Shown: in pieces, positions 1 to 64,000 of the stretch | How the letters are laid out: each line of letters opens with the position of its first letter | Position numbering within the stretch: the first letter of the stretch is position 1 | Assembly: GCF_030684315.1 (NCBI RefSeq) | Contig: NC_081367.1 | Span: 52,801,351 to 52,865,350 of the forward strand | Source: Stegostoma tigrinum | Taxonomy: Eukaryota | Length of the DNA: 64,000 nt | Reading direction: 5' to 3' | Translations under genes and position numbers: made by a program | The notes under the pieces: model-generated | The model's database searches: none | The model's input: the letters and a program-made list of their open reading frames with translations, nothing else | What the model was told of the DNA's origin: nothing

Positions 1-3000
1 TGATTGTGTGACACAGAAGTTTTTCCCACCCAAATTAATTACAATTTGTATATTTATATTCTTTCCTTCTAAATTGTACTACATAGTCAACATTAATGAA
101 TACACAACAGGCATTACCACCTTCTAGGCCCCCTTCAAATATCTGAAAATTCTCAACTGGGAAGCTGCATGTTCCTGTACTTAATCCAACAGTTGCCTTT
201 ATTGCAAATGTCATCCCCAGAGATCCAGCCAACAGGTTAACCATACAGCTAGAAAGCCAATAAAATCAAAAATAAACATTAGCAAAAATATGCAATTGTA
301 TTTCCTCATAATACACAAATGGCATTCAGCAAGGAGAGAGCTTGTCACAGAACAGCTATACTTAACACCTCACTGCCCACACATGCCATCCTGCAAATCT
401 GACACTGCAAAGAAACACCTCCAGATTTTATTCATATTAAATCATTTCCATCAGCAAAAATGTCACTTACATAAGTCACAAGCATAATACCATTTGACAT
501 CCTTTCCAAATCTAACTACAAAAAAAACTTATACCATACTGACCTTTCCCTCCATGTGCAGCAATTTCAGTAAATAAGACACAAACATACATTCACCACT
601 CTTTTCTTTCTTTAAAAGAGAACATACGGCATCATTCCTCAAGAATCTATATTGTGCAGCTGTGGGGTCACCAGCATCTAGTCCGATTGGGCACTCCATG
701 CAAAAGCTTAAACAAAAGTCATCTGGATTCTTGAGCAGACATTGAATTTGAATAGAATCCCAGATCTCATGTTCACGTATTCAAGAGGGTTCACCCTGCA
801 ACAGCGACTCAGCCATGACACCCACACATCTTCATTCACCCTCCGCGTTTTGAATAAATTAAGCCAGCAAGATTCTGCCCCTGCTGAGATCAACCATTTC
901 ATGACAGTCCAGGAAATGGACTTAGGGCATTTGCCACATGTTACGTAACTTGGTGTTACACCAAAGCTGTCAAAACAAACAGGTTTTTGAGTGTTGACAA
1001 CATAGAAAACAAAGTGCCCTGTCCATTGGTATCAAATTGCCCCACTATGTTAAGATTGTCCAGAGACAGCATATCCCAACCCTCATTTTTAAATAGTCTT
1101 GTGTTACTGGTCATCGTTACAACACACAACACATTGTTCCATGCTATTGAGCCACAGAAATCTAACAACATTTAAAATAGTTTAGAAACTTGTTCTGACA
1201 TTTGGACTTCGCATTGTTTCTTCATTATATTAGAGAAAGTCCACTGTCAGATAAAATGTTTCACCCTTAAAATTAAAAGGTCCGGCACAGGGTATAACTT
1301 GAATATAGGTTAGAACAGTAAATTGCATTGCAATTTAATTAGCTTTATCAAGTAATGGGCATTCTTTTAAAAAAAATCTCGGGAAAGGAGGACACCTTCC
1401 AATTTTCTCGCGCTAATTGCACATAAATTAAGAGCATTACAAAAACTGACAATTAACAACTTAAGCTACAAATGCAATTTTATTTTTCTTTTGATGATCA
1501 CCAAAGTTCAGAATGCTGTCTTATTTTTAACCCAAGATTTACAAGAAATCCAGATGTGAATCCATACGTAAGGTAATAGATGTGCCTCTCGATCATTGCC
1601 TCACCTCAGCTACAGCTAATACAAAACATATAAAAGGGTATAGCCACAGCACAGTTCTAAATGTTAAAATACAGGTTCGTTTTCCTGTCAAACTTATTCG
1701 TGGCCAAATAAAATCCAAGGTATAGTGATGGGGCGAGGAATTAAAGATGACAGTGCAAAGATGAAGAAAGAGCAGAAAAGAAATATGAACCTGTATGCCT
1801 TTCACATGTGGTAAAGCATTCTAGTTAACAAGCATTTGTCACTGCATGACAAGTATACATAACAGCTTTTAAGTTGATCTTGCAATACAGGAGCAAATCC
1901 AGTAGCAATGGACTATTGTTACTGGACAGTGGATGAATAATCTGGAAATAACATTATATCCCACCATAGCTACTGGGGAATTTGAATGCAGAAAAAAAAA
2001 AATCAATATACCACTGTCACTAATTTCCTAATTTTCTAAGATGCCTCTCAGGTCATCAACTCTTACACAGGGTACTCTATTAAAGGTACTGTACTAAATG
2101 CATATTATAATCAGACCCTATACATTACATAGCACAGAAATATAGAAAAGCAGAGTAAGCCGTCAGGCCCTCAAGCCTGTTTGAATATGATTCAACACAA
2201 TCACGGCTTAACATTCAACTCAGTACCCTGCTCCTGTTTCTCCCCACGCCCCTTGACCCTTACTCCAAGAACTGTATTTAACTGCTTCTTGAAAACATTC
2301 AATGTTTTGGCCTCAACCATTACTTATGGCAGAGCATTCCAAAGCCTTACCACTCTGAGCAAAGACATTTCTCCTCAGCTTAGTCCTAAATGACCTGCCC
2401 TATATCCTTAGGCTTTTACTCCTAGTCCCAGACACCCCACAAACATCCTTCTCATGTTTAGCCTATCTAGTCCTGTTAAATTACACAGATTTGTGAAATT
2501 TTTCTCCCTGCCCCAACCCACATTCTTCTAAACTCCACTAAGAATAGTATGACAGTGCTGTATTTATATTTTCCTTTAAGGTATTGTACTGTACTTAAAT
2601 ATTTAAGTATCTATTAAAATATTTTAATGTTTTTCTAACATTATAGGACATATTTCTGTTTTATTGGGCATGCATTGAAAGCATGAGATGGGGCTTTATA
2701 GTATCCACATTTTTGTGGTATCCACAGAAGGTCTATGGCTTTATCCCTCACCACTTGTGAGGGCTTAAAAGTGTAGTGGCAGCCAGGATAGTCCAGGTGG
2801 TTCAATGTGCAATTTAACTTTAGTTGTACTGCACGGTCTGGTCCAGCAATGCTGTTGCCTCTTACGTGGTTTCTAAAATGACCTCTTCAACCAATCAGTT
2901 GTATTTACACCATAACAAAGTCTCAGACAAAATAGTATCTTGAAGGAAAAATGTCAAGCTCTTTGTTGATAATTTGGCAAGGTAAGAGGGACTAGATGAA

Positions 3001-4673
3001 GATGCAATCCCATTAATAAATAACTTAGTAAAAATTGGTTTCTGCAGCTTTAAGGAGCCCCCTACATAATATTAGAAATTCACATTTCCTTGGGCATATT
3101 ACATGCACAAAAAGAGGAACTTCATTACAATAACTGAATCCAACCAAACTTACTACATCTCTCAAATACTAAAATGGGTCCTGTCTTTATCATGTATATG
3201 TCAGGTTATGAGCAGCCCACATTCCATAACCAACTGGAAATTGCCAACAACCTGCACTTTATTGCTACAAGTCTCAATTAACAAAAATATCTGAAGAAGT
3301 GACCAAAATTAAAGATGCTCTGAAGGTTAGAATTGGAGGAGCACAGTGATGTAATGCTAGTACAGCAGAGAAAGGCAGTACAAGTAAGGAAAGACCAGGC
3401 TCTGAAAGGATATAATTCTCATTCATATTTTTAAAAAGTTGAGGAAGTACCAGTGAGGGAGTCAGAGACATTTAACAAGCTCAGGGGAGATTGATGAGTG
3501 AGATTTGGAGGGGTTGTGGACAACAGAATTTTGGATAAGCATTAGGCAGGTGAAAGATTAGAGGCTGACCAAAACAGCATTGGACAAATCAGGTTTGATA
3601 ATAACATAGGCATAGATGAAGATTTCAGTATCAGATGCACTACTGCAAGGCTGAAGTCAAGCAATCTTCCTGGAGGTGGAAGTAGGTAACTTCGGAATTA
3701 ATATGCGCTGTGTAATAGGGAAGATCACCTTGTCCTGGTCAAGGATCTTGCTCAGCTTAAGGGACCAAAGACAATAGTTACAACTTACCCTTAGCTTGCT
3801 TGGAGGAAAATGTTGTTTGCCCTCCCATACTGAACGTCAAGCAATGCTGTAGCATTTCAGAGGCTCAGGATGTAACACTGGCATACATATGAAACCAGAA
3901 TTATTTTCAGATAACATTGTTGAAGGGACAGCATGAGAAACATTAGGAAGCTGAGGTTAGGGATCTCCACAGGTAGAGAGAGTCAGAATGGAAACTAAAA
4001 TCATTGCAGGCAATCTCTGATTATGGCTAAATTATTTCCAAAGTTAAACATCAATGTAAATTGAGACGATTGAGCAACTAGACCCAGCTTAGTTCATCTT
4101 GTACAAATTTTCATTCCCACCAGTTTTACTTCAGACCATATTTTTTAGTAGTATCGGGGACAAATGGCTTCAATACTGAAAAAGAAACACTTCAATACAT
4201 CTTTCCAGAAGACATCCAAAACAACAACAAACATTAACATGGAAAGCAGGTGGCTGTACATGCTCAGATGATCCATTATTGTGCAAAATGAAAGATGTAT
4301 GGAACAGCTCTAGATGGGAATAGGAGAACACATATGAACAAGAGAATCTCTTATTTCTGCTGCAAGTTCAATAATAGTCTTGACTAGGGCCCAACATTCG
4401 GCTCTTGGACACGTGAATTACATTGGTAGGAGTCAAAATGGGTCAGCTAAACAGGCACATAATCACTGATATATTACCAAAGATAACTTCAGGTTTTGAA
4501 AAGTACAGATGGTGATCCATAGAATAACTTTACCATAATCAGTCAATCTCGGCCTGTTAGTGCACACACAATGTGGCAGTTCACTGAATTCGATCTGACA
4601 TGCCATTAGTAACAGTACTACTTTAGCTTTACACCTATACATTAGTCAGTCTACCTTTTCAAAATACACTTAC

Positions 4674-4843
4674 CTCTGTGCTAGGGCTACGGCTACGGCT
4701 AACAGTGACTGCCTCCGACGTAACAGTTGTGCTTGGAAGGTTGGAAATATCCCAATTATGGACTGCTGGAACAATGCCAGTTGTCTTTTGAGCAAGAACC
4801 GGTTGATTATCCAACAATGAAACCTCATAAAATTCCTGAATAT
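4674..4843 (-). CDS. DLG1: DLG1 coding exon 3 (DIQEFYEVSLLDN...NWDISNLPSTTVTSEAVTVSRSRSPSTE)
   Basis: ttttccag|AT acceptor and GAG|GTAAGT donor; 170 nt, phase 1-0; matches the DLG1 pattern DIQEFYEVTLLDN...WEISSLPSSTVTSE. The next exon (KYRYQDED) was not found in the window. Confidence 0.95.
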
Positions 4844-5884
4844 CTGGAAAACAAGAACACGTATCGAGAGTCCACAATCATGTTAAGATACACATACCAC
4901 AGGAATCTCCCAATTTGTACCTTTTCTCAAATAACAGTATCATTTTTGTTACAATAATGACTAAATAATCCAAACTTTACTCGTTAAGAACCACAGATAA
5001 ATTGTTGAGAGACAGCCAACAATTTTTAAGCAACAAAATAAACAAATGTTAAAAGACTTCAATATTCATTTGCAACATTGCACAGTTTCAGACGCAACAT
5101 CTCTGCACATCTATCCATTAGGATTAGCTGTGTGTTTACTTCGTCTACATTTTATCCTAACAACAAACCCATACAATGACATTGAAGGAAACAGACATTG
5201 GTATGTGCTTAGAGCTAAATGCAGCAAGAGATCCACGCATGGGATGAAGAGCCCAGGATGCACATTAGGAGAAAAAGCTTTAGTTGTCCTCTCTCTGCCT
5301 AGTCAAAATTCTCTCATTATTTTCAAAGAAGTTAAAAGCTTTCTGAAAATACTTCAAACAAAATTTGTGAATGGCAGCATTCCTCGTGCATGCTACACTA
5401 AAGCAGTTTTCTGAACTGACTGACCAAATCAATTCAAGCATCTTTAAAAAGGTTAGTCCATTCTGAGAAACTGGTGAAACTTCAGAAATCTCATTTACCA
5501 AACAGTGTTTGAGAGCATGAACAATTAAAGTGTATTCATAACCCATCTTTCATATCCTCAGGATATCCTAAAGCACATCACAGCCACTTTTAGACAGCAT
5601 GCATTGTCCTGCCAGCTAACAGTATCCAAAATAAACAGCAATAAAAGGATGAGAAACTAGCTAATCTGTTTGGTGACATGGGTCAAGATAATCCTTGGTC
5701 AACATGCATAGATCATTCCCTACACTTGCACAAATATAGTTTGGGTATCTTGTATATCCACGTGAACAAATGACAGGACTTGTAATAAATATCGAGCAAA
5801 AGTGCAACAACTCTATGAAACCCACTGCATTTAAGAGCACCGTAACGCACTCAAGTTCTGCAATATAACAAACTTGCAACCCTG

Positions 5885-8045
5885 TTAGGTTTTTCACCTA
5901 CTGATACAAGGAGCAAAACTTGACCTACTCTTGGAAAGCAAGGCAGCGCAAGTTCGTGGGAGAGCACATTGGGGCAAGTGATCATAATTTGATTATTTTT
6001 AAAACCGTGATGGAAGAGGATAGGCCTGATCAAAAAGACAGAATTCTAAATTGGAGAAAGGCCAATTTTAAAAGTGTTCAGCGATAACTTTCAAAAGTTG
6101 ATTGGGCGGGATATTTGCAAGTAAAGAGATAGCTGGAAAGTGAGAAGTCTTCAAAAATGAGACACCAAGAGTCCAGGGACGGAATGTGAATCTTGGCTGA
6201 CTAGAAAAAAATCGAGGCTCTAGTCAAGAAAAAAGGAAGCATATGTCAGTATAGACATCAGCAATTGAGTGAAGAGTAGTAGGAAAACACTTGAGGGAAA
6301 TCAGGAGGGCAAAAAACAGGAAACAAGATAGTTTTGGTAAATTGGGTTAAAAGAGAATCCAAAGGAGTTTCTACAAATACGTTAAGGACAAAAGACTAAC
6401 AAAGGAGAGGGTAGGACACCTCAAAGAAAAGCATGGCTGCCTAAGTCCGGAAGTGGCGGAGATAGGTGGGGTACCAAATGAGTATTTTGCATCAGTGTTT
6501 ACTCTGGGGAAGGATATGGAAGCTAGAGCGCGAGAGGAAATAAACAATGAAATATTGAAACTATTTCAGACGAGATGGTACTATACATCTTACATCATAT
6601 AAGGATGGATATATCCCTGCGATTGGACCAGGTATACCATTTGTGGGAAGCTAGGGAAGTGATGACTGGGACTTTTGTTGAGATATTTGTATTTTCAATA
6701 GCCACCCACGAGGTGCCAGAAACCTGGCGGTTGGCTAACTTGGTGCCATTATTTAAGAAAGATGGTAAGGAAGAAACCAGGAAACTGTGGACTAGTGAGC
6801 CTGATAGCAGTGGTAGGCTGGTTGTTTGGGAGTGATGGGGGGAATTCTGAGGGACAGGAATGACATATTTGGAAGGGCAAGCATTGATTAGGAACAGTGA
6901 ACATAGCTTTGTGGTAAGAAATCATGTTTGACTAACTTAATTGAGTTTTTTGAAGAAGTAATGAAAGGGTTTGGAGAAGGCAGCGCAGTGGATGGTGTCT
7001 GTATGGGAGTCAGTAAGGTGCTCAACAAGTTTCCACATGGCAGACTGGTTAAAAACATTAGGTCACATGGAATACAGGGAGAACTAGGCATTTGAATACA
7101 AAATTGGCTATAAGGTGAGAGACAGAGGGTGGTTGTGGAGAGATGCTTTTCAACTGGAAGCCTGTGACCTGCAGTCTGCCACAGGGATCAGTGATGGGTC
7201 CACTGCTTTTTGTCATCTACTTAAATGATTTGGATGTGAACATAGGAGCTATGATTAGTAAATTTGCAGATGGCACCAAAATTGTTCATACAACTGGACC
7301 ATAGTCAGATGGGCGGATAGGCCGAGAAGTCACAGATAGAGTTTAAGGTAGATAAATGTGAGGTGCTACGTTTTGGTGGGGAAATCAAGGCAAGACTTAT
7401 ACACTTGATGGTATGATCCTGGAGAGGCATGCTGCCAAAAGGACCAGAGTGCAAGTTCATCGTTCCTCAAAAGTGGGGTCACAGGTAGACAGAGTAGTGA
7501 AGGCAAAATTAGTATGCTTGCCTTTATTAGTGAGTGGACTGAGCATAGAAGTTGGAAGGTCATCTTGCAGCTCTACAGTGCATTGGTTTGGGCACTTTGG
7601 AATACTGCATTCAATTCTGGCCTGCTTACTATATGAAGGTTTAGTTAAACTTGAGAAGGTTCAGAAAAGATTTATATGGATATGCCAGGGTTAGAGGGTT
7701 TGAGTTATTGGGAGAAGCTGAATAGGCTGGGGCTATTTTCCCTGGAGCATCAGAGGCTGACAGGCAACCTCACAGATGTCTGTAAAGTAATGAGTGACAT
7801 GAATAAGGTGAATAGTTTTTTCCCCAGGGTAAGAGAGTCCAAAACTAGACACGGAATGAGTTCACAGAGAAAGTGGTACAGGCGGGTACAATTACAACAT
7901 TTAAAAGACATCTGCATGGGTATATGAATAGGAAAGATTTGAGGAACATGGGCCAAATGCTGGCAAATGGGACTAGATTTAAGATATCTGGTCAGCAAGG
8001 ACAAGTTGGATCGAAGGGTCTGTTTCCATGCCGTGTATCTCTACA
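5885..8045 (+). mobile_element. CR1 LINE, 5'-truncated and decayed
   Basis: WRLANLVPLFKKDG, LEKVQKRF, LNRLGLFSLE remnants; CR1 3' end GGGTCTGTTTCCATG. Confidence 0.9.
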
Positions 8046-8219
8046 ATTTTAAGAGCAGAGAACAGGGTTGTAAGGAGGTAACTCATGCAAACACTTAGAA
8101 ACAGTTCTAAGCTATTTCATACCACGTATAAATACCAATTTAATTCAAGTACTGTTGAAACCCTCATCTCTTGCATTTATATAGGGATGGAAACATGAAT
8201 CAACATCAAGGGCATTTGA

Positions 8220-8540
8220 GGGCAGCACAGTGGTTCAGTAGTGGGCACTGCTGCCTCAAGGTGCCGGGGACTGGGTTCGATTCCACCCTCGGGTGACCGT
8301 CTGTGTGGACTTTGCACATTCTCCCAGTGTCTGTGTGGGCTTCCTCCAGGTGCTCCGGTTTCTTCCCATAGTCCAAAAGATGAGCAGGCTAGATATTTTG
8401 CATGCTAAATTGCCTGTAGTGTTCAAGGATGTGTAGATTAGCTGGGTTATAAGGGGTGGGTCCGGATAGGATGCTCGGAGGGTCGGTATGGACTTCTGGG
8501 CCGAAGGCCCGTTCCACACTGTCGGGACTCTAGGATCTAT
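8220..8540 (+). mobile_element. HE1-like V-SINE
   Basis: tRNA-like head (GTGGTTCAG, GGTTCGATTCC), V-domain TGTGTGGACTTTGCACATTCTCCC...GTGCTCCGGTTTC, CR1-derived tail. Confidence 0.85.
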
Positions 8541-9879
8541 CACCCAGACCAAAAAGCTGCCACCAGAGCCTAAACAGGAAATAGTAAAGCTTGACTAAAA
8601 CTTAGCATGTTTTATGAAACAGCTGGAAAAAGGAGATTGATGGAAAGAATTCCAAACCTAGGGGCAAGATGACTGAAACTTCAGATTCCAACAATGACAT
8701 TAACAGAGAAAGCGGGGGTATCCACAATAGAGTACGTTCTTGGAATGCAGAGTTTGGAGAATGGTTTAGAGTTCAAGGTTAGACAGTTAAGCAGGACTGA
8801 GGATAACAAAAGATTTGAACAGAATGTGTGGAATAAACTTCCTGAGGAAATGGTGTATGCAGGTACATTTCCAATGTTTAAAAGACATTTGGATACAAAT
8901 ATGAATAAGGAAAGGTTTGGAGGAACATGGGCCAGGAGCAGGTAGATGGGACTGGTTGGACCGAAAAGTCTGTTTCCATGCTGTATGACTCTATGACGAT
9001 ACCAATATAAAATTGAAGCAAACACTGGTGAACTGGAGGCAGGTCAACAAACACAAGGATCATGGGTGAACATAACATGAAAGGAGTTATGATACAGGCA
9101 GCAAATAGAAACTTACATTGTGGAGGGGCAACGGTACGTGAGGACAATGACAGGGGAGTGCAGCCGAGAAAGCAAAGATTTATATTTCAATTAGACATAT
9201 TCGAGCAAATATTTTAAAAGGGCCACTTTAGACGCAGCATTACAAAATTCAAGTTTGGGTCAATTTGTGCATCCATCAGAACAACTATAATTCTTTAAAA
9301 AGGTGATTTCAAGCTTAAGTTAGCCAAATTTAAAGCTCATCCTTTGGCCTAATATTTAACTGAGTTATACTGCCTATTAGTGTCCCTATCAAATCGGGAA
9401 ATAACATAGATAAAAACAGAAATGCAAGTGGAATAATGAGGATTATGCAAACTATATGAAGCATGATATAATCCTCATTCCTTTGGTAAGTCATAATCAA
9501 GGAGACACACAAAGAGGTGCATTGAACTTCAAGCTGAATAGCACTCTGAAAGATAGCAGGAATGAGTGCATTGCAAGTGCTCAAAGATGATCATTTAGCT
9601 ATTAATTCCTCAAAAGCAGGAATTAAGAGAAAGCTACATTAAAAATACAGATTCTATAAAAGTCTTTGGGAGCCAGAAGGCTGCTTGGAGTGAGCGGATC
9701 ACACAGGCGAAGGTAAGTGAGCATGGGACATACAAAAAAGGGATTACTGATCATAGACCAAGAAAGAGGAGAAGCTAGGCGGGTGTTAATAGCAACTTGG
9801 AAATGGATTAGCTCTGCTAAAAACAACTTGCTGTGATAGATCCTAGGAGGTGGGGATCAGTAATAGACAAAGGAAAGGA

Positions 9880-10520
9880 TGTTCATGTTCTGAAATGGTT
9901 AAACTTGATTTTGAGTCATGAAGGTTGTAAGGTGCCTAAACGAAAGATGTGTCACTCTTCCAGCTTGCACTGAGCTTTGTTACAGCACTACAGCAGGCCT
10001 GAGTCAGAAATGTTGGCATGGGAACCAGAGTGATATACTGAAGTGGCAAGCAACTGGAAGATAGGGTTCGTTTTATGGATGAAACATAGATGTTTTGCAA
10101 TGTCATCAGCCAGTCTGCATTTCATCTCTTCAGTGCAGAGAAAACCACATTGTGAATGGTGAATATAGTAAACTGGATTGAATGAAATGCAGGTAAATCA
10201 CTGCTTCAGCTGGAAGGTGCGCCCGAGGTCTTTGATGGTGAAAATGGAGGAGACAAAGAGACAAGCATCAACAAGCCTTCTGCAATTGCATGGGAGGATG
10301 CCTTCATGGTATGATGAGGTACTGACAGGAGAAAAGTGGACCACTGGTGTCCCAGACGGCACGGTCTCTGCAGAAGGCCAACAAGGGAGGGGAAGGGAAT
10401 GAGTGTCTGGTGGTGGCATCCAGCTAAGGTGGACTAATGGTAACTTATGACACTTTTGATGTGGAGATTGGGGTGGGGAACAGCGGAAAGCAAAGACGAG
10501 GGGGACCTCATCATTGGTGG
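9880..10520 (-). mobile_element. Old PLE GIY-YIG remnant
   Basis: Degenerate similarity to the PLE C-terminus (FRLGTLQP region) and to the VPLVF region in ORF 10198-10578. Confidence 0.6.
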
Positions 10521-10559
10521 GTAAATCATAATCAATATTGAGACCTGATTCTTGGTTAC

Positions 10560-11935
10560 TTGGAGAAGCATGGATCACTCAGGGTAGCGAGTATTGCTTT
10601 GTTGATGGAAGGTTGTGTCACTAACTTAATTTGCAGGGTAAGTGACAAAGAGGACAATGGCAGTTGTACAGTGGATGCTCTCTAATCCCTTATTGAAATT
10701 CATAGACAACATTCTGCCACATAAGACCTTAAATCTCATGGGATATGTGAGAATAAGATCCAAAAAACCGGTTCAGTGACAGGGGGAAGAAAGGATAACC
10801 ATTGACATGTTGTACAAATGGAAAGTGATTTCCAGTGGTGTTCCACAGGCCTCAATGCTGGACACCTTGTTGCTTGATTTTCATCATTGTGGGAGGCATG
10901 ATTGAGAAATATGCAGACAAAAGCTGGGTAAGTATTTGATAGCAAAGAATAAATGCAAGAAGATATCAATGCCTTGATTGAATGGGTAGAAAAGTGGCAA
11001 AATGAATTCAGTCCAGAGAAGTGCAAGGCATGGGAATATACAATAAGGGGAGGTACTGAGGGACCATGCAGTGCATGTCCACAGGCCCCTGAAGATGGCA
11101 GGGCAGGTAGACAAAAGGTGGTAAACAGCATATTATGCAGGATGCTTTCCTTCATATACTGAACCAGTCTACATTCAATTGCAGCAAGACCTAGACAATA
11201 TGCATGCTTGGACTGACAAGGGGCAAGTAACATTTGTGCCACACAAATGCTTGACAAGAACCACCTCCAACAAAGAGTCTAACAACTGACTCTTAAAAAT
11301 AATGGCAATATCAAACCACTGTCCGAGCGGTTACCATTGGCCAGTATTTGAACTGGACTAGCCATACAAGGACTGGGAGTACAAAAAGATCAGAGGCTAG
11401 GAATATGACAGCAAGTAAATCGCTTCATGAATCCCTAGCATCTGTACAGCTTCTACAAGGCCAGTGTGATGGAATACTCCCCACTTGCCTGAATAAGTGC
11501 AGTTGCAACACTGAAGAAGCTTCACACCAGTCCTGACAATGTAATCTAGTTGACTGGTAGCAATCCACAGATATTCATTGCCTCCACCCCCTGCACACAG
11601 GAACAGCATTGTATACCATCCACATGATGCACTGAGGACATTCACCAAGATTCTTCGGCAGCAGTTTCCATACTCCACAACATCGCTTTCCAGAAGGATA
11701 AGAACTGCAGATTTATGGGAACACCACCACCTGCAAGTTCTCTAATCAAGTCACACACCATACTATTTTGGAAATCTATTGCTTTGCCAAAATCCTGGCA
11801 CTCCCTCCTACCAGCACTGGGGGTGCACCTATGTTAAATGGACTGCAGCAGTTCAAGGTGGCAGCTCACCACCTGCTCATGTTCACGAAATGTTAGACTA
11901 AGCAGTGAAGTCCACAACCTATGAAAGAATAATTA
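10560..11935 (+). mobile_element. CR1-clade LINE fragments (two families)
   Basis: MQEDINALIEWVEKWQNEFSPEKCK; 3' end GTTCAAGGTGGCAGCTCACCACC shared with 40770-40890 and 50553-51650. Confidence 0.65.
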
Positions 11936-14054
11936 AAAGATTAAATTTTGATTCATGCCATAAAAGGTGCTTTGATGAGAACATTGGAATGGGAAGGAGC
12001 AGAACTAAGTCTAATACAAACATGAACTTCTTGTCAATTCACTTCCAACCAGTAAACATGACAAGAGCAAAAACGAAACCCATCTAAAATGAGCATCGTG
12101 TCTATACTTTGGAGCTGCAAATACAACAACTTGATGCAATTAACACAACTTGGACACATCTGTTCAATTCAGGAGTTGCAAAATCTCTGCTGACTTTCCT
12201 TAACTGATGTGCATTCACAACAATACAAAGAATGGCTACAACTTTGCAGCCCGGAGTCAACTCTCCCACCTTACATTGTAAGCACTATTACAAAATGTAT
12301 CATTTGTCATTACGTGTCCAACAAAATGAAATTGACCACTTAACAACCAGCAACAGAAGAAACCTTAATAATGCATTGCTTATGTCATACTTTCTTCCAA
12401 GAAAACCACACTGTTTCAGAATCAGCTGTGTTGAGGGTTTTGTCTGCTTAGTTTGAATTCCTGAAATACTACAAAACTCCTTTCTATGCCCAAAAGTTTA
12501 CAAACAATTCCAAACCAACCACTTAAACTTTACATCTTCCAATAGTTGCCTCAAGTCATTTCCATTGTCAGAGTACCTGAGAAACCAAATTCCACTCACT
12601 ATTTGGCTTCATCCTTATCTTCTATGGCCCAATACCATTTCTAAACCAAAAGCCACCCAGTTCTTTCCTGAAATAACTAAAATAAAACTTAAGTATACTC
12701 TTGAGAAATCCACTGCAAGATAAAAATATCATTCACTCCCAGGAATTTGGTCATTATGATCTTTTAAAAATGGGAGAAAAACTGGTAAGGACTCAAGATT
12801 CTACAATGTGGATAATATGAATTCCTACTTCTACATTAGCCAATCATGAAAATAACTATATGTAACAGTGGGTTGAATGGATTTCAGTGCAGTAAAAATT
12901 CTTGCAAGAGACACAAAAAGGAAAATGGCAGATCAGATACCATGCCACTTGAAAGGCTTCCAGTGTTCTATTCAATCATATTGGAATCATTCAAATTCAC
13001 ATTGGCATTAAATGAATGGATTTCAGAAGGATAGTTGATTCCTTTTAAGTACCTATTCCCCCAAAATAAGATTCACAACAGATGCTGTGATCGACACCAA
13101 CCGGCTCATGAACAGAGTACATGATTTCAACTACAGTGAGAATATCCAATTACTGTGCAAGGAAATAGCACAACCTGTAACATTTGGCAAAGATAATCCT
13201 GTATTACCAGCATCTCTCTACCTTGCAGTTCCCAAAAGCAACCCATATCTAACTCCACATATGGATTTTTCAGTGCATTCTCGCTAAACACAAGAGTAAC
13301 AGAATCAGTTAATCTTACTGTACAGAGGGCCATTCGATCCACTGCTCTTCAAAATTCAGCATGCGTAAGGCACCAGAACAGGAAGAGCACAGATCTAAAG
13401 ATTTGTTGTAGGTTACAGAGATGGATACAGGTGGGAAGAAGCAAAAGGTTTGAATACAAGGATGGTAATTTTAAAACAAGAGGTATTGCTTGGTCAGTAG
13501 ACATACAAGTGACAGATTAACATGTCTTTGGGCAAGTTAGGATTTTAGCAGCAAGGCTATAAACTCACTTGAGGGGGTAGAGGATAGAAGCTGATCAGGA
13601 AACATTCGTAGAAAGGAATTAGCAGTTGAGCTGAGGCACGAGCAAGGACAGAGTGTTAGAAGTAGATGGCCTTGGTGACAAAGGAGAAGTGGAGTCTAAA
13701 GCTCAAATAGGGTGACATGGTTGCAAACATTCTGCTTCAGCCAAACATTATGGCCAGCAAGAGCTATCTAATTTGTCCTAGTGACTATCCCTTCTGCATA
13801 GCTCTGTACATTAAGTGTACATCCACTTCCCTTTAAAGTTTGGAAAATAACATCCCTGAATGGAGTCACTTCTTCCTATAAATTATAATAAGAGATGTTG
13901 TGTCTTCTAAAGCTATTCACATTAATGAATGTGAAAAACAAGGCTATAAAGAGGCTCTATAATTCAAAGTTATTCAAAATATACATTGCCAACTTTTACC
14001 AAAATTCTGACATCCTAACCTGGTGTGCAATTACTGTCAAATAATAGAGCTGAG

Positions 14055-14836
14055 GAGACAGCAAGAACTGCAGGTGCTGGAAGTCAAAGCCAATACAGTG
14101 TGGAACTGGAGAAATACACCAGATTAAGCAAATCAGGCAGAACAGAAAAGATGATGCTTCAGATTGGAACCCTTCGTCAGGACTCCCGACTTCCAGCAAC
14201 TGCCGTTCTTGCTATCTCCTCTGCTCTATTTTATTGTACTCTCATTTTCTGACAGTAATTTACACACCAGTCTAGGGATGTCAGAGTTTTGGTAAAGGTT
14301 GCCACATATATAATTCATTTTGAATTATGCAGCCTCTTAACAGACTTGTTGTTTTTCCATAAACACTATCACGTGCATTTATATATTTTTAACGTGAATG
14401 CCTTGCTTTAGAAGGCACAAAATCTCTTACTATAATTTAACTGAACATATATTTTCGATGTTTAATTAGTAAAATAATGTTGCTTTGAAGTGAGAAAGAA
14501 GAGACTTTGTTCAGGGTTGTTATTTTCCAAACTTTAAAAGAGAACTGGATGTGCACTTAAGTAAAAAGAAGTGCAGAGTCATGCAGAAGAAATAGTCACT
14601 AGGACTAATTAGATAGCTCTTCCTGGCCACAACATATTGCTGCAGCAGAGTGTTTGAGCTTTTGACTCCACATCTCCTCTGTCACTAAGACTATCTATCT
14701 GTCCCTGCTCATGACTCAGTTCAACTGCTAAATCTTTTCTACTAATCCAATGTTTTCTGATCAGCTTCTGATGAAACTTCAGCTTTCCTTTTCCTCCTGA
14801 TGCTGCCTGATCTGCCGTGTTCCTCCAGCTCCACAC
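14055..14836. mobile_element. PLE insertion enclosing an inverted copy of flanking host DNA
   Basis: Inverted tail+pLTR 14055-14182, forward tail 14188-14218, reverse complement of 13586-14054 at 14219-14769, forward pLTR 14768-14836. Confidence 0.8.
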
Positions 14837-17562
14837 AAAATAAAGCACACATCTCATCATACATAGAATGCTTTTCACTTCCCGATAAACCAAGCAAACG
14901 CTGTGCATCATTTAATCATGCATTATATTTAAATGTAATTATTCAGTATAGAAATCATTCCATTATAATCAAGTTAGAACTCCCAGTAGTTATTAAACAA
15001 AAAATTCACTTATTCCCTCACCCTCCCAAAAGAACAGCAACTAAACTATGTCAGAACAAATGGAACAGTTAAGGTTGCAAAGCTCAAACTCAACAGTGGA
15101 ATTCTCTCAGAATTTTCCAATAAGTTTGCCAACTATTCAATAAAAGCACATTGGCAACGGACCCCACCATACATTCCACTGTCTGCTGTTTGAATGTGTT
15201 TTGAAAATTCCTAATACAAACGATAACCTGATAATGCAGAAAAAATCAACATACCTTCTGGTCCTATGTCATGCAGCATATTCAGAATAGAAACGGAAAT
15301 GCAACACCACAATAGTAAGAATAAATGTTAAAACGAATCACAACTTCATTATAAGCAGATATCCATCAGAAAATTGAAAGCTGTAGTCCAATTAAGGGTC
15401 CAACTGCATACCTTTAGCTTTGCAATAAAAATAGCATTGCTTGAAACCTTTAATGGATTACTGCTATACAATTTACCAAGACTTATCCGTCACCTTCAAT
15501 TACAACAGGTGGTTCATTACAGAATGTTCCAACTTCCATCATTTGTCAATTTGCATTTTAAGTAAGATAATTGACCTAAAATTCATCAATTTTATTCAAC
15601 TGACTTATTCACTAAATGACCCTGTCTAGTTTGTTTTTCTTAACGATCATTCCAGATTGTTTTGGTTTAGAGATTTCTTGCATTTATAACTGATGTTTAT
15701 AATGGTGATAGCAACTACCCTGATAAAATGCTGAAGATGCAAAGATTAATGTTGCCTACAAAACCATATTTCCAGTTTAAAGAGCGTTAATACACATATT
15801 CTAAAACAGACACATTCATACTAGCAAGCAAACAGGTCTTCTAAAGTTATACAAATGTGTCTATAAATAGCAAAGATTTGGCGTCTATCAACCCTGCCAA
15901 AAAGTTCAAGTCAAATGAATGTGAACTCAATGTAATTTTATGGGCAAGGCAAGGGAAGCATTGACAAATATAGCACACAAGAAAACTCTCCACTTATCCC
16001 ACATTTTATTTGTTCGATGCACTCCATTCTACTGATATGTAGAATCGCTCAATCTACACCTCTACCATTGGTGATTTTATTCCTCTATTTTGAGGAAAGG
16101 TCAAGAATCACACTATTAAAATTTTAGGTCCTTGGGACCAAATCCATACCTGGTATCAATGGACTTAAATATTAGTCTATTGGAAGAATGCCAAGAAATA
16201 AGTGACTTTTGCACATAATTTTTTTTCATTTTGTAGATTTAAGACCTGGATTTTGACTAACAGAACACACAGTGGGTGGCATTATCTCTTTACTGAAAGG
16301 CAGAGCATGGAAAAGTTAGTGAGGAATGCAAAGGTGCAACCCACAATAAAAAGTTAGATACGCTGGTTCCCTTTTGGAGCAAAGCATGTTGGTCAATTGA
16401 CAGTTCAGGAAGACAACAGGAAACCTTCAGTTAATTCAAAAAAATTTAATTTGGGCTTACAGTGGCACATAAAAACATTAAAATCACTAACTTTAAAAAA
16501 AAATCCTCAAGGTACAACGTGGATACAGTTCTCCCACTCAGCCCAAATGATACAAAAATAAGGCTGTATTCTTTAGTTTATCAAAACAAAAAACCCATAA
16601 ACAGCTTCCTCAAATCAACAGCATCCGTTTTCCCCACCTCCATTATAACTGGTAGTTTATATCAAAAGACACCCCCAACACTAAACCAATTTACATTATT
16701 TGTAACGAAAATGGCTCTGCAATAGAAAACTCTTTAAAGAAATACCAATTATCCAAAACATTCAAAAGTAAGTACATTAATGATATTGTTTGTTTAATTT
16801 ATTGACTTCTTTATTTTTCTGTTGACTGGAGCAATGCAAAACAAATTGTACTTTCTTCCTTTGGCCCCAAGTAACTTATCTAAATGTTTGGCTGAAATTA
16901 TTACTTTGACCCCTATGTTAACTAGCCCCAATGGCAAAATATTTCTTCCTCAAACACTAATACAAAAAGAAAATTTACTTGGTATAGTTATTTTCTGACA
17001 TTAAAATTTACCCCCAACCATCTAGCAGCAGTCTTTATATTTTCAAAACTAAGAAACTTTTCATAGCCTCTTCCTCTCAAGTGAGAAAACAAGATACCCA
17101 AAAGAAGATACTGTTTTATAACTAGTCATCAGTTCATGCAACAATCTTGCAAATTTACAGCACATATTTATAATAATTTTAATTTTTTGGGGGTGATGTA
17201 GCAATGGAGGAAGGACGAGTGCACCGCAGGGCAGTGGAACCAAAACTATACTGTACTGACTTGGGCATTGCAAAACTTAACTTCCATATAATCTACATCT
17301 GTATCTGCATATAACAAACAAAAACTTGCCTCTAAATGGTTTACACATGAACAGCTGAAATTTAACATTAATGATCATCCATAGGTAAGTTTTTAATACT
17401 GAGTTTATCACTGCATTCCTTTCCCTAGGATGCTTCAAGTCCTCACATAATCTTGTCCTTGCCGTTTGTTTCAGTCTCTGTTCCTACAGTAAACGTTGTT
17501 ATGCTCTCCTGTAATCCTCTCAAATCCAATTCCATTCTCTTGTGCAGTCAACAGATCCAATG

Positions 17563-18645
17563 CTAAAACAGAATTGCTGGAAATGCTCAGCAGGTCCAGC
17601 AGCATTCTGCGAATAAAAATATCAGAGTTAACATTTCGGAATCCGGTGATCCTCCCTCAGAACGAATGGCAGCTTGGAAAATTGCAGTTTATATGCAGAA
17701 AATCGAGAGGTAGGGAGTCAACGAGAGAGCAAGACAGCAAGAAGAACAGTAGGACAGACAAAGGAGTTAATAACGATCTGGCTTGGAGAGTGAACAGCTG
17801 TTAATGGGGACTGTTAGTGGCCAACAATAGGTAGCATGTAATGGCAGGCTGTGATAACAAGGCCTGGTGTGTGGAGTAGGGGGCTAGGGGCCTAGGACAC
17901 AGGAGAATTTAGGCCCTAAAATTATTGAACTCCATATTAAGTCCAGAGAGCTGCAGGGTACCCAAGCAGAAAGTGAGGTGTTGTTCTTCCAACTTACGTT
18001 GAACTTCAATGGGACACTGCAGCAAACTAGACACAGCTGTTAGCTGGGAAACAGAGTGGTGTGTTAAAAGTGACAGTCAACAGGTAGCTCAGGGTCTTTT
18101 TTATGAGCAGAACATAGGTGTTCTGCGAAGTGGTCACCCAGTCTATGCTATGTTTCCCCAGTGCGGAGGTGACCACATTGTCAGCAGCAAATGCAGTAGA
18201 CTAGATTCTGGAAAATACAGGTGAAGTTTTGCTTCACCTGCAAGATATATTTGGGTCCTTGGAAAGTGGGGGTGGAGGAGGTATACGGGCAGGTGATGCA
18301 GCTTCGCTGGTTACAGGGGACGGTGGTGTGTGTACGCATGTGAACAAACAGTAGACCAAGATGTCCCAGAGGGAATGGTCTTGCGGAAGACGGGCAGGGC
18401 AGGGCAGGGCAGGGCAGGGGAATGGGTGTCTAGTGGTGGCATCTTGCTGGAAGTGGCAGAAATGACATCTGATGATCTTCTGGATGTACATGCTGGTGGG
18501 ATGGTAGGTACGATCAGTTCTGAGGAAGGGTCACTGGACCCAAAACGTTAACTCTACAATATTTTTTTCCACAGATGCTGCCAGACCTGCTGAGCTTATC
18601 TTTTGTCTCTGAATTACAGCATTAACAGTTCTTTCAACTTTTAAT
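17563..18645 (-). mobile_element. Older PLE (second family) with inverted pLTRs
   Basis: Minus ORF IIRCHFCHFQQDATTRHPFP...DHSL is homologous to the PLE ORF; pLTR inverted at 17563-17663 and forward at 18516-18645 (CTGAGGAAGGGTCACTGGACCCAAAACGTT). Confidence 0.8.
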
Positions 18646-20733
18646 AATGTGCAGCACACCATTTATAAGTCTTTGTTAATCCAAACAATCGTTTCAGCTT
18701 TATTTTTATTTCCTGCACAACCAAATTTCAATTATTTCTAATGAAACAGTTTTTGAAAAAAATCAATGTACACATTTACAACAAACTCATGTCACTATCA
18801 TCTGGAGTCTATTTACATGCACTTTCTGGAGAAATTCTACGCTAGTCAGTCAGTTTTAGCTGGGCTAGGGGTAAAATCCCAAAATTTTCCTCAACAACCT
18901 AAATAAGGTAGAAAAAGTAATATCTCCATGCTCAGGCACTATCAAAAGTTCATTCCTAGTAAACGTGTACATACAAATATTAATGAGGCTTAACTACACT
19001 ATGAAAGATGCATCCAATGTCACTGAGGTGTTTGGAGTGTTTCCAGCCCTAATATAATCAGTATCTCAGCAAGAGAGTAGACAGGAATTTTGGAAAGGGA
19101 GAAAGCAAACAAACGTACAAAAAGATTAAGAAAAAAAGTGATGCACAACGTGTGCGGACATTAGTTCCAACTTGAGCAGCTGACGATAGTGGTTTAAGGT
19201 ATTTAATGGGGAGGTATTAAGGGGAACAACAGAAAGTACAGATGTTTTAGACATCAGTTATATGGAATATTTCTTATTTTACGAAAAGCCCAATGTGTTT
19301 GCCATTTAGACAAAACAAAAATCATTGAAAAAAACGCTAGCTGCACAACTTCTCAAAAATTCACTACTGCTTTGCTGCTGGCAAGCAGATCAGTAGGTTT
19401 CCCGATGGATCTAATCCGTACGCTAGAGGATCCTACTATCCAGACAGGCAGTTTATGTGTGAACAACTTAAACTATCATTATACTTCAATCATTTGCCTC
19501 TCTTTGTAGTTAAATTTGTACTTGGATGGGGATCGCATATACACAGTACATTTGAAACCTCTGATAACCAATAAGACCTACTACATACCAGTATCATCTT
19601 GTTGACAATGACAATTCAATACTACAACACAACCTTAGTTTGTCAGAGCTATTTGCATTAGTGGTATGCTACTGAACACTTGAAAGATTAACCTTTGACG
19701 GTCACTGGACCTTTTACATTTATTTTGTTAATAGAATTATAACAGTGAAAAGGTGCCTCATATCACTGAAATCAGTACTAATAACCATTAAGTAGTGTTG
19801 GCTTGACCAATAAATATGTTTGCCAGCATGCTCACATCCCACATGAATAAAATATCAATTATTTTAATTATGTATTTTAAAGTTCAACGCAAATTAGGTT
19901 ACAGCTGATGTCGAGGGATCATTTTCTTTACAATATTATCTTTACTTCCTCCCCATCAAAACGATTTTAATCAACTGCACTATTCTCTAACAAGAGTGTG
20001 GACTTCTGATTAAAATGTCAATAAGTTTTGAAATCAGAAAAGGATTTCCCACTCTGCAAAATCTAAATTGACACCCAGAATTTTAACGCAACTCCCACTA
20101 TCCTTATTTCCACTTAAAAATCCGTAGTTATCAATACGGTTTTCCTTAAAATGTCATATCGTACCGATTCGGTATCTACTTTCCTCAGTACCACCTCCAC
20201 ACGTGTCCAACTCAGATGCCGCACACAGCCGAAACTGTTTACATTCATAAATCACGCCCCTTCCTCCATAAGGCTTCCTGTTCACCGCCCAACTGCTCCC
20301 GAATCGCATCATGTACACTGACATCAAGTTGTAATCTGATCGTTCAACACTATAAGCAGAGTTCATTAGAAATGCTGCACTGGCGCTGGCATTCATTTCA
20401 GTGTTGCGGGGTTTAAAATGACGCGACAACGTCTGTCAAATATTCGCAATTACATTGTTCGACTATTCCCGCTTTCTCGCCTCTCCGTGATTCACAGAAT
20501 CGCAAGGCAACAGGTTGTCAGCTTAAGGAGAAAGAATGATTTCGTAATCGGATATAGAAAAGCCAAGGCATTCCCGCGTTGTTAAAACGTCAAACCTGTT
20601 TCTCTGTCCAGAATATTTAAGTCCTTATGTTCAGAACAACCCATTGGTATTTTAACAGCTCTCATCGGCCGACGCTGCTGTTAACCTCAAAAAGTAAGAA
20701 GACGACTAGATATCGAGCGGTCTATGTACGTAC

Positions 20734-20865
20734 CTATTAATGCTTGAAAGAGATTACTGCGGAATATATTGATAACTCGCTCGATGGAGGCACGGAGCTG
20801 ACGGTCTTCAGTCTTGCCGAGCTTGGCACGGTAATTCTCCAGGAGCTTCAGAGCTCGCTGAGCAT
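20734..20865 (-). CDS. DLG1: DLG1 coding exon 2, L27 domain ([45 protein letters not shown])
   Basis: ctctgctcag| acceptor and G|GTACGT donor; 132 nt, phase 1-1; matches the DLG1 L27 domain. Confidence 0.96.
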
Positions 20866-21113
20866 CTGAGCAGAGACAAGGGGCAAAAATAATCACACAT
20901 TTAACGATCATTACTGGACCGATCCCGTAACAACTCCTGGAGCTACTACATCTTTGCCCAGCTTTTAGCACTTGATAGAAAATGACAAAGATATCCTTCG
21001 TTAAAATCGGTTCGTCTTAAAGTTCGTGGCAATGGTGCTAAATACAAAGTGTTAGCGGACTTTAAAAACTTTTATTAAAATGTTTCTGCAAAATTTAATA
21101 TGCTGAAACTCAC

Positions 21114-21132
21114 CCTGCTTTCGAACCGGCAT
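21114..21132 (-). CDS. DLG1: DLG1/SAP97 first coding exon (MPVRKQ-D)
   Basis: Minus strand reads ATG CCG GTT CGA AAG CAG G|GTGAGT. MPVRKQD is the N-terminus of beta-SAP97. Consensus donor, phase 1, A at -3. Confidence 0.95.
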
Positions 21133-22140
21133 CCTCCTGTTTCAGATTTCCTTCACAGGTTAAAGCTCCCAGTTGGTAATTCCCTCAATTCCAAGTTGTC
21201 CTCCGGAGTCTAAGAGTCTCCGGAGACAGGATCTTTTCTTCTGCGCTTTCAAACGGTCCCGATAAACTGCCAGAAACACCGGATCCCAACTTTTCGCTCC
21301 GACTCAAGGAAATGTGTAAATATTTAGTGCAATCAGTTTCACTGACAATCAATTTTTTTTTCCTTTCAAAACAGGCTTAGGCTTGTTTGAGAGACACTTT
21401 TGGTTTCTTTCCGATATCAGTCAATCCTTCCTTCCTGAAGTAGACTGACCGGTTTGTAAAGTGTTGGCCTCAGGAGGACCACATCCTGACTCTCTCCTCT
21501 TGCCCAGTCTGGAATACCGATTCGCTGATCAGAACGTTTCTGCTGGTTATCTTGCCCGGTCACTGCTCGCTTGTCCTACTTGTTCAAGGTGACTGCAGGA
21601 GACCAACTGGGGAGAGTGGATCCTCTCCGCTGAGCTTGAGAGTGACTGTCCTGGTCTCTGCCCCTAACACTCAGGGTCGTCCAGTGGATCCCTTTGCTGG
21701 GTGTCGGTTGTTTTGATTCTTGGAAAAGAGAGTTGGAGGGGCGGGGGGTTGTGTCCTCTCTCCTCGGTATGGGATGCAGCAAGCGGCGGCCTTGCCCCAC
21801 ACCCCGCCAGCCCGAAAGAGGGGCCGACTCTCTGGCTGCCTCCCCGTCAGGCGAGTTACAGGCTCCGGGGCTTGCGCTCTCTTGCCTCCCCGTGGAGTTG
21901 TAGTCCTTCACCGCCGCCAGTGACCCACCGCCTCCTCCTCCTTTCCCCGCCCCGAGAGGTGGGGCCCCCGGACCGGCACCGGCACACACTCTCCCACTCC
22001 TCTTCTTCCGGATTCCACCAAAAACAAACTTTCGCTGCCGCCGCTTCCCTCCCACCCGGCGAACAACTGCTACTACTCCTCTTCCCAGTCACTGCCAGAA
22101 AAATCCCAAACTTTCCCCCAAAATGGCGACCGGGACGGCG
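21133..22140 (-). other. DLG1: Probable long 5' UTR of DLG1 exon 1
   Basis: Only one minus-strand ATG in ~1 kb between promoter and start codon; no obvious acceptor just before the ATG. The TSS is inferred. Confidence 0.55.
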
Positions 22141-22230
22141 AATCTCCACCACCTGACCGGCCGCCCGCCAATCAGGAGGGAGCAGGCCGACCGGGGGGCG
22201 GGGCCCAGGTTTAAGGAAGGCTGCGGTGAT
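21750..22230 (-). promoter_or_regulatory. DLG1 CpG-island promoter
   Basis: GC- and CpG-rich. GC box GGGGCGGGG 22195-22203, CCAAT 22168-22172, YY1-like AAAATGGCG 22120-22128, ETS-like CTTCCGG near 22005, ZNF143-like ACTACAACTCC near 21894-21904 (minus). Confidence 0.8.
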
Positions 22231-22272
22231 GCTGCAGAGCAGCTCACCCAAGATTTGAAACTCCAGTGCTGT

Positions 22273-25200
22273 TCCTCCCCAACACCCTGCCCCAGAACTC
22301 ACTCACCGTCCCTCCCCAACACCCTGCCCCGTAACTCACTCACCGTCCCTCCCCAACACCCTGCCCCGTAACTCACTCACCGTCCCTCCCCAACACCCTG
22401 CCCCAGAACTCACTCACCGTCCCTCCCCAACACCCTGCCCCAGAACTCACTCACCGTCCCTCCCCAACACCCTGCCCCGTAACTCACTCACCGTCCCTCC
22501 CCAACACCCTGCCCCGTAACTCACTCACCGTCCCTCCCCAACACCCTGCCCCGTAACTCACTCACCGTCCCTCCCCAACACCCTGTCCCGTAACTCACTC
22601 ACCGTCCCTCGCCAACATCCTGCCCCGTAACTCACTCACTGTCCCTCCCCAACACCCTGCCCCGTAACTCACTCACCGTCCCTCCCCAACACCCTGTCCC
22701 ATAACTCACTCACCGTCCCTCCCCAACACCCTGCCCCAGAACTCACTCACCGTCCCTCCCCAAAACCCTGCCCCATAACTCACTCACCGTCCCTCCCCAA
22801 CACCCTGCCCCGTAACTCACTCACCGTCCCTCCCCAACACCCTGCCCCGTAACTCACTCACCGTCCCTCCCCAACACCCTGCCCCAGAACTCACTCACCG
22901 TCCCTCCCCAACACCCTGCCCCAGAACTCACTCACCGTCCCTCCCCAAAACCCTGCCCCATAACTCACTCACCGTCCCTCCCCAACACCCTGCCACAGAA
23001 CTCACTCACCATCCCTCCCCAACACCCTGCCCTGTAACTCACTCGCCGTCCCTCCCCAACATCATGCCCCGTAACTCACTCACCGTCTCTTTCCAACACC
23101 CTGCCCCATAACTCAGTCACCGTCCCTCCCCGGCGCCCTGCCCCATAACTCACTCACTGTCCCTCCCCGGCGCCCTGCCCCAAAACCCACTCGCCGTCCT
23201 CTCCAACACCCTGCCTCAAAATTCACTCGTTGTCCCTCCCCAAAACCCTGCCCCAAAACTCACTCACCGTCCCTCCCCAACACCCTGACCCATAACTCAC
23301 TCAGCGTCCCTCCCCAAAACCCTGCCCCAAAACTCACTCACCGTCCCTCCCCAACACACTGCCCCAGAACTCACTCACCATCCTTCCCCAACACCCTGCC
23401 CCGTAACTCACTCACCATCCCTCCCCAACACCCTGCCCCGTAACTCACTCACCGTCCCTCCCCAACACCCTGCCCCGTAACTCACCCACCGTCCCTCCCC
23501 AACACCCTGCCCCGTAACTCACTCACCGTCCCACCCCAACACCCTGCCCCGTAACTCACTCACCGTCCCTCCCCAACACCCTGCCCCGTAACTCACTCAC
23601 CGCCCCTCCCCAACACCCTGCCCCGTAACTCACTCACCGCCCCTCCCCAACACCCTGCACCGTAACTCACTCACCGTCCCTCCCCAACACCCTGTCCCGT
23701 AACTCACTCAGCGTCCCTCCCCAACACCCTGCCCCAGAACTCACTCACCGTCCCTCCCCAACACCCTGCCCCGTAACTCACTCACCGTCCCTCCCCAACA
23801 CCCTGCCCCGTAACTCACTCACCGTCCCTCCCCAACACCCTGTCCCGTAACTCACTCACCGTCCCTCCCCAACACCCTGCCCCGTAACTCACTCACCGTC
23901 CCTCCCCAACACCCTGCCCCGTAACTCACTCACCGTCCCTCCCCAACACCCTGCCCCGTAACTCACTCACCGTCCCTCCCCAACACCCTGCCCCGTAACT
24001 CACTCACCGTCCCTCCCCAACACCCTGCCCCGTAACTCACTCACCGTCCCTCCCCAACACCCTGTCCCGTAACTCACTCACCGTCTCTTCCCAACACCCT
24101 GCCCCGTAACTCACTCACCGTCCCTCCCCAACACCCTGTCCCGTAACTCACTCACCGTCCCTCGCCAATATCCTGCCCCGTAACTCACTCACTGTCCCTC
24201 CCCAACACCCTGCCCCGTAACTCACTCACCGTCCCTCCCCAACACCCTGCCCCGTAACTCACTCACCGTCCCTCCCCAACACCCTGTCCCATAACTCACT
24301 CACCGTCCCTCCCCAATATCCTGCCCCAGAACTCACTCACCGTCCCTCCCCAACACCCTGCCCCAGAACTCACTCACCGTCCCTCCCCAACACCCTGCCC
24401 CAGAACTCACTCACCGTCCCTCCCCAAAACCCTGCCCCATAACTCACTCACCGTCCCTCCCCAACACCCTGCCACAGAACTCACTCACCATCCCTCCCCA
24501 ACACCCTGCCCTGTAACTCACTCGCCGTCCCTCCCCAACATCATGCCCCGTAACTCACTCACCGTCTCTTTCCAACACCCTGCCCCATAACTCAGTCACC
24601 GTCCCTCCCCGGCGCCCTGCCCCATAACTCACTCACTGTCCCTCCCCGGCGCCCTGCCCCAAAACCCACTCGCCGTCCTCTCCAACACCCTGCCTCAAAA
24701 TTCACTCGTTGTCCCTCCCCAAAACCCTGCCCCAAAACTCACTCACCGTCCCTCCCCAACACCCTGACCCATAACTCACTCAGCGTCCCTCCCCAAAACC
24801 CTGCCCCAAAACTCACTCACCGTCCCTCCCCAACACACTGCCCCAGAACTCACTCACCATCCTTCCCCAACACCCTGCCCCGTAACTCACTCACCGTCCC
24901 TCCCCAACACCCTGCCCTGTAACTCACTCACCGTCCCTCCCCAACACCCTGCCCTGTAACTCACTCACCGTCTCTTCCCAACACCCTGCCCCATAACTCA
25001 CTCACTGTCCCTCCCCGGCGCCCTGCCCCAAACCCGCTCGCCATCACTCCCTGGCACCCTGACACAAAACCAGCTCGCCGTCCCTCCCCGGCACCCTGCC
25101 CCAAAACCCACTCGCCGTCCTCTCCAACACCCTGCCTCAAAACTCACTCGTTGTCCCTCCCCAACACCCTGCCCCAAAACCGACTCGCCGTCCCTCCCCG

Positions 25201-26530
25201 GCACCCTGCCCCAAAACCCGCTCACCGTCCCTCCCCGGCGCCCTGCCCCAAAACCCGCTCGCCGTCCCTCCCCGACGCCCTGCCCCAAAACCCACTTGCC
25301 GTCCTTCCCCGGCGCCCTGCCCCAAAACCCACTCGCCGTCCTTCCCTGGCACCCTGCCCCAAAACCGACTCGCCGTCCCTCCCCGGCGCCCTGCCGCAAA
25401 ACCCACTCGCCGTCCTTCCCTGGCGCCCTGCCCCAAAACCCGCTCGCCATCCCTCCCCGGCACCCTGCCCCAAAACCCGCTCGCCATCCCTCCCCGGCAC
25501 CCTGCCCCAAAACCGACTCGCCGTCCCTCCCCGGCGCCCTGCCGCAAAACCCACTCACCGTCCTTCCCTGGCGCCCTGCCCCAAAACCCGCTCGCCATCC
25601 CTCCCCGGCACCCTGCCCCAAAACCCGCTCACCGTCTTGCCCCAGCGCCCTGCCCCAAAACCCACTCGCCGTCCCTCCCCAGCGCCCTGCCCCAAAACCC
25701 ACTCGCCGTCCCTCCCCGGCGCCCTGCCCCAAAATCCACTCGCCGTCCCTCCCCAGCGCCCTGCCCCAAAACCCACTCGCCGTCCTTCCCCGGCGCCCTG
25801 CCCCAAAACCCACTCGCCGTCCCTCCCCGGCGCCCTGCCCCAAAACCGACTCACCGTCCCTCCCCGGCGCCCTGCCCCAAAATCCACTCGCCGTCCCTCC
25901 CCAGCGCCCTGCCCCAAAACCCACTCGCCGTCCCTCCCCGGCGCCCTGCCCCAAAACCCACTCGCCGTCCCTCCCCGGCGCCCTGCCCCAAAACCCACTC
26001 GCCGTCCCTCCCCAGCGCCCTGCCCCAAAACCCACTCGCCGTCCCTCCCCGGCGCCCTGCCTCAAAACCGACTCGCTGTCGCTCCCCAGCGCCCTGCCCC
26101 AAAACCCACTCGCCGTCCCTCCCCGGCGCCCTGCCTCAAAACTCACTCGTTGTCCCTCCCCGGCACCCTGCCCCAAAACCCGCTCACCGTCCCTTCCCGG
26201 CGCCCTGCCCCAAATCCCGCTCGCCGTCCCTCCCCGGCGCACTGCCCGTAAACCCGCTCACCGTCCCTTCCCCGCGCCCTGCCCCAAATCCCGCTCGCCG
26301 TCCCTCCCCGGCGCACTGCCCCAAATCCCGCTCGCCGTCCCTCCCCGGCGCACTGCCCGAAAACCCGCTCGCCGTCACTCCCCGGCACCCTGCCCCAAAA
26401 CCCACTCGCCATCCTCTCCAACACCCTGCCTCAAAACTCACTCGTTGTCCCTCCCCAACACCCTGCCCCAAAACTCACTCACTGTCCCACCCTCTCACCC
26501 TGTCTGAAAACTCACTCACTGGCCCTTTCC
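22273..26530. repeat. 37-bp minisatellite, ~115 units
   Basis: Unit CCTCCCCAACACCCTGCCCCGTAACTCACTCACCGTC (period 37, e.g. 22321 vs 22358). Distal variant CCTCCCCGGCGCCCTGCCCCAAAACCCACTCGCCGTC from ~25000. Confidence 0.98.
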
Positions 26531-27640
26531 AACACCCTCCCTCACACAGCCTGCCTCAAAACTCAATCACTGTCCCTTTCTTATTCACTGGTTCCCACTC
26601 AATTTCTTTCCCTTCCTCCTAATCTGGTACAGTACCATCCTCAGATTTTGGCTCCACATCAATCATTATTGTTCACTGCCTCCAAATCAATCACTATTCA
26701 TTCTTCCTTCCAGCTCAATCAGCATCCATCCCTGCTTCTGCCTGAGTCACTGCCCCTATATGCTTACGAATGAATCATGATTTTCAGGACGGCATAATTA
26801 ATGGAATGCCACACGGATCACTGCTGGAGTCTTGATTTTTTAACACTATATATAAATAACTTGGCTGACATAAGTGAATCTGTTAGGACCAAGTTTGTAA
26901 GTTACACAACAAATAAGCTAGTAGTGAGGATGATACAATCAATCAGTTGGGGAATATAAACAGGTTAAGTGGCAAAACGTAACAAATGGGAGATGTGAGG
27001 AAATGTGAGGTTATACACTTTAGAATGGAGAGAAGAGCTGAATATTATTTAAATGGGGAATGACAGCAAAATATTGCAGATAGATTTGGTGATTCTTGTA
27101 CAGGAAACACAAAAAGTTCGCATTAAATTTCATTGGGTAACAGGGAAGTCAAATGGAATGTTGGCCTTTGTTTCAAAGTGAATGGCATATAAAGGTAAGG
27201 AAGTTTTCTAAAACTATACATGGCACTACTCAGACCACAGCTGGAAGATGACAAACAGTTTTAGTCCCCTGATCGAAGTAAAGATATATGAGCGTTGTAG
27301 GAAGTCCAGTAAATGTTACCATAAGACATAGGAGCAGAAATTGGGCCATTCAGCCCATCGAGTCTGCTCTGCCATTCAATCAAGGCTGATAAATTCCTCA
27401 ACCCCATTTTCCTGCTTTCTCCTCTTAATCCTTGATAATCAAGACAATCTCAGTCTTAAATGTACTCAATGACCAGCCTTCTGTGGCAGTGAAATCCATA
27501 GATTCACCACTCTCTGGCTGAAATGTTCATTTGGTTGATTCTAGATCTGAGGGGCATTTTCTTCTGAGGTGAGGTTGAGTAGTTTGGACTTGTACTCATT
27601 GGCATTTTCAAGAATGATAGCATACCTTATTGAAACACAG

Positions 27641-28440
27641 AATACAATAGCAATTTATTGTCACTCGCATGCGTATGAAAATAGTGAGATGTGTACAGGC
27701 CGCCACAATTCGGTGCAATTTTAATTACAGAAATCATAAAAAGAAATAATTGAGAAAGGTAGGACAAAGTTTATCTTTTGTTCCCTCCATGGCTCTGAGG
27801 TTTCTGCAGTGGCTACCGGACACTGCCGCCAAAGCCGTCCCGAGGCTGCCAAAACAAGGTTTTCTGGATCGGACCCACACGCTGCTACTTCGGAAACTAA
27901 CACCGAAGCCAAGGAAGGACAGACCGGACCCACTAAGTCGCCGACGGTGATGCCCTTGCTCAACTGTCGCCACTTCAGTCGTCTCCCAAAGCCGCCATAA
28001 CCATAAAAAACAAACTGGAATCAGCATGCGGTCTCGGCCCGAAACGTCAGCTTTTGTGCTCCTGAGATGCTGCTTGGCCTGCTGTGTTCATCCAGCTCCA
28101 CACTTTGTTATCTTGGAATCAGCATGCTCCCACCGCTACAGCCACTACCACTGCACCGCCACCAGGAGGAATGGACCAGACTCACCGAAAGAGGAACCCT
28201 TCCATAGAACAACTATGGTCATGAAGAGCGGATAATCTGGATCAATCATACTGTCCCACCGCCGCTGCAGGCCCACGCTACTGCAGCCACAGGAAAGAAG
28301 ATGAACTTGAATACTAAACAGAAATAAAAAAAAAACAAAACAATACGAAATACCAAAGGAAAATGCAGTTGGCCAGGGGAGCGAGAGCAAATGGGTCTTC
28401 AGCCCTGAACAATTCCTACCCTGCCGCTGCCACCATCTTC
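27641..28440 (-). mobile_element. Non-autonomous retroelement with Rex1-like ends
   Basis: Minus 5' end AAGATGGTGGCAGCG; 3' end GTGACAATAAAT resembles the Rex1 tail near 60290; related copy at ~44506-44870. Confidence 0.5.
28030..28113 (+). mobile_element. Solo PLE pLTR fragment
   Basis: GGCCCGAAACGTCAGC...CACTTTGTTATC; TSD TGGAATCAGCATGC at 28016-28029 and 28114-28127. Confidence 0.88.
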
Positions 28441-28594
28441 GAACATTCTTAAGGGGGCTTGACAGGGTAAATGCAGAGAGGTTGGTTCCCCTTGTGGGAG
28501 AGACCAGGATCAAGGGGTTTAATCTGAGAGTAAGGGGTTGCCTATTGAAAACAGAAAGGAGGAAATTTTCTCTACAAGGATAGTCAATCTATGG

Positions 28595-28791
28595 AATAAA
28601 AACCAAAAGAACTGTGGATGCTGTCAATCAGGAACAAAAACAAAGTTGCTGGAAAAGCTCAGCAGGTCTGGCAGCATCTGTGGAGGAGAAAACAGAGTTA
28701 ACATTTCGGGTCGGTGACCCTTCCTCAGAAGTGATGCTGCCAGATCTGCTGAGCTTTTCCAGCAACTTTGTTGTTGTTATTGTAGTAGTAG
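28595..28791. mobile_element. Hairpin PLE mini-element (second family) inserted in a CR1
   Basis: Inverted arms AAAGTTGCTGGAAAAGCTCAGCAG / CTGCTGAGCTTTTCCAGCAACTTT; hammerhead-like CUGAGGAAGGGUCACCGACCCGAAA on minus; TSD TAGTCAATCTATGG at 28581-28594 and 28792-28805. Confidence 0.85.
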
Positions 28792-28970
28792 TAGTCAATC
28801 TATGGTATTGTTCACCACAGAGGGCTTGTGGTATATTCAAGACAGAGATAAATGGATTTTTAATCAATGTGGGAATCAAAGGTTAAGGGGATAAGGCAGG
28901 AAAATGGAATTGAAGATTATCCGATCAGCCACAATCTCATTCAAAAGCAGAACAGATTTGCTGGCTGGGT

Positions 28971-29436
28971 AGATAACACAGTGTGGAGTTGGAGGAACAC
29001 AGCAGGCCAGAGAGGATCAGAGGAGCAGGAAAGCTGACATTTCAGGTGGGAACCCTTCTTCAGAAATTGGGGAGGGGGAAGGGTGTGCCCTAAATAAATA
29101 AAGAAGTGGGGGGTTGGGCTGGGGAAGGTTGGTGGGATGGTGATAGGTGAGTGCAGGTAGGCAGTGGTGGGGATTGTTCAGTGAGATGAGAGGAGCAGAT
29201 AGGTGGGAGAGAAGATGGACAGTTTGTGTCAGGTCAAGGAGGCGAGATGAGAGAGAGGATTGGTCTTAGGATGAGGCCGGGGGTGGGGGGATTTTGAAAC
29301 TAGTAAAGTCCACATTGAGACAATTGAGTTGTTGGCTCCCAAGGTGGAATATGAGCTGATGCTCTCTGACCTGTTATGTTCCTCCAGCTCCACACAGTGT
29401 TATCTCTGTCGCCAGCATCGGCAGTTCTTACTATCC
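28971..29436 (-). mobile_element. Inverted PLE 3' fragment (pLTR, 3' UTR, end of ORF, then forward pLTR+tail)
   Basis: Homology to the 53-56 kb elements in both orientations; interrupts a CR1 3' end. Confidence 0.8.
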
Positions 29437-29796
29437 CTGAATAGTCTACTTTTGCTCTTGAATGTTAAGTTCTTTGTCTAATCACCATCTCACTCTTCCT
29501 GCCGCTGACTCAATCACTCCATCCCTCTCTAACTCACCCTTCCTTCCTTCTAATTTAATATTATCTCTCATTATCTTTACCCACAATCACTCAATCCTTC
29601 CCTCTGTGAATCATTATCCTTCCTTTGATCACTGCAAACAACTCAAGCATCTATCCTTCATTCCCTTTAAATAGATAAGTTTATCCCTCATTGCATCCAC
29701 ATCTGTCAATCATTGTATCTTCAACCTCTCTATCCCTATCTCACCACTTTACCCCAATGACTGAATCCCTATCTGCATCTGATTCAAACATTTTAT

Positions 29797-30910
29797 GTCC
29801 TCACGCATCACCCCATTAATCTCCAGATTCAATGCTTCATTCTCCACCACTTCTGCCACCTACAATCTGACCCCACTACCAAGGATACATTTCCCTACCC
29901 ACCCAGATCTGCCTTCCGGAGGGACCACTCTCTCCACAACTCCCTCACCCATTCCACACTTCCCACTAGCGCCACCATCCCTGGCACTTTTCCTTGCAAC
30001 TGCAGGTGCTACACCTGCCCCTACACCTCCCCCCTCACCTCCAAGCCAGACCCAAAGAAAACCTTCCACATCAAACAGATGTTCACCTGCACATCCGCTA
30101 ATGTGATATATTGTATCCGCTGTTCACAATCTGGCCTCCTCTACATCGGGGAAATTAAGCGGAGGCTTGGAGACCGCTTTGTGGAACACCTACGTGTGGT
30201 TCCCAGCCGCGAACCATTTCAATTACGCGCCCCCCCCCCCCACTCCTTGGATGACATATCCATCCTGGGCCTCCTGCAGTGCCACAATGATGCCACCCAA
30301 AGGCTGAAGGAACAGCACCTCATAGTCCGCTTGGGAACCCTGCAGCCCAATGGTATCAATGTGGATTTCACAGCTTCAAAATCTCCCCTCCCCCTACTGC
30401 ATCTCAAGGCCAGCCCAGCTCATCCCTGCCTCCTTGACCTGTCCATCTCTTCTACCGCCTATCCACTCCTCCTCCCTCATTTCCCACCTATTCGCCTCAT
30501 CCCCACCTTCTTGCCCTCCCTGCTGACTAACCCCCATCCCAACTCCCTACCTACACTCACCTTTACTGGCTTCATTCCCACCTTCCTTGACCTACCCATC
30601 TTCTCTCCATCTATCTACTCCTCTATCCGCCTTATATCATTGCCTCCCCCTCAATTTCTTTCAGACTCCCTTTCCCCTCTCCCATTTCTGTGGAAGGGTC
30701 CAGACCCGAAACGTCAGCATTCCTGCTCCTCTGACGCTGCTTGACCGGCTGTGTTCATCCAGCTCTACACCATGTTATCTCAGATTCCAGCATCGGCAGT
30801 TCCTACTAACTCTATGTCAACCCTCCCTCTCATCCCCGCCTCCTTGACCTGACACAACCTGTCCATCTTCTCTCCGACCTATCTGCTCCTCCCACCTCTC
30901 TGGCCACTAT
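29797..30910 (+). mobile_element. Degenerate PLE with GIY-YIG and pLTR
   Basis: ORF 30079: ANVIYCIRCSQSGLLYIGEIKRRLGDRFVEHL; hammerhead-like CTGTGGAAGGGTCCAGACCCGAAACGTC at ~30688-30715. Confidence 0.88.
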
Positions 30911-31110
30911 GACTCATGCACTCCACCCTTCCTTCCCTCCCTTTAGTTCAATCTCTTTATCCCTCACTTCCTGTTCCACAATTACACTTATCCTCCTTCC
31001 CTGACTCCAACATAATTACTGCAAAATTCTCTAACTCAATCACTCTACTCAATTGCCCTGATCTCTCTATACAACTCAACAACTTCTTCCGTCTTTCTCT
31101 GATTCAATCA

Positions 31111-31243
31111 GTGATAATGGGAACTGCAGACGCTGGAGAATCCAAGATAACAAAGTGTGGACCTGGATGAACACAGCAGGCCAAGCAGCATCTCAGGAGC
31201 ACAAAAGCTGACGTTTCGGGCCTAGAACCTTCATCAGAAAAAG
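31111..31243 (-). mobile_element. Solo PLE pLTR+tail mini-insertion with hammerhead motif
   Basis: Reverse complement of the PLE terminus including CUGAUGA...GAAACGUC (31237-31210); 17-bp TSD TTTCTCTGATTCAATCA at 31094-31110 and 31244-31260. Confidence 0.9.
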
Positions 31244-31469
31244 TTTCTCTGATTCAATCACTGTTCCTTCCTCTCTCTAATTCAACCACTCACTCTCTCG
31301 TTAATTCAGTACCTAATCCACTCTCAAATCATTTGCTGGAAAAATCCCCACCCTTCTTACCTTTTTTAACTCGATCATTTCACTCCTTGCCCCCTCCCTT
31401 GTCTAACGCAAATACTCACTCGCTGTTTCCCTCTGTACCTCACCCGTTCCTTCCCAACCCATGAGCTAT

Positions 31470-32610
31470 GCTCACTTAACACGCGCACCTTGCAACAAAT
31501 TAGGAAAGGCTTATTTTTGTTCCCATTTTAATCTTAAGCAGTCCTTTTAACATAACATCGCTAGTTAAGGACGCATACCTCAGACGTTTTCCGCTTTCTG
31601 TTACAACTTTTTATTGAAAGAAGGAATTTGGAAAGGGTTTCATGCCCAATGCCCTCTATTGTAAAACAACGCATCATTTGTGACATTTGCAATGTGCCAG
31701 TCAAAAACGAAAGTTTAATGTTTACACTGCAGGTGTATAACGACAACAGATGCATGGATATTGCATAATCTTTGGAAAGGCTGCATAAAATATAAAGGCA
31801 AATATTTCGAGATATATTTCTTTTTTAACCACAGTCAACTGCTCAATAAATCGTAAAAACAAGGAGTTGCTGCACTGAAATTATTAAATTGCACACTATG
31901 GTGCGGAAAGTTTTCTCGGTGAATACCATCTTCTGATCTGTGGCTTTGTCTTTTTTTAAAGTTAACCTGTTAGAGAACTGCAATTAATTTGAACATTTAA
32001 AGTGTGTCTGTTGCCGGCGGGTTTGCACTGCTACGCCAGGTATATTAAGCACCTGGATACGTAGCCACCTGGGGATGGTGGGATCTGTCTCACTGGATTG
32101 AAACCAGACGCCTTTTTTTCCCATTGCAGTCTGGACAGGATTGAAAATCAATCCCCCGACAGCTGGAAATGACGGAACAAGGCGAGACAGCAAGGTTTCC
32201 AACAACCAGATGGCGGCGATTGAAGCTGCTACTTTTAAGTGTGTCTTGATCCAAGAGCGACGCGTTTGATGGGTTGTAGCCTTCATGTTTTTGAGTACTA
32301 ACAAGATTGTCTGTAAAATCCAAGTCCTGTAAAATACTTTCGAATTTGAGGCCAGTATCGCGATATTTCAGAGGGAAAATTCAACACTTTTCCATTAGCT
32401 CCAGCCTGAATTAAAATTTCCGGTCGACCAAAGTCCCGCATGATTGAAGTTGAATTATATTTGTGAGAGGTTGGAGGGCAACTTAGCCTTCGGAGGCGCG
32501 GAGCAGTTGCAAAACTTTCATTTCCGATGTACAGTACAGAAATAACAAGAATAACATGATTGCACATTTAAAAATTGCAAGGAAGTTATCCATTAAAAGA
32601 GGGTGAGTTG
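31470..32610. promoter_or_regulatory. Second CpG-enriched non-repetitive region with a CTCF-like motif
   Basis: Local excess of CpG relative to flanks; CAACCAGATGGCGGC at 32203-32217 resembles the CTCF core and also YY1. Confidence 0.4.
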
Positions 32611-32720
32611 GAGTTTTTTTTAAATGTAACTGGATACAGCTTTAATATATTCTATTCTGATGAATGACCATCATCCTGAAGCATTCATTCTGAATCTCTT
32701 CACACATGTTACTAGACCTC

Positions 32721-33011
32721 AGAGATTGAGGCTATTTGACCAAACAAGTCCGCATTTGCCCTCTGAAGAGCATCCCACCCTATCCTTGTAACCCCATATT
32801 TACCATGGCTAATCCACTTAGCCTCCACATTCATTGACACTACAGGGCAATTTAGCATGGTCATTCCACATAACCTGCACATCTTTGGAAATCAGAGCAA
32901 CTGGATGACGCAGGGAAAATGTGCAAACTCCACACAGACAGTCAGCTAAAGCTTGAATATAAGTCAGGTCCTTGGGGCTGTGAGGCAGCAGTGTTAATCA
33001 CTGTGCCACCC
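32721..33011 (-). mobile_element. HE1-like V-SINE splitting an old PLE terminus
   Basis: Reverse complement of the same head and V-domain (GTGCAAACTCCACACAGAC). Confidence 0.8.
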
Positions 33012-34754
33012 TTGCTGAGTATTTCCAGAATTTTCTGCTTTTATTTTAGATTCCTTGCATCCACAGTGCTTTGCATCTGTAGATAGGTTGTGCTTAAATA
33101 AACATTGTGGACCTTGGTTATAAACTGTAGTTCACTCTTTTAAATGTCCTGCTTCATTTGGGGAAACAGACATTTTGTGATCTCGCTGCTGAATTCCTAG
33201 ATGAAATTCTTCATGTTCTTTTTCCAGAAAATAAAACAACAGTTGGTTTAGGTGAAACAAACATCTGCGTTCTGATCAAAATACCAACAAAAAACTTGGC
33301 AGATGAAATATAATGTGGGAAAACATATGCATGTGGCTGAAAGAATGGAGGAGTTGAATATTATTTAAATGGAGAAAGATTGTAGAAAACTACAGAACAG
33401 AGGGATTTGGGATCCCTCATAGATGAATCACAAAAAGTCTGTTTTCATGAGAATTTAGAAGAATAAGAAGTGATCTTTATAAAAGATACATTCTTATAAG
33501 ACCTGACGAAGTAGATTTGCAAAGGTTGTTTTCCCTTGTCAGAGAATCTAGGATTGAAAGGCATAATCTCAGAATAAGCATATTTAAGAGTTGGGGAAGA
33601 ATTTCTTCTCACAGAGGGTAGTGAATCTGTGGAATTCTTCACCACAGAGGGCTGTTGAGGCTGTGTTGTTAAGTACATTCAAGGAAAGTGAAGTTGATGG
33701 TTATCAGATCAGCCATGTTCTCATTGAACGGTGGAGCAAATGTAACAGCTAAATGGCTTTTGCTCCTGTGTCATTTGGTGTTATGGTCAAAGCATTGATA
33801 GAATCAAAGACCACTGTGTTCATTCTTGTCAATAAATTAGTGGATCTCATCAGAAGTGGCAAAGCTTAATTTGGGCCTAAAACTCGCCATGAAAGACTAA
33901 CACCAATCTAGTCAATGGAAGCCAAAATTACTGATGACACAGAGACAAAAGTCTTTTAAGCCAATCGTTAACATTGTTGATTAGAAAAATAAAAGAAAAT
34001 GCTGCAAATGTTGGAGATCTGAACTAAAAACAAAATTTGTGATAATTCTTAGAGTGGTAAGCATGGATGAGTTGGACTAAAGGGTCTGTTTCTACGCTGT
34101 ACACTCTACGACTCTCTGACTCTATCCTTAAAATCCGTATACAACATTGTGAGAGAATCTATATTTTTAAGTTTAATTGATATGTTTTTAAAGGAGATCC
34201 TGCAGATGCAGAAAAGGCAAACACGGAAATGCAGATTTCTAGTCTCTAAGGAAATCAAACGTAAGCTCAGTTGGGAAACATAACTAAACCTTCATAAAGA
34301 TATAAATGGACGCTGATCAATCCAAGCTATACGGGAGCAAATGTTGAGTTCACTGAAGCAGAACAGACAAGCTGGAGTAAGAGAGGCAAGATCCAAAAGC
34401 TAAGCTTAAACAAAGACCACAAGTTGTTACACTTGTTTTTGTTCCTTGAAGATAATAATGGACAAGACTAGGCTGAGCAGGCTCTGCAGATGTGAGCTGT
34501 TTGTAGCGAAGACTGTGCTCATGGAACCCAGGTTGGTTGTGTGCTGGTTTTGTCTGGGGATCAGAATAGCTCGTTAAAGGTAAAGAGCTGAAATTTCTCA
34601 CGAGGAAGACAGTATTGGTATAACATAGAGGAGAACCATTTGGTCCAGTGTACTTACATGGACTCTCTGAGCATTTTTATTTAGTGCCATTCTCCTGTCT
34701 TTTCCTAATAGCCTTACACATTGTTCCAAGGTAAATTATTATCCATTGCCCTCC

Positions 34755-37700
34755 TGGGACCTCTGCTGTTCATGATCCATGTAAATGATTCACAGGAAAA
34801 CATAGCTGGTCTAATTAGTAAGTTTGCAGATGATACAAAGATTGGTAGAGTTGTGGATAGCGAGGAGGATTGTCAGAGAACACAATTGGAGGCATGGGCA
34901 GAAAAATGGCAGATGTAATTTAATCCAGACGAATGTGAGGTGATGCATTTTGGAAGGCCAAGTACAGATGAAAGTTACACAGGGGCTCTGCTATACCACA
35001 TTAGATATGTTCCTGTGAAATGACGCATTTCTGTAAAATGATTTATAAAATCGCACTATAGAAATAACGGGGCCTATGGGAAAAGGAGGTTTATGGCCAG
35101 ACCAACAAAAAAAATCTGCATGACTCAAAAACCACTCAAAAGCATAACATAAAGGACAGCACAGTTTGAACATATGTTTAATTCACAAGTATTAATGAAA
35201 TTACAGTAAATTTATCACCTTACCTTGAAAATACTTCAAGATGTCCTGATGGGAGAGGAGGTTCTGAGGTAGCTCTATTGTTAATGCAGGGGCTGTGGAT
35301 TGAAATCGTCGCCATCATCGCCTTCAGGTACAGTTGTGGTTGTGGGGTTAGAGCAAAAAATAGTTAATCCAGAAGTGGATGGCTGTGGTTCATTGTCTTC
35401 TGACTGTTTCTGGGGATTGGCTTAAAAAAGACATTCAGTTTATGCTGCTTTTCCTTTTTTCTTTATTCATGAAGAAACAATTCATAGTATGCCAAAGAAG
35501 ATCTTACTTCATGGACTTCTACACTGCTGCATTCTGCATTGTAATCGTTGTCCTCTGATCGTTGCAACTGCTTCTCAATTTCCCCCAGGATAGAAGACAA
35601 AACAGAAGTGGAAACCTGTTGTGGTGCTGCATCCTGGACTTCATCCTCTTCATCTCCAGCTTCCACTTCCTCCTCAGTGACAAGTTGTTGTAGATCAGCT
35701 GTGGAGTGGTCTTCACAGTGGGACTTAAGCAGTTCTTCAACATCTTCAATCTCCACTTCTTCAATTCTGTCTTGCATTGCAAGATCAACACAATGTTCTT
35801 TGACTCTTGGGAGTCCCTCTGATATCACCCCAGGCCTCCACAATCATGTCAATTGCATTCTTGATGTTAAATCTCTTCCAAAATTGAAGAACACTGTCCT
35901 TATCCCGCTCAGTGGCTGCAATCAGCCTCTTAAAAGTATGCCTTAAATAATAAGCGTTAAAAGCTACTATTGCACCCTGGTCCAAGGGTTGAGGGAGACA
36001 GATTCTGTTTGGGGTAGAAATAGCACTTCGATGTTTTCAGAAAACTCTCCAATGGCCTGAGGGTGGCTTGGTGCATTATCCAGGATGAGGACAATCTTGA
36101 AATCCACATTTTTTATCCTGCAATGCTTTCGACAAACATCATCAAAAACATCAACAATAAGGTCAGAAAAAATTGCCTAGTCATCCAACCTCTTTTACTT
36201 GACCTGAAGTAGATGCCTACAGTAGACTTAAGGTAACGTTTCAAGGCTTGCGGGTTGGCACAGTGGTACACCACCATAGGCTTAAACTTTAAGTCTCCAT
36301 TGGCACTGACACCCAGCAGCACAGTCATACGATCCTTTGCCACCTTAAAGCCTGGAGCGTGTGCTTCATTCATAGAAATGTAGGTTCTTGTTGGCTTTCG
36401 CTTCCGGTATAAACCAGTCTTGCCCACATTGAAGATTTGATCTAAGTTGTAGCCTTCTTTGTCAATTAATTTTTTTTTACTATGGGAGGAAATGCCATCG
36501 TTTGCTCCTCGTCTGCACTGGCAGCTTCACTATGTAACTTTACGTTATGAAAAGCATAGCGGTTCTTAAAACCAGCAAACCAGTCACTGCTAGCACTAAA
36601 GGCAGGCACATCTGTAGAATTTTGAGCTTTTTTTTGTTAGATCTTCATAAATTGATAAGGCTTTTTCTTTTCTGGTGAGAACGGTTTGCTTTTTTGTTTG
36701 ATCTTCTATCCACACACTTAGAAACCATTCCATCTCCTCAAGGTCTTTAGTCTGTGACATCACAAATTTGATAGCACTCAGGCTTGTTCCAGCAATACAA
36801 CTTGCTTTAGTCTTTTCTGCATTGACTGTGATGGTGCATAAGGTACACTCTTTTATTCCTGTTGCATGAGCAATATCACATGTTCTCTCATTACGCTCAA
36901 AATACTTTACAACAACTAGTTTTCCTTCCAGTGTTATAGCCTTTCTTTTACATACATCACCTGCAATTTTATCACTAGGATGCTGTTTATTACCATTCTT
37001 AACACTTTGTCCTTGCATTTTGTGGGTAACACGGCAGAATTGAACAGTACCTCACACAGGAAGTACAAGGATCCCTGATGCCAGTGTGGGGACTCTTTCA
37101 GTGCATGCTCAGGACAAATCCTGTGAACCAATCATGTGATGTCGATGTTGGAATCACGTAATAGCCAACACAAAGTTTGTGTTTCACAAATAGTGTTCCC
37201 CTAATCATCAATCACATTATAGCCAATTTGCATTGCCAGAATGTGCATTATAAGAGAACACCTTGTACAGTGGATGGCAGAACCCTTAGGAATATTGATG
37301 TGCAGAGGGATCTGGGTGTGTAGGTTTATAAATCACTAAAGGTGGTAGTGCAGGTGGATAAGGTTGTGAAAAAAGGCTCATGGCATGCTTGCTTTCATTG
37401 GAAGGGGCATTGAGTATAACGATAGACATGTTATGCTGCACCTTCTTGAAATTTAGTTAGGCCACACTTGGAATATTGTGTACAGTTCTAGTTAACACAT
37501 TACTGTAAAGATGTGGATGCTTTGGAGAGGGCACAATAAAGGTTTATCAGGATGTTCCCTGGTATGGGGGATTTAAGCTATGATGAAAGGCTGGTAGAAC
37601 TGGGTTTGTCATCACTGAAATGCAAGAGGTTGAGGGGTGACTTAATAGAAGTTTGCAATGTGAATGGTATGGATAGAATAGAACATATGAGGCTTTTTTC

Positions 37701-37995
37701 TCCAGGTTGGAGGGATCAATTACTAAGGGACACAGGTTCAATGTGTGAGGGTGAAAATTTGAAAGAGATGTGCAAGGCAAGTTTTTCACAGAAAGGGTGG
37801 TGAGTGCTTGGAATGTGGTGCCAGAGGAGGCGGTGGAAGCAGACACAGTAGTAGCATTTAAGAAGCACCTGGACAAATACATGAATAGGAAGGGAACAGA
37901 GGAATTTGGACCCTGTAAGTTGAGACAGTTTTAGCGTGGAAAGGCGAAATGCGTCAGCGCTGGCTTGGTGTGCTGAAGGGCCTGTTCCTGTGCTG
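34755..37995 (+). mobile_element. CR1 3' portion interrupted by the Tigger
   Basis: LGPLLFMIHVND...ISKFADDTKIG RT motif; LSYDERLVELGLSSL; CR1 tail. Confidence 0.88.
34980..37265 (-). mobile_element. Tigger/pogo DNA transposon, full length but decayed, inserted in a CR1
   Basis: HTH (KRKAITLEGKL), GFKVAKDRMTVLL, GWMT, IVLILDNAPSHP, QPLDQG across frameshifted ORFs; imperfect TIRs CAGGGGCTCTGCTATA / TATAAGAGAACACCTTG followed by TA; CR1 resumes on both sides. Confidence 0.9.
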
Positions 37996-38049
37996 TATTG
38001 CTCTTTGTTCTCTTTGTTTGCCCTCTTGAATGTCTCAATTGAACATGTC

Positions 38050-38550
38050 TTCAAGGCAATGCCTTGCATACACTAACTACTCGTTGTGTGCAAATTTTTT
38101 TTTCATTTGTCTCTTTCGCAAAGCATTTTAAAATATGCTTTCTGGTTCTAAATCAATTTACAAGTGGGCTACAGTTTATTCCCACCTACTCTTTCCAGAG
38201 CTCTCATTATTTTTAAAATTTCTATCAAAATATCGTTTTTACTTTCGCACTTACAGGGGAAACGGTCCCAGCTTCTCAATCTTTTCTTATAACTGATGTG
38301 TCTTACTCCTGAACCCATTCTCTTAAACCTCTTTGGCACTCTTTCCAATGTGTTCATATCCTTCCCATAGTTTGGCATCCAGAACTGTACACAGTACTGC
38401 AGCTAGGTTAACCACAGTCTTATCCTTGACATTTACCACGACCTTTCTGTTGTTGTAATCTCTGCCCCTATATCTGAAGCCCATAATACTGCGTACTTCT
38501 TTAACTGTGCTTTCAACCTGTCCTGTCACCCTTAATGATTTATGTTATGA
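38050..38550 (-). mobile_element. CR1 fragment
   Basis: KDMNTLERVPKRFKRM remnant. Confidence 0.7.
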
Positions 38551-39369
38551 AGGATATTTTGTCACACTGTGATCACTAAAACCTGAATAGTCAGCTAAAC
38601 CAATGATCAGGTTTGTCTGAGTTGCATCAGCCATTTAACATGCAATATATAGTATTCAACCACAAGTTGCCAGTTAGTTCATGTTTTACCTTTTCTAGTT
38701 ATGGATATTAGATTGTAGGATAGTTCGCATTTAGTGATTGCTTTGTTGGCTGTAATACGACAAAAATTATTCTACCTTACACTCGGGAATCTTGTAGCTT
38801 CATTCTCTTCGTAAGTAACTGGGATTTCAATTTTTTTCGAATTTAAAAATGTTACTGATCACTATTGCGATTGTTACAACTGTTTTAAATGTAACTGGTT
38901 ATTTGAAATATAATTGCATTCTATATTATATATGCTACTACATTTTGTACAAATTCCAAAACGCAGAAAAGATACTATAAAATAATTGCAAAATTTTGAA
39001 GTTTTGTTTCCATTGTTTATTCGACCACTGCATTTCATGTATTAATTTGCATAAATGTATGAGATGTAGAAACAAATAATAATAGGAAAAAAACTATGTT
39101 CTACAGTGATGACTTTAATATACTGTGCTCCAAAAGTTTAAAAGTTTAGCAATGAGACAAAAATTGGACATAAAATTAAATTCATCAGGTTTCTATTTTA
39201 TGTTGAGTGTTAGTTATGTCTCATCATGTTCCGACTCTGATAGGAGTAATGTGCTGATAATCAAGACTCACTAATCCAAAAGGTGTAACATTGGTGTAAA
39301 TGTTTTGATTCAATCACCAAAATGGTCAAATTGTTTCCCTTTATTGATTTTACAATGCAGAATAATGCC

Positions 39370-39545
39370 AACAGACAGGGTTCAATATCCACACCAATTA
39401 GAGTTGCCATGAAGGACTCTCCTTCTCAACCTCTTCCCTTGCCTGAGGTGTGATGGCCCTTAGGTTAAACCACTATCAATTATCCCTCCTTCCAATCAGT
39501 GACCAGCCCAATTGTCTGGTAAGACTATGGTAACTTTACCTACTG
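39370..39545 (+). mobile_element. tRNA-derived SINE remnant
   Basis: B-box-like GGGTTCAATATCC head followed by a SINE-like body. Confidence 0.45.
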
Positions 39546-41129
39546 TTATCCAGATCAAAAGAATCCTTCATCGGGTTACTTTATAAACAAAACTCGTTCT
39601 TTAAACAAGCGGAAAATAAAACCGGTTAACAACTAAGCTATATTCTGGAATTAAACAACATCCCTTTCATCCCAAACAAAAAAAAAGGTCACACAGCAAA
39701 CACAGCTCTTCAGAGATGAGATGAGTTTTCAAGACAAAGGCAAAAGGGAGAAAAGAAATCTCTGTGGGCTCAAGTCTGAATTCTAAATGATAAAATGGGT
39801 CAAATTCTCATGGTTCCATAGGAACTCAGAAACAGAAGTAGGGCATTCAGCCCCTTAAGACTGTTCTATCTTTCAATAAGCTCATGGCTGATGATAACTC
39901 CATATATCTGCTTTTCGTCCAGATCTCTTAATACCTTTGCTTAACAAAAAAAATCTATCTCAGATTTGAAATTAACAACTAATCCAGCACCCACTTCCAT
40001 TTGTGGAAGATAGTTTCATACATCTACCATCCTTTGTATGCAGGAGTGCTTCCTAACATTTCTCCTGAATTGTCTGGCCCTAATTCTCAGACTATGCCCC
40101 CGAGTTCTAGAACCCCCAACAGTATACTTTACTGAGAGCAATACATATGCTATTGAACACATTTTGGATACTTTCATATGGGTGAATTTTGGCATTTATG
40201 CCGAGGTGAAAGATAGTTTTGGGCACAAATGTCAAACAATTTTGTTCAATTATCTGAAAGCACACTAAGGGCAAACTAAGCTGCACATTTTAAATACAGC
40301 ATGAAGTGTAACTAGATCAGTTATGCGCATAAATGGCAACTCTGTTTGAATTGAAAAATTATTAAAACTTGACCAAAACTTGGTGTATTGTTTGAGGGTA
40401 TTTAAGCAGCTCAACCTGTTCAATTTTGTAAGTTGGCTTGAAATCTGCAATCTGAAGATCAAATTATTAATACCTTCAATTGGAAAGACAAGAAAAGAAT
40501 GTATGAAACTATATAGTTTAATGAAAAATTATTGGCTTATTACAGCAATTTTATTTATAGTCAAAGATTAAAATGAGCCCAAGTATTGTGTTGGCACAGA
40601 ATAGATTTGGTAGTGAAAGCAAGTAACTAATGGGTGATATCTTTGTTGTATTGGGATTGATAACTAGAATCATTTCCAAACATCAAGACCTGTGAAGATA
40701 TTTTCCAGATTAGAAGGTGTTAAAATTCATATCCAAGAGTATTTTAAAGTACAAAAAGTGAGGCATTTGACTGCGCATGGACTACAGTGGTTCAAGAAGG
40801 CAGCCCACTACCACCTTCTCAAGGACGGCGAGGGATGAGTAATAATGCTGGCCTAGTGACTCCCACATCCCATAAGTGAATAAAAAGATGCTCAGTCAGA
40901 AAATACAAAAGATTCAAAACATAAAGTAGCATCCATAAAGGGCTGGATATTTCCTTTAATTTCACATGATTAGTAAGTGAAATATATTGCAAGTGAGTTC
41001 TATCAAAAAGTTCGGTGGAACTCCTACCACTCCATAACACAGAACACATCCTATAATAGGAAACTTAGAAGCTTTGCTTTGCCTATTAGCACATGAAGCA
41101 GACAAAGCATAGTGCTTATGTTTTTTTCC

Positions 41130-41372
41130 ATATGTGGCTTTACTTGGTACATGTCACTTGATGGGCACCATGTCACATTCAGCAGAGCCAACCAGGTGAC
41201 TCTCCCACTATTAAGGCTTCCTGTAGGCTTATTGGAAGGACTTATGGGTTAATTATTAACTTGTTTGACCACAATATGAATACACCTTCCATGGCCATTA
41301 AGCCCTGGAGTGGGCTTTGAACTTAGAGCTTCTAGCTCAGAGACAGGAGCACTACCCTTTGAGCCGCAGGAC
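41130..41372 (-). mobile_element. tRNA-derived SINE remnant
   Basis: Minus strand GCGGCTCAAAGGGTAGTGCTCCTGTCTCTGAG...AAGTTCAAAGCCCACTCC (A/B-box-like). Confidence 0.5.
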
Positions 41373-41959
41373 TTGTTTCTACAATATTTGTGAGGGAATG
41401 ATAAGGAAAGTTGCTGGCTTGTTTGCTGAATGTTGCATTATGTAGTTTCTCAACTTAAGTAATATGTTAGTGAGAAGTGTTAAATAGGATTTCTGCATTT
41501 GAAAAAGAGAGAAAACTAGTCTGTACCAATTACTGTACAGGATAAGCTGTAAAAGTGGCTTGTTGTGTGGTTCCTTTATGCAGAAATGAGCATCAAAAGT
41601 ACTTGTTATCCCAGATGCTGCTATTTGGGGTGAATGCTGGATTTACATTATTGTGTTATTAAAATGAAGGGCCGCTACAGCATTCATTATCAGATAATGC
41701 CAGCATAATAGCAATCTAAATTCAAATTTGCCTTAAATGGTGCTTTGGATCTAATAAAGAGTTCTCTTTATTGATATTGTCTGTTGGTGCACTTGGAGAG
41801 CTTGTTTTAAGTCCGTAGTTCATTAATATTTCACACACATTTGCAACTTGTACTGTTAAACCCTGCAAGGTGTTCAACTAGCACTCATTAACCAATGTAC
41901 ACATCCTATTGGACATTCCTTAACTAAATAGAACAGGATTTAAGTGGCTGGAAGTATTA

Positions 41960-42350
41960 TGCAATATTCAGTCACAAGCCTAAATACAAATTCTAGGTCA
42001 ACATTTCAATGCAGTGCTGTGGTTTTCACAATGTTATCTTTCAAATAAGACAGTAAGCAGAGACTATGAGATCTATTCAATGAGTTTGACATTCAATTAT
42101 CCCAAGATATTATTTTGGAGATGATTTGGGAAGATCTCTTCACTATTTTGGTCAATACTTATCCCTCAGTCAATAACAACAAAAACAGATTATTCGACCA
42201 CTATTTCATTGCTGTTTGTGAGACTTGCTGTGTGCTCACTAGCCGTTGTGTTTCTTATATTTCAACAGTAATTCAAACCAACAGCTCCAAAATACTTAAT
42301 TGACTGTTGAGCATTTTTAAACATCCTGAGGTTGTGAATTCTGCAGGTCT
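41960..42350 (+). mobile_element. Deu-SINE (AmnSINE/SacSINE-like) remnant
   Basis: GGTCAATACTTATCCCTCA...AAAACAGATTAT...CATTGCTGTTTGTGAGACTTGCTGTGTG...CATCCTGAGGTTGTGAA matches the Deu-domain pattern as I recall it. Confidence 0.7.
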
Positions 42351-43355
42351 GTTTCTTTACACCAATTTTAATGAAGCTTTACAACCCTTGGAGGGAAGAG
42401 ATGGGGAGAGATTAATAGCTTAGTGATTAAAAACTGAGAAAAATATGTTGTTACCTACAGCAAGGAAATATTGTTACCTACAGAGGAAAATCCAGAAGGC
42501 AGTTGGTGTATGACAGAGAATTAAGATAGAAGCAGGGAAATCTCTAGTATAAAATTATGCAAGAAATTCAGATTAGGCAACTTGTGTTTGCTCAAAATTA
42601 GTGAGTTTAGTTTGCAGTTTCTTTTTGGTGTTTCAGGGAGAAATACCAGATGAAAGAAAACAGAAGTGAATGTGCAGAAATTTGCCAGATGGAAATTGAT
42701 TGCAGCTGCACCAGCCTGAGCTCGAAGCCATGGTGTGGGGATGGTGAAAAATCTTCACTGGAGTTTTGGTTCACAAGGACATTTGCTGGATAAAGGCATA
42801 GCGAGTGTTTGAATCCTTTTCTGTATTTGAAATGAAAATGTTGCAACATTTTTGTGCATTTTAATAGAATTTATGCTTTTTTGTCCAATAAATATTATAT
42901 TATTTGTGTTAAAAGTACACTTTCAGACTCTTGTGAATACATTTAGGAATTTACCACCATGGGTGTTTATTCAAAAAATGAAGTTGGGGGCTATCAAGCC
43001 AGTTTACAATCGGGTATTTGATCTATTGTGTGTTGACATCAGTTGGGATCATAACAGAATGGCAACAGGTGAAAGTCTGGGGATGACAGAGGACAGTGGA
43101 AGTTGATGGATGACTACCCTCAGGATTATACTGGGTGTGTCTGACAACATAATTGCAAACACACAGGTTCAGCTGGAAGGAGTCCAGGGTGAAATAAGCA
43201 GAGGTTTGGGTGTGGCCCATTAATGGCTCATTGGAGCCACACAACTGAAGGCTGTTTGGCAGTCACTGGAGGTTACCGTCCTGGCTGGACTCAGAAATAC
43301 ATTCTTTGATCCTATCATACATTCATCAAGACTTTAAGGAAATTTCCAACATGGG

Positions 43356-43558
43356 ATAACAAGCTGTAGAGCTGGCTGAACACAGCAGGCCAAGCAGCAC
43401 CAGAGGAGCAGGAAAGTTGACGTTTTGGGTCTGGACCCTTCTGAAATCTGAAATGTCAGCTTTCCTGCTCCTCTGATGCTGCTTGGCCTGCTGTCTTCTT
43501 CCATCTCTACACCTTGTCATCTCAGATTCTTCAGCATCGGCAGTACTTACTATCTCAG
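43356..43558. mobile_element. Hairpin PLE mini-element
   Basis: Inverted pLTR followed by forward pLTR+tail; TSD TTTCCAACATGGG at 43343-43355 and 43559-43571. Confidence 0.88.
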
Positions 43559-46502
43559 TTTCCAACATGGGTCCTATTTCAAGCGTGTGTGCTACTAATG
43601 TAGAGAATGTCAGGAGTAGAATAGCATATCAGTAATGGTACTCATGACTCCTCATGCCAATCACAATGAAGGGACATTATGCTGTGACACAGGGCAAGGA
43701 AGCCAATGTCATGCCTTGGTCTGGAGCTCTGAGATAGATAATGGCATCCAATTGTATTTTGCAGATCCAAAATGCTATCTGAGCAAATGTAATTCAGGTA
43801 CTTATCCACAATAATTGCATTCCCTTCCAAACAAACCTATCCTTGAACAGCACAGACCATAGAGCAGGGAACTACTATCTAAATAGAATCTCTATAGCGT
43901 GGAAGCAGGCCCCTTTCGCCCCACTGAGGACTGGTCCTGTTTAACTTTCAGACATAGCTATTTGCTTGTGGCAAATGCAGTATGATTGCTGTGTAAGCAC
44001 ATGGAATTAGTTTGGTATTGACGTAACACAGTTCTATACAGCAACACTTCATTACTAAGTGCTCTCAGCAGTGATAAGCTGCCTGCCTCTCCCTCTGTTC
44101 TAAACAGCAATACAACTAACAGAAACCGAAGGCTTGTAAATTAGGAAGGAAGAACTAATGTACTAAAAAGCAATGAAAGCCACAAAGGCTGGCAGGCTGT
44201 AAGTCCTTGGAAAATGAGTGAGAACAAAGAAAGTAAACTAAAAGCCACAAGATGCATTCTGGGAGAAACGTGAGATGTACGTGTGGCCCTCCACGCAAGT
44301 GACCTGGCACAGGTATGCAAGTGTCATACCACTGAGCTGCAAAGTGAAGTCCCCAAAGGCTGAAGTGGTGCGGGAGTTAGTCCAAAAGCAGCCTTGATAC
44401 TGGGCTGAGGCTGTTTGTATGATGATGCCCATTTGTGTGAAAGAGGGACGAAAGAGGACAGTGTCCATGGAGTATGCAGAAAATTGGTGGTGACAGAGGA
44501 GTTGTATGAATGATTGAATGAATGAATGATTTATTGTCACTAATATCTAGGGAGATACAGTGAAAAGTTGTCTGTCACCACGATCCGGTGCTATTTTAAA
44601 GTACAAAAGAAGAAAAAGAAAATACTTAAATAGAGTTCATCTTCATCAGCCAGGGTCCCAAACATGGCTCCAGGACTTCTGCAAGGTCTCCGGTCCAGGC
44701 CTATCACGCCCAGGATTCAATGCTCTGGGCACTAACACCGCTGTGGTCAGAGGCTTGATGCTGCTGAAAGAGTCCATGCTCTGGGCCTCCTGCAGCCAGG
44801 AATCCTTTCACTGCAGCTAACACTCGATTGCAATTGCGAGTGTCCACATATCAGGCCTCTAAAGCCAGGAATACCCTCTAATAGGCTAGGAGAAGCAAGC
44901 AGTGAGCTGCTGCCACCAGGTAACACTTTGACCTTCATATTGGGAGTTGGTGCTGACTTGTTTCTCAGGGGTAGAGGTGAGAATTAGAAGTTGTCTAGAT
45001 ATGCTCTGCTGTTACATCTTGTTGAACGCCCAATTGGTGTGAAGCTGGAAAAGCTTCTCATCTTTTACTCTGGCTTCCAGCTTCTGCAATCCTTACTATC
45101 TCCAAGCATCTTATTAAACAATCTCCTATTACATTCTTCAACATTTTTCAAGTAACAGACTTAATTAAGCTGACTGGCCTAAATTTACGTGACTTTTGTT
45201 TCCTTCCCTTTCTAAATAAACATATTACAATGGCAGTTTTCCAATCCTGTGGAATTATTTCCAGAGTCTAAATATTTACTACCGATGCATCCACTATCTC
45301 TGCAGCTACTTCTTTCAATATCCTGGAATGTATCCCATCAGATCATGGGGTTTTGCAGGAAGCACTGATGTCTATCTAACACTCCACACTCACTTGATGC
45401 AATTCTTCTACAGGTGTCATTCTAACATTCCCAAAGCATTTAGATCTTTAGACCCAGTTTTTATATGATGTAAAGTTATTTATCAGAAGCATCGCAGATA
45501 CACTCCAACATCCATTGTAATAGGCTTATTTTGCATTTTTCAAGCTAAATAAACAAGTGATTCAGCTTCTTGCAGTTAGAGCACTGTTTTCCTGAGCCTG
45601 GACATGCTTCCTTACTTTTGTGCGACGTCCTCCACACTATTTACATCCTACCCTCTAGCCTTGATCTTTCTGCTGACATTTCTGCAAAGATTTCCTCCTT
45701 GTCCCCAGTCTGTTGTTCTTATTTGACCTGAAATGTCTCTCAGCATTACGCAAAGTCTCATCAGCTAAACTACTAATACTCTCCAGCCGATGACTGACAA
45801 TTTCAGGACTTCTACACAGGCTGATACAATTTTTAAGGGCAAGTTTCCCTTTTCTTAGCTCATCTTTCAGTTTTCCAAACTCTCAGGATTCAGTTTGATG
45901 CGATCAAATAATGATAGACAACTCCTGAAGCCAACCAAATGCTGTTCAACATGGATTTGGAATTTCAAGTGATCTTTGAACCTTGAAAAATCTCTCCTGT
46001 TTGGCTTTTCTGTTCCTCACTGAGATCTAGGCTGCTATACATGTTCTGAAACATAAAGGATTCTGAGGGGGTTTGATAGGGAAGATGTTGAGAAGATGTC
46101 GCCACTAGTCAGGGAATCTTAATTTGGGGACATAGTTATAGAGTAAGAGGACATTCATTAAAACCAAGTAGCAAAGGAATTTCTTCTCTCAAAGGGTGAT
46201 GAATGAGTGGTATTCTCTACACCAGAAACTTGTGGAGGCTAGATCTCTGAATGTAGTTAGAGGAGGTAGATAGATATTTGAAATATTAAGGATTTGTGGG
46301 ATATGACGGGCAGACATGAAAGTGGATTTGTGGCCTGGGACAGATCAGTTATGAACAAAGAAAATTACTGCTCAGAAATAGGCCCTTCGACCCTCCAAGC
46401 CTGCACCGACATGCTGCCCGTCACAACCAAACCTTCTACTCTTTCGGGGACAATATCCCTCTATTCCCATCCTGTTCATATGTTTGTCAAGACGCCCTTT
46501 AA

Positions 46503-46605
46503 AAGGGTCTAGGTGAGAAGGGTCTAGGTCTGAAACATCAGCTTTTGTGCTCCTCAGATGCTGCTTGCCCCGCTGTGTTCACCTAGCTCCACACTTTGTT
46601 ATCTC
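46503..46605 (+). mobile_element. Solo PLE pLTR fragment
   Basis: AAGGGTCTAGGT duplicated, followed by the pLTR up to CACTTTGTTATCTC. Confidence 0.8.
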
Positions 46606-47222
46606 TTATTTCTGTTGCTCATTCATGTTTTTGCCACTAAGAGTGAAAAGAACTCCAATTCTGTCTCAGATCTCCTCTCAATTTCAAAGTAGCTGGGAAT
46701 GGAAAATGCATATTCATTCTGACTCACACATTCAAATATCTGACGTGTTTATTTTACTTCTTCCTTGCTGCTGCTTTCAGGAGCTGGCTCTCTGACAGCA
46801 CTGATAATCGACACATTTTCAGTTGGTTCACCCTGACCCCATGATTCAAGTGATGTGTATTTGATTGCTGCCGCAGATTGCACTGAAAACAGAGATTGAA
46901 GTCACATGACTATGACAAGCCAACCAGTACACTGAGGCTACAAAAGCTTTTATCCAGAAAGGCTGGTAAACAATGGACTAGGCACTCACTTTATTTTGAA
47001 TGCAGCTCCTCCCTCCCTACTGCCTTCAAATACACCAGTGTGGTTCATAAAATTTATCCCCAGATATAGCTCAAACAAGACCAATGGATGCTGAGTCATC
47101 TTCAGAACCTCTATGATACAAATGGCTAACTTCTTGGACGAAGCAAAATAAATACTTACAGCAACAGAAAATTTGTAGAAAACATATTTTAAAGAAATTA
47201 TCAATTTTTCTTTACCTGGCAT

Positions 47223-48920
47223 GACATAAGGCATCTGAAATTAGTATTAGTACCTGGGAGTATGATGTTATTTCTATTACTGAGACTTGGTTGAGGGAAG
47301 GGCCATATTGGCCACTAAATATCCCAGGATATGGATGCTCCAGGCATGATGGAGAGGGAGGTAAAAGGGGTGGAGGAGTTTCATTATTGGTCAAAGAGGA
47401 TATCTCAGCTATGCTGAAGGAGGGCACTGTGGGGAGACTCTAGCAGTGAGGCAACATGGGCAGAGTGCAGAAATAGGAAGGGTGTGGTAACAATGTTGGG
47501 ACTGTACTACAGGCCTCTCAACACCAAGCGGGAGATACAGGTACAAATATTTAGTCAGATTATGGAAAAATGTAGGAGCAAAAGGGTGGTGGTGATGGGA
47601 GATTTTAATTTTCCCAGCATTGACTGGGATTCACTTAGTGTTAGGGATCTAGATGGAGCAGAATTTGTACGGAGCATCCAGCAGGGTTTTATAGAGCAGT
47701 ATGTAAATAGTCCAACTTGGGAAGGGGCCATACTGGACTTGGTGTTGGGGAATGAGCTCAGCCAGGTGGTTGAAGTTTCAGTAGGGGGTTACTTTGGGAA
47801 TAGTGATCACTATTCCGTAAGTTTTAGAATACTCGTGGACAAATACGAGAGTGGTCCTAAAGGAAGAGTGCTAAACTGGGGAAAGGCCAACTACAGCAAA
47901 ATTCAGGAGGATCTGGGAAATGTGGATTGGGAGCAGCTGTTTGAGGATAAATCCATGTCTGATATGTGGGAGACTTTTAAAGAGAGTTTGATTGGAATGC
48001 AGAACAGACATGTCCCTGCGAAAATGAGTGATAGAAAGGGCAAGATTAGGGAACCAGGGATGACAGGTGAAATTGTGAGACTAGCAAAGAAGAAAAAGGA
48101 AGCATACATAAGGCCTAGGGGAGTGGAAACAGACAAAGCTTTGGAAGAATATCAGGAAAGTAGGACCAATCTGAAACGAAGAATTAAGAGGGCTGAAAGG
48201 GGTCATGAAATATCTTTAGCAAACAAGGTTAAGGAAAATCCCAAAACTTTTTATTCATACATATGGAGCAAGCGGGTAATTAGAGAAAGGGTTGGCCTAC
48301 TCGAGGACAAAGGAGGGAAGTTATGCAAGGAGTCAGAGAAAATGAGTGAGATTCTTAATGTGTACTTTGTGTCAGTATTCACTGAGGAGAGGGACATGAC
48401 GGATGTTGAGGTTAGGTTTGATTACTCTAGGTCAAGTCACCATAAGGAGGGGCGAAGTGTTGGGTAATCTAAAAGGCATTAGGGTGGACAAGTCCCCAGG
48501 TCTGGATGGGATCTATCCTAGGTTACTGAGGGAAGCGAGAGAGGAAATAGCTGGGGCCTTAACAGATATCTTTGCAGCATCCTTGAGCACAGGTGATGTC
48601 CCAGAGGACTGGAGAATTGCTAATGTTGTCCCCTTGTTTAAGAAGGGTAGCAAGGATAATTCATGTAATTATAGACCGGTGAGCCTGACATCATTGGTGG
48701 GAAGCTGCTGGAGAATATACTGAGGGATAGGATCTATTTACTTTTGGAAGAAAATGGACTTATTAGTGATAGGCAGCATGGTTTTGTGAAGGGAAGTTCA
48801 TGTCTTACCAACTTGATAGAATTCTCTGAGGAAGTGACAAAGTTGATAGATGAGGGAAGGGCTGTAGATGTCATATACATGGACGCCAGTAGGGTGTTTG
48901 ATAAGGTTCCCCATGGTACA
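47223..48920 (+). mobile_element. CR1 ORF2 segment (APE endonuclease and start of RT), truncated at both ends
   Basis: GLYYRP, VVMGDFNFPSIDW, ILDLVL, GNSDH, KSPGLDGIYPRLL, WRIANVVPLFKKG, QHGFVKGSSCLTNL. Confidence 0.93.
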
Positions 48921-48934
48921 CTGCCCATGGATGG

Positions 48935-49327
48935 CCAACCTCCCATCCATGGACTCCATCTAAACTTCCTGTTACCGCAGAAAGGTTCCCAACATCATCA
49001 AAGGCCCCTCCCACCCCTGTAATACTCTCTTCCAACCTCTTTTGTCAGGCAGAAGATTCAGAACCTTGAACACATGCACCAACAAGTTCAAGAACAGCTT
49101 CTTCCTCACTGTTATTAACCTGCTGAATGGACCTCTCTAATTTCAATTTAATGTTAACTTGCTTTTATGCACCTCCTATGCAGTGGTAACCTTGTGGGCC
49201 TCGCTGTGTCTAAGCACCCTGTGATCTGTATGTCCTTGTTTATTATGATCTGCCTGTACTGCTTGCAGAACAAAACTTTTCACAATACTTAGGTACATGT
49301 GACAACAATAATTCAAATCAAATCAAA
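48935..49327 (+). mobile_element. Rex1/Babar 3' fragment
   Basis: Homologous to 59955-60311; (TCAAA)n tail. Confidence 0.8.
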
Positions 49328-50552
49328 CCCATGTGCCAACCATACTATTATGAGCAAGACATACTAGAAGAAATATATTTTAATTCCTTTGACCTTAGAA
49401 TAAATATATAGCAAAAGGTATCATAGAAACTTAAATTAAAATATTTCATTACAAAGTAATTTGATACATGCTATAAAATCTGTGGTACTTTTAATGTTCA
49501 CATTTCTGGGTTACTGTTACCAATTAATGACAACTGTAAGAGTGGCTTGAAGCACTAAGAATTTGTCAAAATGCAAGTTGTTATGGTTATCAGTAACTGA
49601 TTATGGAAAATAAAGCACTTAATATACTAATCATACTGGATGCACACTGCATGTTAACTGAAGGCAGTGCATGAAGGCTTGTTATCTTCCCATATTTTGA
49701 AACCGTGTAATAAATTTTTCCTTTCCATTGAGTTCGAGAGATTAAGTTAAGTTATCTACATTGAGCCTGTCAAATTTGCTGTCATTGTGGTATTTATTTC
49801 TCAAGTCTGGAAAAGGTGTGCACCATATAAATGTGTATATGGGATCATGCAGAAGTGGTTGACTGAAAAAACAGCAAACTGCAAATAATGGTTCGTGGAA
49901 AATGTAGACGGTGAATGATCAGCTCCACCAAGTACTGTTGTACATCCTCGAGAATTGCTGCCTACAACAATACCACACAAAAGAGTTTACTGTGGTATGT
50001 CAAACATTGAAAGTAAACAATGCATTCCATCAATGCTACTTAATCCCTAAACAGTCAGTTTATTTGTCACAGGGATAGAAGTATCATAGTGCTAATTGCT
50101 TTTATATAACTGTGGTGTATTGTGTACCAGACAGAGACACTGTTTATTTAGAGTTCTACAGAAGATCAGGGCACAAATGTAACACCTCCCTCATGACATT
50201 TTTCTTCTGTTGTAATCTGCTAAAGTCTTCTATTAACATTTTACAAAATCAGATCAATGGCCGTAAACTGACCTTGAAAGATCTAGATTTGGAGAGTGTG
50301 TTAGTTTCTGTGCAAAGTCAGAAATGTTTGACAGGAAGGCTGATATATGTTAGGTTTTAATGCTGAAGTATGTCACTTTGCAGTAGTCAAGTTTCAGGAT
50401 ATATGGTAGGATTATTTACCTTCTCAGTGGCAATCATATGTTAATGACAAAGTTACAATGGTTACATGTCTGAACTAAATATGAAAAGCAAAGTGCTGAG
50501 GTTGATGGAGCTCTGAAATAAAAACACATAATGCTGGAGGCACTCAGCAGAT

Positions 50553-51650
50553 TTTTTCAAATTCATTCACAGGATGTATGCTTCACTGGCTGAGCCTACA
50601 ATTATTGCCCATCCTTGTTGTCTTTGGAAAGTGGTGGTGGGCAGCCTTCTTGACCATTGCAGTCCATTCAGTGTAGGTGCACCCACAATGCTGTTAAGGT
50701 TAGATTTCCCTGTTCCATGATTTCGACCGAGCGAACATGAAGGAATGGCAATATATTTCTAAGCCTGGAGGGAAACTAGTGGGGAGTGATGTTCCCTGTA
50801 TCTGGTGCCCTTGTTCTTCTGGATAGTTTTGGTTGTTGTTTTGGAATGTGATGTCTCAAAAGCTTTGTGGCATTTCTGCAATGTGCCTTGTAGGTGATAT
50901 ACGCTGCTGCTCCTAAACATCAGTGGTGGAGAGAGTGGATGTTTGTTGATGTGGTGTCGAGTAAGAGAGCTGATATTTCCTGGTTGGTGACAGGCTTGAG
51001 TGTTGTTGGGGCTGCACTCATCCAGGCAAGTGGAGAATATTCCATCGCACAACTGACTTGTGCCTTGTAGTTGGCAGACAGCATTTAGGGAGTCACAAGG
51101 TGAGTTACTTGCTGCAGTATACATAGCCGCTGACCTGTTCTTGTACCCAAAATATTTACATGGCTAGTCCAGTTTAGTTTCTGGTCAGTGGTTACCTCCA
51201 CATTGATTGTGACGGATTCAGGAATGCTAAGCTATTGGAAGTCAATGGGTGTTGGTCTGATTCTCTCTTAACGGAGATCATAATTATCTGGCACTTGTGT
51301 GGCATGAAAGTTACGTGCCACTTATCAGCCCAACCCGAGATATTGTTCAAGTATTGCTGTATTTGAGCATGGACTGCTTCAGTTTCTGAGGAGTTGCAAA
51401 TGGTACTGAACATTGTGCATTCAAGGCAGAATACCCCCTTTTCTGGCCTTATGATAGAGGGAAGATTCTTGATGAAGGTTCTGAAGATGGTTGGGCATAG
51501 GACACACCCCTACAGAACACCTGCAGAAATATTCTGGACCTGAGGTGATTGACCTCTATAAACCACAACCATCTTGTTTTGTCCCAGGTATGAGCCCAAC
51601 CAGCAGGGAGTTTTCACCTGATTCCCATTGACTCCTGTACTGCCATGGAT
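50553..51650 (-). mobile_element. CR1/L2-clade LINE 3' portion
   Basis: IQQYLNNISGWADKWHVTFMPHKCQ remnant; 3' tail near 50555. Confidence 0.75.
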
Positions 51651-53436
51651 CTAATGATGGAACAGTCAAAAGGAGATTCCTCAGATTCCTGCCAATCTAG
51701 CATCTGGAAGGACTTCACCACGCATCAGTCAGATGTTATATCCATGTGGATGCCTTAAGAGCTATCTAACGTCAGTGCCATGTGACATGATTTCATTGTC
51801 TCACTGCTGGTTTCACTATACTGATCGTGTAAGGTAGGTCAAGTGTTGATACTTGAAGGTGGGATCATCCAAAAGTATCACATGTACAATCACATGGATT
51901 ATGAGACATCTATTCACAAACACAAAAAGCAGGGACTGAAAAAGAATAACAATTCCCACATCAACTTTTCAGTAATCATGGGCTGCCAGTATGGTCAGCA
52001 ACAGAATCACAAACAATTGAATGCAGTCTGTACCTAGCTCATTCATTCCTGGAAACAGGGTGCCATTCAGATTTGGCAATGCATTGCTCTGTAATGAAAA
52101 CTTGGTTCAAATCCTGACCCATAGATGGATCTTCATCCTCAGAACATAGCTTACAACTCCACCCTTCTGTCTGTATCCAAGACATTCTCGCTGGCAGAGG
52201 CCATGATATGTACATCCTTGAGAAGTGTCATGTGCCTGCTTTATTCCATAGAATATCTTTCAAAGATGGTTACTGGGAGTCTACATCTTCGGCTGATTAC
52301 TGTATTCCACAAACCCATGACTGAGGCTACGTGTAAATACAATGCAGCCCATTCCTCCACCAGGACCATTGTAGAACTGATGGACTTGCTGAAAAATAGA
52401 GTTCCCAATGCTTTGAATAATCAGCTGGTCAGTCAGTGGGCAGCAGGGAGGGTGGGGGTGGAAGTGGAGACAAGCATTGCTACCTTTTTACGGCAATAGT
52501 TGCCATTGTGTTATGAGTTTAAAATGTAATGAGGCTGAGTTAATAGTACTAGTTATGGTTCTGTCTGACCTGCTGAGTTTCTCCAGCATTCTGTGTGTTT
52601 GATTCAGATTTTCTGTCATCCATAGTATTTTGCTTTGAAAGATAGCATGCTGTTAAGAGGACATTAAATTGTCTGCAAAGGGATTTAGATAGATTAAGAG
52701 AATGGCCAAAGGTTGCCCATAATGGAGGGAAAATGTGAACTTGTCCTCTTCAGTGGGAAGCGAAGCAGTGAATTACTTAAATGGAGAGAGACTGTATGTT
52801 GGGTTCTGGGTGTCCTGTACATCAATCATGAACAGATCATCATATTGAGGTAAATAATTTTCCGGTATCTGTGAAGATGTGGTCAACAGATGCTCCTGCA
52901 ACAGTCACTTAATCCACATTGACCTGAAATTCATTTGAATCCCTTCTAGAAATGGCTGCACAGGAAGGCAGTGAACGCTGATTCTACTCCATTTGTCTAC
53001 TTGATTCCTGGGTGCTGTCGCCCGGAGATTCCACACGCACGTGGACCTCTGTCAGTATGATTCCCTTAATGGAAGGATCCATGAGATCATTATTTATCAG
53101 TTTCTCTGCAACCAGGGAATGGCATATCTAAATTCTCTGTTCAACCTCATCAGGCTTTAATTTCCATGTGTCTGCCCTGGCTTCTGATGTTTATAAGTAT
53201 CTACATGATACCTTGTCTATGCCGTTTGTGGATGTTAGGAATGTGTGAGAGAGTGATTTTTTAGGTGGGTGAGTATTCACCATTTTTGTCAAGACGTGAC
53301 ATTCGGCAGCCCCTGGGGATGAAAAGGATACTTTTAATAGCCAGGTGCTTGAGCAGTATTCAGTCTAAATGCACCCAGTCATGAAATCAATTAGAAGAAA
53401 ACTGGCCGATTCTAAAACTGGCAGATAATCCTTATG

Positions 53437-54381
53437 ATAAAATGTGAGGCTGGATGAACACCCTCCAACCCCACCACACCCGGCACCTTCCCCTGCAACC
53501 GCAGGAAATGCTACACTTGTCCCCACACCTCCTCCCTCACCCCCATCCCAGGCCCCAAGATGACATTCCACATTAAGCAGAGGTTCACCTGCACATCTGC
53601 CAATGTGGCATACTGCATCCACTGTACCCGGTGCGGCTTTCTCTACATTGGGGAAACCAAGCGGAGGCTTGGGGACCGCTTTGCAGAACACCTCCGCTCA
53701 GTTCGCAACAAACAACTGCACCTCCCAGTCGCAAACCATTTCCACTCCCCCTCCCATTCTCTTGATGACATGTCCATCATGGGCCTCCTGCACTGCCACA
53801 ATGATGCCACCCGAAGGTTGCAGGAACAGCAACTCATATTCCGCCTGGGAACCCTGCAGCCATATGGTATCAATGTGGACTTCACCAGTTTCAAAATCTC
53901 CCCTTCCCCCACTGCATCCCTAAACCAGCCCAGTTCATCCCCTCCCCCCACTGCACCACACAACCAGCCCAGCTCTTCCCCCCCACCCACTGCATCCCAA
54001 AACCAGTCCAACCTGTCTCTGCCTCCCTAACCGGTTCTTCCTCTCACCCATCCCTTCCTCCCACCCCCAGCCGCACCCCCAGCTACCTACTAACCTCATC
54101 CCACCTCCTTGACCTGTCCGTCTTCCCTGGACTGACCTATCCCCTCCCTACCTCCCCACCTACACCCTCTCCACCTATCTTCTTTGCTCTCCATCTTCGG
54201 CCCGCCTCCCCCTCTCTCCCTATTTATTCCAGTTCCCTCCCCCCATCCCCCTCTCTGATGAAGGGTCTAGGCCCGAAACGTCAGCTTTTGTGCTCCTGAG
54301 ATGCTGCTTGGCCTGCTGTGTTCATCCAGCCTCACATTTTATCATCTTGGAATCTCCAGCATCTGCAGTTCCCATTATCTC
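53437..54381 (+). mobile_element. Penelope-like element (Neptune type), 5'-truncated, with short inverted pLTR piece
   Basis: GIY-YIG segment NVAYCIHCTRCGFLYIGETKRRLGDRFAEH; pyrimidine-rich 3' UTR; hammerhead motif; inverted terminal piece 53437-53460; TSD CAGATAATCCTTATG at 53422-53436 and 54381-54395. Confidence 0.93.
54251..54286 (+). ncRNA. Minimal hammerhead ribozyme motif in the PLE pLTR
   Basis: CUGAUGA (54255-54261), A, GGG UCUAGG CCC, GAAA (54275-54278), CG, UC; predicted cut after 54282; palindromic ACGU replaces helix III. Confidence 0.75.
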
Positions 54382-54571
54382 AGATAATCCTTATGTCAGT
54401 TTTACATGTGGTCAACGGGTGAAAATCTGCCCTGGTGTGTCCTTATTTCTTTAGTTTTTGCTTAGGCCTAATTTAATTTCGATGAAGTAAATCTGGGAAA
54501 GGAACATTCTACTCTAGCAGCTTTAAAAAAAATCTAATTCTGTTACCAAACTGATAAATATTTACATATTA

Positions 54572-55939
54572 GAGATAATGGGAACTGCAGATGCTGGAGA
54601 TTCCAAGATAATAAAATGTGAGGCTGGATGAACACAGCAGGCCAAGCAGCATCTCAGGAGCACAATTCCCAATTCCTCCGCCTCTGCCGCAATTCCCAAT
54701 TCCTCCGCCTCCGCCGCATCTGCTCCCACGATAAGACATTCCACTCCCGCACATCCCAGATGTCCAAGTTCTTTAAGGACCGCAACTTTCCCCCCACAGT
54801 GATCGAGAACGCCCTTGACCACGTCTCCCGTATTTCCCGCAACACATCCCTCACACCCCGCCCCCGCCACAACCGCCCTAAGAGGATCCCCCTCGTTCTC
54901 ACACACCACCCTACCAACCTCCGGATACAACGCATTATCCTCCGACACTTCTGCCATTTACAATCCGACCCCACCACCCAAGACATTTTTCCATCCCCTC
55001 CCCTGTCTGCTTTCCGGAGAGACCACTCTCTCCGTGACTCCCTTGTTCGCTTCACACTGCCCTCCAACCCCACCACACCCGGCACCTTCCCCTGCAACCG
55101 CAGGAAATGCTACACTTGTCCCCACACCTCCTCCCTCACCCCCATCCCAGGCCCCAAGATGACATTCCACATTAAGCAGAGGTTCACCTGCACATCTGCC
55201 AATGTGGTATACTGCATCCACTGTACCCGGTGCGGCTTCCTCTACATTGGGGAAACCAAGCGGAGGCTTGGGGACCGCTTTGCAGAACACCTCCGCTCAG
55301 TTCGCAACAAACAACTGCACCTCCCAGTCGCAAACCATTTCCACTCCCCCTCCCATTCTCTTGATGACATGTCCATCATGGGCCTCCTGCACTGCCACAA
55401 TGATGCCACCCGAAGGTTGCAGGAACAGCAACTCATATTCCGCCTGGGAACCCTGCAGCCATATGGTATCAATGTGGACTTCACCAGTTTCAAAATCTCC
55501 CCTTCCCCTACTGCATCCCTAAACCAGCCCAGTTCATCCCCTCCCCCCACTGCACCACACAACCAGCCCAGCTCTTCCCCCCCACCCACTGCATCCCAAT
55601 ACCAGTCCAACCTGTCTCTGCCTCCCTAACCGGTTCTTCCTCTCACCCATCCCTTCCTCCCACCCCAAGCCGCACCCCCAGCTACCTACTAACCTCATCC
55701 CACCTCCTTGACCTGTCCGTCTTCCCTGGACTGACCTATCCCCTCCCTACCTCCCCACCTACACTCTCTCCACCTATCTTCTTTACTCTCCATCTTCGGT
55801 CCGCCTCCCCCTCTCTCCCTATTTATTCCAGTTCCCTCCCCCCATCCCCCTCTCTGATGAAGGGTCTAGGCCCGAAACGTCAGCTTTTGTGCTCCTGAGA
55901 TGCTGCTTGGCCTGCTGTGTTCATCCAGCCTCACATTTT
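54572..55939 (+). mobile_element. Penelope-like element (Neptune type), 5'-truncated, with inverted pLTR+tail
   Basis: ORF 54628-55629 holds the RT C-terminal part (SQFLRLRRICS), a Cys linker (CNRRKCYTC) and GIY-YIG; inverted terminus 54572-54665; TSD AATATTTACATATTA at 54557-54571 and 55940-55954. Confidence 0.95.
55850..55885 (+). ncRNA. Minimal hammerhead ribozyme motif in the PLE pLTR
   Basis: CUGAUGA 55854-55860, helix II GGG/CCC, GAAA 55874-55877, GUC ending at 55881. Confidence 0.75.
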
Positions 55940-57949
55940 AATATTTACATATTATACTTTTTAAAAAAAAGCCCTTCATGAAGTCGATTCCAATGGCTGG
56001 AATTATGTTCTATCAGTAGAGTCACTTGGCTTAGCACTGCATAACCTATTCCATAACGTCATGCCACATGGAAAACTCTAGTCTGTAGGGAGTGGCAAAC
56101 TCGATCAAAAGATGTGCTTTTAATTCTATGCTCCTGAACTGTAACATTTGGAAATAATTTATGTTGCAAATGAGAAATACCAGAAAGGATATTCATAGGT
56201 TGCCATCTGTACTGTAGTGTATGATGTTCAGAGTTAGTTTACGCTAAACCTCCAGAGAACCTACCATCTGGTTAATGAACAGACAAAACACATTTATTAC
56301 TAAAAGGTAGCATACCTTCTTTCAAAGATTTGAAGTTGTTGTTTGAAGCGTTTCTAATAAATAATTGCCATAGCACAACTTTCGCTCAAAAAAATTGATT
56401 TTATTTTGATTTTGCCATTGTAGGTATTAGAAAATCACAACTTAGAAGCACGGCAGCTTTGTGCACACTTTGACACAGAATTTACCCTACTTCTGTGGGT
56501 GTGAATTACCACAAAATGCTAATTAGAAGAAAAGACTTTCTGACTGTTTTGCTGACCATCGGTGGAAGCTGTGCAAAAACTCCACAAAGTTATCAATCTC
56601 ACAGTATAATTCATGGAATTCTATCTGGACTGGCTTCCCACCACAAATACCTTTTCCAAATGTTCCATGGAATGTTTAACTTCCTGTTCTATGCTGGTTA
56701 TCCCTTGTGTTGAATAAATGCTGTTGTTTACTTGGGGGGATGTGTATATCTTTTTGTTAATTATAAAATGCCAAAAGCTATACGTAGCATCCTTGCCAAC
56801 CAGTAAAACAGACTCAGTATGAGGTGGTGCCTTTATTGGGGATTTTTGCCACAAAATAAGCAAAGGAAAAAGAGCCAGCACAAACATATGTAGAAAATAA
56901 TAGTGAGAAGTTGTTTCAACACCATACTGGATGCCACATTTCCCTAGGTTCCTGCTTGGCTTCACTAGTAGCTATTGCAGTACAAGCTTGTGTCCAGTCT
57001 CCTGACATTAGAAGATTTGAAAGTGACAGGCAGGAATCCTGACCAGGCTCAAAACCGTAAGGTAAATTGCCTTTTGGTATTTATTTCTGGGAAGTAGGCT
57101 CTGAAACCAACAACAATGACTGCGGTGAGAACCCCCTTTAACTAATTTTCTTGCCACACTTTTGGGAACAGTTTCATTCAGACTTGTGCCATGTAAAGGC
57201 AATGCAGATGGTCTAAACGCAAAAAACGCAGTTGATTCCTATCAGTTCAGGTGCAGAAAATGTTGTGCAGGTGGAAGACATGAAAAGAGGAAATTTGGCA
57301 CCAGCATGTGCTGAAAACAGAACAGCGGAGGTGTTTTCATAGAATCAAATGGCACTGGAGGAAGCAATTTAATCTGTGTAGATTCTGTCACATAATTCTG
57401 TCACATAAAGGATGGTAAGATCAGCAAGATTACTGAGAATGCAAACCTTACCTCAGAATCAGGCCTTTCCTTTTGTTGTAGAGTATGGTGCTTATGGTAA
57501 GGGTTTTATTGAATAATTGCCGATTTGCTAGCAGTCAGATTGGGTGCTCAATGACAATGTGCTCAGAATCATTGGCGTCTCTGAGGTGAGGCAAGAGTCA
57601 ACACAAATATATTCAATCTGAATGTGAAAGAACATGGACCAGATAGCGGGAAGGAGTGGCAATCAGGCTCCGGCCTTGTGTAAGTATATCCATTAACTTC
57701 AAGGGTACAGATAATTTACTTCTATGAATTTGATGCTACTCCCAAACAAACAATCCTTCCCTTTCCCTGCTGGTAGACTTCTCCTTTGTTCCATCGGCTG
57801 CCTTTTTTATTGTTGTTTCCAACACCATTTACCCCTCACCTGAGAAAACTGATTTAGCAGTCTGGGAATTCTGCCAGTGCTGCTCTGTCATGGGCTTCTC
57901 TGTTATGCACAAGACGTCCATGCAGTGAGTAGCTCAATGTTGACTTCAA

Positions 57950-60311
57950 ACTGCTTACAACTGGAGGTCTTCTCAATCCACTGAATGGACTGCATGGCAT
58001 CCTCTGACAAGGTAAAGGGTGAGGGGTCTGCTTCCTGATCAACACTTCTTGGTGCTCAGATGTGATGACCCTGGTGAGTTACTAGTCCCCTAGAACGGTG
58101 AAGTGCTTTCCCTATTACCTGCTGTTGGGAGTTTACTCCGGCTATCCTGACAGCAGTTTACATCTCACCCTGAAAAGTTAAGAGTGCACTTGCTGAAATG
58201 CACACCCCCACACATAGATGAGATGGATTACCCTGAAGCCTTGTTTATTGTTGATGATTTCAACCAGGCCAATGTCAAGAGTGTGCTACCAAGATACCAC
58301 CATGTCTCCTGTCCCACCAGAGGCTCAGATGACCATTGCTACACAACCAAAGATGCCCACAATGCTGGTCTAAGGTAATGGACGAGCTTGGGGTCAGTGG
58401 ACTGCTCTATAATCAGGAACTCAGTGACCACCCTAGACCTACCATCACAGACTGCATCAGTAAGTGCGTAGAAGACTGTGTTCCAAAGAAGTTAATCTGA
58501 ATGTTCCCCAACTGGAAACAATGGATGAATCAAAAGATCCATTCCTTATTGAAGTCCAGGTTCTCAGGCATTCAAGTCAGGTGACCCTGACCTATAAAGG
58601 AAATCTAGGTATAATTTTCGTAAAAACATCAGGGAGGCTAAGAGCCAAGACCAGACTAAGCTAGAGTCCCAGACCACCTATACGAGCACATGTTGACTGT
58701 GGCAAGGCTTATATAACATATAGGGCTACAAAGGCAATAACGCATCCCTCCCTCTCATTTTGAACAAGTCAGTGAACTGATGTCACCTCCCCCGACAACC
58801 TTGGGTGTACCTGTACTCATGATCACGGCTGCAGATGTTAGATCAGCCTTCTGGAGAGTCAACCCACGGAAAGCAACTGGCCCAGACAGAGTGCCCAGCC
58901 ATACACTCAGATCCTGTGTGGACCAACTGGTAGGAATATCTGCAGACTTCTTTAACCTCTTTTTGCTACAATGGGATGTTCCCACCTGCTGTTAACACCC
59001 CAAAGTGCCAAATAAAAATCTGATAGCATGCCTTGATGACTACCGCTCTGGTGGCTCTGTCATCCATCATTATGAAGTGCTTTGAGAGGTTAGTAATGGA
59101 ACACATCAACTCCAGCCTCCCAGACTGCCTTGATCTGCTACAATTAGCCTACTGTCACAATAGGTCCACTGCATATGCCATCTCCCTGATCCTATATTCA
59201 TCCACAGAACATCTGAATAACAAAGATACCTATGTTACACTCATTTATTGACTTTAGCTTCACCTTCAACACCATAAGTCCAACAAAACTCATCACTAAA
59301 CTCCAAGACCTGGGACTCTGCTCCCCTACTCTGCTCCCACTGGATCCTTGACTTCCTGACCTGCAGACCGCAATCAGTAAATATAGGCGACAACACCCCC
59401 TCTGCAATAATCCTCACCACTGGTGCTCTGCAAGGCTACATGCTCAGCCCCTTTTACTATGCTCCTTATACACTCATGGCAAAGCCAAATTCAGCTCGAA
59501 CTCCATTTACAAATTTGCTGGTGATACCAACATAGTGGGTCAGATCTCAAACAATTACAAGACAGAGTACAGAAAAAGGTTAAGACAACTTAGTAGCATG
59601 GTATAAAGACAACAATATCTCCCTCAATGTCAGCAAAATAAAGGAGCTGATCAACGATTTCAGGAAATCACCAAGCATTGCTCATCTCTCACAAACTATT
59701 GCAGTAAATATCACCAACGATCTAACCTGGTCCATCCACATCGACGCTACAGTCAAGAAAGTACACCAGTGTCTCTACTTCCTCGAAGGCTTTTTAAGGA
59801 AATTTGAAATATCCACATGGACTGACCAATTTTATTGACGCACCATAGAAAGCATCCTATCCGGATGCATTGCAGCTTGGTATTTCAACTGCTCTACTCA
59901 AGACCACAAGAAATTACAGAGAGTTGTGAATGCAGCCTAGTCCATCTCAAAAACCAGCCTTCCATCTGTTGACACTGTCTACACTTCCTGCTGCCTCGGG
60001 AAAGCAGCCAACATAATCAAAGACCCTCCCGGTCTGCGTATACTCTCTTCCACTCCCTTTCATGAGGCAGAAGATACAAAAGTTTGAAAATACATAGCGC
60101 TTCTTCCCTACCGTTATCTGACTAATGAACAGACCTCTCATATTTTAGATTTGATCTTTCCCTGGACCTTCTCTGTAGCTGTAACACTATATTCTGCATT
60201 CTGTTCTATTATCGATGTTCTTCCGTAAGATATAGTTTGCTTGGTTAGCACACAGTACAATGCTTTTCACTGTATCTTGGCACATGTGACAATAATTAGT
60301 CAAATCAAATC
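57950..60311 (+). mobile_element. Rex1/Babar LINE, decayed
   Basis: IVDDFNQAN, VNPRKATGPDRVP..LRSCVDQL, VALSSIIMKCFERLV; TCAAATCAAATC tail. Confidence 0.88.
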
Positions 60312-61559
60312 AGCTTAAAATTTCCCTCCCTCCCTGTGGGGAAGCAACTTCATTCAGCACCCTCGTTAAATTACAGACGCATACCTGTGTTCTAGCACGC
60401 CTTTACTGTATGCTGGCGTGTGAAATAATAGTGTATGTCATGTTCACTGGAATAATCTGAGATGCATTTGATAGATTCATTGCCACCAATTTTGTCCTTT
60501 GAATTAGTGTAAGCTGCTGATATCAAATGGGGAAGGATGCCCGTTCAAAGTCTTTGGTAGAAGATATGCTCAATCTTAATTGGTCATAATGGTTAAGGTT
60601 AGGGTTAGTCCTTGTGAGAGGCAGCTTGTTGATACATCGCAAAGTTGAAAAAAGTTGCAAATCACCAAGCATTGCTCATCTCTCACAAACTATTGAATCC
60701 ACAACTGCAAATAGCCTCGAACATTGAGGATACTTGAACTATGATGATCAGAACTTTAGCCATGGGAAGCACCACGTGAGATCTGTGAGCACATAATCTG
60801 TGGGGAATGTCAGAAAGATGACAAAGGCTTGGTGAAGAAGCTCCTCACCCCCCAATCCATCATAGTGAAGTCCTATGTTATGCCCTCATACACAGTGAAA
60901 TGGAGGTTTTCCAAGGAGGTCATTTTCACCCCTCCATAAAGGAGCTGAGAGATATGTGACATTACAGAATCATCCTTTACACAAGCAAAGTCTTAATGTT
61001 ACCTTGGGAGTAGAATTCTGTTAGTAAGCCACTGGTAAAAACCAATACAAGCCACAGAACTGGCAGCCTGGAACTGAACACTGAAGCCTAGCTTTAAAAA
61101 GCAATGTGACCTACATAGAGGCTAACAACCTGCATGTCAACGTTGAAGTCAGTGAGTGTGCACAAGACTACAACATGAGTTCAATCAAGGCAGAGTTCAA
61201 TCTCCAAATTAGCATCAAATGACATGGTGTGTGAGTGAGTGTGTTCCTGCATACTAAGCACATTGTCTTCAACATGCAAATCAGTCTCTGATCTCCACAG
61301 TAAAGTATTGAAGGTTGAAGTGGTGTTGGAGTTGGTCTGAAAGCAGGCACGATGATGTTGAGAGGCCAGTGGCTTGCCAATGCCAATGAACAAAGAACTC
61401 AGGAGGATGGTGGCCATCAACCAGGCATGGCAATTGTAAGAACCATGTCAGTTTATCTTCGTGACTTTAAAAACTATAGACTGCAAGGACAAATAAAAAA
61501 TGGAGACTTACCAGGGTGCTGCATAACCCACAGTATGGAATCCCATAGATAAGAGTTCA

Positions 61560-62385
61560 CAATCTCTGTTGAATTCCTTGCTGTGAATTACGCAGCCACC
61601 CTGGTAACAGAAACAGGCAGAGAGAGAAAGATATAGAAAGGTATTCCCAGCAGAAGCTGCCTATTCTCCGCAGTTACAAAAAACCTCAGTTTAAACTGAA
61701 GAAAACTAGTTAACCTTCCCGCAGCAATTGCTGTGAGCTGTAACTTTTAAATTGATAAATCAGAGACATTTTTCAATCAAAAAAGTTGCTCTATATTTCT
61801 TACAAACCAATAGTAGCTTTCAGAGAAAGACATCATGAACATCAATGGTCTGGCCGGCCAAGGTAGGACTTGGCTCAACACTGGAACCAGAAAACAAATC
61901 ATTCATGAGATAACGAGGTGTAGAGCTGGATGTACACAGCAGGCCAAACAGCATCAGAGGAGCAGGAAAGCTGACGTTTCAGGCCTCGACCCTTCTTTTC
62001 TGAAGTTCCTACTATCTCTGAAACAAATCATTCAACTGACTTTCCAGTTTTTTTTTCCCACTGATAATTTATTCTGCCCATTTGTATATCTGTGTAATTG
62101 TGTGTGTGTGTGTATGTGTATGGAGGAGTTTATAATAGAATTAGTGTTTTAGTTAGTAGTGTTAAATGCCAATGGCTTATATCTGATTACCTGTAGCTAT
62201 AGCCTAATTACATGCCAGTGGTAATTCTGGTTTAGTACGGAAACATGGCCATGTTTTCTATCAACCTTGGTCTGAAAGTCAGGTAAAATGGGATAATTTG
62301 CGCACCTTAAAAAAATTTTTACATTGGGGTACGACTGCAATTTACGTTACACTACACCCAGACAGTAGTGGCAGCGATGTACTAA
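61560..62385 (+). mobile_element. Possible degenerate LTR (interrupted by the PLE mini-element)
   Basis: LTR-like composition followed by PBS-like TGGCAGCG near 62368; no second LTR recognised. Confidence 0.3.
61906..62020 (-). mobile_element. PLE mini-element (inverted pLTR plus forward tail end)
   Basis: TSD AAACAAATCATTCA at 61892-61905 and 62021-62034. Confidence 0.85.
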
Positions 62386-63284
62386 AGGCAAATTAGGGTG
62401 ACACCAGGATAAGTAATCTGCAAGCTGCAGCTGCAAGGGACCTGCTCTGACTTAAACGTCAGGAATTTGCAACATCAAATTTCTCAGAAAGACAGGAGAA
62501 TTGGATAAGGCATGTAAAGAAGGTGAGTTAGGGTGTTAATGAGACGCAAATGGAAATAAGGTTTTCGTCACTCAATAGCAGGTTCTGACGTGGTCATTAA
62601 TGGCTTAAGGGGAAAAAAAAAGCACAAAAGTTCCAGATGTCGAGATGCTGATCTTTTCATTCTCACTCTGTTGACCAATCTCTGGCCATTGCTCATGTCA
62701 CAACAGGTTGGGAAAAATTCCACCCTTAGTGTTGTGACTTCATGGCATTGAATCAAATCTATGTTACAGCTGATCTACAAAGCTCCAATATTCTTCTTCC
62801 TACCGCTTTTGACACATTTTTACATTTAATTAATGCCTTAAAATATTCCCAATATGCTTTTTAGAATGCAAACTGAATTTGGAATTAGACAAATAAATTG
62901 TTTTTAAAAACAAGGCAGTCAAAAACATAAATTTGATGAAGTATTCTCATAAGATGATGTTAAAGTTACACTACATGATATATCATGTTAGGAATAAGTT
63001 GAAACTTCAATAATTAAAACAGGAGTCTAAGTAACACATGCCTTTATCACATGATGTAAGCAATGTCACTTCTTGTGAAATACTGTGTACAGATGCATGG
63101 AATGAGAAATGTTATAATATCAGGAGTTCATGAAGTGGTAAGACATAGTTTTTCCAGTGTTTTTATCAAGTTATGAACCATCCCACTGTCTGTGAAAGGA
63201 TTGGAGATGTATTATGTTTAATGTGTGTTGCTTTCTCTTGAAGACAGGGCTGATAATTACCAAGGTAAATAAAACACATAGCAG

Positions 63285-63372
63285 GAAGGGTCTAGGCCCG
63301 AAACGTCAGCTTTTGTGCTCCTGAGATGCTGCTTGGCCTGCTGTGTTCATCCAGCTTCACACTTTATTATCT
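63285..63372 (+). mobile_element. Solo PLE pLTR fragment
   Basis: GAAGGGTCTAGGCCCGAAACGTCAGC...CACTTTATTATCT, nearly identical to the young pLTR. Confidence 0.85.
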
Positions 63373-64000
63373 AGCATACTCACAACTGCTTGTGGTTAAC
63401 AGAACATGAAGCTAGGGATCAAGTTAATGATCAGTCTTCCCAATTAAAGCAAAGGCAAATGCCACAGAAAATGGGACTTAAAATAGGGCAATACATGTTT
63501 CAAACTGCAAAAACTTCAGTGTAAAATTATCACAGTAAATGTGCCTGGGAATAAGTCACAAAGCAACAATCTCAAGGGTATCACTAGAAGCCAATGGTCT
63601 CATTGTTTTGTCTGAAAGTAATGCAGGTGTTGAGGAAGAGTAAGGAGAAACTTTTTATTACAATAGTACATCCAGCTTAGCTTTGCTACCTTTCTGTTTC
63701 AGTTTCATTCAAAACTCTCCATTAAAAGATGATCAATATTCAGTTTAAGTGTTGTTCAAAAAATTCCTTTATCAGTTTTAATGCCAAATGCTTACCTCGC
63801 CTGTCTGACTTAGTAACTTGGACTGAATCAACTAGGGTCAACGCAGAGTGCTAGAATATAATAGACTTTGCCAATCAACATGAATTCCTATACCAGAGCT
63901 GAAAATATTTATTCAGGGATTGTGTTGCTCAAACCCAAGAGACAGGAAAAAAGTTTATCCTGCTTCTTTCCTATTTCACTGCTGCTCCGGAATTGATTAA

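Follow-up and report, generated by a model that had tools for sequence, protein, structure and literature searches.

Penelope-like elements probably fold back during insertion and now and then copy adjoining host DNA in mirror image

How does the DNA of a host intron come to stand in mirror image on the far side of a retroelement end? The question is raised by a locus of Stegostoma tigrinum within a window of 64,000 nucleotides (the whole stretch of DNA analysed: assembly GCF_030684315.1, contig NC_081367.1, positions 52,801,351 to 52,865,350 of the forward strand; positions below are those of the window unless a locus is named), where a long imperfect inverted repeat has one terminus of a Penelope-like element (PLE) at its centre and another at its edge. 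The original prediction took the locus for a single insertion event in which synthesis folded back at the PLE end, copied ~500 bp of DLG1 intron DNA and then switched back to PLE RNA. The analysis described here suggests that PLEs likely do fold back while inserting and now and then copy neighbouring host DNA, and it gives the last step of the event a different form.

The inverted repeat and its host gene

The inverted repeat at 13586-14769 is confirmed. Aligned with the reverse complement of the arm 14188-14769, the arm 13586-14085 matches at 399 positions and differs at 66, with 152 gap columns spread over 15 events (85.8% identity once gaps are excluded, K2P 0.16). The alignment score of 358 compares with a maximum of 27 in 100 shuffles, and blastn of arm against arm gives an E value of 1e-52; the three word pairs that had been quoted as examples are all present in the arms. 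The mirror copy proposed earlier is thus real, but its host portion has to be restated, since the innermost 31 nt of either arm are PLE tail and the host portions measure 470 bp and ~552 bp. The centre of the palindrome is a 102-nt spacer consisting of pLTR body.

Inverted pairs of dispersed repeats occur nearby (e.g., the L118 pair described below), and the genome search ignores very common words, both of which favour reading the arms as copies of a dispersed repeat or a foldback transposon that arrived independently. Under that search, however, the arm sequence matches itself alone in the 3.2-Gb genome, no further copy was found in 1.0 Mb of fetched DNA, and the contig depth over the arms is ~23, as for single-copy DNA, vs >200,000 over the far PLE piece. 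As for an assembly artefact, one contig from a second sample of the same organism covers 12900-14832 with zero differences, which rules it out. Contigs of a related species also contain both arms together with the far PLE piece; no empty site was seen in this sole relative reached. We regard the probability of either explanation, dispersed copies or artefact, as negligible.

Judging from the exons recognised around it, the insertion sits in an intron of a DLG-family gene (Table 1). The exon near 4841 was picked up with a motif which we take to mark DLG exons, a MAGUK_N_PEST exon lies farther downstream on the same strand as the L27 exon, and the L27 exon matches SAP97/DLG1 in the PDB. The genome has four L27_1 paralogues, among which the window copy scores best against the Pfam model. 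The PDB match and the four-paralogue comparison make DLG1 the likely identity of the host, and the predicted DLG1 intron therefore stands as an intron of a DLG-family gene, with the name DLG1 likely. In each of the four DLG-type paralogues (C17, C6, C18 and C58) the L27_1 exon is kept. The first DLG exons in the window adjoin a 4.3-kb GC-rich, strand-skewed tandem array with a ~37/74-bp period (22258-26577).

Anatomy of the insertion

The features collected in Table 1 read, by their order and orientation, as one PLE insertion: a tailed end, then the tail and 470 bp of host DNA copied in inverted form, a tail-less end and a decayed target-site duplication (TSD).

Table 1. Features of the fold-back locus and the neighbouring host exons (window positions)
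Feature	Position	Strand	Basis
L27 exon of the host DLG gene, upstream of the intron	20735..20869	-	Pfam L27_1 model, PDB match
Start of the next DLG exon; end unmapped	4782..4841	-	motif scan
Original host intron DNA, probable template (left arm, host part)	13586..14054	.	alignment; single-copy genome search and contig depth
Decayed TSD, left copy	14041..14054	+	9/14 to right copy; own inverted copy 11/14
PLE 3' end 1: full tail, pLTR body, decayed hammerhead core	14055..14187	-	blastn to other window copies
Fold-back junction GACT-CCC-GACT	14181..14191	.	read from sequence
Mirror copy of the tail's outer 31 nt	14188..14218	+	26/29 identical to central piece
Host part of the right arm: TSD and flank in inverted copy	14219..14769	.	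arm alignment
PLE 3' end 2: tail-less pLTR piece, hammerhead stem II deleted	14766..14836	+	blastn, profile, sequence comparison
Decayed TSD, right copy	14837..14850	+	sequence comparison

The traits of an endonuclease-bearing PLE are present, namely outward-facing ends, a tail on one end and a TSD, here decayed. The asymmetry noted in the original prediction, with the tail complete on the left and the right end without it, is borne out by both PLE ends: the far piece stops at CTCCACAC and has no tail. It also has CTGATGAAAC where young copies have CTGATGAAGGGTCTAGGCCCGAAAC, so that stem II is gone; the collapsed hammerhead remarked on earlier is therefore there, as a trait peculiar to this copy. 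In young copies a minimal hammerhead core, CTGATGA..GAAA, folds with a 4-bp stem, and Rfam run over 12500-19500 returned no hammerhead and no other family above chance. End 1 also matches a PLE profile at 14057-14183, a profile that itself included this copy.

Both junctions are legible. At the fold, the GACT of the cDNA end could pair with AGTC at 14082-14085. At the far side, the arm stops exactly where the next pLTR piece begins, as had been described, and the two share TTCT (14766-14769). What the earlier reading overlooked is the decayed 14-bp TSD: the inverted arm has AAAATAGAGCAGAG vs AAAATAAAGCACAC on the right, 11 of 14 positions matching, a level attained by 0.9% of 20,000 random positions given equal slack, and the left original copy matches less well. 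The ordinary PLE insertions of the window have clean TSDs of 10-20 bp. From this arrangement we infer that end 1 is a first cDNA, primed on the top strand, and the far piece a second one, primed on the bottom strand.

The copy at the locus is itself ORF-less, and the family is identified as Penelope-like, on sequence grounds, through a young relative elsewhere in the genome (L105:1848-4529, minus; G000:C1:1398034-1408033). This near full-length PLE has an 894-aa open frame with RVT_1 (E 5e-5) and GIY-YIG (E 0.0035) matches, both under the Pfam cut-offs, as well as DKG and YIDD motifs, and it ends in the same pLTR type as the locus. A further GIY-YIG match lies within the window at 54622-55626 (E 7e-4).

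Several other elements were seen in passing. A young head-to-head PLE with a TSD of ~15 bp and an open GIY-YIG frame occupies 54568-55929, among young PLE insertions spanning 53461-55951, in which 53461-54341 is 99% identical to 55060-55940. A long open frame at 47418-48464 appears by eye to be the nuclease region of a CR1/L2-type LINE. Outside the window, a young PLE with TSD has landed in a head-to-head insertion belonging to another Penelope family (L139:5518-7053), and a ~330-bp non-coding PLE derivative consisting of pLTR, hammerhead and the start of the 5' region (L043:2521-3278, also in L020, L023, L024 and L040) forms tandem and head-to-head arrays with arms 98-100% identical; it resembles retrozyme-type repeats.

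Younger cases and the frequency of fold-back

The genome was searched for paired outward-facing tail 16-mers at short gaps, which gave 41 places with a gap of 4-59 nt, 158 with 60-125 nt and 719 with 126-260 nt, single 16-mers numbering 180,491; the first listed 35, 50 and 35 of these, respectively, were fetched for inspection. A fourth pattern, two tail-less ends, gave 53 places, 15 of which were fetched. Palindromes extending into host DNA were found at 2 of 35 places in the shortest gap class (L174 at G000:C2:63332553-63335622, L197), 9 of 50 in the middle one (L010, L012, L026, L028, L038, L044, L047, L049, L055) and 6 of 35 in the longest (L230, L235, L236, L237, L245, L250). The tail-less class yielded one in 15 (L218), a mirror case in which it was the tail-less end that folded, the far piece having the tail; this indicates that either PLE end is able to fold. 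Altogether 18 of the 135 pattern-selected places have the same anatomy, palindromes of PLE multimers alone and an ambiguous extension of ~10 bp (L242) being left uncounted. The pattern required two outward PLE ends, and the fold lies inside PLE cDNA at the locus and in 18/18 young cases under search patterns that detect that kind only. The earlier idea of scanning for inverted duplications at PLE ends has in this way, by pattern-guided sampling, produced 18 younger cases, which back a PLE-linked origin of such host palindromes and, together with the retained TSD, a single insertion event with fold-back at a PLE end and copying of the flank.

The host arms of the young cases span ~15-875 bp, and the 12 pairs that were aligned are 93-100% identical. 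Both the far PLE piece and a TSD (~9-17 bp) are found in 14 of the 18; L026 has the TSD only, bringing the cases that retain it to 15, and L044, L055 and L230 have neither. Mismatches are absent from the arms of L010, L038, L049 and L174 over 75-875 bp, and all four have kept far piece and TSD; two of them, L010 and L049, further have a far piece that matches the central one at 99-100% identity. L047 and L038 carry private tail variants common to the central piece and the folded copy. At the far junctions of nine cases, 0-3 bases are shared or 1-2 are inserted. On the other hand, the template piece that remains is shorter than its folded PLE copy in L038, L047, L174, L235 and L250.

These details bear on a two-step history, in which an ordinary head-to-head PLE insertion came about and the flank was copied into it later, through breakage or slipped replication at the small hairpin of that insertion. 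Head-to-head PLE insertions are already short palindromes, and the copies that exceed their template imply that centres get reworked, as such a history would have it. However, four young cases combine mismatch-free arms with an intact TSD and both PLE ends, the near identity of far and central pieces in L010 and L049 would make the two steps nearly simultaneous, and the insert lies invariably between the two cDNA ends. We consider two steps unlikely.

Two further observations concern repeated folding. L250 (G000:C1:117804140-117808343) is a double fold within one TSD, ~170 bp of host DNA having been copied inverted and then forward again, and L245 (G000:C1:98935403-98939622) is another within one TSD, in which both ends apparently folded.

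How often this happens can be estimated roughly from two sides. Scaled to all places found, young events come to ~2, 28 and 123 for the tail classes of 4-59, 60-125 and 126-260 nt (95% ranges 0.3-8, 14-50 and 47-242), roughly 0.1% of tail 16-mers, which is a floor because exact 16-mers were needed at both ends and longer loops are uncounted. The other side comes from an unselected set of ~0.94 Mb outside the window, made up of 70 loci centred on young tails and 45 plain 10-kb stretches. Its ~255 insertion clusters (269 with the window) contained no further fold-back case and no fold centred in host DNA, giving an upper bound near 1.2%, with loci scanned singly and events at locus edges lost. 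A rough rate of 0.1-1% of insertions covers both estimates.

Counted with the window, 1.0 Mb contained 15 inverted pairs, one of them the locus at 13586-14769. The pairs in L060, L061, L071, L135 and L139 are head-to-head PLE insertions of other subfamilies (a second L139 row is the same locus as the first), that in L118 consists of two dispersed repeats, and those in L095, L100, L109, L126, L137, L160 and L170 were set aside, their arms being multi-copy and their centres without a PLE end.

A probable course of events and its known relatives

We put the probability at about 85% that the locus arose in one event, in which a new end folded back, was extended into the host and the two ends were then joined. 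The element nuclease would make a staggered cut with 3' overhangs of ~14 nt, as the TSDs suggest, and both 3' ends would prime cDNA, one at the tail start site and the other at an inner start site. The left cDNA end would then turn onto its own strand, probably by the GACT/AGTC pairing, and be extended through the tail, the TSD and ~550 bp of host DNA, the template being displayed by the continuous copy. The extended end would finally join the right cDNA at the four shared bases TTCT, visible in the junction, by a pathway that kept the TSD, and the product would later have decayed as ordinary intron DNA does. The decayed state of the TSD at the locus, the 3 of 18 young cases without TSD and far piece, and the presence of the insertion instead of an empty site in the one relative reached count against this model.

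The template can be named with some precision. The inverted arm runs unbroken through tail, TSD and host, and this, together with the private variants of the young cases, indicates that the primed top strand was copied, because right after priming the joined tail, TSD and host DNA exist only there. The same point bears on the possibility that the second cDNA invaded the upstream duplex and copied toward the cut, or that sister ends fused after replication. Either would yield short shared bases at the far junction, and sister fusion would allow for the longer piece on either side of the centre. But where the cut leaves 3' overhangs, TSD and tail are missing from the bottom strand on the left, yet the copy has both. 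Sister fusion would seem to require another break within 15-900 bp, after which the TSD-bearing original right end would have to be rejoined. Both routes appear highly doubtful. The single fold-back needs an addition of its own, since the five folded copies longer than their template are more than snap-back alone can explain, and trimming before hairpin closure or a later deletion in the centre would be needed.

The part of the original prediction that does not hold is the final return to PLE RNA for the far piece. That a PLE piece begins exactly at the arm end in 14/18 young cases and at the locus is what a reverse transcriptase going back from host DNA to its RNA would leave. The polarity is wrong, however: a strand extended on PLE RNA reads antisense, whereas the far piece is sense on the strand that holds the inverted arm, and the right host flank and TSD adjoin its start-site end. 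From this the far piece is concluded to be complementary to another cDNA, one that was primed at the other side of the cut. It is also dispensable, being missing in 4/18 young cases. Only an antisense RNA template could rescue the return to RNA; this possibility is raised in PMC3846280, and PMC11167929 places the start sites on sense RNA. We give this version very little credence. Where the comparison is informative, in three cases, the pieces elsewhere being identical or too short, identity to the central piece is lower for the far piece than for the folded copy (77 vs 90% at the locus, 86 vs 100% in L012 and 89 vs 96% in L038).

Which enzyme extends the folded end is a separate matter, on which we lean slightly to a host end-joining polymerase such as polymerase theta, acting after resection, over the PLE reverse transcriptase. 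Far junctions with 0-3 shared or 1-2 inserted bases are as expected of end-joining, and those of the PLE fold-backs look compatible with polymerase theta templated insertion. Like the products of polymerase theta snap-back and synthesis-dependent end joining, they are local inverted templated inserts with 0-4 shared or few inserted bases and with repeated rounds. Polymerase theta inserts are mostly tens of bases long, unlike the PLE arms, half of which, among those measured, are several hundred bases. It is a more tentative proposal, which we find possible though not probable, that the PLE reverse transcriptase itself turns back and, displacing a strand as it goes, copies chromosomal DNA over as much as ~900 bp, in a side branch of its normal two-ended integration. 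If it does, PLE-rich genomes, that of Stegostoma tigrinum among them, would gain hundreds to thousands of inherited palindromes from one enzyme.

The outcome as such is already known for LINE-1, and the PLE version is a rare recurrent by-product of Penelope integration. For LINE-1, PMC10191854 describes three foldback inverted duplications of 52-220 bp (0.3%), which according to the same source and bioRxiv 10.1101/2024.12.14.628481 arise when a resected end anneals to itself, is extended and is then ligated, the TSD being kept. The PLE events are similar in the inverted DNA beside the insertion, the short shared bases at the fold, the kept TSD and the rarity. Unlike the LINE-1 examples described there, which are somatic or cell-line events with the fold on the end without cDNA, they have the fold inside the cDNA, so that element and host are copied together, both ends carry cDNA, and arms of up to 875 bp occur. 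They are also inherited, one of them being common to two species. With the canonical insertion of endonuclease-bearing PLEs (PMC3846280, PMC8557442, PMC11167929) they share two outward 3' ends, one of them tailed, within one TSD, and differ in the inverted copy of the adjacent target between the two ends. PLE inverted copies, tails and minimal hammerheads are described in PMC8557442 and PMC4209133, and PMC3846280 inferred PLE self-priming from palindromes at inverted junctions and reported unrelated host DNA captured between pLTRs. In the literature searched, with older subscription Penelope/Xena papers outside its coverage, we found no report of a PLE mirror-copying its flank.

The events bear on how Penelope elements complete integration. 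In vitro, an anole PLE protein cuts and extends both strands, and reverse transcription begins at two sites bounding the tail (PMC11167929). A fold-back appears to freeze an integration intermediate in which cDNA begun at different start sites is attached to the two target ends, the TSD preserves the staggered cut, and one end stays free long enough for hundreds of flank bases to be copied. Such events support two-ended priming in vivo and give the in vitro system already in use a product that can be scored. At a few per thousand, the 180,491 exact tail 16-mers would also mean that PLEs steadily supply the host with palindromes, and these can be unstable in DNA form and, within introns, can give rise to long double-stranded RNA.

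At the DLG locus itself the copy shows no sign of function. The related species differs by ~6-7% in the flanks; most of its arm contigs are ~6% different (one short contig 14%) and its flank contigs 5-7%, and this likeness leaves no sign of constraint on the arms. Several of its indels restore letters lost by one arm here (13603, 13932, 14652). Since the arms are 0.16 apart, the insertion is roughly two to three times older than the split from the related species, equal rates and no gene conversion being assumed. A hairpin in the DLG1 pre-mRNA, as proposed earlier, is predicted only: the transcribed strand is modelled as a single long hairpin at -617 kcal/mol, with a predicted arm duplex of -562 vs -160 for 10 shuffles and a longest perfect run of 21 bp.

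Follow-up and report, generated by a model that had tools for sequence, protein, structure and literature searches.

The locus described here raises the question of whether the tiny hammerhead ribozymes in the pLTRs of Penelope-like elements (PLEs) cut RNA in the living animal, and for what purpose. The function of hammerheads in EN+ PLEs is called unclear by Craig et al. 2021 (PMC8557442). We analysed a window of 64,000 nucleotides of the Stegostoma tigrinum genome (contig NC_081367.1) that holds two young copies of a PLE family so abundant that its junctions can serve as a read-out of RNA ends. Our main reading, to which we give a probability of roughly 0.6, is that RNA of the pLTR hammerhead starts capped 32 bases upstream of the predicted cut, is copied mostly uncut, and is cut after GUC in a minority of cases.

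The cores of the two hammerheads, CUGAUGA-A-GGGUCUAGGCCC-GAAA-CG-UC at 54255-54282 and 55854-55881, are identical in sequence and predict cuts at 54282/54283 and 55881/55882. Direct reading of the letters confirms here what a sequence-only reading of the window had proposed. The catalytic core CUGANGA ... GAAA ... UH is present in type I order, with one unpaired base between positions 9 and 10.1 (A54262), a G10.1-C11.1 pair (G54263-C54274), and a palindromic 15.2-16.2 (ACGU, 54278-54281) without a helix III loop. These features support the earlier identification of a minimal type I hammerhead of a PLE pLTR in which ACGU replaces helix III. All of them are shared with the min-HHRs described by Cervera and de la Pena 2014 (PMC4209133), as are the pLTR location, the thousands of solo copies from truncated elements, and subfamilies with compensatory changes. 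Helix II, given before as 3 bp, can be drawn with 4-5 bp (GGGUC/GGCCC). Helix I is only 2 bp (CU 54253-54254 / AG 54283-54284), shorter than the 4-5 bp typical of min-HHRs in PMC4209133. To call this unusual was an overstatement, given that the same source reports a 2-bp helix I in D. virilis Penelope; it also reports low in vitro activity for min-HHR dimers. Judged by its sequence, the motif is an ordinary published min-HHR of PLE pLTRs.

The bare CTGANGA..GAAA pattern is no more frequent in the window than expected by chance (9 matches vs 6.8 expected). The pattern of helix II plus GAAA exceeds chance (6 matches vs 0.02 expected), as does CCCGAAACGT when one mismatch is allowed (10 matches vs 0.93 expected). 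An Rfam scan of the window did not report the hammerhead family. It did return miRNA-family matches at 43366-43510, which we attribute to chance, their source being a hairpin-forming pair of stubs in head-to-head orientation. In all three subfamilies of the element, the core is also preceded by a CAUY, and a GAUG follows the cut (54241-54247 and 54299-54303 in the window). By their sequence, these two could pair in read-through RNA and so prolong helix I beyond an internal loop, by only 4 bp.

The two hammerheads lie in the pLTRs of two independent 5'-truncated insertions, each with its own 15-bp target duplication (Table 1). Hence, the stretch 54200-55950, put forward before as naturally holding two motifs, is not a native tandem unit; a 93-base antisense tail lies between the two motifs. 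The GIY-YIG domains of both insertions scored under the Pfam cut-off (E 0.0028 on the left and 0.00071 on the right). The older copies named in the sequence-only reading all exist, but they are decayed, with CUGUGGA at 30696 and AAAA for GAAA at 18528. The minus-strand copy near 28710 is intact at 28704-28728 except for CpG decay. Elsewhere in the window, a C-rich minisatellite (22274-26538, 37-bp period, about 115 copies) accounts for the long repetitive open reading frames at 24554-26773, and an open frame of 349 aa that encodes an AP-type endonuclease domain (47418-48467, plus strand; PF14529, E 7.9e-11) is a LINE fragment.

Table 1. Features of the window that relate to the hammerhead-bearing element, in order of position
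Feature	Position	Strand	Content or basis
Decayed subfamily C hammerhead	18519..18600	+	AGUU/AACU helix I; AAAA for GAAA
Subfamily C hammerhead	28648..28729	-	CUGAGGA, loop ACC, GUU triplet
Older subfamily B 5'-truncated PLE	29797..30812	+	decayed hammerhead at about 30688-30715; 71% to right insertion
Solo hammerhead and tail stub	31107..31243	-	starts near RNA 5' end; 17-bp target duplication (31094-31110, 31244-31260)
Head-to-head pair of older subfamily B stubs	43366..43558	.	hairpin-forming; source of the chance miRNA-family matches
5' target-site duplication, left insertion (15 bp)	53422..53436	+	identical to 54381-54395
Inverted pLTR-tail piece, 5' end of left insertion	53434..53461	-	+35 to +62 from cut
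Left insertion, 5'-truncated PLE	53461..54382	+	zinc-finger linker, GIY-YIG endonuclease, stop 54028-54030, C-rich 3' UTR, hammerhead, tail to +98; 99.1% identity to 55060-55940 (8 differences in 881 bases)
Predicted 5' end of pLTR-driven RNA (offset -32), likely capped	54251..54251	+	5,008 genomic copy starts
Minimal hammerhead 1	54253..54284	+	sequence; min-HHR features described in PMC4209133; copy-start peak at 54283. CUGAUGA 54255-54261; extra A 54262; helix II 54263-54274; GAAA 54275-54278; ACGU palindrome 54278-54281; C17 54282; helix I CU/AG
pLTR tail	54283..54382	+	copies end preferentially at about +57 to +67 and at +94 to +99
3' target-site duplication, left insertion	54381..54395	+	
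5' target-site duplication, right insertion (15 bp)	54557..54571	+	identical to 55940-55954
Inverted pLTR tail, 5' end of right insertion	54573..54665	-	+5 to +97; 98.9% to 54288-54380
Right insertion, 5'-truncated PLE	54666..55940	+	RT thumb end, CX4CxxC linker, GIY-YIG, stop 55627-55629, 3' UTR, hammerhead, tail to about +57; sequence comparison, domain matches
Minimal hammerhead 2	55852..55883	+	identical to hammerhead 1; predicted cut 55881/55882
3' target-site duplication, right insertion	55940..55954	+	

By features of its sequence rather than by a tree, the host of the hammerhead is a very abundant Neptune-type PLE. The window copies have a C-terminal GIY-YIG domain (with the Pfam scores given above), and the CX4CxxC linker between RT and EN, of the Neptune-type CX2-5CxxC, was read straight from the translation. 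A near-complete copy elsewhere in the genome (L330) has a 952-aa ORF with an RVT_1 match that is also under the Pfam cut-off (E 1.1e-5). The C-terminal GIY-YIG, the linker, 5' truncation, the inverted 5' piece, an optional 30-40-bp tail and the pLTR hammerhead are all described for Neptune EN+ PLEs in PMC8557442. An exact 33-mer over the hammerhead has 78,083 matches (38,947 + 39,136) in the 3.2-Gb genome, far more than the motifs reported in PMC4209133 for coelacanth (about 4,000) and Xenopus (9,000), which were counted by another method. The hammerhead is downstream of the GIY-YIG ORF and, in the tandem or full-length context, the ATG lies 138 bases 3' of the cut. The 3' ends of copies cluster at about +57 to +67 and +94 to +99 in a histogram of 45 young matches; these are likely two start sites of reverse transcription. 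At about +110 to +140 from the cut (L290, L272), a branch-point-like and an acceptor-like stretch end two bases before the ORF ATG, with an acceptor-like CAG just upstream of the ATG, and the cut site reads donor-like GUCAG. An intron in the 5' UTR is possible on this evidence, as in Drosophila Penelope, which has one. A search for the intron join gave 30 matches with no shared exon end, using a pattern that excluded the join that the GUCAG donor predicts.

Conservation was assessed in 1.414 Mb of unselected sequence, with copies anchored solely on sequence 3' of the cut. Of these copies, 156 belong to subfamily A, 69 to B and 56 to C. All 11 catalytic positions are invariant across the majority sequences of the three, and the core differs only at N7 (U/A/G) and H17 (C/C/U); loop II also varies. 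The extra base after A9 and the G10.1-C11.1 pair are the same in B and C, and the ACGU palindrome is retained in all three apart from CpG decay. Helix I covaries (CU/AG, UU/AG and AGUU/AACU, i.e., 2 bp in A and B and 4 bp in C), and the sequence right after the cut diverges freely. Subfamily C corresponds to the second family recognised before by its 4-bp AGUU/AACU helix I and GUU triplet. Among individual copies of one subfamily the core is no better kept than its neighbours, and CpGs decay, as expected after insertion. The sequence-only reading had proposed to look for preferential retention of CUGANGA/GAAA across genomic copies; we saw no such preference, and the test is unsuitable, since the alignments show selection, as we read them, between subfamilies and not among copies. 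One variant of subfamily B, with about 1,900 copies (e.g., G000:C1:2395554-2395581), has one additional A directly 3' of the GUC triplet; on sequence grounds it is a distinct subfamily with altered helix I pairing.

The computed folds do not favour the active form. The minimum-energy structure is an inactive hairpin of CUGAUG with CGUCAG (-11.4 kcal/mol, z 0.0), as had been anticipated. In this hairpin, helix I has slipped by two bases, such that AG at 0/+1 pairs with C3U4 and not with the preceding CU. The monomer hammerhead is computed at only -3.6 kcal/mol, a result in line with the earlier suggestion that a partner or helper is needed. The double hammerhead is computed at -5.5 kcal/mol and two inactive hairpins at -22.8, which places the active dimer 17 kcal/mol higher. 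Pairing energy alone therefore does not favour the active form. Neither the hammerhead nor the tail folds are unusually stable (z-scores 0.0 to 1.0). We rejected the inactive hairpin as a conserved switch, given that subfamily C lacks it. We also rejected the self-complementary helix II, which would give an extended duplex computed at -38.0 kcal/mol, as a handle for dimers, as loop II lacks self-complementarity in B and C.

The record of where copies begin was then read relative to offset 0, the first base 3' of the predicted cut (54283), so that C3 of the core is at -28. Genome-wide starts were counted at 11 positions, leaving out -31 to -14, using patterns with three forced upstream mismatches followed by about 30 exact bases. 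Upstream of the cut we counted 1,965 starts at -33, 5,008 at -32, 290 at -13, 308 at -5 and 359 at -1, those at -33, -32 and -13 being undercounts given CpGs in the patterns. At and after the cut there were 2,367 at 0, 302 at +1, 377 at +2, 447 at +3 (inflated by T-run variants), 565 at +8 and 621 at +27 (a pattern of 21 exact bases, with a satellite making up 31 of the 100 matches listed). There are thus two single-base peaks, at -32 (54251) and at 0 (54283). The sequence-only reading placed the RNA end at 54283; the main end recorded in the genome is instead 54251, four bases upstream of the core (5,008 vs 2,367 starts). Of the 237 anchored copies (subfamily A and part of B) in an unselected sample of 1.41 Mb, 95 reach beyond -49, 89 start between -39 and -17, 15 between -13 and -2, three at 0 and 35 further down. 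An early reading of this sample, which took the cut site to be devoid of starts, was overturned by the genome-wide counts with their controls.

The base that precedes the -32 starts is informative. It is G, where the element has C, in 88 of the 100 matches listed. The upstream T was fixed in the count of G because many of these joins are head-to-head, where G is expected. This left 621 G against 189 A/T, i.e., 621/810 compared with a background of 32%, although 14 of 30 T-fixed loci are still head-to-head. Where target duplications are clean, G belongs to the target in three of three cases among the first 30 loci, and in the next, overlapping set it is the last base of the duplication in five of seven and outside it in two. 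A G that is part of the target reflects microhomology and is not a free additional base, which counts against cap copying; its placement is compatible with a cDNA whose last base is an additional C, paired with a G of the target. For L1/SVA, an untemplated 5' G has been attributed to cap copying (PMC3287187), and the promoter of D. virilis Penelope is internal and lacks a TATA box (PMC2377424). We regard the extra G at -32 as likely a copied cap, and 54251 as the likely capped start of the element RNA. The sequence context at -32 resembles an initiator of the TCT type.

Alternatively, reverse transcriptase might stop on reaching the border of the C-rich 3' UTR, at a bound protein or a structure, and then add an untemplated C. 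The -32 boundary does coincide with the start of the C-rich tract, and the ends spread over -39 to -17. Yet, this boundary is passed by 95 of 184 copies, and the excess of G is strong at -32 but near background at -33 (4 of the 13 matches listed after T). Copies that hold the ORF start bear on the same point. Among 30 such loci, 25 were resolved: 15 start at or after 0, and the other 10 rows (nine distinct) start upstream of -60. None of these nine read-through copies starts between -39 and -17, compared with 89 of 184 in the sample (P 0.004), and the absence of stops in this interval therefore argues against a roadblock. No copy with a long ORF starts at -32 (0/5), which counts against the simple capped-start model and is in line with a stop. 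On balance, we find a stop of the polymerase quite improbable and retain the capped start at -32. The data suggest that the stubs come from short pLTR-driven RNAs and the ORF-bearing copies from read-through RNA. Some head-to-head joins have expanded T or A runs directly before the core (sample block C11b), resembling stuttering of reverse transcriptase at a template end.

The peak at 0 required more controls. A palindromic head-to-head join at AGCT is found in 62 of the 100 matches listed at 0, making up about 60% of the peak; with such a join, ends at 0, +1 and +2 look alike, and many of these loci are counted twice. The peak could therefore arise at a relic that no longer cuts, from joining or microhomology at AGCT/AG, or from pausing of reverse transcriptase at the foot of the inactive hairpin, which sits at +1. 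Against the first of these, we estimate about 1,470 palindromic joins at AGCT, compared with about 130, 75 and 60 at three other 4-base palindromes, i.e., 11-24 times fewer, with the -13 pattern penalised by two CpGs (among 100 matches listed for each, palindromic joins were 62 at 0, 44 at -13, 24 at -5 and 10 at +27). Against pausing, the starts at +1 and +2, where it would appear, are at background. When a preceding A is excluded, 768 starts remain at 0, still twice each neighbour. Joins to host DNA made up 7/30 of the classified loci at 0 (an eighth row was dropped because inspection by eye showed a deletion in a subfamily B copy), 4/20 at -1, 5/20 at +1 and 6/20 at +2. This gives about 290 host-joined starts at 0 and a mean of 90 at the neighbours, a ratio of 3.2 (95% 1.4-6.6), which falls to 2.0 (0.9-4.1) if the excluded base is not scaled for.

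The other subfamilies replicate the cut-site peak weakly, which favours a relic. Subfamily B has 2,138 starts at 0, but 90 of the 100 matches listed are of the extra-A variant (GUC-AAG), and its removal leaves about 214 against 152 and 129. Subfamily C has 55, of which 27 resemble internal deletions, leaving 28 against 20 and 6. A relic would also agree with the unfavourable computed energy of the active fold, with the absence of hammerheads from many PLE clades according to PMC8557442, and with anole RNA-seq, in which PMC11167929 reports no reads at the cut site. The three of 237 copies that start at 0 in the unselected sample are few, a figure that counts against cleavage. It is opposed by the roughly 3-fold excess of host-joined copies at 0 and by the retention of the core between subfamilies. 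We consider a non-cutting relic unlikely. The peak at 0 suggests, as far as genomic copies can tell, that the ribozyme cuts in the living animal. A search of mostly open-access papers, covering main texts, found no published PLE junction footprints.

Cleavage might instead be the main processing step, with tandem transcripts cut to unit length and circularised, and the circles used as templates, as proposed by Cervera and de la Pena (PMC4209133) and for retrozymes. A suitable substrate exists elsewhere in the genome. On the minus strand of G000:C1:104860300-104862500 (L331), a head-to-tail array of 5.7 units of 329 bp, 99% identical, has six intact hammerheads, and comparable spacings of 322-363 bp occur among other genomic matches. 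Its unit consists of a 3' UTR piece, the hammerhead, the tail and about the first 70 bases of the ORF. By its sequence the array is retrozyme-like and a natural candidate substrate for double-hammerhead cleavage. It fits the non-LTR retrozymes of Li, Clavereau and Pollet 2026 (bioRxiv 10.64898/2026.07.22.740005), PLE-derived tandem units with type I hammerheads whose mean is 363 bp in the sole chondrichthyan sampled there. The window copies differ from these in being separate insertions of coding fragments rather than a tandem array; two or more consecutive non-coding hammerhead units, which define a retrozyme, were found only in L331 and not in the window. The array ends at the tail (+98) and not at the cut site, and uncut starts exceed cut starts (about 1,350 host-joined starts at -32, scaled from 8/30 classified loci, vs 290), which both argue against circles as the main templates, as does the dominance of uncut RNA as substrate in vitro (PMC11167929). 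Of the alternatives considered here, this one seems to us the least probable, with only a slight chance. Satellites made of the pLTR tail also occur, with at least 31 copies of a 46-bp unit and at least nine of a 208-bp unit among the matches listed (G000:C1:187869898-187870795 and 188284614-188285189; G000:C2:58043053-58044748).

The closest functional comparison is the Poseidon element PAc of Anolis carolinensis (Frangieh et al. 2024, PMC11167929), whose hammerhead is reported to cut only with its protein and whose uncut RNA is the main template. PAc and the shark element both have a hammerhead beside the ORF start, and in PAc, as probably in the shark element, the tail is set by two internal start sites of reverse transcription; extension of both DNA strands, uncut RNA as template and a ribozyme that requires help are further probable likenesses. 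The shark element differs in its Neptune-type linker and in the position of the ORF start, 138 bases after the cut compared with 26 before it in PAc. The two also differ at the cut site, where the study of PAc found no RNA-seq reads and where copies pile up in the shark.

We infer capping, cleavage and dimer formation from the sequence and the junctions, and propose the following course of events. The pLTR promoter would fire a capped RNA at -32, whose first 34 bases would be the hammerhead. With this start, that RNA would offer helix I no more than four bases at its 5' end. The RNA would rest in the CUGAUG/CGUCAG hairpin. The element's reverse transcriptase would prime at host nicks, begin in the tail (+60 or +98) and run off the RNA end, commonly at the capped end and less commonly at a cut end, which would leave stubs of 100-130 bp and head-to-head pairs. 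Pairing of two ACGU palindromes would form the double hammerhead and allow cleavage, probably helped by the PLE protein, and cleavage would strip the 32-base capped leader.

The ribozyme motif is of a familiar type, and the new part is the junction record of RNA ends, which yields two exact testable positions, 54251 and 54283. The wider interpretation is tentative, and we hold it at somewhat less than even odds. It treats the insertions as a fossil 5'-RACE that records both the capped start and GUC cleavage in vivo, with the hammerhead serving as a decapping switch of the germline, slow and dependent on a partner, that acts on the 32-base leader in competition with reverse transcription and not as obligatory processing. 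For the element, the ribozyme may thus provide slow decapping or release, without being required for maturation.
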